A stretch of 64,000 bases of DNA, from NCBI GenBank assembly GCA_964016885.1, contig OZ024745.1, positions 56,358,001-56,422,000 of the forward strand, written 5' to 3'. The position numbers and the translations under genes were made by a program. Each line of letters starts with the position of its first letter. Position 1 is the first letter of the stretch. The notes under the pieces are model-generated. The model was not told the DNA's origin. It saw only the letters and a list, made by a program, of their open reading frames with translations, and did no database searches. This document shows, piece after piece, positions 1 to 64,000 of the stretch. Source of the stretch: Eledone cirrhosa (Eukaryota).

Positions 1-390
1 CACACAGCACACATAACACTATACACACACGCAAACGCATGCGCAAAGAAGATAAAATAAAATAAACAAACAAGCAAATAAATAAATAAATATATAGACA
101 GACTGAATAAAAAATGGCGTAGACATACAACACAACAGGAGGAAAAAAAATATAACACCACAGATGTGCAACGAAAGATTTATGTAAATTATGTAAACTA
201 TATATATGTGTTTGTGTCTATATTGTATCTGTATTATTTTTGACCGCCGGTCAGTCAATGGCAACATTGAGGACCGAGTAAGTTAGATCGCAGATATAAA
301 AGACAGCGAGAAGCGAAAACCAACCAAACAGTGAGTGTGTTCTGTTATTAATTCTGGCAATATTACGCAAATATGACCCTCCCCAAGTAT

Positions 391-397
<7 letters not shown>
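1..397 (+). mobile_element. PLE 3' UTR/pLTR fragment (family ending GACCCTCCCCAAGTATAACAATA fused to (TA)n); hammerhead core deleted
   Basis: Colinear with about 61900-62256 (AAACGCATGCGCA, ATGGCGTAG, CAGATGTGCAACGAAA, same terminus). It lacks the CTGACGA core present at 62017. Confidence 0.75.
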
Positions 398-446
<49 letters not shown>

Positions 447-567
447 CCTAGATTATCTGTGTCCTTCATTTAAGTAAGTAAGATCTGGTTCGAGATAAAT
501 AAAGTTTAGTGACAACGTAGATGTTCCTCGTACAATCATCTTTCGTTAATATTATGTTTTTTGTAAT

Positions 568-790
568 AATTATTTCTACTTTCGGCGTAAGGCAAGGTAT
601 TGAAGGTAAAGGGAAAGTCGATTAAAACGACCCCAATGCCTTACTGGTACTTTATTTTATCGACCACATGTGCATGAAAGGGTAAGCTAACCGCACTTGG
701 ATTTGAACTCAGAACAGAAAAATGCCGGAACTATATGCTATATAGTATGTTATCTGACGCTTTACCGATATCTTCAACCCATCGCCCTTA
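568..790 (-). mobile_element. tRNA-derived SINE, degenerate copy
   Basis: CTGGTACTTTATTTTATCGACC and GGATTTGAACTCAG (reverse B box) shared with the other copies. Confidence 0.7.
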
Positions 791-807
791 TATTGGTTGT
801 AATAATA

Positions 808-1022
808 ATGATTTCTAGTATAGGCAAAAGACCAGTAATTTGGTGGGAGGGGAAAGTCGATTTAATCGACCCCAGTACGTTACTGGTGCTCTATTTTGTC
901 GACTCCGTAAGGAGGAAAGGCAAAGTTAACCTCGGCAGGATTTGAACTCAGACCGTAAAGGACCGAAACTCTATACTGGAAAGCATGGTGTCCGACTCTA
1001 CCGATACTGCCAATCCACCACC
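808..1022 (-). mobile_element. tRNA-derived SINE
   Basis: GAAAGGCAAAGTTAACCTCGGCAGGATTTGAACTCAG ... CCGATACTGCCAATCCACC; A and B boxes on the minus strand. Confidence 0.85.
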
Positions 1023-1029
1023 AATAATA

Positions 1030-1246
1030 ATAATTGTTTCTGATTTAGGCATAAGGCCAGTATTATTTAGCGGAGGGGAAAATCGATTAAATCGACTCCA
1101 GTGCATTATTGGTGCTTTATCCACATCGTAATGATGAAAGGCAAAACTAACATCGGCGGGATTTGAACTCAGAATGTTAAGGGTCGGAATTCAATGCGAC
1201 AAAACATGTTGTCCGACGCTCAACCGATTCCTTCAACCCACCGCCC
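1030..1246 (-). mobile_element. tRNA-derived SINE
   Basis: Third tandem copy with the same motifs. Confidence 0.8.
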
Positions 1247-1593
1247 TTATGTTGGTTGTAATAATAATAATAACAATAATGATAATGTTTGAGGTGTAGG
1301 CGTAGAAGACACACTATGATCTTCGTCTTGTTGAATGACGGAAAAATATAATTATAAATGTAACGCTGTGGTCTTATTGCTACCATTTTGTTGTGGTCTT
1401 CACAATGATATAAATAATTGTTTCTACTTTTGGCACAAGGCCAGCAATCATCGAGTGATATAAATAATAACGTGTTATTCTATGGGGTTTTCTTTTCAGG
1501 GTACACGTCTCTTCGTCAAACGACGCAGTGTAAAAAGTTAATCCAGATCTAAATGCTGAAAATACCATAAAGTTGACTTTTCAGGTGCATTAT

Positions 1594-1740
1594 TCTCAGA
1601 CTCAGACTCAGAAGCTCCCGCATCTTGCGACGCACGAGGCAATCATAGTGTTCCATCGCGTTCAGTCAGCAGCCAGTTGCACAGCGTCCCGCCATTGTCT
1701 GTTTGTCACTCGCAGGTCCCTCTCAACTGTCTGGCGCCAG
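1594..1740 (-). mobile_element. RTE-clade LINE 3' end fragment with (CTGAGT)n tail
   Basis: Minus strand translates as WRQTVERDLRVTNRQWRDAVQLAAD*TRWNTMIA, a typical RTE C-terminus (A.DR..W), followed by a short tandem tail. Confidence 0.65.
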
Positions 1741-1743
1741 TTC

Positions 1744-1972
1744 ATTACTGGTACTTTATTTTATCGACCCCATAAGGATGAAAGGCAAAGTTAACCTCGG
1801 CGAGATTTGAACTCAGAATGGCAAGGGCCATAGAGTTACGGCCCTTGCCATTCTGAGTTCAAATCCCGCCGAGGTTAACTTTGCCTTTCATCCTTATGGG
1901 GTCGATAAAATAAAGTACCAGTAATACACTGGGTAATTGCTGGCCTTGTGCCAAAAAGTAGAAACAATTATT
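1744..1972 (+). mobile_element. 5'-truncated SINE with inverted duplication (fold-back)
   Basis: 1744-1829 is the reverse complement of 1840-1925 with a 10-nt spacer. Confidence 0.9.
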
Positions 1973-2439
1973 AATGATCAATATATATGAGAGTTAGTGA
2001 TGCTGTTAAATGTTAATCTGAATGTTACATGTCTCATATCTCAACACTCATAGTTCTATTTGGCTCACGACAATGCGATTAATCACAAATTGATAGATAA
2101 ACAAAACGAGCGCAGACGTTGATAATTATGGATATTTCAGAAAGAAATAAAAGTTTAATTGTTCTATATATGTCTATTGGCGAAGCATTTAAAAGCACAC
2201 AACGTATTGTGATTGTAATCTTAGACGGTGTAGCTCGTAATTACAGTCAATGAATGTATGTTTTCTGAAATAATTATGTAACATTTTAACTTGTTGGGCT
2301 ACGTTATATAGAGTAAATTTCATGACTAAATGAGGGCGACTCTGTTGATATTCCCATGAAAGTACGGTAAATTTTACATTCAATTAGATTACTGTTGAAA
2401 ACCAGAATGTACCATCTCCACCAAACGTGGCGGGTACTT

Positions 2440-4013
2440 CCTTTTGCACCAGCTTTCTTTCTTCTTTCAATACTGTCTCAACAATGGTGCTACTCCGGAG
2501 CAGTGGAAAATTGCCAGTGTCATTCCCCTGTTCAAAAAGGGCGACCGCACGTCACCTATCAACTATCGTCCAGTCATTCTTACTAGCTGTATTCCCAAAC
2601 TGATGGAATCCCGTGTCAGAGAAACACTTTGGAACTTCTGGACCTTTCACAGTCTCATCCGGCCCTAGCAGTTTGGATTTATCCTTAACTCCAGCTGCTG
2701 TGATCAGCTTATCGAGTTCCTTGAAGACATTACCCGTATCACTGACAGCAGTTCATGGGTGGATGTTCTTTACCTTGACTTCGCTAAGGCTTTTAATTCT
2801 GTGCCAGACAAAAGACTTATGGCAAAACTCTCTGCAATGGGTGTGAGGGATGATCTTTTTAACTGGTTGAAATCGTTCATTCTCAGCCGAAAAGAGGTAG
2901 TCACGGTTCTAGGACAGCATTCTTCACCGTATGAGATGTCATCTGGTGTACCACAGGGATCTGTTCTTGGTCGCCTTTTGTTTGTGGCATATATTAATGA
3001 CATAGATGCCAACTTAAAGAATGCCACGGTACTGAAATATGCAGATGACATCAAGCTGTACCTTGAAATCAAAAGGACTGATCCTGAAATCTACAACTCA
3101 TTCCTACAATCAGACCTGGACACAATGCAGCAATGGATCACAGACTAGCAACTGAAGCTGGCTGTGGACAAGTGTACCACTATGCATTTTAGTAGGAAAA
3201 ATACAGCGTCCACATTCTCCCTCCACAACACTGATATCAAGAAGTCCTCTTGTGAACGTGACCTGGGCATTACTGTCAGCAGCGATTTGCGTTGGACAAC
3301 ACATGTCTCTAAGATTGTCAAGAAGGCCGAGGGTGTCTTGGCAACACTCAGCAAGACCTTTGTTAGCTGCTCTCCAGCCATCTATTTAAAGCTGTATACA
3401 GCTATGGTACGACCACACTTGGAATTCGCACCATCAGTATGGAACCCCCATCTTGCTCAGAACATTGACCTCCTGGAAACTGTTCAGAGACGTGTAACCA
3501 AGCGCATACCCTACATCAGACACCTACCATACTCTGAACGCCTTGCTTCCCTGGGCATGGATTCATTGAAGCTCCGACGTCTGGCAATGGACTTGGTAAA
3601 CACCCACAAAGTTATTAACCATCTCGCCAAAAACAACCCCGAGCACCTTTTTGATCTCCATGTGTCTAACACACGTGGACATGCCTACAAAATCAGAAAA
3701 CAGCACAGCTCCCATGACTTTCGGAAACATTTTTTCACGCCCAGAGTTGCTGAAGCATGGAACAAACTACTTGCATCAGTTGTTAGCTGCCGAGACACTG
3801 CATCCTTTAAAACCCTCATGCTTCCCGAAATTCGCCAAAACTACACCTGATGTACTCCTTCCATACACATGCACACGTGTATATCATGACTCATGCACTG
3901 TTCATTTTCCTGACGTTTGTACATTACCCTATGTACTATACATACACTTTTTGATGAGTTGTAGTGCACCTGAGCACTATACACAATATTTCATTATTAT
4001 TATTATTATTATT
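2440..4013 (+). mobile_element. 5'-truncated CR1-type LINE, RT pseudogene with (ATT)n tail
   Basis: ORFs 2444-2668, 2759-3148 and 3164-3850 are in one frame split by two TAG stops. Motifs: PLFKKGD...NYRP, YLDFAKAF, SGVPQGSVLG, YADD, ERDLG, RPHLE...VWNP, TRGH..K. Confidence 0.92.
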
Positions 4014-4289
4014 ACATGAGGCTACGTAGTATGTAATATCCTGCTCGGAAATGCTATGGAATGGTTCGGGTAGATCTATCAGATACTATATGCACATAGC
4101 CATGTCACACATATAAACATATATTTCCTATTAGTTTGCTATTATACGTAATTTAATTGAAATCTAATATTAAATGCCTTCTACCGATACACAGAAGGTA
4201 TGGAATAGAAGTAATAGATTTAAGATACAGTTGGGAAAATGCTGCTGATAATTATAATAATAATCAATAACAATAAAAAATGATTTATA

Positions 4290-4495
4290 CAATAGGCTCA
4301 AGGCCAGAAATTTGGGGAGAGGGGAAAGTCGATTAAATCGACCCCAGTGCATTCTGATCCTCTATGTTACCCCCCCCCCTCCCGAAGGATGAAAGGCAAA
4401 GTTAAACTCAGTGGGATTTGAACTCAGACCGTAAACGGCAATAAGTTTATACTGTAAAGCATCGTGTCCGACGCTCTACTGATACTGCCAATCCG
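4290..4495 (-). mobile_element. tRNA-derived SINE
   Basis: AAGGATGAAAGGCAAAGTTAA...GGATTTGAACTCAG...GATACTGCCAATCC. Confidence 0.8.
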
Positions 4496-4650
4496 TCCAT
4501 AGGATAAAGCAGTAACAGTACTCTTGGAGAAGTAGAAAGAGGAGTTATTCAATTATTATTTTTAGTTATCAACAATTATTATAGTATCAGACATCAATTT
4601 ACAAATTTATATATATGTATACATCTAAAAATGGCGGAGTACAATACATG

Positions 4651-4741
4651 TCATATAACCTGGATACGCATCTGTAGACCAATGCATATCATATAACCTG
4701 GATACATATCATATAACCTGGATACGCATCTGTAGACCAAA
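4651..4741. repeat. Local tandem duplication of ATATAACCTGGATACGCATCTGTAGACCAA
   Basis: Two full copies and one partial copy. Confidence 0.85.
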
Positions 4742-4881
4742 AGCAGGATTCTGGAATCGTAATTTCGCCAGGAAATTTACGCCTTAAATAAAAAAAATTA
4801 TAACCTTTTGACAAGCCTGTGAAATTCAGGAAATTCATACTAACGAAAGATAAAGGGGAATAATTCAAACATAAAGGGAGG

Positions 4882-4951
<70 letters not shown>

Positions 4952-5512
4952 ATATATATATAAACGAAAAAAGTGAAAATGGCTCGAAAGTAAGACATTG
5001 GATTAATTAAACAAAAGTTTTCGGGTATATAGGAGTTTTGAACGTTCTATTGCTGCCAGCGTTACTATGAGGGGATTAATACAATTGGTTCAACTAATTA
5101 CATCAACGGACGATGACACTGATAGTGTGTTAATACACGAAATCAGTAGATCGCGAAAATTCGAAGAAACATCGCATAGACTCAGGAAGAAAATATTATA
5201 GCTCACATGCGTGAGTTCAAATCTAAATGAGATAAGTTAGTCTTTTAAATAACACATATTATGTATATTAAGTATATATATATAATAAAGTGATTGAATA
5301 CACTGGATCGAAAGGATTACAATATTTCTCGCTAAAGATATTATTTGTTTTGACTGTACCTATCAACACACAAAAGGACAAAAATAACATGCACTAATAC
5401 ACACACACACATGAATCAACCCCCCACCATCATACACACACACACACATATATATGTGTGTGGTGTGGGTCTGTGTGTGCATTTTTGCATGTTATTTCTC
5501 CTTTGTTATTTT

Positions 5513-5692
5513 TGGCAGTATCGGTAGAGGGTCGGACGCCATGCTTTCCAGCATAGTTACGTCCCTTTACGATCTGAGTTCAAATCCCGCCGAGGTTGAC
5601 TTTGCTTTTCATCCTTACGGGGTCGATAAAATAAAGTACCAGTAATGCACTGGGTAATTGCTGGCCTTGTGCCTAAAGTAGAAACAGTTATT
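5513..5692 (+). mobile_element. tRNA-derived SINE
   Basis: A box-like TGGCAGTATCGG, B box GAGTTCAAATCC, central GCTTTTCATCCTTACGGGGTCGATAAAATAAAGTACC. Confidence 0.9.
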
Positions 5693-5949
5693 TTAGGCAT
5701 CTAAAATGGTAAAATCGACCTGTAATATCCTGTATTTCTCTCGAATCCAAAGCGAACACCCTTTCTCTCATTGAATATAGGGCATGGACTTCTACAGGAT
5801 GTCTCATTCTACCCTGTGTAGTATGTACACATCTTTAAGCTCACATACGCGGGTTATTAGATTTAATGCCATTTGTCTGCGGTCCTGGGACCCATAAGAC
5901 CATAAATCAGAGAAGAATTCGGTATATGGTATGATGCAGAATGGGTTAT

Positions 5950-6040
5950 ATTAGTAAAAGTAAAGGATCTACCGCGAGGTTGGTGGAAGAGGTAACTAGC
6001 TCAAAGCACCGACCTCGTTGTAGCTCCTCTACTTTTACTA

Positions 6041-6042
<2 letters not shown>
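5950..6042. repeat. Imperfect inverted repeat (about 36-bp arms) abutting (TA)n
   Basis: ATTAGTAAAAGTAAAGGATCTACCGCGAGGTTGGTG versus CACCGACCTCGTTGTAGCTCCTCTACTTTTACTAAT. Confidence 0.8.
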
Positions 6043-6103
<61 letters not shown>

Positions 6104-6240
6104 AGCAAAAGGGATATTTAATTTGTTAGTAATTCAACAAATATATATATTTATAACTGATTCGAAGCACTCGACAGTTTTTGGAGTATAATATCTATGA
6201 TATTAATAAATGGAAACTATATTTATAAAACCATATTTAT

Positions 6241-6299
6241 TCTATTATATATATTTCACGGGTACCAACACTTTGGTACGCTCTCATCAGATAAAATAC
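6241..6299 (-). ncRNA. Hammerhead ribozyme motif (mirror copy, base of stem II imperfect)
   Basis: Minus strand CTGATGA-GAGCGTACCAAAGTGTTGGTACCCGT-GAAA-TATA-TA. Confidence 0.55.
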
Positions 6300-6418
6300 A
6301 AACTTTGTTTTATAAATATTGACATATCCAGGAAGAACATCTTAACGGTTCAAGTTTTTCCTGGATAGGAACCGTTAAGATCTCCTTCTCGGATATGTCA
6401 ATATTTATAAAACAAACT

Positions 6419-6480
6419 TTCTATTTCATCTGATGAGAGCGTACCAAAGTTTTGGTACCCTTGAAATATATATAATAGAA
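6419..6480 (+). ncRNA. Minimal type I hammerhead ribozyme motif
   Basis: CTGATGA at 6430, stem II GAG-C-GTACCAA/TTGGTAC-C-CTT, GAAA at 6463, palindromic TATA, then TA. Stem I is AU-rich and its register is uncertain. Confidence 0.65.
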
Positions 6481-6569
6481 TAAATATGGTTTTATAAATA
6501 TAGTTTCCATTTATTAATATCATTGATATATGAGAGAGAAAGAGAGAGAGTGAGAGAGAATATGTGTGT

Positions 6570-6639
<70 letters not shown>

Positions 6640-8308
6640 GTTTAAAAGAGACACTAACATTAAATATACATATTCTATATATCGTTTCTTGGCTGTGTAT
6701 GTAATCATTATGAAAACGTCACTTGCTTGTGCAAACCTTGGTATATTTATAATATTAAACTCCAGGTAATCTAGCGGAACCATTAAAAAATCCAACAAAA
6801 CTCACAAATGTACTCTCTCTATTTTTAACCTTAATTGCTTGTCGACATTTGAAATAATTTAAAACTAAACCCCCCAAGGTGATATAAAATTTATAGCATT
6901 GTCACATATTAAATTAAAAGAAACGAAACCGCCCGAAATATCGAGATTCGACGAGAAATCAAGAAAACTCGATTTCCTTTATCTCTAAAATCGACGTAAC
7001 TGAAGCATCAATGATAGAAATGTATACTTCGTAGATATAAAATGGATATCTTATGAAAATATATCAAACGTATCACTGAAATAATCACAAATCAAATTGC
7101 AGAGCGTTAATATAATTATAACCAACTCAAATAGAATGCTACCAGGAAGATGTTTCAAAGCACATAGGTTATATATGTACATATTTTATATAAACCAGTC
7201 AGGGAAATGGATCCATTGTCTATTTGGTATTGTATAGAATGATATATAGATATATTTACATTTCTTAGCAACTGACAATCCAGAGAATGACCACTACGAT
7301 TTATATGACACGCTAGTTATGCCAATAAATCCAGAAACTTACCTTGATCAACCGATAAATAGAGGAAGCACAAAGCGTCTGATAATATATAAGGTATTGA
7401 ACTCGTTCGACTTTCCGAATCTAATTATAAACTATTAATTCTGAATGACGCGATGAAATAGAAATAATGAAAATTGCAAAGTAAAAATATAATTATATAA
7501 ATGTAGCTTAAAAGAAATGACACATTGAAAGTAAATCAGAATTCACAAATTAAAACATATTTACCCACAATTTCCGTGGATATGTGTTTATGTTTTTGCC
7601 GGAAATGTGCAAACGAAATTTCATATTTACTCACAGAATTCATCAGCGTTTTCATTAGTAAGTCTCTTATAGTGTGCTTGTAAATATTTTTCACTAACAA
7701 AACATATTCATACACACATACATACATGACTGCATACATATACATACTGTATATCTCTATACATACATACGACGTCATACAAGTGATGTGACAATTTCCT
7801 TTCTTTATACCCTAGCTACCTGGTAGGTGGCCGGTTAAAATTTAACTCTAAATTATGAGAAAGAGTATCTAAACTATATTAAAGTAAGAAGCGCGGGACT
7901 GCGTACGATTTATAATTTTTTTATCCCATTAGTAAAATAAGTTGGATTACTTTGAATAAATAATGAATGAATATTACATAAGTTATCTACTAAATTTCGT
8001 GGCTGTTCATTAAATATATTTTATTATTTATTTAAAGATTCACTTCTTTAAAATGTTCAAATGTCAACACTTCCGGTGGCGATCGCTTAAATAAACATAT
8101 TAATTTTCTATCACTAATTTTCTCCTAATGCAGTTTATATATAATATTGTCTTTTTTAATGTATCATGGATTACGTTACTGATTACATAAAAGAGTGTAA
8201 CACAGACTCCAATTTCTGTGTATATTGTCAATTACGATTTTATTTGACGTATCATATCTACATGTATATAATCTTGCGTATAATATCAATATACACACTA
8301 CACATGCT

Positions 8309-8341
8309 AGCAGAAAACCACCCGAAGGGTGGTTTTCTGCT
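8309..8341. repeat. Perfect 15-bp hairpin AGCAGAAAACCACCC-GAA-GGGTGGTTTTCTGCT
   Basis: Directly visible inverted repeat. Confidence 0.9.
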
Positions 8342-9505
8342 CGTACTTATAAACATACATACGTACGTACAAATACATTCAAATATATATATACATACCT
8401 AAGTACATAAATACGTAAATACATACATAACTACACAAAAACATGCTTTCTTTTATTCATATTTTGAAAATAATCCTCTTTTCATAACTCGCAACTATTG
8501 GAGGCCTCACCTGTTTATATACATAAACGAAAACTAACAAACAAACTAACAAGTTTTGGGTTTGTTTAACAGCTTTGTACAAACAAACACATATTATCTC
8601 CCCTTTCATAACTTCAACAAGCAAGTGTATATTGAATATATATTTTCAAAGATGTCTTACCAAAGGGTGCTTTCTCATCTATCGAAGCTTTCCTGGTTTT
8701 CTTTACTTTTTACTCTTTCTTCAGACATCGCTTTTTCTCACTCTCCCATTCTTTAATCAGCAAAAGACTAACCATCGAAACGTTAAAGCACTTTTCCAAC
8801 ACTGTGAAGCGGTAAACTAATATACCATCAATTATATTTTTATCCTGTTTTGTTTTCCTTGTTCAATATATATATATGTTTGTGTGTTTGTGTGTGTGCG
8901 CGCGTGTGTGTGTGTGTGTGTATGTATATGTGTGTCTGTGCGCGTGTATGTTGATTTTGTGTATGCATACATGTAGATGCTTTTGTGTTTCAGTGCATAT
9001 GTACGCCTATATGTATGAATTAAACAAATATAGCTTTTCAACAGTCGTCTATAGGAGGCGATGGAAAATATTTATGTATTTATATTAGTGCTGACACAAA
9101 TATACAACTCGTTGAAATCAGATTGAAAAGTGAGAAAGCTGCAGATATTTACTTTCGAACCTTTCATGTGTTTTGTATGTTGATATCCACACCCAAAGTG
9201 ACACTGTTTTGTGCCTGGTTTCTCTGTAAAGTCACTTCAATAAAACTGACGCCCAATTCAATCTCAACTGGTTTGTGTGTATTTTTGTTTCATAAGCAAC
9301 CTAAAAACGTCTTGGAGAAAATACTCTATTATAGGGTTTTAAGCTGTTTCGAATATCTTACTTATCCCTGTGACTTGATATTCAAACTTGGATTCTTAGA
9401 AAGTGCATACATGTCGTCTAATCCAATGGGTGTACACACACACACACACACACACACATACACACACACACACGCATGCTCAAATCCCACTAACAAACTA
9501 ATTCA

Positions 9506-9557
<52 letters not shown>

Positions 9558-9717
9558 TCTATAATTATGTCGACCAGTTACTACAACGGTGCCATACCTG
9601 GAGTGTACGTTACGTTGGATGGGAGGGCCAACCTGTGTCGATAGAAATGTACCGGAAAATGTTTACTTACGTACAAACCACTAAGCCATATGCCTTTATA
9701 TATATAAATACATATAT

Positions 9718-9748
<31 letters not shown>

Positions 9749-9749
9749 A

Positions 9750-9887
<138 letters not shown>

Positions 9888-10029
9888 TGTAAAATCCAGA
9901 CCGGGGCGCCAACCGATTTCGGCGTGTGTCACAAAGGCTTCTGCTTTTACATATCTCTATACCCACTCAATATCTCCACATGTACTGAGTACTCACATAA
10001 TGGGTTGTCTTCTCAGTCTCAGCACCGCA

Positions 10030-10064
<35 letters not shown>

Positions 10065-10123
10065 TCTATCTCTCTCTCCCTTTTTCTCTCTCTGTATATA
10101 TATATTTATGTATATATATATAA

Positions 10124-10228
<105 letters not shown>

Positions 10229-11399
10229 GGCTCAGACTTACACAGAAACACGCATAAAAATACCAATTTGTTAATGTCTAAAACTTTATTTTCTTCTATT
10301 TACTACATTGCCATTACACTACAAAGACAAATAAATAAATAAATAAAAGCCTGCAATTAGCGACGTAATTAACAATCCAAGTTAGTTTCTCTCTTAATGA
10401 AGCAACGAAACAAATACAGCAAATAAGATAAATTGGGCTAATGGTGACAGCGTGAATTGAACGGCGACAGAAACACACCTACGTCTACTCACATAATGTG
10501 TCGTCTGTCTGTATATGTCTATGAATATGAATACACACACACACACACACACACATACATACACACACACAAATACGGGTATATATATATATATATATTT
10601 GAATTATATTTATATATATACATAAATATATGTGTGTATCTTTGCATATATCTATATCTATATCTATATATCTATCTATCTCTATATATATATATATGTG
10701 CGCATGTGTGTTTACGTACGTTTGTGCATGTGAGTATATTCATGTGTAAATGTGTATGGGTATACGTGAGCATGTTTGTATATCTAAGTTTCTGTGTGTT
10801 TATTTGAACGAGACCACCAAAGCAGCAATACTTGCAAGCTGATCTCGTTAATAAAAGAAATGTATTGCACTGCCAAATCTTGTTTTATGTTTCTGCCGCA
10901 TTGCTGTATTTTTGGCCAGCACTCTGATCTAGATTATAAACATGTCCATCTTCCTCTACATAGGACCAATGCATATATGTGAGTCCCAACTTCAAAGAAG
11001 CGCATTAAACTGAAAGTATCGCTTTTTCCTCACTTTGTACTGCAAATATTGAATTTGGATGCACTGACTATGAGAGAAGTACAGCTAATGTATCAATAGA
11101 AATGGCAAGATAATTGTATTATTTAGGAGAGTTATGTGAACTTGTGTGGGACGTCAACATATTTGTAGGTGTGTATATATAAGAGTGTTTGTATGTAAGT
11201 GTGTGTGTGTGTGTTAATATTATTGATGTTATCGACTGGTTATTGATTATTGATAATACAGAACAATAATCAATGAATTTCGATTGTGAATATCCCATCT
11301 TATTTTTTATATATTGATTTCGAAAGCCGTAATAATGTGCACTTTGAAAAAACAATATTGTAGAATTTGTTATAAGTGTGATGCAACTGTTCTGCTTAG

Positions 11400-12050
11400 A
11401 AGGAAGAGCCAGTGTGCAGTGGCTTTATTTTTGGATTCGGCAAGTGATTCTTTCATGTATTTTAGTAGGTGTATCGTTTTTCTAACTAGTTCTAATTACC
11501 ATTTCTCTTCAGATAAATGATGAGACTTCAAACTATCTCAAAACATAACATGGCAGGCTATAATCATTGAATTAAAGTGAGAGCATATATATATTGATCG
11601 TTTCCTGAAAGTTGCACGACCTTTTGTTGTGAAAGTCTGAAAAGAGCTGGAAGACGCTGACGAGAATTCTACAGCAATACATTCCGTACAACGCTTGCGA
11701 ATGAACCTTACGAACGAACCGAATGAACAGAATGTATGTACGCTGGAGAAAAAGTATTGATAAAACCCTAGAAATTCAATTAATGCCATTGCTAAGGGGG
11801 TTCAAGTTTCAGGCCACAGAATCTGAAGAATTGTGCACGAGGACCCTCGAAACATATATGCAGAGAGACCAATTCTGCAACGAAAATAAGATAACCATCA
11901 ATTCGGTGCAAGACTGGATTGCTTTGGTTTTTCTCTGATAAGAAAAACGGTGATTAGGACCAACAATGTAACCGAAGGAATCACAAATGGTTATGCAGTG
12001 ATCTTAAAAACGTTCCAACAGTCATGTACACGTGAGAGATATCATGCGCC
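11400..12050 (+). pseudogene. Possible highly decayed Mutator (MULE)-type transposase
   Basis: 11941-11990 translates as RKTVIRTNNVTEGITNG, resembling the MULE RTNN..EG.HN motif. The rest is not readable. Confidence 0.35.
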
Positions 12051-12171
12051 CTCAGTTGTTTTCATGGGGCTTACGTGTCAATGCGGTTGACTATAGGCAT
12101 TATATATATATATATGAATGAGCGTCTAACTCTGCCTTTTATTTGTATATATATATATGTATATATATATA

Positions 12172-13484
12172 CAGGGTGTTCGGGATAAATTTGACAGAAT
12201 AATATTTGATTTTTTTTTCAGATGTTTTAAATTCATTCATGCCCACTACGCTTTATTTGAAAGTTTAAACCCTCCTTCATTCATATAGGTGATGACAACG
12301 AGAATGGATGACTGGAAGCCACCTGAATCATAGAAGAGAATAACTTGTATCATGATGATTCGCGCCGGCCATCAAAATAAGGAGATTATGGTCGCTGCTC
12401 AATGCTCCCTGAACACTGTAAAAACAATCCGGCATGAACTGGAGAATTGCAATGGAGACTACGAGGCTGTGGCTAGAAGAAAGAAACATAACAGAAGATC
12501 TGATTGCTCTCGCACAGCAGAATTCTGCGAAAATCTGCAGAAAAAAGTGTTGGAGGACCCTGGCATCGGAATTCGGTCTTTGTCGCGTGAATTGAATGTT
12601 TCAGCCTCTACTATGAAAATTGCACTCAATGAAGACCTTCGCTACTACTCATACAAGCGTCGCAGAGGTCAACTTCTCGCAGAAAATGCCCGCGAAAATC
12701 GTCTGACAAAGGCGAAGAAACTTCTGAGCAAAGTGAAACATCCTGCTGAAGCACAAACAATCTGGTTCTTTTCCGATGAGAAAAACTTTTGCCAAGATCA
12801 AAAACACAACACGCAGAATAACAGATGGCTTGCATACAATCCAAAGGACACTCCTCGAGTCATGCAGACTAAATTTCCCCAAACTGTCATGGTTTTCGGA
12901 TGTGTGTCCTCCGAGGGTGATGTGATGCCTCCGCATTTTTTCAAACAGGGTCTCAGGTTGAATTCAGATGCCTACGTGGAATTGCTAACCACTGTAGTTA
13001 AGCCCTGGATAACAAGGGCAGCCAATAATAGGCCGTATGTATGGCAGCAGGATTCGGCCCCCTGCCACACCTCGGGGAAAAGTCAAAAATGGTTGTCAGC
13101 CAATTTTACGACTACACCAGTCCCAATGTTTGGCCTCCGAACTCCCCTGATCTTAACCCGATGGACTATTATGTATGGGGCGCTGTAGAGAAAGACACCA
13201 ATCGCCATGCCAGTACTACAAAGGCCCAGTTAATCGACAGAATTAAAGTAGTTTTTGAGGGCCTTCCCAGGGAAAGTGTAAAATCAGCTTGCTCCAGGTT
13301 CCGGGCCCGGATTGAGGCTGTAATGGCTGTAATAGACGCTAATGGCGGTTATTTTGAGTATAACTCTTTGACAATAGTGTAATTTCCTTGTCCATTGAAT
13401 TTCTTTTAAATCAAATAAATTTTGTAGATACCAAGCACTTTTACTTTTTCCTGATGAAACTGTCAAATTTATCCCGAACACCTG
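12172..13484 (+). mobile_element. Tc1/mariner superfamily DD37D (maT) transposon; transposase inactivated
   Basis: TIRs CAGGGTGTTCGGGATAAATTTGACAG / CTGTCAAATTTATCCCGAACACCTG. Motifs FFSDEK, WQQDSAPCH and WPPNSPDLNPMDY, with 37 residues between the last two Asp after repairing a 1-bp deletion near 13105. In-frame TAG at 12331. Confidence 0.92.
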
Positions 13485-13626
13485 TTTTCATGGGGCTTAC
13501 GTGTCAATACGGGTGACTATAGGCATGATATATATATATATATGATGATATATATATATCAATATGAGTGTCTAACTCTGCCTTTTATTTGTATATATAT
13601 ATATATACATACATATATATATATAC

Positions 13627-13658
<32 letters not shown>

Positions 13659-13685
13659 TTATATATATTTATATATATGTATACG

Positions 13686-13784
<99 letters not shown>

Positions 13785-14614
13785 ACACACACACACACAC
13801 AAACACACACACGCATATATATATATATATATATATATGGATGTTGATTCGATGCCCGACTGAAATAAGGTAATGAATATGTTAATAGAGAATAGGCATG
13901 TTTAATTTTACATTCCTGCTATTTCAAACGAATGAAACCTTTCTATTCTTGAATGTATTATGGAAGGAAAAACATTAAACTCTGTAGATTTATTTATATA
14001 CATTGTCGTTTTTCTCTGTGTGTGCTTTTATGTTTATCGAGTGGTGTATAAGTGTGATTGCTGTGTCACCTCTCTATCTTTGCGCTTTATCTAATATGTC
14101 TTTGAGAAGGGCCAGTGTCCAGGAACTACCACACGCCCCTTCCCATCAAGGGTATTGTAATTTATACTCTTAAGTGTTTGTTGAAAGTTTGCAACCCGAC
14201 AACTGCACAGAAAACATAAGCAGAAAAAAAATGCAATTTTGTGGAGAAAGGATTCGATGTAGGATTTACTTGTTAATGAGGAGTGGAGACGATGTCAGAA
14301 AACTCGAAAGAGCAGAAGCCATTCTCTAACGCGAGAAAAAGCAAAGAATTGTACACTAGAAATTATATCGTTCGCTAGCTGAGCCCCAAATTGTCACCAG
14401 ACTTGAAGTGTCACAGATTCCGGAGTTTGGGTCGCGGTTATATGTAAATGTAAACATATATGCGTATAATCATGATTGTCCTGTGTATGAATCTATAAAT
14501 ATATATAGGTCGACGAATTCTCTTAGTCATTATGGTGTCGGATACCGAAGTAGAGTTTAAATTTTCATATTATTAGCTTTAATAAAATGATATACACACG
14601 TACAGACACACACA

Positions 14615-14695
<81 letters not shown>

Positions 14696-15263
14696 GCACG
14701 CGCGCGCTCACGCACACACACACACACACACACACGCGGACACACATATATATATTTATATATACATATATATATAAGTTGCTTTTTTTATACACATATA
14801 AAAACAAGTTAGTGATACATTAATTGAAAAACGCAAAAAAATAAACAAAAAGAATTTCAACGAATTGAATGTTAGCACCTATTTGGAGAAGTAAAAAGAA
14901 AATTCCAGTGGAAATTGTCAAAAAAATATATCTTACTGATTGCGCAAATTAAGACTAGCCGGTCAAGCTTGAACTACATATCAATATGAGATCAAGTAGA
15001 ATAGTTTATTTTCAAAATATAATTTGTTTCATCACCTCAGCATTTGGGAGATGTAAGCTTGTATCGACGAACAGTAATGAGGTGAAATACATTTATATAT
15101 CGGTCTTACCCTGATGCGGAGATTGCCGGGCATGATACCATGATGTACACACCAAGAAGTAATGTTCACTAAACGTATATTTATTGTTAAATATTTATTT
15201 ATGCTAAATCACAAAGCTTTAATTTTATTGAGTTATTGTACACACACACGCACACACACACAC

Positions 15264-15417
<154 letters not shown>

Positions 15418-16224
15418 ACACACATTCACACACACATAAACATATGTGAATGTGTGGTTGAGGATTTGTGGTTTACAATGATGTACTTTCGGCATCAGAC
15501 ATACTGAACAGCACCTTAGGCAAGTCCTTTTACTATAACCTTGGGTTGACCAATGCCTCTTGATCGAAATTTTTTAGACGGAAACAGAAGAAATCCACCG
15601 TCACTTGCTTATTTGTATATCATTTACCACCATGAAGAATGGTAGTTAGTTACTTGAAATATACTCGTCATCCAAACACACATTATATATATATGCATGT
15701 TTATAAATAATTATGTGTGCATGCGTGTGTATGTGTATGTGTGTATGCAAGGAAGATTTTGTGAATATAAAGATTAATGTATCTTTTCTTCCAATTCTGT
15801 TTATGAGATTAGGCACTGAAAAGAAAAACTGGTGTGGATTTAGAAGGGGATTGGACTGTGTAAAGGTGCTGTAGGGTGAAAACAATTTAAAGGAAAAGAA
15901 GTGCGCAAGTGAAAGAATATATGCTGATACCAACATATTGTGTAATGTAGTACTGAGCAGACGACATTCTATATCACGTGAGCAAATGGAAGTAGCAGAC
16001 GACATGCCTCGTGACCAAACGAGGGTAATGGAAGTAAGTTAAAGTCACACTTACTTTTACACATACAATTATACACTCACACGTGCAAACAGCGACACAT
16101 GCATACACAACAGGCACAAGATATAATCTATATACAATTATAAATACGAAAGGATAATATATTTTATTAACCAATTACGATCGTCAGCAATTAAATGCAT
16201 TAAACAAAAATGTGATTGTTTTAT

Positions 16225-16298
<74 letters not shown>

Positions 16299-17302
16299 TA
16301 TACAATATATATATATATATAAACATTGTTTTAATCTTATTTTGATATCATCTGCATGTTAAATAAATTCACGAAAAATATCGGGAAACAAAAGAAATAT
16401 AATTGTTGTTTATTATTGAATAATGAGCAGTATTTGCCAACACATCTAGTTCAAATAGAGTAGACGCATTAGAAGTATCATTAACAAAAGCAACCACGTA
16501 TGAACGACCAGAATGCGCCACTATAATTTATCAACATCAAATGCATGCCTATGCATGTGCATTTTGCGTGGGTGTGTTATTTGTATGCAAATGCAAATCA
16601 ATAATATTAACAATAGTAAAAACAGCAACAGCGAGAACAATAACTTCTGCTGCAGCAGCATCAAAACCGGCAGTAGCACTAGCAGCAGTAACAATGACAG
16701 CAGCTGCAGTGGCGGCGGCAAAAGTGGTACGTATGACAGAGCCAACAAGATAATAGGATTCGATGTAGCAGTAGTGTCTGCAACTGCAGTAGATGGAACA
16801 GCAGCAAACAAAGTTTAAGCAGCTGCAGCTGAAATGGTTACAACAACAAAGAGTGTAAAAACCAAATAAAAAAAAACATAAGGATAACAGTATATATAAA
16901 CAAGAGTATCTATGAAAACAACGGCATTTACAGCAGAAGTGACATTGTTGGCAGCAACACAGTAACTTATGCACTATTTTGTAAAACTTACCCAGTTATA
17001 CATACATGTTTGCACATGTAAACACATGAACACATATCAAAATCCTATATAAATATTCATATTTTCCTACATATAAGTATATATACAACGTAGACCAATG
17101 AATATGTATACACAAGCAGAAACAAATTCATACAAATAAGCTTTATATACACACCAATTATTACATATATTCATTGGAAATCTTTGCAGAAAGTTATAAA
17201 CGATATTTGCATAATTTCCTAGTAATCTCTGCTGCATTGTCGGGAAAAGGAAGAGGGGAGGGAGTGAGAGAAATATATATATATATGTATAGATAGATAG
17301 AT

Positions 17303-17385
<83 letters not shown>

Positions 17386-17389
17386 AGAA

Positions 17390-17425
<36 letters not shown>

Positions 17426-18474
17426 AGAGGGAGAACAAAACAACTAAGTAGAAAAAATTTACTTCCATACTGTAAATTCATTCAGTTGGCACCACTGTCT
17501 TGATCTCTCAGACATTCTCAGATTTCCCCTTTTAAAATCACTCCAGGGAGAAATACATACATACACGCATACATAATACATACACGCATACATACATACA
17601 TGCATACATACGTACATACTAAAAGATAAATGCAGTTATTTAGTTTACTTGAGCAGCAACAATAAAAACTCCACACTTTGTAAGTGATTGGATTTTTAGC
17701 AAAAGAAACGTTTAAATATATAGTATGAAACCTTTAAATTTGATTGGTTGAAATGCGAACACGGAATGTCTATTTAATGTTTGAATGCAAAGGAAATAAA
17801 AAAACTAAATTAAAAGAAACAACATATCAATGTATATGTGTTAAACACGAGGATGCTGGAGGTATTATTAAATTTATTAAAGGATTCTTAAAAGGCAGTC
17901 GTGAAAATTAGGTGTATAATAGTCGTGACAGACTTAATAATGATAAAAATGGTGTTGATGATAACGACGATGATGATAATAATAGTTTCTGATTTGGGCA
18001 CAAGGACAACAATTTTGGAGGAGAAGATCGATTAAATAGATACCAGTGTGCTACTAGTACTTTAAGAAGAAGAAAAATATTTTTTTCTGTTGCACGATCC
18101 ATCATTTTAAAATGCTACACTCAATTAAATCATGCGAAATCATTTTACTGGTTTGAGAGCTGATGAGGATGATAATGTGTGTGTATAAATTTGTCTTGTA
18201 CATCGCATTTCTTTATTTCCTTCTTCCATACTTCTCCTTAACCTCCTCTTTCAATCTTCTCTATATTTAATTTGTCTGTCATCCAACTTGTGTATTGTCT
18301 CTCTGTTGACCACTGGCCGCTGACCTCTGACCTCTGAGGCATGTTTGCCCATCGCCTGTATTTGACAGCTTTTAGTTTTTTAGCGGCTGTTCTAGCGAAG
18401 AGTTTTCTCATTTATATATATAAATATATATGTACTCTTATACACACACACACACGCACACACACACACACACA

Positions 18475-18510
<36 letters not shown>

Positions 18511-18580
18511 TACTCTCTCTCTCTCACACACACACACACGCACACACACACACACACACAGACACACAGACACACACGCA

Positions 18581-18621
<41 letters not shown>

Positions 18622-18671
18622 TCTCTCTCTCACACACACTTTCTCTCTCTCTCTCTCACACACACACGCGC

Positions 18672-18765
<94 letters not shown>

Positions 18766-19518
18766 TATATATATATATATATATATATACACTCACATAC
18801 ATATATGTAATGAGAAAACTGTTCTAAAATATTCAGATGATATTCGGTTTTTAGAAAGTCAGTTCTGCAGATTAATACTGGTGTCGGTCCCATGACACTA
18901 ATATGGACCTTCAGCCAATCACCCGGATGGGTACCCAAGCAAGATCAGCCAAGCTTACGGATGTTATCCAATTATCTTGCTCGGGGTTTACCTCCGGGTC
19001 TGCTGCCGGCTGGTTTTTCCCGTTAAATCTGTCCAGCGATTCTTTTCTGAGACATTTTAATCCCATGCTCGTAGTATTGAATATTTGATATCTCAATTTT
19101 GAGAAATAGTTGTTTTACCTGGAATGATTCTATGATCTCCGAAAGTAACATTGAGTAACATTACTCCAAAGACCCTTCGGAGGAACGTTATTTCGGCTGC
19201 TTGTATTCGCGATCGTATTCTTTCCGTCATTACCCAAGATTTATGATCATCCGTAAGGGTTGACACTAATACCGAATTGAAGATAGCGAGTTTGGCTTTT
19301 ACACCTACCCACTTCATTTGATTACTCAATTTTCGAAATTTCTTACCATTCATTCCAGCCATGCATCACTCGGCATAAAACCTACTAAGTGTAAGTCAGA
19401 GACCACCTGTCGAGTTAAGTAATATGATTTCGTCTTCAAACTCCTTCCAATTGTTTTTACACCTGCCAGTCGTTATAAGATTTTTAAACCGGCTGTGCAT
19501 GTTGATCTTTTTCATGTA

Positions 19519-19674
19519 AATAATTGTTTCTACTTTACTAGTACTTCATTTTATCGACCCCCGTAAGGATGAAAAGCAAAGTTAACCTCGGCGGGATTCG
19601 AACTCAGAATGGCAAGGGCCGTAACTCTATGCGTCAAAGCATAGCGTCCGACCCTCTACCGATACTGCCAATCC
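19519..19674 (-). mobile_element. tRNA-derived SINE (internal deletion)
   Basis: Same SINE motifs. Confidence 0.85.
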
Positions 19675-19784
19675 AAGTATTTGTGTTCGGATAAATGGTA
19701 TTAAATCGAGGCCATTCAATGTGAGAGTCGTATCCAGCCAAGTTTGTGAACTGTCAAATTTCCTGTTCATTATTTTTCATGTAA

Positions 19785-19978
19785 GGGCGGTGGATTGGCA
19801 GTATCGGTAGAGGGTCGGACACCTTGCTTAGCAGCAAAGAGTTACGGTCCTTTATGGTCTGAGTTCAAATCCCGCCGAGGTTAACTTCGCCTTTCATCCT
19901 TACGGGGGTCGATAAAATAAAGTACCAGTAATACACTGGTTAATTGCTGGCCTTGTGCCAAAAGTAGAAACAATTATT
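19785..19978 (+). mobile_element. Full-length tRNA-derived SINE with 16-bp TSD
   Basis: A and B boxes present; ATTATTTTTCATGTAA at both 19769-19784 and 19973-19988. Confidence 0.92.
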
Positions 19979-19988
19979 TTTCATGTAA

Positions 19989-20103
19989 ATAATTGTTTCT
20001 ACTTTTTGGCACAAGGCCAGCAATTATCCCAGTGTATTACTGGTACTTTATTTTATCGACCCCGTAAGGATGAAAGGCAAAGTTAACCTCGGCGGGATTT
20101 GAA
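19989..20103 (-). mobile_element. 5'-truncated SINE with 14-bp TSD
   Basis: TTCATGTAAATAAT at 19980-19993 and 20104-20117. Confidence 0.88.
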
Positions 20104-20321
20104 TTCATGTAAATAATGAACAGGAAAGTTGACAGTTTACAATCTTGGGGGAATACGACTCCCACATTGAATCGCCTCGATTTAACACCATTTATCCGAA
20201 CGCAAATACTTGGGCATTCGTATAGTGACCACATGGAAACAGGAAGCTGACTATCGATTCCTTTCTCCTACAACATCTTCCGCAGCAGATCCCGAGGAAC
20301 GCAGCCACCATATGTCTTTTC

Positions 20322-20417
<96 letters not shown>

Positions 20418-20441
20418 CCACAGACCCTCCATCTCAACTCA

Positions 20442-20479
20442 CCTTTTGAAAAGCAGAAGAACTGCGAAACCGGTAAAGG
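20442..20479 (+). ncRNA. Minimal type I hammerhead ribozyme, U3-A8 core variant
   Basis: CCTT-TTGAAAA-GCAG-aagaa-CTGC-GAAA-CCGG-TA-AAGG with all stems paired, inside an insert of about 200 bp bounded by (TA)n. Confidence 0.75.
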
Positions 20480-21087
20480 AACCAAATAAATATATATATT
20501 TAAAAAAAAAATAAGACTTCAGTTGCATTTTCGATTTCATCTCTTTTTCTTTATACTTCCACTCGTGTAGGACACCTCGGTTATTTTTCATTTTGTAAAA
20601 AAAAACCTCACTTTCTAATATATATATATATATATACATTTAGACATGTTCCGATTATGCATGAACATTTTTTAATATCATCATGTCATTCTTTTAATGG
20701 AACTAACTGATTCCACTCATTAAATTATATTATTATAACCAATATTATAACCAATATTATTTTACATCGCATACAAATATTAATTAATCAGTCAACTAAA
20801 CAGTTTATAACACAGAAAATAATAGGTTTTTGGGAAGAAGGAAAGTCACGTATAGAAATACATTGTCAAATGCTTAGGATCTATACTAATCCATAAAATA
20901 GAAGATATCGTATTATAGCCAGTGCAGAAATATTACTGAGAGTACTTCCAATACAACAGAAATAATGAATCCAACACCTTACACGCTATACACCAAAAGA
21001 CACATTGACCTGCGTTCAATAATCCAATAACACCTATGAAAATAAGACGATTGAATAATGATAATAACGATTTCTGATGTAATAAAT

Positions 21088-21273
21088 AATAATTGTTTCT
21101 ACTTTTGGCACAAGGCCAGCAATTTCCCAGTACATTACTGGTAATTTATTTTATCGACCCCGTAAGGATGAAAGGCAATGTTAACATTGGCGGGATTTGA
21201 ACTCAGATCATAAAGGGACGTAACTCTATGCTTCAAAGCATGGCGTCCGACTCTCTACCAATACTGCCAATCC
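21088..21273 (-). mobile_element. tRNA-derived SINE
   Basis: Near full-length copy. Confidence 0.9.
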
Positions 21274-21287
21274 AAATAATACGAAGA

Positions 21288-21288
<1 letters not shown>

Positions 21289-21341
<53 letters not shown>

Positions 21342-21348
21342 CAGCAGC

Positions 21349-21398
<50 letters not shown>

Positions 21399-21450
21399 CA
21401 GTGGCAGCAGTAGTAGTAGTAGTATTAGTAGTAGTAGTAGTAGTAGTAGT

Positions 21451-21491
<41 letters not shown>

Positions 21492-21501
21492 TAGTAGTAG
21501 T

Positions 21502-21533
<32 letters not shown>

Positions 21534-21567
21534 CAGTAGTAGTATTAGTAGTAGTAGTAGCAGTAGC

Positions 21568-21647
<80 letters not shown>

Positions 21648-21657
21648 TAGTAGTAGT

Positions 21658-21716
<59 letters not shown>

Positions 21717-21726
21717 CAACAGCAGC

Positions 21727-21771
<45 letters not shown>

Positions 21772-21950
21772 CACATGAGGAGGAGGAGGAGAGGAAGGAG
21801 GGGAGAAGGGGTATGAGGAGGTTGAGGAGACGGGGGAGGAGGATGAGGACGATGAGGATGAGGAGGAGGAGGATGAGGAAGAGTAGGAAGAGGAGGAGGA
21901 GCAGGAAGAGTAGGAGGAGGAGGAGCAGGGAGAGGAAGAGCAGGAGGGGA
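21289..21950. repeat. Compound (TAG)n/(CAG)n then (GAG)n microsatellite
   Basis: Directly visible; source of the poly-T/L/V/Y ORFs. Confidence 0.95.
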
Positions 21951-22289
21951 ATCCTAAAATTCTTCAACACAACCCTAAAGCTGGAAACAACGTTCCGACT
22001 ACAATTCGATAGCATAGAACTCACTACCATCGATAAAACACAACTAAAATACTATTGGATATAATAACATCTATGACAACTATGACGAAATTGCATTTAC
22101 TAATCATTGATTGAGTCCACCGATGAGTAGGAACTTCAAATGCTTATTTTTCATAGACACCATGGAAAATGATTAAACAATTAATTACTTACTTTAATTG
22201 ATGAATTTTAAATTAATTAAATAATTTTTAATCAATAATTAATTAATTGATTTCATTATGAAATCAATTAATTAATTAAAAAAAAATAA

Positions 22290-22430
22290 TGCATGGAAAA
22301 CATCCATGAGCTCGGCTTGTCTCGCTTGGGGATCCAATCGGATCAATCAGAGAAAGTTGCTTCTGACATGACTCGCTGGAAGGCGTGTTTGGGGACTTTG
22401 CTCCTACGACACTACCAGCAAGAAGTTGGA
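22290..22430 (+). mobile_element. RTE LINE 3' end fragment followed by (GGA)/(GAA)n
   Basis: ENIHELGLSRLGIQSDQSEKVASDMTRWKACL resembles an RTE C-terminus. Confidence 0.55.
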
Positions 22431-22914
22431 GAAGGAACGGGAGGAGGAGGAGGAGGAGGAGAAGAAGAAGAGGAAGAAGCAGAAGAAGAAGAAGAAGAAG
22501 AAGAAGAAGAAGAAGAAGAAGAATTTATTTTGAGTTGTTTATTTAACAGCTTCTGGGATATTGAAGGTCATCACAACATTTTAAAAATTAGTATTAAATA
22601 TTAATGAAGTTAATTGACATATACAAACCCCAATGAGAGATATAATCTTTACAGCGTTTTCATGATTAATATAATTTTGAACCTCTAACAACATTGCCAC
22701 GACCAAATTTATGGAACATTTAACAAATTGGTGCCATTTTGCTGCATAGTTATTTCTTGATCGATTGCATAAATATAATCTCTTTGCATGCGAACTACTG
22801 AAGCTAGGATGAAGCTTACGATTTATCAATAGTTGTTAGAGTAAACAATAGTTTCTATGTCTTGACTAAAAACTTTACTCATCTCATAATGTATATATAT
22901 ATCTATCTATCTAA

Positions 22915-23083
22915 GGCGGGTAAAATTCCCGAGATCCATGGACGAGTTCTCTCCAGCGGTCTCTGTCCCTCATTATCGCTGCCATGTCCTGCATCTCCAA
23001 CAGACCAGTGTCTGTCCTTAGGGCATCAACATACGTTAACCTTGGTCTTCCTCTTCTAGTGTGTCCATGTAGGGGCTCCCAAA
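22915..23083 (-). mobile_element. RTE/RTE-X LINE 3' end fragment
   Basis: Minus strand LWEPLHGHTRRGRPRLTYVDALRTDTGLLEMQDMAAIMRDRDRWRELV. Confidence 0.8.
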
Positions 23084-23309
23084 GGATATATATATATATT
23101 TATTAAATAAATATATATATATTTATTAAATAAAGGATATATATATATATATATATATTTATTAAAATAACAGATTAAAGTTTAAGCAAATAATCGCTAC
23201 TTTCACCCTTAACGGGATCTTCTGAAACTAACAAAGTCAATCTGTAAACGCAGAAGTGGATATTTCAAAAGAAAAAGCAGCCGGAGGAAGACAGGAAGAC
23301 GATACTTTG

Positions 23310-23580
23310 GTTTGTGGAAACGTTCCCTGGCAAAGAACGGGAAAAAACGAATATAATACGTCATTAATAGGAGCGGTGAAAAACAATTACGCGCAAAGAC
23401 AGAACCACGTTTATGGTATAAAAGAAGTCGTAGACTAATGTTCTCTTATGTGGTTCATAGAGACGTTCTCTGGCAATGAACGGAAAAAACGAAGAAAATA
23501 CGTCATATGTGGAGCGTGGAGAACAATTGCACGCAAAGACAAAACCACGTAAATGATATAGCTGAAGTCGTAGACTAAAA
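23310..23580. repeat. Two diverged tandem units of about 150 bp in the PLE 3' UTR
   Basis: ACGTTC.CTGGCAA.GAACGG...CGCAAAGACA.AACCACGT...GAAGTCGTAGACTAA occurs twice. Confidence 0.8.
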
Positions 23581-24171
23581 TTCTAACTAGGAAACCGAAT
23601 GAATCTCCGCTTCAGAGTTAAGCATAAAGTAAATAAAATACAATACAAAGGTAATAGAAATTAAATAAATACATACACGCATGCAAATACGTACATACAC
23701 AAGCATACGCGAAAACACTTGCCATAGGTATACAAAACCACGCACATATAAATATGTGTGTGTATGTGTGCGTGTATACAAATAAATAAATAATTAAATA
23801 AACGTATATAAATAAATAAATACGTATATAACAAGCGCACACACATACCTACATGTAAATACACAAATGTTCGGAGACGTAAGTCAACCAAAACATGAAG
23901 TACACATATACACACACCCTACATATGTACGAACCCGCATACTCACACAGACCCAAAACTCCCGTACACACATAACCAAACCATATGTACCAGAATATAT
24001 AAAAAATTATACGCCATAACATATACAATCAAATATACGTACGAGAAAGTATACGTACTTTCACAACACATACAGGTAATATATACTTACCTATGCAAAT
24101 AAGTAATGGTATAAACAAAAAATATACTTAGCTACCACATCAAGACGTAAAATATCCACGTATAGATCGTA

Positions 24172-24780
24172 CTATCCGTTAGGGTATAACGTAGGGCTGT
24201 AATACAGGAAAGATTTGTGCAATTTATGTTTACAAGCCGAAATTGCCTCCGATTTTTTGTTTAAGATGTGGTCTGTGGCGTAGAGTATTTCCAGGGCCTC
24301 AGCGGCGAAGAGGTCACATGGTCTTTTATTTCCGTTATACGATCTAGCCCTAGCTAGGATCTCCCAGTGTAACTTATATTGGGTGTGGTTGTCTTTTAGA
24401 CTCCAGATATAAGCTGAAAGTGACGTCATATTCCTTCTTAGAGGGTAACGAAAAGAATGGGTATGCATGTAAAGACGCTGCTTGAATCTATTGGCGGTTA
24501 ACCCTATGTAGGCCCTACGGGACGTGGGTGTTTCAACCTTACATTTGTAGACAATGTTACTAGAGAGGCATTTCCCGGATAGGGAGCAATCAACCCGATT
24601 CCTACAATTACAGTTAGTACTAACTACAGGGTTGCACGTGTTCCTACGGCTAGGTAGTATAGCTAAATTAGAAGCTGTGATGTTGTGTGCAAGGTTAGGA
24701 GTCGTAGAGTAAAAAATTTTAATAGTATTTCTATTAAAAATTTTACTATATTTATGTGTAGGGGGAAAATGCTTCCATAT
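24172..24780 (-). pseudogene. Cys4 linker plus GIY-YIG endonuclease domain of the PLE (open frame)
   Basis: Hand translation extends ORF 24172-24468 upstream without stops to IWKHFP at 24780. Confidence 0.85.
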
Positions 24781-26758
24781 TATATAGTGGGTTATACCAA
24801 CAAATGCTACAGGATCTATTTCTTCTAGGTCTAATTTTGGTACTCTGTATATGCTACCTTATCGACAAATCCACTCCGAGCAAGAGCTTCATTGTAATAA
24901 GTGGAATGGTCGTTGAAAATATGCTCGTTAGTAGATAGGCGGGAAAGCCTCAACGAAACGTTTCTTACCAGGTTCTTGGTTATGCTGGCAGGATGGTTGG
25001 AATGCTTACTTATGTAATTAAGCGTATCATTCGGCTTTCTATACGGGTAATACAACCCATTCGATAAATTGAGGATAACGTCGAGGTAATTAACGACAGA
25101 GATTGGCCTCAACCTTTATAGAGAGGTTGAAGCCTTTAAAGAAGGCTGTGAGTTCTTTTCTGAACCTGTCGCAAGCACGAGGTCCGCACTTAGTCATGGT
25201 CAAAAGACCATCATCACGATACAAACCACCGCCCGCGTTGGGGAATTCGTCCTTGATAGAGAAAAGAAGGAAAAGGCCGATAAGATCAGTAACCTCCGCA
25301 GAATGGCTGGCGCCCATACTCACGTCGAATGGGGTACTATTGGATTTTTTAATCAAAATAGAGTCGTCGAAATTAATCACCGACTTACGGGTATTGAGGA
25401 TGACATCAACCTCGAAATCTTTAACCACTGTGAGCGTTTTAGCGAAATTGATAGCTCTAAGGAGAAGTGGTAAAGTGATGGAGGAGTAGTAATTGTTGAT
25501 GTCGAATTGGATAAAACGGCAATGTACCTTGTTGCATATGCCGTTGAACCAATCAATCACCGCGAAAGAATTGTTCCACAGTGCAAGAGGGGCCAAATTT
25601 CTAATTTCAGGTATAATTCTATCAAGAATCCTTTTACTAAGTCTACCTAAATCGGACTTCGTAGGGTTAATAAGCCGAATAGAGGGGTTGTTCGGAAAAT
25701 TCGATTTGTGATTCTTCAGGGTAAAGTGGGGAGAAATAGGGTCCAGAGGTTCGGTCCGGTCCAGGATTTTGAGATCAGAGGTGATTTTAAACCCAGCATC
25801 GTTGATTTCATTGATGACGCACCGATTAGTTTTACGGTAATCCTTAGTTACAGCATTATGTAGTAGTTGATGGTAAGTACTGCGCTCCACTTGATATATG
25901 TTGCCAGTTTTGTCGGAATGGACGTGAACGGCATTAGAATCCTTAATAGAACGAATTCTATTCTTCAGGTCCTGCTGGAAGGAATTGCTCCTATTCCGAA
26001 ATTTGATACTCCGTATGAGTTCCAAGACATCATTTTCGAAGGGTAGCAATGCTGGGTTACACGGGGTGTTATTATAGGTTTTAAACCCAAATTTATCCTG
26101 TTTGTTGTCTGCTTTTCGCGGATTATCGAAATAAAAGCACGCCAACGCAGCCTTTAATGAACGCGTCTGTTTTCTGTATCACGAGTTTTAGGTATGTTTT
26201 CCTGCTTGGTACGGGTATGTTCTTTGTGGAAATATTCAGATGTTGTTTATGCATGATGAATATAATGCAAAGAGGGCTCGATAAGGATGAATATATATCA
26301 AATATATAAGAACCGTAGAGCAAAAATATATATATATGACTATTGCGATAGTCATACGTTCAGGGCTAGTCAATATGCCAACATGTTATAAAGATAACAG
26401 AAAAAAATCCTTCGCGTATTTTACATAGCAACATAATTTCTTACTAACCTTTACTAGAGTGGTTGGTAAAGTTAAATATTGATATTCATGAACGCGGAAT
26501 ACATCTTTTTCTGTCTCCCTCTTTTCTAATATTAATGTTTATTCTTAAAGAATAAATGAGTGTAAAGGACTTTTTAGGTATCTAATTGCAACTGATATTA
26601 TTGCAATATATATATATATATATATAATTTTAATAAGGAATTAACTGACCAGGCTTGCGCAATCCACATTTTCGTCAAGAATATGACTAAATAGTCGTCG
26701 ACCACAGCGAAAGCTATATCATGAGTATATAAATAAACTTACATACAACTGCATATGG

Positions 26759-26831
<73 letters not shown>

Positions 26832-26838
<7 letters not shown>

Positions 26839-27010
26839 ATACTTGGGGAGGGTCATATTTGCGTAATATTGCCAGAATTAATAACAGAACACACTCACTG
26901 TTTGGTTGGTTTTCGCTTCTCGCTGTCTTTTATATCTGCGATCTAACTTACTCGGTCCTCAATGTTGCCATTGACTGACCGACGGTCAAAAATAATACAG
27001 ATACAATATC
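26832..27010 (-). mobile_element. PLE 3' terminal fragment in (TA)n
   Basis: Near-identical reverse complement of 219-397, flanked on both sides by (TA)n. Confidence 0.8.
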
Positions 27011-27039
<29 letters not shown>

Positions 27040-27054
<15 letters not shown>

Positions 27055-28575
27055 GGTAGATGTCTGTCTGTGTGTGTGTGTATGATTTTTATGCATTTCC
27101 ACATTTCTCTACCGATTTTGATGAATTTAAATTTACCAGGCCAAAATTTCCTGCTTCTATGAAAAAAAATCGATAAAACTAAATACATGCTGTAACCCTC
27201 TCTCTTACAAGCTTCATTCGTCTCACTACTACCATCAAAATATATGAAACTACATACATGTTGCAACTCTCTTTAAAAGGTTCATCTTTTCCTCTACTCC
27301 ACTCTTAATCTCCTCTGCAACTCTCTTTAACAGGTCCATCACTCTCTCTACTCACCCCTCAATCTCCTCTGCAACTCTCTTTAAAAGGTTAGTGCTTCCG
27401 TCTACTACTCTTTACAGTTTAGAACAACCACAAAACTTCTTTTGAAGGAACGCGACACAAACTTTGAAACCTAAGCAACAAACAGTCATAACGACACTCA
27501 TACATCAAATATCAAAATTTAAAAAGCCAATATTGCTCTCTCAACTTTACATTTTCCCCACTTACATTTTACATCAAATAACAAATATTCAAAAGCAACA
27601 GATGAATTTATAAAACAACAAACGTAACAATAACGACGCTTAAGCCTTTATTTACATGATTCTCAACAAAGACATAACATTTTATTGTTGTCTAATTTAT
27701 AATTTTCTTTCTTTCTTTTTCTCAATATGAGACAAAAAATTGAGAAAACTTTTTTCACGGGATTCTATTCAAAGTCGGGACAATTATTGCTTTTGGTCAG
27801 GAGAAGGTCATGAAGCAAAAATATTTCAAATCAATCAACAATAAGGGCAAAAATCGATCATGATCATTCCCCCTCTCTATAATTTAACTGCTTTACTCTC
27901 TCTGTCGCTCTTCACCCACAATATGACAACACTGCAGTGGAGCGTTCCGTATTTGCATACGGCTTATCTGGGACATTTTCAATCGGCTTATTGCAAATAA
28001 CAACACACAAAATAACACTTCATATAACAGATTAATGCTATAGACATATGAATCGGAATGTAACCCGTGAACCTTTTCCTGGGCAAAATTATTCGAACAG
28101 ACATGACCTCATTGGCAGAGTGTTCAGACTGAAACTGGCCAACTTTATGTCCCATGACCAACTTTATGTTGCCTCTTCCCGCGTAGGGAGCAGGAATTGA
28201 CTTTTTGCTTACACTCCTCAAGGGATGACATGCAATATCGTCTACAAAGAGGTGCTATATATGTTGGTGCAGGTGTTGAAGGTGTTGGAGCTATGCCGGC
28301 TGGAAAACTGTTAAGGTCACCCATAGCGGACAGATCTGACACCCAGCGGCATCAGGGCCAGCATCTTGCAACTTTGGTCTACTAAATTTACTATTGGAAG
28401 ATTATTAACCCATCATTGATTGTCCAAAATGCTAATTGGTTCGTAACTATTAATAACTGGTTCAACTGCTTTATGCACTTAATTGATAAGCTTATACGCT
28501 TTTAAGATACGTTTACCTGTATGTAACTTTTCATAGCAAATGAACAAACCCGAGCAACGCCGGGCTAAACTGGTA

Positions 28576-28577
<2 letters not shown>
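27040..28577 (+). mobile_element. Non-autonomous, internally deleted Helitron
   Basis: Rep fragment FPGQNYSNRHDLIGRVFRLKL (about 28077-28140), helicase end SHDQLYVASSRV...NIVYKEVL (28150-28257), and 3' hairpin CCCGAGCAACGCCGGG followed by GTAG-T (decayed CTAG). Confidence 0.85.
27263..27420. repeat. Minisatellite of about 54 bp (3 units) inside the Helitron
   Basis: GCAACTCTCTTTAA.AGGT repeated three times. Confidence 0.85.
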
Positions 28578-28651
<74 letters not shown>

Positions 28652-28707
28652 ATATTATATATATATATATTATATATATATATATACACTATAGACATAT
28701 ATATATT

Positions 28708-28890
28708 TAACGAAGGAGGTGTGGTAAGGAACCAGATGTGGTATCGCACCAGAGTACTCAATACTTAGGGTAGTAGAGTGGATAATAGGAAAATGTTTAA
28801 CCCCGACGGTAGAGCTCAAGTAGTTTCGACGGTTATTTCTGGACTAGCCGTCGAAACGGCTTGAGCTCTTTCGTCAGGGTTAAACCTTTA

Positions 28891-28894
<4 letters not shown>
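28708..28894. mobile_element. About 190-bp fold-back element in (TA)n, copy A
   Basis: Starts TAACGAAG..GTGGTAAGGAACCAG and ends in a hairpin of about 45 bp then CCTA(TA)n. Confidence 0.85.
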
Positions 28895-28963
<69 letters not shown>

Positions 28964-29073
28964 TGGTCTATCCTACGTACATTACTGTCGATTGATTCTA
29001 CTACGTTTTACACTTACTATCCCACGTACTCCGCTGAATTATGGTTTTATTAGTTTGAACTGGTATAATCCTG

Positions 29074-29124
<51 letters not shown>

Positions 29125-29511
29125 TATATACATATCCTCATTATACACAAAATATATTGTTTAAATATCGTATACAAGACTCAAAAGACAAAAACATATC
29201 AATTGACGATGAAACAAATTCGAATCAAAACGAAATCAATTATATCCATTAATAAATCAAAGATCAACAAGAAACATTATAACCGTAAGTAAGATATAGG
29301 AGGAATTAAGTAGCGTATGTTTAACCTTCTCCATATAAAAGTAATGCTATACTTTTTTCAGAAGTACATTTAATCTCCAAAATGAAAATCCAATTAAAAT
29401 GGAACCTTGAACCAAGGAAGAATAGATTGAAGTGTTGCGTTCTTATTACACAGCAATCCTCTCCAATCAACAAAGGAATCCATGTATGTTCTTTCTACCA
29501 GCTAGAAATAT

Positions 29512-29682
29512 AAGTCAGATATCTCTCAAATGACATCCAAATGTGTTAAACGAAGAAAGGATATATCAGATAATTGTTTCTACTTTTGGCACAAGGCCAG
29601 CAATTATCCCAGTTAAAGTTAAAGTTAACCTCGACGGGATTTGAACTCAGTCCGTAAAGGGACGTAATTGTGCTGCAAAGCA
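29512..29682 (-). mobile_element. tRNA-derived SINE with internal deletion
   Basis: SINE tail and B box present. Confidence 0.75.
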
Positions 29683-29749
29683 CATTAAAGGAGGCGTACG
29701 ACTTTTGAGAAATATAAAACGAAGTAGTTAGTAAAAACTGTAAATTAAA

Positions 29750-30600
29750 TCATACCAGCTAATGCTGTTATATCATAGCGATCAATACCATAACAAAATG
29801 AAGTAGAACAACATGGAATAGGCACTCACAATAAATCTATGAAATACAATAAATAGGAAATAAATAGCGCTACACAGAATACGAAAAACAGAGGCAGAGT
29901 CGAAAGAACCAAACTGGTCTGGATCTAGAGTCAGACCATTCTCCATCAACCGTGACCAAAAGTATATTATGACTGTAAAGAGGAAGTTGATCACGAGCTG
30001 TGATATTGCAGAAGATATCGATGCGAGGAAAACAAACAACGCAACATAAGCCTTGGAATATATCAGAGTAACACTTTTTACACTCTACTCTCTGCCTAGT
30101 CGTTAACAAATGGAAGTAATATATGTCAATAACTTAAAGGACTTGTAGATAAGTTAGAATTTGGTCATATATTCAACAACGATATGTAAATGTGTATATG
30201 ATCAAAGATATTGTAAGAAAAGAGAAATAAACAGTGACATAAATCAGAAGCAGCGAAACAAAACTATTTAGAAGATCTAATTCCTACGATAAACAAACGA
30301 ACTAATGGATAAATTATAAGGCACACTTAGTTAACAAGACGCCGCCTTTCCCAGTTATAAATGACAGTTTTGGCGTAAAAATGTGTAATCTAGACAAAAT
30401 ATCTAGGAACAATGATCCGAATCTGGAAAACACTACATGGAAAATGATATCGAAAAAAAAAAAAATAAACCTTACACACCGGAGGACAGTTTTATACAAA
30501 AAAAGGAAATAATACAAAATAACAGTTGGACTTAGAGTAAAATTGAAGCCGCAAGCTAAGGGAAATTGATTAGTATAAGATGGGAATAAGAAGTAAACAA
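29750..30600 (+). pseudogene. Highly decayed non-LTR RT relic
   Basis: Scattered motif-like remnants only (NQTG..S near 29910, VGLRV near 30525); no open frame. Confidence 0.3.
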
Positions 30601-32098
30601 ACACTGTACATTATATATCCGGCAACAATAAACTACAATTCAGAAGAAAACTACATAGAATGAGAAAACAACAGAGTTTAAAAATTGACAAAAATCAAAA
30701 TTGGGACAACTGTATCTAATTTTTATTCACATTGTTCATAGTGATTAATAACTGAACGTAACATATATATAGATATCATATCCTGAATCGTACATCACAC
30801 AGCGAAGAAATTAAGTAGGTCTCTCTCTTTATTTATTTCTCTATCTCTCTCTCTTTATATATATATATACATTCAATAACACACAGAGTTATAAACATGT
30901 ATACATTTGTGTGTGTGTGTTTTGTGTGTGTTTTGTGTGTGTGTGTGTGTGTGTGTGTGTCCGTGTGTGTTTGTCTTCCGTAACTTAGGAGTTAATCAGA
31001 AAGAGTTCGATAAAATAATGAATAAACTTGAGAATTATGTACCGGGGTCAATATGTTCCACTAAACCTCTTCAATGAATGCCTTGTCACAGCATAGTCTC
31101 TGGCTTATTACTGAAGTCTATAAAAAATTAGAAGATTAAAACAATAGTTTCTTGGGACTGTTTTGAAATATAGTCAAATTCATAATTAAATTAACAATAC
31201 TTATAAAATCCTCGACCTTCACACTATACCACCAATATATATTGCAGCGATATTACGTAGATTACATTTCAGAAAGTTAAAAGTATACGATACAAAAAAC
31301 ACAAATACTGCAGGCCACTAATATACAACGCATTACGCTCGTTTGTAAAGTGAAATATCACAATATAAATGAGGGTCCAGAAAATATTAATAACGAAAAA
31401 GCACTAATCAGTTTAGATATAGAACCAGAGACACGGAAATTAGACGAAACACAGACTGACAAATACTAAAGAATTAATGAACCAGACTGAACTAAATGAA
31501 AAGAAATATTAATTATATCTAACATACACCACTCAATGTTGGGTACAGACTGATTAAATTTTCCACGGATACAGACAGCTGGTGGGTTTCAAAATTAGAA
31601 CATTATTATTATGTATCTATTGTTTGACTTTAAAAAAATATTCTAAATAATAATTGTGGCACATATGAACAGCCTCAAAATGCAACAATCGTTTATTCTG
31701 CTTTGTATTGCTGTTTTATTGCAGTATGTTATAAGTGAGTGCAATATAGTAATTATTTAGAGATACTGACTACATCATTTTCAGTAAGTAGAAGAAATAA
31801 AACAAAAACAACATAATGCAGAAATTGTAGGACGAAAACGGTTTGAAGAGAATGGAAAAACATGAACCAAAATTTAAAAAAATCTGAAAGACGTCTTCTA
31901 TAATATAACTAACAGACAAATGGCAATCAAAACATTCATACATTCTAGAAATCCAAAAGGAAGATATAAAATTGATAGATAGAAAGACTCTGATCGTATC
32001 CATCATCATATATTATTGGTATGAAGAAAAAGAACAGCGACAACAAAAAAAAACAATACAAACAATTGTAACGTAATAATCTGTTGACTCTTTATAAC

Positions 32099-32289
32099 AA
32101 TAATTGTTTCTACATTTGGCACAAGGCCAGCAATTACCCAGTACATTACTGGTACTTTATTTTATCGACCCCGTAAGGATGAAAGGCAAAGTTAACCTCG
32201 ACGGGATTTGAACTCAGACCATAAAGGGACGTAACTATGCTGGAAAACATGGCGTCCGACTCTCTACCGATACTGCCAATCCACCGCCA
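32099..32289 (-). mobile_element. Full-length tRNA-derived SINE
   Basis: Complete head-to-tail match to 19785-19978. Confidence 0.92.
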
Positions 32290-34699
32290 TATAATTAGAT
32301 AAAATAAGATCTACATATTATCCATCTAAATACTGCCATATCATTTGTTTGTTGGTAATTTATAAATTGCTCCTTAAAGTATAAGCTAGCAGGTAAATTC
32401 ATTAAGAAAATAAATAAATAACAAGCTTACCCAAGGGATATAATTAATAATAATATCGATAATGGTTATGGTAGTGATAATTAGGAGGATGATCAGTATA
32501 ATGATGAAAGTATAATGATGTTGATGATGGTGGTGATGATGATGATGATGATGATGATTATGATAAGGTAGAGGAATGATGGGGAAGATGATGATGGTGA
32601 TGATGATGATGATGATGATGATGATGTTTATGATAAGGTAGAGGGATGATGGGGAAGATGATGATGATGGTGGTGATGTCGACGATGATGATGATTATGA
32701 TAAGGAGGAGGAGGAGGATGTAAAGGAATGATGGGGAAGACGATGATGATAAAGATATTCATATAGAAATGTGCAAAAATCAAACAAACAAACAGACATA
32801 ATTTTGTTATTATAGTCAAATGCAGGGCCAAAACACGTTAACAGTAATGTAAGCACCTTACCAGAAACAGAGATAGAATATATAATGCAATAATCCATGG
32901 CAAACGACCAAATTTCTGGTTTTATATATGAAAGATAAACTGTAGCCAAATCTCGCTCAAATCACATTCAAGTTTTGCGGAAAAACATTAGATTTTTAGT
33001 AGTTTGTTTATCTAAAATACAGAATGGTTATTATTAGAAAGGCTATGAACGGTTATATAGCAGGTTATATAGCAGGTTATATAGCAGGTTTAGAAGGGGG
33101 CTAAATAACAACATATGTAATGCTTTAAATTCTACGATTTGATGTGGTTTCATATCTATTAATATTTATCCTCTGAGTAGAGTTAGAATTATTCAAATTG
33201 TGTGCGGGCATGGGTGAGCGACAGGTAAATTCCCTTCGCACCACATCGTTTCTGATTCAATACACTGCATGTACATCTGTGGGGAAGTTTCCTCAACCAT
33301 ACACTTTGGTCAATCAAAATATCTTAAATGAAATCTGATTGATAGAATCCGCGTAGAAAACCTCTCGAAATATCATTTATTTCCTTCGCTTAATCCACTG
33401 ACCCACCAAATATCACAACCTGGATATTCGATCTCTTTATTGGAGTATATCCACGTTCTTCTCTCTAGCTTTGGAAAAATCTTGAAAAGCGATGTCATTC
33501 TAAGTCATTTAAAAGAAAATATATATATAATATCCCTGGTATTTAAGTTCACCCTTAGTTTATATATTTAAATTTACAAAATATTTAATGAGATTAATAT
33601 CCCATAACGCACAGATGTTTTACCTCCGTATATACACGTTTATTCCAGTATTCATTTCAGTTTTGAACTAGATACATTTATTTTGAAACGAAGAATATTA
33701 ATTTTCGTACTCATTGTTATACGGGAAAATATGGATACTTCAAGCTAAGAAATCTGAAAATTAGCAGAAATCAGCCCGATCAATATGTAGTCTAAATATC
33801 CCTTACAGTCTAAAGATAGATATCCGTATCTAAAGTTACCGCTTGTAAGACTTGCTTCCAACATACTGACTGATGAGATTACAGAAAAAGTGTAAACTAA
33901 CCAAGCATGTATAGCAGTAATGAATCCTTACCCTTAAATACGCTTAATGCAGAAAATACTAGGAAACATTCTTAATCACAACAGGTTGATATAAGATTGT
34001 TTTGTCAGGAATAAAAATGGCAGTAGTAAAAGAATAATTTAATTGATTTACTCAGATACGTGGAAGGACCTCCATGAACAAAAATGCACGCTCATGCACG
34101 CCCGTTATAACAGTAGAGAAGAACGAAAAACAAAATAACAAAGTAAACAGGACCAATTTATTCTAACTCAACGAGGGAAAAATCCACGGATATTGGAGTA
34201 TGAATTTAAAATATAGATATTTTTAAGTGTAAATACAAATCTATTAAATAAAAGTGTCCCTTAAAATGAGCAATAGCAAACAATCTTCCCATAAATTGTT
34301 CCAGATTGATAGCTTCCAGCTTCGAAGTACCGAAATAATGGTGATAGCTAATTTGTCAATGTGAACCTTCCCTCACTATCTTTAATAATGTACAAAATAT
34401 GTTTATTACTCTAACAAATATGATCCTTAAATGTACTCACTTCCTTACCTTTTAATTTTACCGCATGTTTTCATTAACTGTACCAAACAAACCCCTTAAT
34501 TATATAAATTCTTTTAAAGTTCTCTCTCTGTACACTTTCACATCGGTGAATAAATGGAAATATTTTCAATGCACCGTACAATTTGGCAGACCTAAGATTT
34601 TTATTGAGTCAAGTTAAAAGTTAAATATTGCAACAATTCAAGGAAATAAAACCGGACTAAAATATTTCTTTGCTTTGAGGAATTCAGAATAGAGATGAG

Positions 34700-35082
34700 T
34701 ATACTTTTTAAGACATCATTACTTACTTGAAAGAATACACACAATATTCTACAGGATATTTTATAATCCATAGATACATACAAAATTGCCAATAATGGAA
34801 CTAACATAACGAAATATTGGGCAGAGATGTAAAGAAAAACTATCAGCCAAAACACAAACAGCAAGATGGGTTGCAACAACGTTTTGTTTTGAAACACAGA
34901 CCGGAGATACGACACAAAATCCTCACAGAAACTCGCTCAGAACAGCTCACTCATTCATAAATTTGCAGATTCCACATTAGAGACATAAGCCGCAAAACAC
35001 ACTTATCTGACACTTTAATGGAAGTCACAACACACCACTTCCAGGCCAGAATCGGTTTCACCAGCTATCTTAGGACACATAA
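34700..35082 (+). pseudogene. Decayed RTE-BovB-type 3' end
   Basis: 35039-35080 translates as FQARIGFTSYLRTH, like the terminal zinc-finger tail of BovB-type RTEs. Confidence 0.5.
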
Positions 35083-36223
35083 TTCACAATCATTCAAGTT
35101 GCCACAGTCAGAATTATTTCGAACCGTTAGACAAATAAGTAATACACAACTGCCAAAATGCCATACCGTAAGATAGAACAACGATCACATAATTAAGAAC
35201 AAAGCTTGTCATGCTTGCATTCACATTGCAACGTATCTCATATATTGGATCCTCATCAAAAGACCTGTATATCAACCAATCAGTCACAAGGAAACATATA
35301 TTACACTTCGGCTGCTAGCGGACTTATATAGGTGGTTATATATATATGAATAATTGATATGAGATTATTTCGTTTTATTTAACTTACACATATGCAGCGT
35401 ATTCGAATCATCCAATGTCAGGAGGACATATGTACCATACCGTTTTGATTATTTTTAGATACAAGACCTGGATTGAAAGTTGGCAAAAGTTAGGTCTCTA
35501 TGAATGGCACGTCATGACAATGCACTGGTGTGAACTCGCATGACTAGTACTCACCAAAATATATTTACATTGATATTAATACATCAAAATTGAAATCTAT
35601 GAAAACAAATATACAACATGAAAATAATTTTTTCATTACAGTAATGCACTTTTCCATTTAAGTTTTGAATATACTTGAATTTTTGTCTTATATTAATTCC
35701 TGCGTTATTGGTTTACATTGATATCTCATAATGCATGTGTCTAGCAGGTTGTGCGGAAACGGAGTGGCTTCTTATTTTTGTAGTGTACCCTATTAGTCTC
35801 GATAAATATAGCCTAAAAATGCGCAAATGTATTCCAGCCATGGTATTCTTGTACTGCTATGGATGATTGAAGGAGGATGTTAAACATTCCGATATGACTT
35901 GAGGGAAGTGTAACTATTATTTCCATAACGTAGTGGCGAACTATCTTGTCGGTCTATTTGTTATATCACCTATGTTAGTGGTGTAAATATAAAACTATTG
36001 TTTTGCCCCGACAAACTGAAGCAGTTTACCCAAGCTTTGAGGTAAAATTCTATATATGAACACTTTATATACTCACGTACATAGATCGCTATTAAGCAAT
36101 CCGCAAATAAAGCATCCCCTGCCTCTATGTATGTATATATGTATATATGTGTGAGTTTATATGTTTATTTGTGCATGCATGCATGTATGTATATATATTT
36201 GTATGACAGCATATCTCTCTGTT

Positions 36224-36675
<452 letters not shown>

Positions 36676-36829
36676 GTACATATCTATTTATCATGATATC
36701 TATTATGGTTTCCCCATTTCACTGTCTCACTCTGTCTTTTGTCTTTCCAACTTCGTCGCACCCTACACGTATGTTATGCATATATATAGATAAATGTATG
36801 CGCACGTGTATGTATATGACTGAGAAACC

Positions 36830-36906
<77 letters not shown>

Positions 36907-37394
36907 TGTGATGGTGAGTGAAACTGAGAGAAAGAGCGAGAGAAAATGAGTGGGAGAGAGAGAGAGAGAGAGGGGTACGCAAGAATGATGATATGTTTAT
37001 CAGTATATGGGTGTGTATGTGTGTCGATCTATTTAAGTTGCCAGCTATGTAGAGGATATTAATCTATCATTGGCTACTATCTGTAATAATATAACTATCC
37101 TGTTGCCTCTATCTAAAAGATTGAGATGAGGTCATTCCTAAAATGGTATTAATATATTCGCCATATGAATATAATATATCAATGAATAAGTAGATGAATA
37201 AATCAAAATGCACAATTGACCTATCATATTAAAGATGAGCGATTGTTAATCTGCAGGGAAATAAAGAAATCACTATTACGCTTACACACGCAAACGCAAA
37301 CACACACATACGCACATTCACATACACAATTCAAACACAGACACACACACACAGACACACACACAGACACGCACACACACACACACACGCACTT

Positions 37395-37426
<32 letters not shown>

Positions 37427-37544
37427 TTCATTATATGAAAGCCTGACGGTCAACATTAAACCATTTCCTTGGTTGATTTAATTTAAATTCAGTAGGCTCG
37501 GTTTAATTACTTTCCTTTGTCCCCTACCTCATCGCGGCGAGGTA

Positions 37545-37611
<67 letters not shown>

Positions 37612-38453
37612 GAGAGAGAGAGAGGAGGATATACTGTGAAAAGAACCCAGAATAACCATAAGAGAGAGTTCGTGGAGCTTCAGCTTTGTTTAAAAGTTAA
37701 TTAAAAGAGGCGATACTTGTTGTTTTATAGGTTATAGTAAAATTTGTGTGCCTCTGTCTACAGAGTTTTATGAGATGATTATACTAAAGTTCTATTTTCT
37801 TCTATACATCTGTGTCTGTATTTGGATGAATGTTTGATTGTGCTTGAGTGTTTTTGTATATCTGTGTGATTGTCCTCTATGGTTCTGTGTTCTATAGTAT
37901 GTATTTGTATCATTGATGTATGATTTATATGTGCGAATCAGTGTCACAATTCATAAGTGCTGTTTGTTAAGTAAGTTTATTAATGCGAATCTTCTAGTCT
38001 ATAAACTATGGTACGGATTATAGAATCTTTGTATTGGTATTTTTAATTGTGTATGCCTCAATATAATACTGCACATCTCTCTCCGTATTAAAGTATGTTC
38101 ATATGTTTTCTGTTGAATTGCTTTTGGTGAGGCGCATGTCACTATGTTTATAGGTGCGAGTTCTGTTTTTATACTAACGTAACGTACACGCTATTTGTTT
38201 CCTTTATTCGGTTGTTAATATGTTGCGTAGTAGGAGATTGAATGTATATGAAATTTACAGATTGTTTTTCAGAATACTGCGTATCATTTTAAAGTTTATT
38301 TCTATTGGTTTTTTTTTTGTTGGGAAGTAGTATTCATGTGCTGCCTTTAAAATTAGAAACTGGGTTAAGTTTACTGATGTGTCTATTACTATGATCTTTG
38401 CTATTTGTATTTTCATATAGTTGGATATTTTTATTAATAGTTTTGTGATAGTA

Positions 38454-39395
38454 TACGAGGTTTTTCCGAAAAGGAACGGTACTGATGTATATTAGACGTA
38501 CAAGAAATTACAAATCATTTTCAAAATACGATTATTTGGTAAGTCCCGTTCCAAGACATATTTTTAGAAATATTCTGGAGGTAACAATCTTTTGTGAATA
38601 ATAACGGGGCTTTCAAAAAAAAAAAAAAAGAAATTATATATATAAGAAATATGATAATCAGCCTTTTCATCCTAGATCTACTCTTGCGTACGTTCTTCAG
38701 ACGACGAGAATCTTTCGTGTGCCACTCATCATTTTGCAACTTTGTCTATGGATCGTACTTAAACATCCATGATTCATCCCCTTTTATTACTTCATCCAAT
38801 AAATTAGGCTCAATTTTGAGTTCTTTTAGTAAATCCTGACTAATTTCCAACCACTTCGTATTTTGCTCTACAAATGCACAAATGTTTTGCATGAGCAAAA
38901 TATCGTTTAAAATTCTGTGAACTGCATTTCTATCCTCGCCCGTTTCTTTTGCATCCATCTTAACACTTAATCGAAGATATTTCGCCATCACAGCTCGTAC
39001 TTCTACATTTTTTTCATTTCTTAAAGAGATTCGCTTTCCAAACCGAGTTTCCTCTTCAACAATTGTGCCACTTTAAAGCCTTATTTCTCGATGGAGTGGC
39101 ATGTCCATAAACTTGCGATAAAGAACTAAATATTTCACTGGCAGATTTGTTGAAATTCAGATAAAATTTGATCGTGTACCAATGTTCAATATTTTCCTGC
39201 ATCGCAAACATAACAGAGTGTATAAACACATATGTACATAAATAGCACTGACTCACAACTAACACAGTGCTGCAACAAGTATGTTCGTGCATCCAAGTTC
39301 ATAAACATCACGCCTTTATATATCAATGAGGTGCTGCTTTACTCTGTCGTACATAGGCAAATCAGTGCAACTTACGTTTGGGACGACCCTTTTAC
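38454..39395 (-). mobile_element. Decayed mariner-family element
   Basis: TIKFYLNFNKSASEIF...VYG...KWH helix-turn-helix and IKGDESWMFKYDP. Degenerate TIRs TACGAGG...GGTACTGA / TCAGTGC...GACCCTTTTA. Confidence 0.8.
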
Positions 39396-40082
39396 ACGCG
39401 CATTGTTGAAAGTAATATGTTATTAAATTGCATTATTATAAACTTTTCATGGAGGTGGCTGTGCAGTGGAATGTCATTTTCACTGGAGTTGTTACATGTT
39501 TATCTGACCATAGTATGGCCTACGCGAGTATAGTTTGGCTATGAAAGTGAAAGATATATTTTGTGATTTCCTTGAAGATCTAGCGTAGAAGAGTTTACGG
39601 TGTTTCTATTAAAGATATCATTTTAGCAGCGATGTATCAAAAGGAACGTGTTTGTAAGTATCAAGAAGCATGGTGGTAGGGATGAATGGTGTAACAAACT
39701 TTTCTATATTAGGGGAGAACCAAATTATTTTTTGAGAACGTTGCTAACGAGGAGAACCACTTATAATCTTTTGCCTCTCAACAAAGAAAAATCCGAAGAC
39801 TCGACCAAATTACCAATGATGTCTACAAGAAAAATTATACTCTCCCAACTGCATTGAAATATAATCACAAAGATAAAATTCCACATTTGCAACCCATTCA
39901 TTGAAGAAGCAATAAGTAGTTTGTAAGTCAATGAACTTCTATTGAACAATTAAATTGAAATCGTCACAGTGTGCAAACTAGATTTATAAAACTCAATATA
40001 ATTCTAACTGATGTGATATGTCCTCTGGTAATCCTCATCTCATTCAAATCAATACGATCTTATTTTGTCCGATCTTGTTGTG

Positions 40083-40165
40083 TACGATCTTTGTACGTTT
40101 TGTACGATCAGCATGAGAAAGCGCCTCTACGATCAGCATGAGAAAGTGCCTCTACGATCAGCATG
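40083..40165. repeat. 24-bp tandem repeat TACGATCAGCATGAGAAAGYGCCTC
   Basis: About 2.5 units visible. Confidence 0.8.
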
Positions 40166-43100
40166 TGAATGTGCAAGCTGACGAATGACATATGCGTGTA
40201 CTGCGGTAGACGTGTGCGTACCTGTCAGTGAGTACATTTATATTTGTGTTTTCTGTTTATATCACGTAATTTAGTAAATAGAATAATGGTAAGGATGTAA
40301 TATTTACCAGGCTTTAAAAATGTACTGGGTTCAATATGACCTGCTAACAACTATTGGCGCCCCAGCATGACCGCCATCGAAAGAGCGAAAGAAGTAAAAT
40401 ATTTATATCCCCTCGATGTATTTCTTCATCCATCAATTACACTATTCATTATAAATTACACTATTATTCCTGTAACTAAAGTGATCATGAAGGAAGCAAA
40501 TTAAATCTGGTCTCCTGAATTTAATTTCCTTTCAATCTTCGAAATGTTATTTGATTATGCCATTTTACTTTCGGAAATCAAATCCAAATTTTGACAATGC
40601 CTTTTTTGTTTTATAAAATTGTTAAAATATCTATTATTAAAAATATAAACAAATCCGTTATGGTGAAATGATAAGCAGATATCTATGATTAAATAGGAAT
40701 AGAAATATATGAATGTTTGTTTATTATATACTGTTGTTTTACATCGCATTCAATGTAGCTTAAACACTCAGTTGGTTTGCAAAGAAAGAGAAGAACAATT
40801 AAATAACATATCAACAATAAATACAAACTACAGAAAAAAAGAAAAGCAACAAAAATGCAATAAAGTAAACATTAATCTGTTTAATCTAACGGTTTAACTT
40901 GAAGAAAAATTCGAAGATTTAAACACACAGAAAAGCAAGAAATGTCGCAAAACTCTTAGGGTATCTTATTGATTTATATCATTAATATCGAAGGATTGCA
41001 TTAAACCATCTTCACAAATATTTACGTACTTGGTTTTATAACAAAATGACGTTAAACCGAGCTTTATAACATTTAACACTTAATTTGCTCTGAATTAAAA
41101 AAAAACGTAGATTGTTCATATCGATCGCCATAGGAAGAGTTTTAAATAGACGCACACAAATATTCACGCACTAATAACGTGCCTTCTGTATCTTGAATTT
41201 AGGTCAAGATATATCATTGTGAACGTAGCTATCTTTCCGATTAAATGCAATGAACACATTAATGCACTAAACAAAGCGTGTTCACTATTTTGAATTTAGA
41301 TAATGATATATCTTCATAAAAACTTAAACATCACAAAATAAACGAATGGAGAGAAAATATGGGATTGACTCAATTTGACGTCTTTCACCTTGTTTTGTCT
41401 TTGTATACTGAGTGAGATGTAAATATTAACGTGACTTAAAAGAATCTGTTCTGGTTACCTAGTCAAATATGGGGCATCAATTAACGAAACAGTGTGTGCT
41501 CTTCTTTTGTATATCCGGTAATGAAAAGAGTACAGGTTTTTAACTACGTGTGTAATGTTTCTTGAAATTCGATGAGCAAATGTAAAGAAACATCCTTTTT
41601 TCGTGGTGTGAACAAAAAAGAATCTCTTACCTAGTTTTATTTATCCGATGTGCGTTCTCTATTGAACACACTTCAATATTTATAAATAATTGACACCGAA
41701 AATATTTATACAGATACGCCTAACAGATTCAACGAAATCATGACAAATGGTGGCTATTAATCAATATAACGCATATCTATAAAGTTGGGTGAGAATGTAA
41801 TCAATTAACCAGCATTATGATGACTAATATCTTCAATTGTTTACTTTGCTGTATGGTAATGCACATTGAAATTAACGAACACGCGCTGTTTAATGAATCA
41901 GTTTACGCTGGAGAGCAAAACTAATCTTTGATTTCGTGTTATAGGAATGTATATATCTGATTCCCAAAGTATATTTCATGATGAATTAAAGTAATTTTGT
42001 CACATTACGCCATAGTTTTGTTCGACATTGAAATTACGTTTTAATGACTCACATAGAATAAAATAAAATAGGAAATATATGTTCGTAGTTTAAAAGTAGC
42101 TTGGTTTGCTTTTCTTTGTAATTTGCCTCACACTTGCCGGTATCTTTGAACATTTCAGCAATGTCCAGCAAAATTACTAGGTCTACATATTTCTTGGTAT
42201 ATCAAATATCCTGATGACAATGCTTGCCATGTTTATGATTTACCGCTCGTAGAAATTTCACACCAATAGATTTTAGCCAGCAAAAATGTAGATCCATTGA
42301 AAAGTGTGCAAAACGTCACAAACTCTATGTTTCTACAGACTATCAAATATATTTGTTCGAAACTATATTCCATTCATTTATGGACACCTTTTCTCAATAT
42401 AAATGTATAGATGACGCACCACTATACGTATGAGCAACGATAAAATTGATATAGTTCAAATATGAACGGCATATTTGATTGGTAAGAACTAGGCAGTGAA
42501 CACAGAAAAAAAGCAACAAAATAAAAAAACGATGACCATATTGAGAACTAAAAGAAGTTGAGGGTCTCAAACACATTTGTAGCTACATTTCTGTGAGTAA
42601 CAACGAGATCTTTTCTTAGATATAGTTGTCTTGGTTGCCACATCTATTTTACAATATTCTAATAATAATAGAAAATATCTGCCCATTTCGGAAAACTTAG
42701 CAATTGAACATAATCACGAAATAGTCTTTATCATATCTGCAATAAATGCAGCTGTTGAACAAATCTTTAGAAAATATGACTGGTATCCTACTGCGATACA
42801 TGAAAATATCTACTAATGGCAGAGAATACCAGGAAGATATTTCCTAAAGTCAACAATAGCCGACATACTTAATTTACGGTAATCAAGTATATAGAATTAA
42901 AGATATGCTTATTTGCATACATGCTACTGTGCAGATATACTAGTTAAATCATTTCTTACCGTTTACATAAAGCTATAATAATCTACTGCGTTTCATCTTT
43001 CTATTTGTTATTTTATTCCTCAGTGTTGCAGCTTGCATTATAATAATAATTTTGTTGTTAGAAATTTGGCAATGAATATTGCTGTAAATCACTATCATTA

Positions 43101-44225
43101 CTACTGCTGTAGTAGAAGCAGCTGTAGTACTTATAGTTATAGTAGTTATTGCTGCTGCTGGTGTTCTTAAACTTCATTATCATAATCATCATCCTCATGA
43201 ACATCATCATCTTCGTCGTCGGCAGTGTCATCATCATCATCATTATATTCTTCTTCTTCTTCTTCTTCTTCTTCTTCTTCTTCTTCTTCTTCTTCTTCTT
43301 TATATATCACTTTTAACCTCATCGACATCAATGCTATTATTTGAATGTGTAGAATTCCTATTGCCACATTTTGCTGAAGTTGCTACATTTCTAAGGAGAG
43401 TTGGCATTGTGTTAATCGTTAATTCATTTGTCAACATTTTTAGATTTAAGTTTCTTCATAAAAACATGCCATCCTAATTTCTATAGATGTATGTATTTAT
43501 AATTATATTACTCTCATCGAAACATTAATCACTGATAAGGATTTAAGAAATACTGTTTCTTACGAGCTCATTCTATATTCATCATAACATTATTTTTTCC
43601 TTCAAGATTGTTTTTCCTGTTATTTAATTATACCTCTTTTAGCCTCCAGGTTCTATGCATGATAAAGTGCAACGAAACTATAAATAATATATCAATTCAT
43701 ATCTATATACATGTATTCACACATAAAATTCCTAAAATGGCATATTCACCACGTAATCTAAAACTAAGCTTCCCTTTCTTAGACGGATGTTACAGAAGGC
43801 TGCTGGTTCAATATTCCGTAGAAAATATACCAATATATTTGGAAAAAACAAAAACCACAGATGTATTGGCAAAGCCTGAATCATAATTGTGTTGTATATG
43901 GAAACGTACGATATGTTTATGCATAAAAAATCCCATTTAGCCTCGTTAAAATATTATTTTAATTAGCTGTGATCATGTTACTGCTTTCTAAGGAACAAAG
44001 AGGTATATATATATATATATATATATTTCGTTTCTGAATTTGTTTAGCAAGATTCTTTATCTGAAAACGTGTGTTGAAACCGATATTGTTATACTTTGGG
44101 AGGGTCATGTTGCCAATAAGAAACACACGCACCAGTTGCTTTCACTTCAATTTATTATAATAAATTTATAAATTTAAGAAATTTATAAATTTAGTTCCAC
44201 AACCAGATGGTTGTTTATATATATT

Positions 44226-44268
44226 GTCAAAGTTCTTTCGTCACACATTCTGTGACCTCTTCAGTGAC
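44226..44268 (-). ncRNA. Minimal type I hammerhead ribozyme
   Basis: GTCA-CTGAAGA-G-GTCACA-gaatg-TGTGAC-GAAA-GAAC-TT-TGAC; stems I and II paired. Confidence 0.75.
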
Positions 44269-44533
44269 TGGGGATTCTTTTCTTTGTTTTTGTGCCTCTC
44301 CTTTGTTCTGTTCTACGCCATCTTGTTTCTGTGTGTGTGTGTGTCATGCGCCAGATCCGGGTGTCTGTGTGTGTTTATATTCGTTTATTTATTTGTTTAT
44401 TTACATGTTACAGGCTGGTTGTTTGTTCTATGTGCGTGTGTGTTTTCATTTTGTCCTTAATTGTAAGTTGTGATGTTGCTGTTCCACTCATGTTTTCTAT
44501 TTAATTTTGGTTGTAATTCTTTTTTTTTATGAC

Positions 44534-44572
44534 CTGAAGAGGTCACAGAATGTGTGACGAAAGAACTTTGAC
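44534..44572 (+). ncRNA. Hammerhead core copy lacking the 5' strand of stem I
   Basis: The inverted arm starts exactly at CTGAAGA. Confidence 0.55.
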
Positions 44573-44767
44573 AATATATAAACAACCATCTGGTTGTGGA
44601 ACTAAATTTATAAATTTCTTAAATTTATAAATTTATTATAATAAATTGAAGTGAAAGCAACTGGTGCGTGTGTTTCTTATTGGCAACATGACCCTCCCAA
44701 AGTATAATAATATCGGTTTCAACACACGTTTTCAGATAAAAAATCTTGCTAAACAAATTCAGAAACG

Positions 44768-44820
<53 letters not shown>

Positions 44821-44915
44821 AGTCATAGTGTTTACATTATTTAATCACTCTAGTGAAATTATAATATGAAAGCTCGTCGGACCCCTGTAGTAGTCAATGT
44901 CATTACTACTACAGG

Positions 44916-45000
44916 GGTCCGACGAGCTTTTGATTACAGACTCGGGCTAGATCGATACAGATCGAACATTATGCTGATCAGCAGCGAAATGCGCGTCACC
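44916..45000 (+). ncRNA. Hammerhead-like motif with CCGACGA core and extended stem II
   Basis: GGT-CCGACGA-GCTTTTGATT...GATCAGCAGC-GAAA-TGCGCG-TC-ACC, overlapping a perfect 26-bp fold-back at 44869-44930. Confidence 0.6.
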
Positions 45001-45159
45001 AATCAATAAACGTAATGAAGGAGTAACCATTCTTCCTTTCATTATTATATAACACTCTGTCTAGCTCTACACCTCGATACTGACGTGAACCTAAACATAG
45101 GGTGCACTACTCTTTACACTTTCTGGATATATATATCACGGACGCTCTATCTCAAAATT

Positions 45160-45197
45160 ATTTTTGAAAAGCATTAGAAATGCGCAACCGGTAAAAC
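45160..45197 (+). ncRNA. Hammerhead motif, U3-A8 variant, GAAA mutated to GCAA
   Basis: TTT-TTGAAAA-GCATT-aga-AATGC-GCAA-CCGG-TA-AAA; upstream flank resembles that of 20442. Confidence 0.6.
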
Positions 45198-45305
45198 TTA
45201 AAACCAAAACTGAATACTAACCAATACAATTACTAATTCTCACTTATTCCTAATTAAACTATTTTTCACTGTGAACAATTTGTCAGCATTTTCTATTCCG
45301 TTTAC

Positions 45306-45397
45306 CAAGGTTGACTTTGCCTTTCATCCTTACGGGGTCGATAAAATAAAGTACCAGTAATGAACTGGGTTATTGCTGGCCTTGTGCCTAAAGTAGA

Positions 45398-45402
<5 letters not shown>
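45306..45402 (+). mobile_element. 5'-truncated SINE
   Basis: 3' half of the SINE consensus. Confidence 0.85.
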
Positions 45403-45446
<44 letters not shown>

Positions 45447-45689
45447 GTGTGTTTGTATACATTTATACATAGGTAGGTGTACAAAAGAATTAATAACAAA
45501 TCAACATGTCTTGCGTGTCCATTTGATACGACTGTATTATTTACCCAGCACTGCTAAGTAACTTATGGATTACCTATTGTGTGCACTATGATAATTAGTT
45601 TGCATTTTCTCACTTGCAAATCTATTAGCTTCTCGAGTGAGTTTGTTGCCAAAGTTCGCTGAAGCAAATTCGGTGAACTTCGGAAAATA

Positions 45690-45861
<172 letters not shown>

Positions 45862-45987
45862 ATATACATGCCTAGATACATACTATATGTTTAGAGTGAA
45901 GTGTCCCCATGATTTCGAGTGTATATAACTAAGGTAACATTTGCTATCATTAGAACACTATTAATGTTTCAAACACAATCACATACA

Positions 45988-46040
<53 letters not shown>

Positions 46041-47019
46041 GATTTGTCCATTAACAAATGGATTGGTAGGAAGTTACATTATCTCATCGAAATAGCTATC
46101 TTGTCACATTAATGACCCAAGTATTTAATTGATTTCCACATAACAAATTGTAATAGAAGGTAACTCAACAATTAGAATTTTATTCCTTCATTGTCAAACA
46201 TGAATCTTTAAAAATTGCATTTAATTTACTATGTGTACGTCACTCACCCTATAAAATATTATTGTCCTAGAAGAGAAAAATCCGAAAACAAAAACAAAAT
46301 ACACCAAGTAACAGCAATGACCCAAGTTGACCCAAGTTTGAAATGCTGCCTTCAAATATACAATCACTTTTCCATTATCTGTTCTACTCCCAAGATTCAC
46401 CATAACCCTTTCTATAATGATATATTAATTCATGCTCTTTATTCGGAGACACTACCCTTTAATCTGTAATTCTCGTCACAAATTTCTAACCCTGAAATAA
46501 GGCACTTATTTAAACATCATCAAGAAGGTAAACGTTTAGTTCTGTTTGCATGTACATATGTGTCTCGATATGGGTGTAACTCTATGTGTGATCAGTATAT
46601 CGTGAATTATATATATGCACATGTATGTATTTATTCATCTACACGGAATATTTTACATATTTTTACACTTCCAATAATGGAATTTACTTTCAATTTCCTA
46701 ATTATTCGTTCTCTATATTTATGCTAATTGTGTTAGGAAGATATATTGGTACATAGTTCCAAACACCTGCTTAAGACAAGGGCAACGCTCCAAGAAGTTA
46801 TTCCACTTAATATTCAACCGTTGTCGCATTTAGGTTGTTCACTTGCGCCTTTATCAGGTATTTGATTAGTATTTCCTGTTCTTGGATTTCAAAAGCATAT
46901 GCTTCAAATTGAAATATTATGTACCAGTGGTTGGTCGACTACAGATTATTTTCATTATGTATGTATGTATGTATGTATGTATGTATGTATGTATGTATGT
47001 ATGTATGTATGTATGTATG

Positions 47020-47566
47020 TTCTTCTGGTTTTATAATTTCACAAATTGTTTACCAATTGAGAGAGAGAGAGTCGGTTTCTAACACAGACACAAGACTCTC
47101 ATTGAAATTTACACGACATCAACTAGGTAGATATGTATGCATGTCTGATATGGATGTTATTGTATGTGTGGATGTGTATGTTTTGAGTTGTATTTGTGCA
47201 TCTGTATATGCTTTGTATCTGTACATCTGTATATGCAGTTATTAGATGCAAACGTTTTGGAATGTTTTACATATTGTTACTGTTCCATTAATGGATTGTA
47301 CTTGTAATTTCCTAACTAGTTGTGTTCTTTCTGTTCCTGTGAAGCCCAGCTTCTCAGGATCTGTATTGAGGCAGTTACTAACATACCCCATTGCCCCAAT
47401 AATTATATGCATAAATCTGAAGGTGTAAACAGGGTGGAGTATCTGCAGATTTCAAATGAGTTCTGTATAAATATTCTCCTTTTCGCTAATCTTTGATATT
47501 ATATTGGCATCTGCTGGGCAGCTAACTTCCACTACTCAGCATGGTTTCTTTTCCCTATCCCATATC
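47020..47566 (-). mobile_element. Dong/R4-type retroelement 3' fragment (REL endonuclease end plus 3' UTR) in (TACA)n
   Basis: Homologous to 55915-56480 with an identical 3' junction. Confidence 0.8.
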
Positions 47567-47652
47567 ATGTATGTATGTATGTATGTATGTATGTATGTAT
47601 GTATGTATGTATGTATGTATGTATGTATGTATGTATGTATGTATGTATGTAT

Positions 47653-48248
47653 TATGTCAGGTCACCAGTTGGTGCTACTGGTAACATGTATCCCAGTACA
47701 ACCTGTCTCATGGTCGGGTCGTTGGCGACTAAACTGGCAACCCCACCAAGGTGTTTTGGTGAGGAGGGTGACTTTGGACATCCTGCAGGACTAAAAACAA
47801 AACCTGTCAAAGGGCAAAGGAGCTCTTAAGAGTCAATGGCCATCCAAAATCACCGGGAGAGATGACCCCTTAGCCTTTGTCAAGGCAGAATTCTAGGAGA
47901 AGGAAAACTCTGATATAGCACCTGCAACCCTGATGGTATCCAATGATGTTGACTTGTTCTCTTTTTGGTAAATATCATCTTGGTTAAGAGAGTGGGACTG
48001 GCTTTGTGCAGTGCCTTTGCTCACTATAAAAGCTTCACGGCACAGGCATTGCTTTATATCTGGAGATCTCTCTGCACTTATCGTCACATTGTACCATGGG
48101 CCCAGCACTATGTGTCAATAATTGTCGCAAGTGTAGTGTTTGTACCAGAGTTTTCAAGTCGCTGGCTGGACTAAAAAGTCACACTCGTTCAGCGCATCGG
48201 TAGGGGTTCTCCTACATGGATATAAAGTAGTGGCCGTACTCGAAAACG
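47653..48248 (-). mobile_element. (TACA)n-associated repeat unit, probable 5' region of the Dong/R4 element
   Basis: Highly similar to 55355-55899 and 56934-57461. Confidence 0.65.
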
Positions 48249-51200
48249 TATGTATTAGCCAAGTACTGAATATAACACAACACAATTTCAATCATTTACC
48301 TCTGTCTATGTTAAACACTCTGTAGAGTCGTAGGATCAATTGACCATCAAAGGTACAGTGTTTGAGGTGTATCCAACATTAAGAGTTAAAAACATAAGGA
48401 AAAGGATTGCCTTCGGTTAATCGTTAAACACTGTAAGACATTGGTAAATAATTGATTTACACCAAAAGGCTTAGTCAATTACAGAGAATTAATATTTCAC
48501 TAGCCAATATGTTATCAATAGAATACAGAAAGAAGAAAATCTGTTTTCAGCGATGGGATTTCAACTGTCAGTTCAACATATTAGTATTTGAGTGTATTTT
48601 GCCTTTTAACCTACTGCAGGCATTAAAATAACAGCGATGACTTAAAGTAGATTCAAATAGATGCATCCATAGTTCCAACTCCATCCTTTTCTGAGTGAGA
48701 CAAATGGTTGTGTGTAATTGCATGTTTGTGTGTATCTGTGAGTGTGTGTGTATTTGTACATGTGTGTGTTATAATCAACATATATCTACTCACGTTCGAA
48801 TCATTGCATCGAACAAGCCAGTTATATGAATTCTAGAAAAAGGTCTATTAGAGACAGCTTTTCGGATATGTCGAATATTACTCAAATAGGTAATTCATGG
48901 ATTGTCAGTACCCTGGAGAGCACAAATAATAAGTACAATAATACTGACTTTATGTATAATTTCTTGAAACAACCAACACTACAATAATCACAAAGAATGT
49001 TTGCATACTCGGTTTTAACTGACAAATCTCCATTGTATTCTATAATTCAAACTTTTCAGTAGTAAAACATAGAACATACAATTTTATATAATATGACAAG
49101 TGTTATAATAAAATAACCATGTTCGTATTTGAAGCAAATACAAATTACTTGCAGAAACTGGTGGCAGGTGCAAGAATCGTCTTCTGTAAGTGAGTTCCCT
49201 GTCCTTTTAGAATGAAGCCAAAACACCTTTTAGAAATAGTCTCGAGTTTAAATGTCTTTAAAGTTACTGTGCGCAGCCTCCTATCCAGCTCTTATTCACT
49301 GCAGCCAATGAGCCAATAAAGGTGTATCGAATCAACAAGGGATATTTTACTGAGTCATACTGTGAATAGTATACCAAAGTGCTTAAAAACCATGGGACAT
49401 TTGACAATATGATCATAGAAATAAGAAGAGATGGTACGGTCATAGATAGAATGTCTTTGATCACATAGCGTCTAGATCAGCTTTATTCTAGAGAAAACTT
49501 AAAATCAAAAAGTTAAAATGTCATATTATGAATTGATCAAACGGGAAAATTTCTGCATATATGATAAACTCCATCGCTACAAATACAAGAAATGAAATAA
49601 CGTAGATTCCATCATAATATAGGAGTGAAAACGAAATGCTTGTTCCTTTAATATAATCAGAGTGCATGTTGAAACATGATTGTAAGCACGGCACTTGCTA
49701 ACGTAAGGATGAAAAAAAAAAGGATGATAAAATATAAAATATAAATGCTTGCTTTTTCTCCCATTCCATCTCTAGTAGGGTCCAAACATTATGAAAAACA
49801 AAACAATATAAAAAGCCAAAATATAAATAAAAACACAAAGAACACGCAAACGGAGTCAATGATGATGATGATGATGATCCTGATGATGATCAACGTCATG
49901 ATTGTGGTGTTGTTGGTAGTAGTGATATTAATAATCATGCCGAATACCACGATGATAACCATAATAGAAAAATTGGAAAAGTATGAGGTCGAAAATAAGA
50001 TCACGTGGACTGAAATAGAGAGAAACCTAGGCTTGCTAAGATGAAGCAAATGGGAATAAAGCGGAAAAGAAAATGAGGAAAGTGGCAGAAAACTCAACAA
50101 CGAGAACAAACAAACCAACAAAAAATAAAATAAAATAAGAAGAAATGATAACGACAGAAACGACAATATTACTAATAATTGCGTGAATGTGCAGGTCGTT
50201 AAATGTTATCAAAAATCAAGCACAAAATATTTGTTGAAAGAAAGATCCGACAGTTGAACAAAACGTCAGAGAATTTATTGCTTCCATCAGGCAACCGCAT
50301 AATGCTTAAATAAAAAGGATTCTTTTAAAAACGAAAGACAAAACTATGAAAATAAAAATATTATAAATAATCATGAAATAAATAGTCGAATAACAAGTAA
50401 AATAACAACATAAAAAAATAAATTTATAAATTATAACATTGAATTCATCATTTCAGATTAATCTGTCTTTACCTCTTTTGTTGTTTATTTGTTTTTAATG
50501 TTTAATGTTTTCTTTTAAGTCGAACAAAGTAGAAAAGAACATCATGTCTTGTTCTAAAACATATTCGCCATTCCAATTTTGTTTTATGATACCACCTCCG
50601 CCAACCACCACTACCATTATCATCATCGTAATCACTCTATTCAATTATATTATTTTCTCTTGTCCTTCCTACTCCACCTTCATTCACATCCTTATTTCAC
50701 CTCCCCTTACTTTTTATCCATCTCCTCCTATTCATGATTATGAACCTTATCTCCCCCTTCAACTGAATCACCACCATCAATCATAATCATCACCGACATC
50801 CACTTTCTATCCTTGTTCACCATCATCATGATCACCAAGAAGATGATCCTGATCATGATCCTCCTCCTTCCCCTCATCAAGATTATGATAATCATGATCG
50901 CCATTATTATTATAGTCATTTTAATGGCACCACTTTTATCAGAAGCACTTTAAAAAAATGAAACCGGAATCACTATCGAATAAAACACGGGAGGATTGGT
51001 GATTAGATTTCAACTTATTTCCTGTTACTGACAACTAGATAATGATTTTGTAGTAGTATACACAAGAAATATTTTACAGAAAATCAACGCATATATGTTC
51101 TTCAGTAACAAGGTTGCTTCTGTTTCACACATTTATAACTATATTGAGGCGAGATATAATTCGAGTTATTTAATTTCTCGGACCTTAACTGTTCACCAGA

Positions 51201-53135
51201 AGAATTCATCTTTCCGCTTAAACCATGAAATCATGAAATTAGAAATAATACATGACATAAAATATATTATAATATATATATATTAGTTATTTCAAAGCAA
51301 ATTAGCAAACCAAACTCTGTGTGTTAATCCTCCTACTATAGTTACTTTTCAAAGAATTAGCGAAATATATACCACTGCCCAATATAGGGTCATCTTATCC
51401 GTATATGTGTTTTGGTCTATACTACATAAAACAGACGCTGTTTGTCTACGTATCACGATTTGTTGCTCGAAAAATAGATTTAAATAAATTATTTCTGGCT
51501 CGGCATGTTTAAATAAACGTTTGAATACGGTGATTCAGCATGCTTGAAATCTAATGAAAATTTCGTAAATGTCTAAAAATCCTGCGGAGCATTTGGCGTT
51601 TCAAGGAGCCCATAGCTTTATTCCTGCATTCGCAGCTTTCCACGTACACTACTTGGTTCCTTCATCATATTGGCATTTGTTTGTCCTGTGGTGGTACTGT
51701 CCCTAGCACGGAACACCGTAAGGCAATAGGTTTCCTCTAGGTTTTTCTTTGTGAGAAGCACTGTCTCACTGTCTCACCTGCGCCAAGTTATTTTTGCTGG
51801 GAGACTTGATCGAATGTATGTATATATATATATATAAGCACGTGCGTATGTGTGGGTGTACACGTGTGTGTGTGGGTGTACACGTGTGTGTGTGTGTGTA
51901 TGTATACATGACACACATAAACAATCTATTTAAAAAATCAAAATAAGACGGAAATTATGGGAACAGAACCACTTATTACAATTGAACTATGTGTTTTATA
52001 CAGGGCAACGTATTAATTTCGGTTTTGATATAAAAAAGAAAAGTATCTTAACACTATATGAAGAATGAAAAATGCCAAACATAGATTTTGATAGAAAGAG
52101 AGAGGGAGATGTGAATAGATAAAGAAATATCTTGCAGTTGAACGGTAAAAACTTAGGTTATTTCCTCCTCTGCAGCTACCTGTGGCTTATATTTCCTACT
52201 CTTAGTCCCACTTCTACTTCAATGGAACGTTCATTCTTTCTACACATATAATCCGATTTGCATTAAAAAAGAATTTGTTAATGGAATATTCCAAGATGAA
52301 TCTTGATATCGCTATCTAATTTTGTGGTGGTTTGCTGAGAAATGGAGACGGTGTTTCAAGAAAAAACATTCAAATTTGAGTCTACGTATATATATATGTT
52401 CAAGACTAAACATTTCAAGATGAGTGGACAATCGATTAAATATCACCTACATATGAGTTTAGGGTTTGTATAGGAGACGGAAATTCATTGCAATAAAGCG
52501 CATGCCTTAAATATTTCAGGGTTCAATAAAAGAAATAATTAATAAAAAAACTAGACTTCGTTTTCTACGTCATTTCCCAATAACATTAACCACATTTGAC
52601 ACCTTCACGACCTATACTGTTACTAGCTGCAGTTCACAGAATATCAGTTGGAGGAAGAGTTAGGGAAAGAGAATATATTTTATGAAAGGTAGAATAGTAA
52701 TAGTGTAATATACAATAAAGAGATCATATTCTTGAGTGTTTACCCTCACTTTTCCTCTTTCGTTTTGCTTTCTTCTCTAGCCATGGAACATTCTGACTGA
52801 AACTGCTACTACCCCCCCCCCATCAACTGAAGTATAATACCTTTTTATCTTCTACCTCACACCATTACAGTTTCCCATCTCAAGAAAAGTATTCTTCTCT
52901 ATCTGTGTGTCTCTTCCACCTACGGCCTAACGTACATACTAGCATACTTGAACAATGAGAATTACGACTAACGTAAGAAAATTATCAGAAAAAAACGAAG
53001 GACGCATTTGCACGTGAATTTAATTCACCAATAACTTAAAGTATTATACGATGAAAATAATTGATTATGAACATAGAACATAATGTGTTGTTACGCTTTT
53101 TGTCTAAAGATCTAACAATGTAGCCCTTGTAAAAA

Positions 53136-53286
53136 TAATTGTTTCTACTTTTGGTACAAGGCCATCAATTACCCAGTACATTACTAGTACTTTATTTTAT
53201 CGACCCGGTAAGGATGAAAGGCAAAGTTAACCTCGGCGGCGTTTGAACTCAGACCGCAAAGGAACTTAAATATGCTGGAAAGCATG
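53136..53286 (-). mobile_element. tRNA-derived SINE with TSD GCCCTTGTAAAAATAAT
   Basis: Direct repeat at 53123-53139 and 53286-53302. Confidence 0.9.
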
Positions 53287-53983
53287 CCCTTGTAAAAATA
53301 ATAGAAGAAAAGTAGCATCTCCATCGCAATTCTCGAGCAATTCTACATAACCAAAAACCTATGTTAGTAGATTATATATCATACCTGATATGATTATAGA
53401 TCAAGTTAAACCCGGTTAGATTTGAAATTAAATGCAAAGACAAATATAGGAGTTATTAGTAATTCACTAATGCATCTTGTGTTAACCAGAGAAAACGAAA
53501 GGAATGCGACCATGGCATAATTTGAACATAGAACGCAAGATAACGGCACTCTTGGTGCATTCCATTATGTATCAAATTGTACATAATAACTACAATGATT
53601 TTCTTACATTGGCACCTATCCAAATTTGTAGGTAAGGGTACAGTTGATAACATCGAGCATAGCATTTATTCAGTATTAGAATATGCCGACCTCGGGTGGT
53701 GGTAGTCTCACCTGGAGATGCGTAGACATGTAACTGGTACGTGAATAGAGTTGCAAATTTTACATCGTGGTTTGCTCTCTAATTATTCTGCATAGGGACA
53801 CATAAGAAGTAAATAACTATAACATGGCAGCAACGATATTCATGGTATGTGAGATGGTGGAAATATATCCAACAGGAATTTGCTTTATAAAAATAGATTA
53901 TATATATCTTGAAATATAGATATTTGCACTAACCAAAGATACATACATAATGCACACATACACACATACACATATATATATAT

Positions 53984-54032
<49 letters not shown>

Positions 54033-55054
54033 TCATATATACACGCACTTATCTTCCTCTCTCATTATATATATATGCACACATTGAAAAACACATATAC
54101 ATATATTTGTGTGTGCGTCTGTGTGTCTATTTAATTATAATGATGAACCCACTTAAATGCATATTTTATCATCTAACTGTTGTGACTATGTATGCCTGCG
54201 TGCATGTATTTGAGTGTATTTAAAACTGTAGCTGTAACTTCGTTCTAAACAAGACAACCACATTTCACATCACGTAAGCCTTTTCAAGCGCAAAAGAAGC
54301 TTATTTGTAAACCCCACCCCGTCAATCAGGATTCTATATACTCCAGGGCAATTTTGCTATTTTCTTTTTAACAATTTATTAGCATATTTTTGCTTCTAAC
54401 TTCTGTTTGGATAAAAGAACTTTAAAAAATAAGTACTAAATAGAAATAGTTGAGTTTATTTATGTTTACGAAGATCTGCTTCTCTCTATAACAACATTGA
54501 CTTCTAAATTTCATTCCGACGCTGAAGGTGCTTGATACAAATGATTTCTTTTCCAACGGACTACAGGGATCCGATCGTTTGGCTGTCTTTTTGTCACTTG
54601 TCACTTTGATGGGGAGAATAAGAAAGATATTTAATAATTGTGTTTGTATATATTGCTTAGTATACAGCACCAAATATACTTCTATTCCCCAAATTTGCAG
54701 TTAGATATTTTCATATGCTCAACTGCATTTCAAACGTTCATGTCTAGTATAAATCTATTCAATTCTATACTGATTTCTGCGTAATCATTGCATAATTGTT
54801 TGTTGATGCATTATATATATATTAAGACTAACTTACCTATTGCTTTTATTTTTGCAGATGTCAACTAGAAAATGCTAAATACTAAAAGGAAATAAGGTAT
54901 ATTTCAAAACCAACATTGAAACAATCTTGTTTAGTTGTACGGAAATAATATATAGACGAAGACTAACGAAATTTGATAGCCAAATAGCTGCCCAGTGCTG
55001 GGGAAAATGCTTCCATTCTTGTGACACTCTCATTCATATAACGACCATATATAC

Positions 55055-55112
<58 letters not shown>

Positions 55113-55113
<1 letters not shown>

Positions 55114-55273
55114 CATGACTCATAGGTAGATAGTACCGTGTTGAGATCTTTGGACAGCTGCTTATGGCATGGGTGACATCGTTGATGTTAATTCTGCAGA
55201 GTCTGCACTTGTCACATCTAGGTGTTTTGCCTGTATCTCTATCTCTTTTGTGAATTAGGTATTCTGTGCTGAT
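55113..55273 (-). mobile_element. Dong/R4-type internal fragment (CCHC zinc knuckle)
   Basis: CDKCRLCRININDVTHAISSCPKIS. Confidence 0.75.
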
Positions 55274-55354
55274 GTATGTATGTATGTATGTATGTATGTA
55301 TGTATGTATGTATGTATGTATGTATGTATGTATGTATGTATGTATGTATGTATG

Positions 55355-55899
55355 TTCGGGTCGTTGGCGACTAAACTGGCAACCCCACCAAGGTTTCTTG
55401 GTGAGGAGGGGGACTGGACATCCTGCAGGACTAAAAACAAAACCTGTCAAAGGGCAAAGGAGCTCTTAAGAGTCAATGGCCATCGAAAATCACCGGGAGA
55501 GATGACTCCTTAGCCTTGTCAAGGCAGAATTCTAGAAGGAAAACTCTGATGTAACACCTGCAACCCTGATGGTATCCAATGATGTTGACTTGTTCTTCTT
55601 TTTGGTAAATATCATCTTGGTTAAGAGAGTGGGACTGGCTTTGTGAAGTTGTTTTGCTCACTATAAAAGCTTCACAGCACAGGCATTGCTTTGTATCTGG
55701 AGATCTCTCTGCACTTGTCGTCACATGGTACCATGGGCCCAGCACTATGTGTCAATAATTGTCACAAGTGTAGTGTCTGTACCAGAGTTTTCAAGTCGCT
55801 GGCTGGACTAAAAAGTCACATTCGTTCAGCGCATCGGTAGGGGTTCTCCTACATGGATATAAAGTAGTGGCCGTACTCGAAAACGAGTTGGCAGCCACC
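55355..55899 (-). mobile_element. Probable Dong/R4 5' region, 3'-truncated
   Basis: Repeat unit bounded by (TATG)n on both sides. Confidence 0.65.
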
Positions 55900-55914
55900 A
55901 TGTATGTATGTATG

Positions 55915-56570
55915 TTCTTCTGGTTTTATAATTTCACAAAGTTTTACCAATAGAGAGAGAGTCGGTTTCTAATATAGACACAAGACTCTCTCATTGGAAT
56001 TTACACAACATCAACTGGGTAGATATGTATGTATGTCTGCATGCATGCATGTGTAGATATAGATGTTATTGTATGTGTGGATGTGTATGTTTTGAGTTGT
56101 ATGTGTGCATGTGTATATGCTTTGTATATGTACATGTGTATATGCAGTTATTAGATGCAACATTTTTAGAATGTTTTACATATTTTTACTGTTCCATTAA
56201 TGGATTGTACTTGTAATTTCCTAACTAGTTGTGTTCTTTCTGTTCCTGTGAAGCCGAGCTTCTCAAGATTTGTATTGAGGCAGTTACTAACATATCCCAG
56301 TGCCCCAATAATCACAGGCATACATTTGAAGGTGTAATCAGGGTGGAGTATCTGCAGACTTCTCATCAGTTCTGCATAAATATTCTCCTTTTCACTAATC
56401 TTTGATATTATATTGGCATCTGCTGGGCAGCTAATTTCCACTACTGTGCATGTTTTCTTCTCCCTGTCCCATATCAAAATATCTGGTCTGTTATGCCTGC
56501 ATTTTATTGGGGTTTTTACTGGAACATTCCACCAGTACTCTTTCATATTATGTACATGGATGTCTTCCAC

Positions 56571-56572
<2 letters not shown>
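55915..56572 (-). mobile_element. Dong/R4-type 3' fragment with restriction-enzyme-like endonuclease
   Basis: YWWNVPVKT...HNRPDILIWD...VVEISCP...EKENIY...PVIIGALG (RPD..E..K REL motif). Confidence 0.88.
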
Positions 56573-56601
<29 letters not shown>

Positions 56602-56674
56602 TGTATGTATGTATGTATGTATGTATGTATGTATGTATGTATGTATGTATGTATGTATGTATGTATGTATGTAT

Positions 56675-56847
56675 GGTACCATGGGCCTAGCACTATGTGT
56701 CAATAATTGTCACAGGTGTAGTGTTTGTACCAGAGTTTTCAAGTCGCTGGCTGGACTATAATGTCACACTCGTTTAGCGCATCGGTAGGAGTTCTCCTAC
56801 ATGGATATAAAGTAGTGGCCGTACTCGAAAATGAGTTGGCAGCCACC
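56675..56847 (-). mobile_element. Probable Dong/R4 5' terminus, 173 bp
   Basis: Same terminal sequence as at 55899 and 57461. Confidence 0.65.
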
Positions 56848-56933
56848 ATGTATGTATGTATGTATGTATGTATGTATGTATGTATGTATGTATGTATGTA
56901 TGTATGTATGTATGTATGTATGTATGTATGTAT

Positions 56934-57461
56934 GGCAACCGCACCAAGGTTTCTTGGTGAGGAGGGTGACTTTGGACATCCTGCAGGACTAAAAACAAAA
57001 CCTGTTAAAGGGCAAAGGAGCTCTTAAGAGTCAATGGCCATCCAAAATCACCGGGAGAGATGACCCCTTAGCCTTTGTCAAGGCAGAATTCTAGGAGAAG
57101 GAAAACTCTGATATAACACCTGCAACCCTGATGGTATCCAATGATGTTGACTTGTGCTTCTTTTTGGTAAATATCATCTTGGTTAAGAGAGTGGGACTGG
57201 CTTTGTGCAGTGCCTTTGCTCACTATAAAAGCTCCACGGCACAGGCATTGCTTTATATCTGGAGATTTCTCTGCACTTGTCGTCACATGGTACCATGGGC
57301 CCAGCACTATGTGTCAATAATTGTCACAAGTGTAGTGTTTGTACCAGAGTTTTCAAGTCGCTGGCTGGACTAAAAAGTCACACTCGTTCAGCGCATCGGT
57401 AGGGGTTCTCCTACATGGATATAAAGTAGTGGCCGTACTCGAAAACGAGTTGGCAGCCACC
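56934..57461 (-). mobile_element. Probable Dong/R4 5' region, 3'-truncated
   Basis: Repeat unit bounded by (TATG)n. Confidence 0.65.
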
Positions 57462-57506
57462 ATGTATGTATGTATGTATGCATGTATGTATGTATGTTGT
57501 ATGTAT

Positions 57507-59793
57507 CTTTTGATTCAGCCGTCTGTCGTCAGTGAAGATTTCCTCAATCTCATTCCAGAAAGTCCTGTGAAAGTAACTCTCGCAGAACCTCCGACGCTTG
57601 TGGAGGTTGCAGTGGCTATTTCGAAGCTGAACAGTGGAAGATCTCCAGGTATGGATGGCATACATGCTGAGCTCCTACAATATGGTGGTGAGAGACACCT
57701 GCAACATCTGCACTCTTTGTTTGGAAGGATATGGGCTAATAAATCCGTACCTGAGGACTGGAGAGATGCAGTAATGGTGGTCTTGTACAAGGGAAAGGGT
57801 AACAGGTATGATTGTGGGAACTACAGAGGTATATCATTGCTTTCTGCCGTAGGGAAAGTTTTATGTAGGGTGCTTCTGGACCGTCTGCTGACACACATTG
57901 CAGATTGTGTTCTTCCTGAAAGTCAATCTGGTTTTCGTGCTGGACGCGGCACTACTGATATGATCTTCTCAGCTAGACAGCTCCAGGAGAAGTGCATTGA
58001 ATAAGGCTTGGATCTGTATCAGGTTTTTGTCGATCTGACAAAGGCTTTCGATACTGTCAACAGAGAGGCATTATGGAAGGTTCTCCAGAAACTTGGTTGC
58101 CCTGATAAGTTCCTTGCTTTAGTTAGGTCTTTACATGACGACATGAAGGCTTGGGTTAATGTCGGAGGTAACATGTCAGAGCCTATCTCAGTAAAAAATG
58201 GAGTGAAACAGGGGGATATTCCAGCACCGACCCTGTTTGCCATATACTTTGCAATGGTTTTCTGTATTGCATTCAGGAATTGCGAGCATGGTGTTTACAT
58301 CCGATATCGAACCTCAGGCAGCATATTTAACATCAGGCGCTTTGCTGCGAAGACAAGGGTGTTTACATCAATCATAAGAGACCTCTTGTATGCAGATGAT
58401 TGCGATCTTGTAGCGCACACAGAGAGTGATATGCAGCACATTTAGAATGCATTTTCTGACGCTTGCACTGCCCTGGGTTTGACTGTCAGTCTCAAGAAAA
58501 CCGTCGTCATGTACCAACCTGCCCCTAGTAAGCAGTACACTGAACCAAACATCTATGTGTATGGCAAACGACTTGGAGTGGTTGATCAGTTTGTCTACCT
58601 GGGAAGCACTGTCAATCGATACGGCAACCTTGACAGTGAAATCTCACTTAGGACTAGGAAAGCAAGTGATGCTTTCGGAAATCTAGAAAGGCGACTCTGG
58701 GGTCGGCGAGACATATGCAGGAGGACAAAGGTAAGGGTGTACAGGGCATGTGTACTCTCTTGTCTTCTTTATGCCTGCGAGACCTGGGTCACATATCGAC
58801 ACCACCTTAAGCAATTGGAGCGTTTCCATCAGATGTGTCTCAGACGGATCCATGGCGTTCACTGGAGGGATCACATAAGTGATGTCGAGATTTTGGAAAG
58901 CTCTATGTGTGACAGTATAGAAGCTCTTGTGCTTAAGCAGCGACTCCTTTGGAGTGGTCACCTTGCCAGGATGAAGGATTCTAGAATACCAAAACAACTC
59001 TTCTATGGAGAGTTGGTTAAAGGAAAACGACTGCCACATAAACCAAAAAAGAGGTATAAGGATTCCTTGAAAGCCTCTCTGAAAGACGCTAACATCTCTG
59101 CTGATACATGGGAAGATATTGCTGCTGATCGTAATAAATAGAGAAAGACTGTATATGAGGGAAAAGTTGCCTTTGAGGCATCTCGAATCGCACACGAGAA
59201 AGTAAAGCGGGATGTGAGGAAGGGCATTGCTGTTGCACTTCCAGACGGCGAGGGTCCTCCTATGGTGCTGACATGCAGCGTCTGTGCGAGACTCTGCCTA
59301 AGCAAAGCTGGACTCGAAAGTCATCTTCGCAGTCATAAAGTAAGACCAGTGGTTGACTACCAGGCTGCTGTTGGAGATGCTACTCATCATGATTGCCAAA
59401 CATGTGGTAGAGAATGTAAATCAGCAGAAGGGCTCAAGCTACATGCAAAAGTACATGAACTCCAACCACAGCCGACTATTCCCAGTGAATGTTTTAGTTG
59501 CCGACTCTGTGCAAGACATTGTAGATCATTGGCTGGGCTAAAAAGCCACATTCGATCGCAGCACTGTTAGTTGTTATCGTGTGTGTGTGTATAGATATGC
59601 TTATGTGCGTGCGTGTGTGTGTATATATATATGAATATGTATATTATTATTGTTGTTGTCGTTATTATTATTATTGCTATTATTATTATTATTATTATTA
59701 TTATTGTTATTAATGTATGTGTGTGTGTGAGTATATGTATGTATGTGTGTATGTATATATATATATATATATATATATTTCTTTTCTTTTTTT

Positions 59794-59835
<42 letters not shown>

Positions 59836-59927
59836 TTTTTTTTATTACTTTTTTTTTTATTTATCTATTTTTTTTTCTTCTCGTGCAATGGCCATACTCG
59901 ATAACGAGGGGGCAGCCATTATTATTA
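57507..59927 (+). mobile_element. 5'-truncated RTE (BovB-type) LINE with three C-terminal C2H2 zinc fingers
   Basis: One frame with three stops (58002, 58443, 59139). Motifs NYRGISLL, PESQSGFR, FVDLTKAFD, GVKQG, LLYADD, YLGS, LLYACETW, WSGHL.RM. 3' terminus GGCCATACTCGATAACGAGGGGGCAGCC(ATT)n. Confidence 0.93.
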
Positions 59928-61099
59928 TGTATGTATGTATGTATGTATGTATGTATGTATGTATGTATGTATGTATGTATGTATGTATGCATGCGTGTGT
60001 ATGTGTGTGCTTACAATATAAATTTGATTCGTGTTGATATTCTTTACTTTGATTATTTGATATTCTAGCTTTGTGTCGTTCTTTGAGATATCTACACACG
60101 GGATATTATGTGTGCTCTGTAAACACTGTTCTACCTATATTATACGACTGCTCCGTGCCCCACTATTTTCGATATATATTGCCTAAATACTGTACCAATC
60201 ATATGTAGAGATATCTTAAAAAAACCCGTGTCTTTATTTTAGGAAAAGGAACCAATATATGACGAATATAATGTTACGTAAATTTCACATCTGGCCTTGT
60301 ATTTGCTGCTGACTATTTCGCAGATGACGGGAGATAAAAAACAAATATTTTTATAAAGTCAATACAGAACAGTTCGACTTCAACCGGGTTTCTATTTTCA
60401 CCCTATCTTTTACGTACGAGAATAAACACTTACTATTTTACGTACAAGATAATTAATGAACTATGGTATGGGAAAGACATTTTAGATAGTAATTAATATT
60501 ACAGAGAGTTTCTAACCTTTAAATCTGATGTCTAATTGGCTGTAGATAAATGTTGGTTACGCGGTTAAGATATAACACTATTTCAAAAACAATCCTCAGA
60601 GAATCCTCCAACTGCCAAAGATATGTGTTCGATTTCCTCACATACACACACTCACGCACACCCACTCACATACACACATACGCATTCACCCCCACCCACA
60701 CATATATACACGCCCCCCCCCAACACAGACACACACATACCACGAAACAAAAGAAAAAGTATGTACTTTTTCAAAAACATCCATTACTCTAAAAATAGAT
60801 GTTTGACACATTCTGATTTCCTATCTTCCTTTCAACCAACGAAAAAACTTGAGCTTTTGACTACTATATACAATTCATTCACTTAACACAATAGACACAC
60901 ACACACACAAAGAGAAACCTTCTCATAAAAAGAAATTGAATTGAATTTTGACGAAACGTTGAAATCCCACCACGCAAATAAAATTATATATAATGAATAA
61001 TTCTTCGAGATAAACCCAGATATTCTCATTACATAGAAATGAAGAGACTTTGCTCAACTTCCAATTTTTTCAGCTTTAATCTTTGACTTTTTAAAATTT

Positions 61100-61142
61100 A
61101 ATATTTGATAAGATGTATTTGCTCATCGAAACCGGTAATGTT
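61100..61142 (+). ncRNA. Minimal type I hammerhead ribozyme, U3-A8 core variant
   Basis: AATAT-TTGATAA-GATG-tatttgct-CATC-GAAA-CCGG-TA-ATGTT. Confidence 0.72.
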
Positions 61143-61252
61143 TTATAAACGCCCTGTTATTTTTTAAACTCTTACTCTGTCGGAAAAAATAATAGAAATA
61201 TGCTTCCATGGTGTTTACACATTTAATCTCCATTTTCAACTATATATATATA

Positions 61253-61437
61253 TAACGAAGCAAGTGTGGTAAGGAACCAGATGGACCATAATGCACCAGA
61301 GTACTCAATATTTATGGTAGTAGAGTGGGTAATAGGAAAATGTTCAAGATCCCGACGGCAGAGCTCAAGCCGATTCGATGCCTATTTCTGAAATAGCCGT
61401 CGAAATGGCTTGAGCTCCGTCGGGGTCTTGAACGTTT

Positions 61438-61441
<4 letters not shown>
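61253..61441. mobile_element. About 190-bp fold-back element in (TA)n, copy C
   Basis: Same family as 28708, 36338 and 62329. Confidence 0.85.
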
Positions 61442-61478
<37 letters not shown>

Positions 61479-61480
<2 letters not shown>

Positions 61481-62249
61481 CGGCGAGGAATTAGTTTTGC
61501 GAGGTTTTTTTTATATGAAATCGTGTATCGAAACAAATATTGTTATACTTGGGGAGGGTCATATACGAACATGCCAGACAACAACACGACGGTAACATAG
61601 ACAACATTGAAATTAGAATAATATCTAAACATAGAAATGACCCAGCAGATAGGCAAATCAGAGAGGCCAGGGAAATAGAAATTAGAAGGCCAAGGAAAAA
61701 CAGAAAAAATGAATGGAATAACAAAAACACCCAAACAAACAACACTGACCTAAGAGAAGTATAAATAAATAAATAAATAAATACATACACAAGCGCAATA
61801 ACAACAAACACATATAAACACACACTAGTAAACTAAGATAGAATACAATAACCAATACACAGTCACCCAAACACGAACACACATCAAACAAAACACTATA
61901 CACACACGCAAACGCATGCGCAGAGAAGCCCAAAAAATAAACAAATAAATAAATAAACAGACTAAATAAAGATGGCGTAGGCATACAATGCAACGGGAGA
62001 AAACATAATAGCACCACTGACGATGTGGCAGATGTGCAACGAAATAACTTTGTTAGAATATATATATGTATTTGTGTCTATATTGTATCTCTATTTTTGA
62101 CAGTTGGTAACAATGGTAACATTGAGGACCGAATAAATTAAATTAATCGATATAAAGGACACAGAAGCGAAAACCAACCAAACATTGAGTGTCTTCTGTT
62201 ATTAATTCTGGCAATATTATCACACTAATATATGACCCTCCCCAAGTAT

Positions 62250-62256
<7 letters not shown>
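61479..62256 (+). mobile_element. 5'-truncated Penelope-like element with short inverted terminal copy
   Basis: 61561-61764 encodes the GIY-YIG C-terminus IYEHARQQH...IEIRIISKH...RQIREAREIEIRRPRKNRKNEW. TATTGTTATACTTGGGGAGGGTCATAT at 61538 is inverted at 62230-62256. Confidence 0.88.
62013..62054 (+). ncRNA. Minimal type I hammerhead motif in PLE 3' UTR
   Basis: ACCA-CTGACGA-T-GTGGCA-gatg-TGCAAC-GAAA-TAAC-TT-TGTT; one mismatch each in stems I and II. Confidence 0.65.
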
Positions 62257-62328
<72 letters not shown>

Positions 62329-62331
<3 letters not shown>

Positions 62332-62520
62332 CGAAGAAAATGTGGTAAGGAACCAGGTGGACCATAACGCACCAAAGTACTCAATACTTAGGGTAGTAGA
62401 GTGGGTAATAGGAACGAGTAGGACCTCGACGACTGAGCTCAAGCCGTTTCAACGGCTAATTCTGGACTCAGAATTAGCTGTCGAAACGGCTTGATCTCAG
62501 CCGTCGAGGCCCTACTCGTT

Positions 62521-62524
<4 letters not shown>
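62329..62524. mobile_element. About 195-bp fold-back element in (TA)n, copy D
   Basis: Same family as copies A-C. Confidence 0.88.
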
Positions 62525-62586
<62 letters not shown>

Positions 62587-62637
62587 TATATACATACGAT
62601 ATTAACAAATGGAAACTATATTTATAAAACCATATTT

Positions 62638-62703
62638 ATTTCATTATACATATTTCAAGGACACCAAGTTAAATTATGGTGTGCTTTCATCAGACAAAAT
62701 ATA
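62638..62703 (-). ncRNA. Hammerhead motif (mirror copy)
   Basis: Reverse complement of 62835-62900. Confidence 0.62.
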
Positions 62704-62834
62704 ATATAGATCAGTTTTATAAATAAATATTGACATACCCTTAAAAAATGCAACCACTACTGTTGGAAGCTCCAACAGTAGTGGTTGCATTTTTTAAGGG
62801 TATGTCAATATTTATCTATAAAACAGATCTATAT

Positions 62835-62900
62835 TATATTTTGTCTGATGAAAGCACACCATAATTTAACTTGGTGTCCTTGAAATATGTATAATGAAAT
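62835..62900 (+). ncRNA. Minimal type I hammerhead motif
   Basis: CTGATGA at 62845, AAG-C-ACACCA-loop-TGGTGT-C-CTT, GAAA at 62882, then TATG-TA. Confidence 0.65.
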
Positions 62901-63060
62901 AAATATGGTTTTATAAATATAGTTTCCATTTGATAATTTCGTATGTTTACTCCAAATACTTGTTGAGTGCTTTATATCAGTTATAAAAATATTTGCTTGT
63001 TGTATCCCAACAATTTAAATAGAACTTTTGCATATATATATATACATATATATATATATT

Positions 63061-63111
<51 letters not shown>

Positions 63112-63186
63112 CTCTCTCTCTATATATATATATATACATATATATATATGTATGTATATATATATATATGTATATGTATATATATG

Positions 63187-63219
<33 letters not shown>

Positions 63220-63324
63220 GTATGTATATATATGTATGTCTAGATATATGTATATATATATATATATGTATATATATGTATACATATATGTATATATATA
63301 TATATCTATATATGTATATATAAT

Positions 63325-64000
63325 TATAATGAAATGACAGGAGGCTGGATTTGTGTAAATCCTTGAAAGGTTTATTATACTATGATCATTTCAATGACCG
63401 GGTTCCGTATGAATCCGGTGATATCATCAGGTATTCGAAATATAATACGTGAATGTAATAGGTAAAATCCTTGGGGCTGAAAATCGAGACACGAGGGCGA
63501 CCGCTATTCTGTTCCTTCAACCTCAGCCGGTCGCCCTGGAGTGACGTGGCTAAATTTTATAGCATGCTACTACCGGTCAGATGAACGAAAACAGAAAGAG
63601 ATGGGAGCATAGGTTAACGTCGATCCCATGACACAAGGTAAAAGAAAGAAAGAAAGGAAGGAGAAGAAGGGGAAGAAAGAAGAAGAGAAGTCAGGGTTAA
63701 TGTCAGCTAAAAGAGGAAGGTAACTACTACTGGTCAGATATAGGCAAGCAAGAGGGGGAAGGAATATAAGTCTGCAGGGAGGAGGAGAGGAGAGAAGGAA
63801 GGGAAGAGAGAAGTAGAAAAGTAAGGGTTGATGGCTACAAGAAGGAAGATAGAAAGGAAGAGGAAGAAAGGTCGATATTAATGTCAGACCACAGTCAAGC
63901 CAGGAGTGACGCGAGAGAATTTTCACAGGGACCCGCATCTTAGCGGAGATGGATATATTGGGAGTCAGTGTTTTACAGTGTTTAGACTTCTAGTATGAAG
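63325..64000 (-). mobile_element. Probable PLE 3' region running off the window
   Basis: Pyrimidine-rich UTR-like tract on the minus strand, duplicated GGAGTGACG block, then an HHR and termination at (TA)-rich repeats. Confidence 0.5.
63372..63447 (-). ncRNA. Minimal type I hammerhead ribozyme with 6-nt palindromic stem III
   Basis: ATAC-CTGATGA-TATC-ACCGGATTC-atacg-GAACCCGGT-CATT-GAAA-TGATCA-TA-GTAT. Confidence 0.75.

What the first reader, a model, noticed from the sequence alone, without database searches (positions are those of the whole stretch)
61100..61142. Second intact U3-A8 hammerhead with completely different stems
Seen: the same UUGANAA core and GAAA-CCGG-UA as 20442, but stem I is AAUAU/AUGUU and stem II is GAUG/CAUC. 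Conserved core with replaced but paired stems argues for selection on the fold rather than chance or recent copying.
Basis: partly seen in the sequence, partly recalled or inferred. Interest (0 to 1): 0.75.

Follow-up and report, generated by a model that had tools for sequence, protein, structure and literature searches.

The report
Aging Penelope hammerhead, U3-A8 core
The motif is a real hammerhead-shaped sequence in the end piece of an old, drifting copy of a Penelope-type jumping gene; its U-A core swap is already in print, and the side results are that a sister family's copies often begin at the predicted cut site (likely a trace of cutting in the animal) and that another family of 11,000 copies carries a further core change.

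Summary
Observation confirmed: 61100-61142 parses as a minimal type I hammerhead (U3-A8 core, 4-bp stem II, 5-bp stem I, palindromic ACCGGU), predicted cut after 61137; the shuffle expectation is 0.007 per window. It lies in a 5'-truncated end repeat (about 60582-61241) of a low-copy Penelope-like family. Related copies carry a broken GIY-YIG ORF upstream. The 20442 motif belongs to another family of the same lineage. Six families keep the U3-A8 core with different, paired stem II sequences, so selection on the fold is supported between element families. It is not supported for this locus: among 39 copies the core decays like its flanks, and this copy carries three changes from the family majority. 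A 61100 x 20442 heterodimer forms only 1-bp stems I, so it is unlikely. U3-A8 hammerheads in Penelope repeats are published (PMC4209133), and this scan noted them before on other DNA. Side results: in the 20442 family, 125 copies join (TA)n targets at the predicted cut site, against 6 at two matched upstream positions; a sister family of 11,270 matches carries A13C.

The parts
61100..61142 (+). Minimal type I hammerhead motif, U3-A8 core, palindromic stem III
61100..61104 (+). Stem I 5' strand; pairs with 61138-61142 (in a dimer, with the partner's copy)
61105..61111 (+). Core U3 U4 G5 A6 U7 A8 A9
   Evidence: T3/A8 in 32 of 39 family copies
61112..61127 (+). Stem II GAUG/CAUC with loop; the family majority has a fifth pair that is broken here at 61116
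   Evidence: other copies read A at 61116 in contigs
61128..61137 (+). G12 A13 A14 A15.1, palindrome ACCGGU (61131-36), A17 at 61137; predicted cut after 61137
61138..61142 (+). Stem I 3' strand; G at 61140 differs from the family majority and gives a G.U pair
60582..61241 (+). 5'-truncated end repeat (pLTR) of a low-copy Penelope-like family ('F2'), without its ORF, ending at the longer of two 3' ends ('tail')
61241..61254 (.). (TA)n run at the 3' end, the likely insertion target
   Evidence: target role inferred
20442..20479 (+). Sibling U3-A8 hammerhead of another family ('F1') in a short copy at about 20413-20617 between TA runs

Best explanation
The motif is a minimal hammerhead carried in the end repeat of an old, truncated copy of a Penelope-like retrotransposon; in the active parent element it likely worked as a dimer, and this copy is likely a drifting relic. 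Shown: the sequence, the repeat family, the upstream GIY-YIG ORF in sister copies, decay of the core at the flank rate among copies, and six U3-A8 families with different paired stem II sequences. Inferred: two element RNAs (or two tandem repeats in one transcript) pair through ACCGGU, each core pairs with the other's stem I, and the RNA is cut after A17. The U3-A8 pair likely arose once in this lineage and was kept by selection on replicating elements. Most insertions were copied from uncut RNA; a small share likely came from cut RNA.
For: The 161-nt query gives 43 genomic places, 70-88% identical apart from the self-match; 16 copies lie within 3 mismatches of a 33-mer. Copies L005 and L013 carry broken linker plus GIY-YIG sequence upstream in the same orientation, 46-58% identical to the L149 family; L018 carries it in inverted orientation. 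The 20442 motif flanks a 938-codon RT-GIY-YIG frame on both sides in L117 (RVT_1 and GIY-YIG in related ORFs). Fourteen U3-A8 rows form one side of a branch, support 87/90. Stem II changes on both sides between families. Within the family: core 34/418, stems 70/707, flanks 535/5172 non-CpG substitutions, CpG sites 15-32%. Two 3' ends about 40 nt apart, inverted 5' pieces and TA targets match published PLE features (PMC8557442 passages). F1 copies joined to TAT: 30, 45 and 50 at the three registers around the cut, against 6 and 0 at matched positions 8-9 nt upstream and 13 at +4.
Against: No cleavage or expression data. The tree support is below the tool's 95/80 bar and the F2 rows are short and long-branched; two UA rows (L139, L156) were labelled by family, not by a same-strand hammerhead. 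This copy is one of only 4 of 39 that still meet the descriptor, so it could still cut if transcribed. The cut-site peak was measured in F1; in F2 only 5 of 22 5' ends fall near the cut (p about 0.002, AT-rich microhomology not controlled). Reverse-transcriptase stalling at the G+C palindrome could mimic the peak. Three families have a mismatch at the third stem I pair and one has A13C, so selection for catalysis may be weak.
Confidence: 0.85

Rival explanations
1. A host-co-opted ribozyme under selection at this locus, for example cutting a host intron or non-coding RNA.
For: The copy keeps an intact core and pairable stems, as only 4 of 39 copies do.
Against: It is 11% diverged from the family majority (median 9.8%), with three changes inside the motif, one breaking a pair. 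About one copy in ten stays intact anyway. The 16 longer window ORFs scanned gave RT, transposase and zinc-finger hits and one weak Atrophin hit, no clear host gene (short exons not tested).
Confidence: 0.04
2. The fold is kept in these elements for a non-catalytic role (RNA dimerisation through ACCGGU, protein binding) and is largely not cut.
For: About 99% of F1 copies run through the site uncut (125 TAT joins against roughly 19,000 copies, estimated). An 11,270-match family carries A13C. Stem I is weak in three families. Hammerhead mutants did not affect insertion of a Penelope element in vitro (PMC11167929, part 2).
Against: The catalytic core is otherwise kept across families whose ORF pieces are only 34-58% identical to this family's, and 5' joins peak at the cut site.
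Confidence: 0.2
3. The 61100 and 20442 RNAs cut each other as a heterodimer through the shared CCGG.
For: Both have ACCGGU and can form the 6-bp intermolecular helix.
Against: In a double hammerhead each stem I joins one RNA's 5' strand to the other's 3' strand. These give 1 bp each: -5.6 kcal/mol against -12.5 and -21.1 for the two homodimers.
Confidence: 0.03
4. Chance match in AT-rich DNA.
For: No favourable monomer fold; no Rfam hammerhead row among those shown.
Against: Shuffle expectation 0.007 per window; 23,334 vs 56 genome matches; fixed position downstream of GIY-YIG ORFs.
Confidence: 0.01

Closest known systems
U3-A8 minimal hammerheads of Schistosoma mansoni Cercyon PLEs (Cervera and De la Pena 2014, PMC4209133; parts 1-2 of 4 read)
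   Same: Minimal type I motif in PLE end repeats, U3-A8 core, short stem I, palindromic stem III, G10.1-C11.1, mostly solo truncated copies.
   Different: Shorter stem II (4-5 bp vs 7-8) and no extra base between 9 and 10.1 in this family. Here U3-A8 is the main form of the ACCGGU class (23,334 vs 108 C3-G8 matches). One sister family adds A13C.
Natural U3-A8 core covariation (Perreault et al. 2011, PMC3088659; passages read)
   Same: Same compensatory pair; the paper says such ribozymes were already shown active in vitro.
   Different: The passages read list no A13C variant (figure 5 not visible); those motifs are not described there as dimer-type PLE motifs.
Neptune/Nematis-type C-terminal EN+ PLEs (Craig et al. 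2021, PMC8557442; passages read)
   Same: C-terminal GIY-YIG, CX2-5CxxC linker, tail, inverted 5' copies, microsatellite targets.
   Different: Clade not tested against reference elements; the window copy has no ORF.
PAc Poseidon hammerhead (Frangieh et al. 2024, PMC11167929; parts 1-2 of 4 read)
   Same: Hammerhead in the end repeat; uncut RNA is the main template.
   Different: PAc has C3-G8, and no RNA ends were found at its cut site; here genomic 5' joins peak at the site in F1.

Membership tests
Minimal type I hammerhead of PLEs | Core N3 U G A N N8 A / G A A A / U H with a 3-8 pair | tested here: met
   U3-A8
Minimal type I hammerhead of PLEs | Stem II closed by G10.1-C11.1 and stem I of 4-5 bp | tested here: met
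   4 bp and 5 bp (one G.U)
Minimal type I hammerhead of PLEs | Short palindromic stem III suited to a dimer | tested here: met
   ACCGGU; predicted dimer MFE contains the 6-bp helix
Minimal type I hammerhead of PLEs | Located in a PLE end repeat | tested here: met
Minimal type I hammerhead of PLEs | Extra base between 9 and 10.1 (typical, but not part of the published descriptor) | tested here: not met
   absent in F1, F2, F4, F5, F6; F3 has an extra U on each side
Minimal type I hammerhead of PLEs | Self-cleavage after H17 as a dimer | not testable with these tools
   only indirect: 5' joins in F1
Penelope-like element, C-terminal EN+ | RT plus C-terminal GIY-YIG in one ORF | tested here: met
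   met for sister families; for F2 only broken linker and EN pieces in other copies
Penelope-like element, C-terminal EN+ | Tail, inverted 5' copies, microsatellite targets | tested here: met
Neptune clade | CX2-5CxxC linker between RT and EN | tested here: met
   C-X4-C-X2-C in L117; cysteine remnants in the F2 copy L013
Neptune clade | RT phylogeny with reference Neptune elements | not tested
   no reference sequences in session
Non-LTR retrozyme | Tandem non-coding units, each with a hammerhead | tested here: not met
   single copy here; family linked to an ORF

The most novel reading that the evidence does not exclude
A whole Neptune-like lineage in this genome (six families, over 34,000 motif matches) runs on a U3-A8 dimer hammerhead that does cut in the germline, leaving a step of 5' ends at the cut site. 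One of its large families (11,270 matches) has gone on to fix A13C in the core, and either still cuts through a double core variant not found in my searches or shows that Penelope elements can amplify with a dead ribozyme. The sister families would then be a natural experiment on what hammerheads do for Penelope elements.
Probability: 0.45. Interest if true: 0.55.

Novelty: new member of a known kind. Interest (0 to 1): 0.32.

Why it matters
The locus itself is an ordinary retroelement relic. The family context bears on an open point stated in PMC8557442 and PMC4209133: what hammerheads do for Penelope elements, and whether the weak minimal ones cut in vivo. The cut-site peak of 5' joins and the A13C family give a direct comparison: count cut-site joins and assay cleavage in U3-A8/A13 versus U3-A8/C13 families. 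The A13C family would also be missed by any search that requires GAAA.

Tried and rejected
Rfam scan: no hammerhead row among 150 of 182 shown. Monomer folding: no support, as expected for a dimer type. Sequencing runs: no RNA holder listed; three contig sets from one sample only showed that other copies read A at 61116. A PLE thumb family accession was not in the library. The first cut-site test by eye (27-35, 16-18 and 13-19 of the first 100 rows with unrelated upstream sequence) was weak and mixed with fold-backs and internal deletions, so it was replaced by matched counts. The same test in F5 had no control and is not used. No ORF was found for F4, and no hammerhead was assigned to the L119/L145 or outgroup families. 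Lunse et al. 2016 is not held; only its title was seen in a reference list, and it may already list A13 variants. Supplements of PMC4209133 and PMC3088659 were not opened and may bear on the A13C claim. Heterodimer with 20442 rejected. No covariance model or R-scape test was run; family-level pair changes are a few events on a tree, not independent counts.

Full report
Observation. The sequence at 61100-61142 is as described: AAUAU, UUGAUAA, GAUG-loop-CAUC, GAAA, CCGG, UA, AUGUU, with U3 at 61105, A8 at 61110 and A17 at 61137. A descriptor scan finds two U3-A8 motifs in the window (20446 and 61105) and an inverted pair of C3-G8 motifs; 150 local dinucleotide shuffles gave one U3-A8 hit in all. 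Rfam shows no hammerhead among 150 of 182 rows, and the monomer does not fold better than shuffles.

Genome context. The window lies on contig C5 of a 3.0-Gb assembly. No call names the organism; an octopus-like animal is my guess from recall. The 161-nt locus has 43 BLAST places from 40 of 118 candidates scored, and 16 copies lie within 3 mismatches of a 33-mer. Shared sequence runs from about 60582 to 61241, followed by (TA)n. Of 15 copies printed, 4 including this one end at a point about 40 nt beyond the end shared by the others, like the PLE tail of PMC8557442 (passages). Several copies stand head to head.

Link to Penelope elements. A GIY-YIG search of the genome gave 150 scored matches from 10,595 candidates; I examined 30 returned loci and 37 more chosen for long frames or differing match shapes. 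Three F2 copies carry broken linker and GIY-YIG sequence, 46-58% identical to the L149 family: L005 and L013 upstream in the same orientation (about 590 nt in L013), L018 inverted. The window copy has none. The 20442 motif (F1) lies about 900-1400 nt downstream of GIY-YIG domains and on both sides of a 938-codon frame in L117. That frame has the C-X4-C-X2-C linker that PMC8557442 assigns to Neptune and Nematis; the clade was not tested against references.

Selection between families. Six families have U3-A8 (F1-F6). Stem II reads GCAG/CUGC, GAUGA/UCAUC, GCAU/AUGC, GAUG/CAUC, GAUGG/CCAUC and GCAUU/AAUGC, always paired. Stem I keeps its first two pairs; the third is mismatched in F3, F4 and F5. 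On a 24-row linker-EN tree the 14 U3-A8 rows (five families; F4 has no ORF yet) are one side of a branch at 87/90, neither shown nor rejected by the tool's bar; a C3-G8 family lies outside. With the ACCGGU palindrome, U3-A8 has 23,334 matches (control 56) and C3-G8 has 108 (control 160). The F2/F4/F5 stem II pattern has 2,723.

No selection at the locus. Among 39 F2 copies spanning the motif (of 88 de-duplicated hits, many of them microsatellite or partial; one spanning hit, L049_2860, was left out by hand), non-CpG substitution is 34/418 in the core, 70/707 in stems and 535/5172 in flanks (p=0.18 and 0.79); CpG sites decay faster. Four of 39 meet the full descriptor, the window copy among them. 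It is 11% from the majority (median 9.8%) and has three changes in the motif, at 61116, 61121 and 61140. Many copies were recruited with queries containing the motif, which favours conservation, yet none is seen.

Mechanism. In a double hammerhead the ACCGGU palindromes of two RNAs pair, and each stem I joins one RNA's 5' strand with the other's 3' strand (model from PMC4209133; topology by inference). Nearest-neighbour energies for the active form: window homodimer -12.5 (MFE -16.5), F1 homodimer -21.1 (MFE -22.5), heterodimer -5.6 with 1-bp stems I. These ignore tertiary contacts. PMC4209133 reports no monomer activity and low dimer activity for a minimal motif; PMC11167929 reports protein-assisted cleavage that is not needed for insertion in vitro.

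Trace of cutting. The idea came from earlier notes of this scan and was tested here in F1. Copies joined directly to TAT: 30, 45 (of 82 rows, counted by eye) and 50 at the three registers that begin at -1, 0 and +1 from the cut; 6 and 0 (of 36 rows) at the matched A-run 9 and 8 nt upstream; 13 (of 41 rows) at +4. Matched pairs give 75 vs 6 and 45 vs 13. Each register is ambiguous by one base, and denominators differ somewhat between patterns. The 125 joins are under 1% of roughly 19,000 F1 copies (about 80 of the first 100 rows, by eye). In F2, 5 of 22 5' ends between -100 and +91 from U3 fall within 4 nt of the cut (p about 0.002), three of them at inversion junctions in AT-rich sequence. Stalling of reverse transcriptase at the palindrome is not excluded.

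A13C family. In 10 of 11 GIY-YIG-linked loci of F6 the core reads G-C-A-A with U3-A8 and intact stems; the eleventh gave no motif alignment. The genome holds 11,270 matches, 97 of the first 100 with C13. Searches for 'hammerhead ribozyme' with 'A13C' found no paper, and no earlier scan note holds the word. Lunse et al. 2016 and the supplements of the two main papers were not seen.

What is known. U3-A8 in PLE end repeats: PMC4209133 (parts 1-2 of 4; about 1,300 hits in S. mansoni). Natural U3-A8 covariation: PMC3088659 (passages). Also seen: PMC11167929 (parts 1-2 of 4), PMC8557442, PMC6765202 and PMC7151607 (passages), bioRxiv 10.64898/2026.07.22.740005 (part 1 of 5). A search for octopus, Penelope and hammerhead listed four papers, none on this motif by title or abstract.

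Verdict. Real motif, known kind, decaying copy. Interest 0.32, carried mainly by the family-level side results.

Noticed in passing
L095, L097, L124, L137 (about 700-1400 nt after the GIY-YIG domain); genome-wide: PLE family F6 with U3-A8 plus A13C in the hammerhead core; 11,270 matches, 97 of the first 100 with C13, stems intact.
   Followed up: partly
window 62600-62937: Fold-back element (164 of 167 bases match between the arms) with a C3-G8 hammerhead in each arm (62845 +, 62693 -), 8-bp stem I and palindromic stem III.
   Followed up: partly
window 20413-20617: Young F1 copy; 20 of 20 top BLAST loci start at the same point about 30 nt before the hammerhead, directly after a TA run (the query included that end), and end at one of two points downstream.
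   Followed up: partly
L138, L128 (family F3): Extra U on both sides between the core and stem II, and only 2 bp of stem I next to the core.
   Followed up: no
L237, L243: F1 copies that begin at the cut site and sit in the TA run of another F1 copy's end repeat.
   Followed up: partly
L120, L121, L131: Related PLE family with a C3-G8 hammerhead, a 3-bp stem II and an AGUACU palindrome.
   Followed up: partly
L119 483-3773: Open 1096-codon PLE frame; no hammerhead assigned with my descriptors.
   Followed up: no
window 61241-61420: Very high-copy repeat directly after the TA run (summed contig depth in the millions).
   Followed up: no
window 57336-59570: Broken LINE-like RT followed by C2H2 zinc fingers; other RT pieces at 2669-3148 and a weak Tc1-type transposase hit at 12334-13188.
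   Followed up: no
G000:C4:321065958-321071489: Array of 13 units spaced about 455 nt apart, in two opposed arms, each holding the sequence that follows the F5 cut site; retrozyme-like.
   Followed up: no
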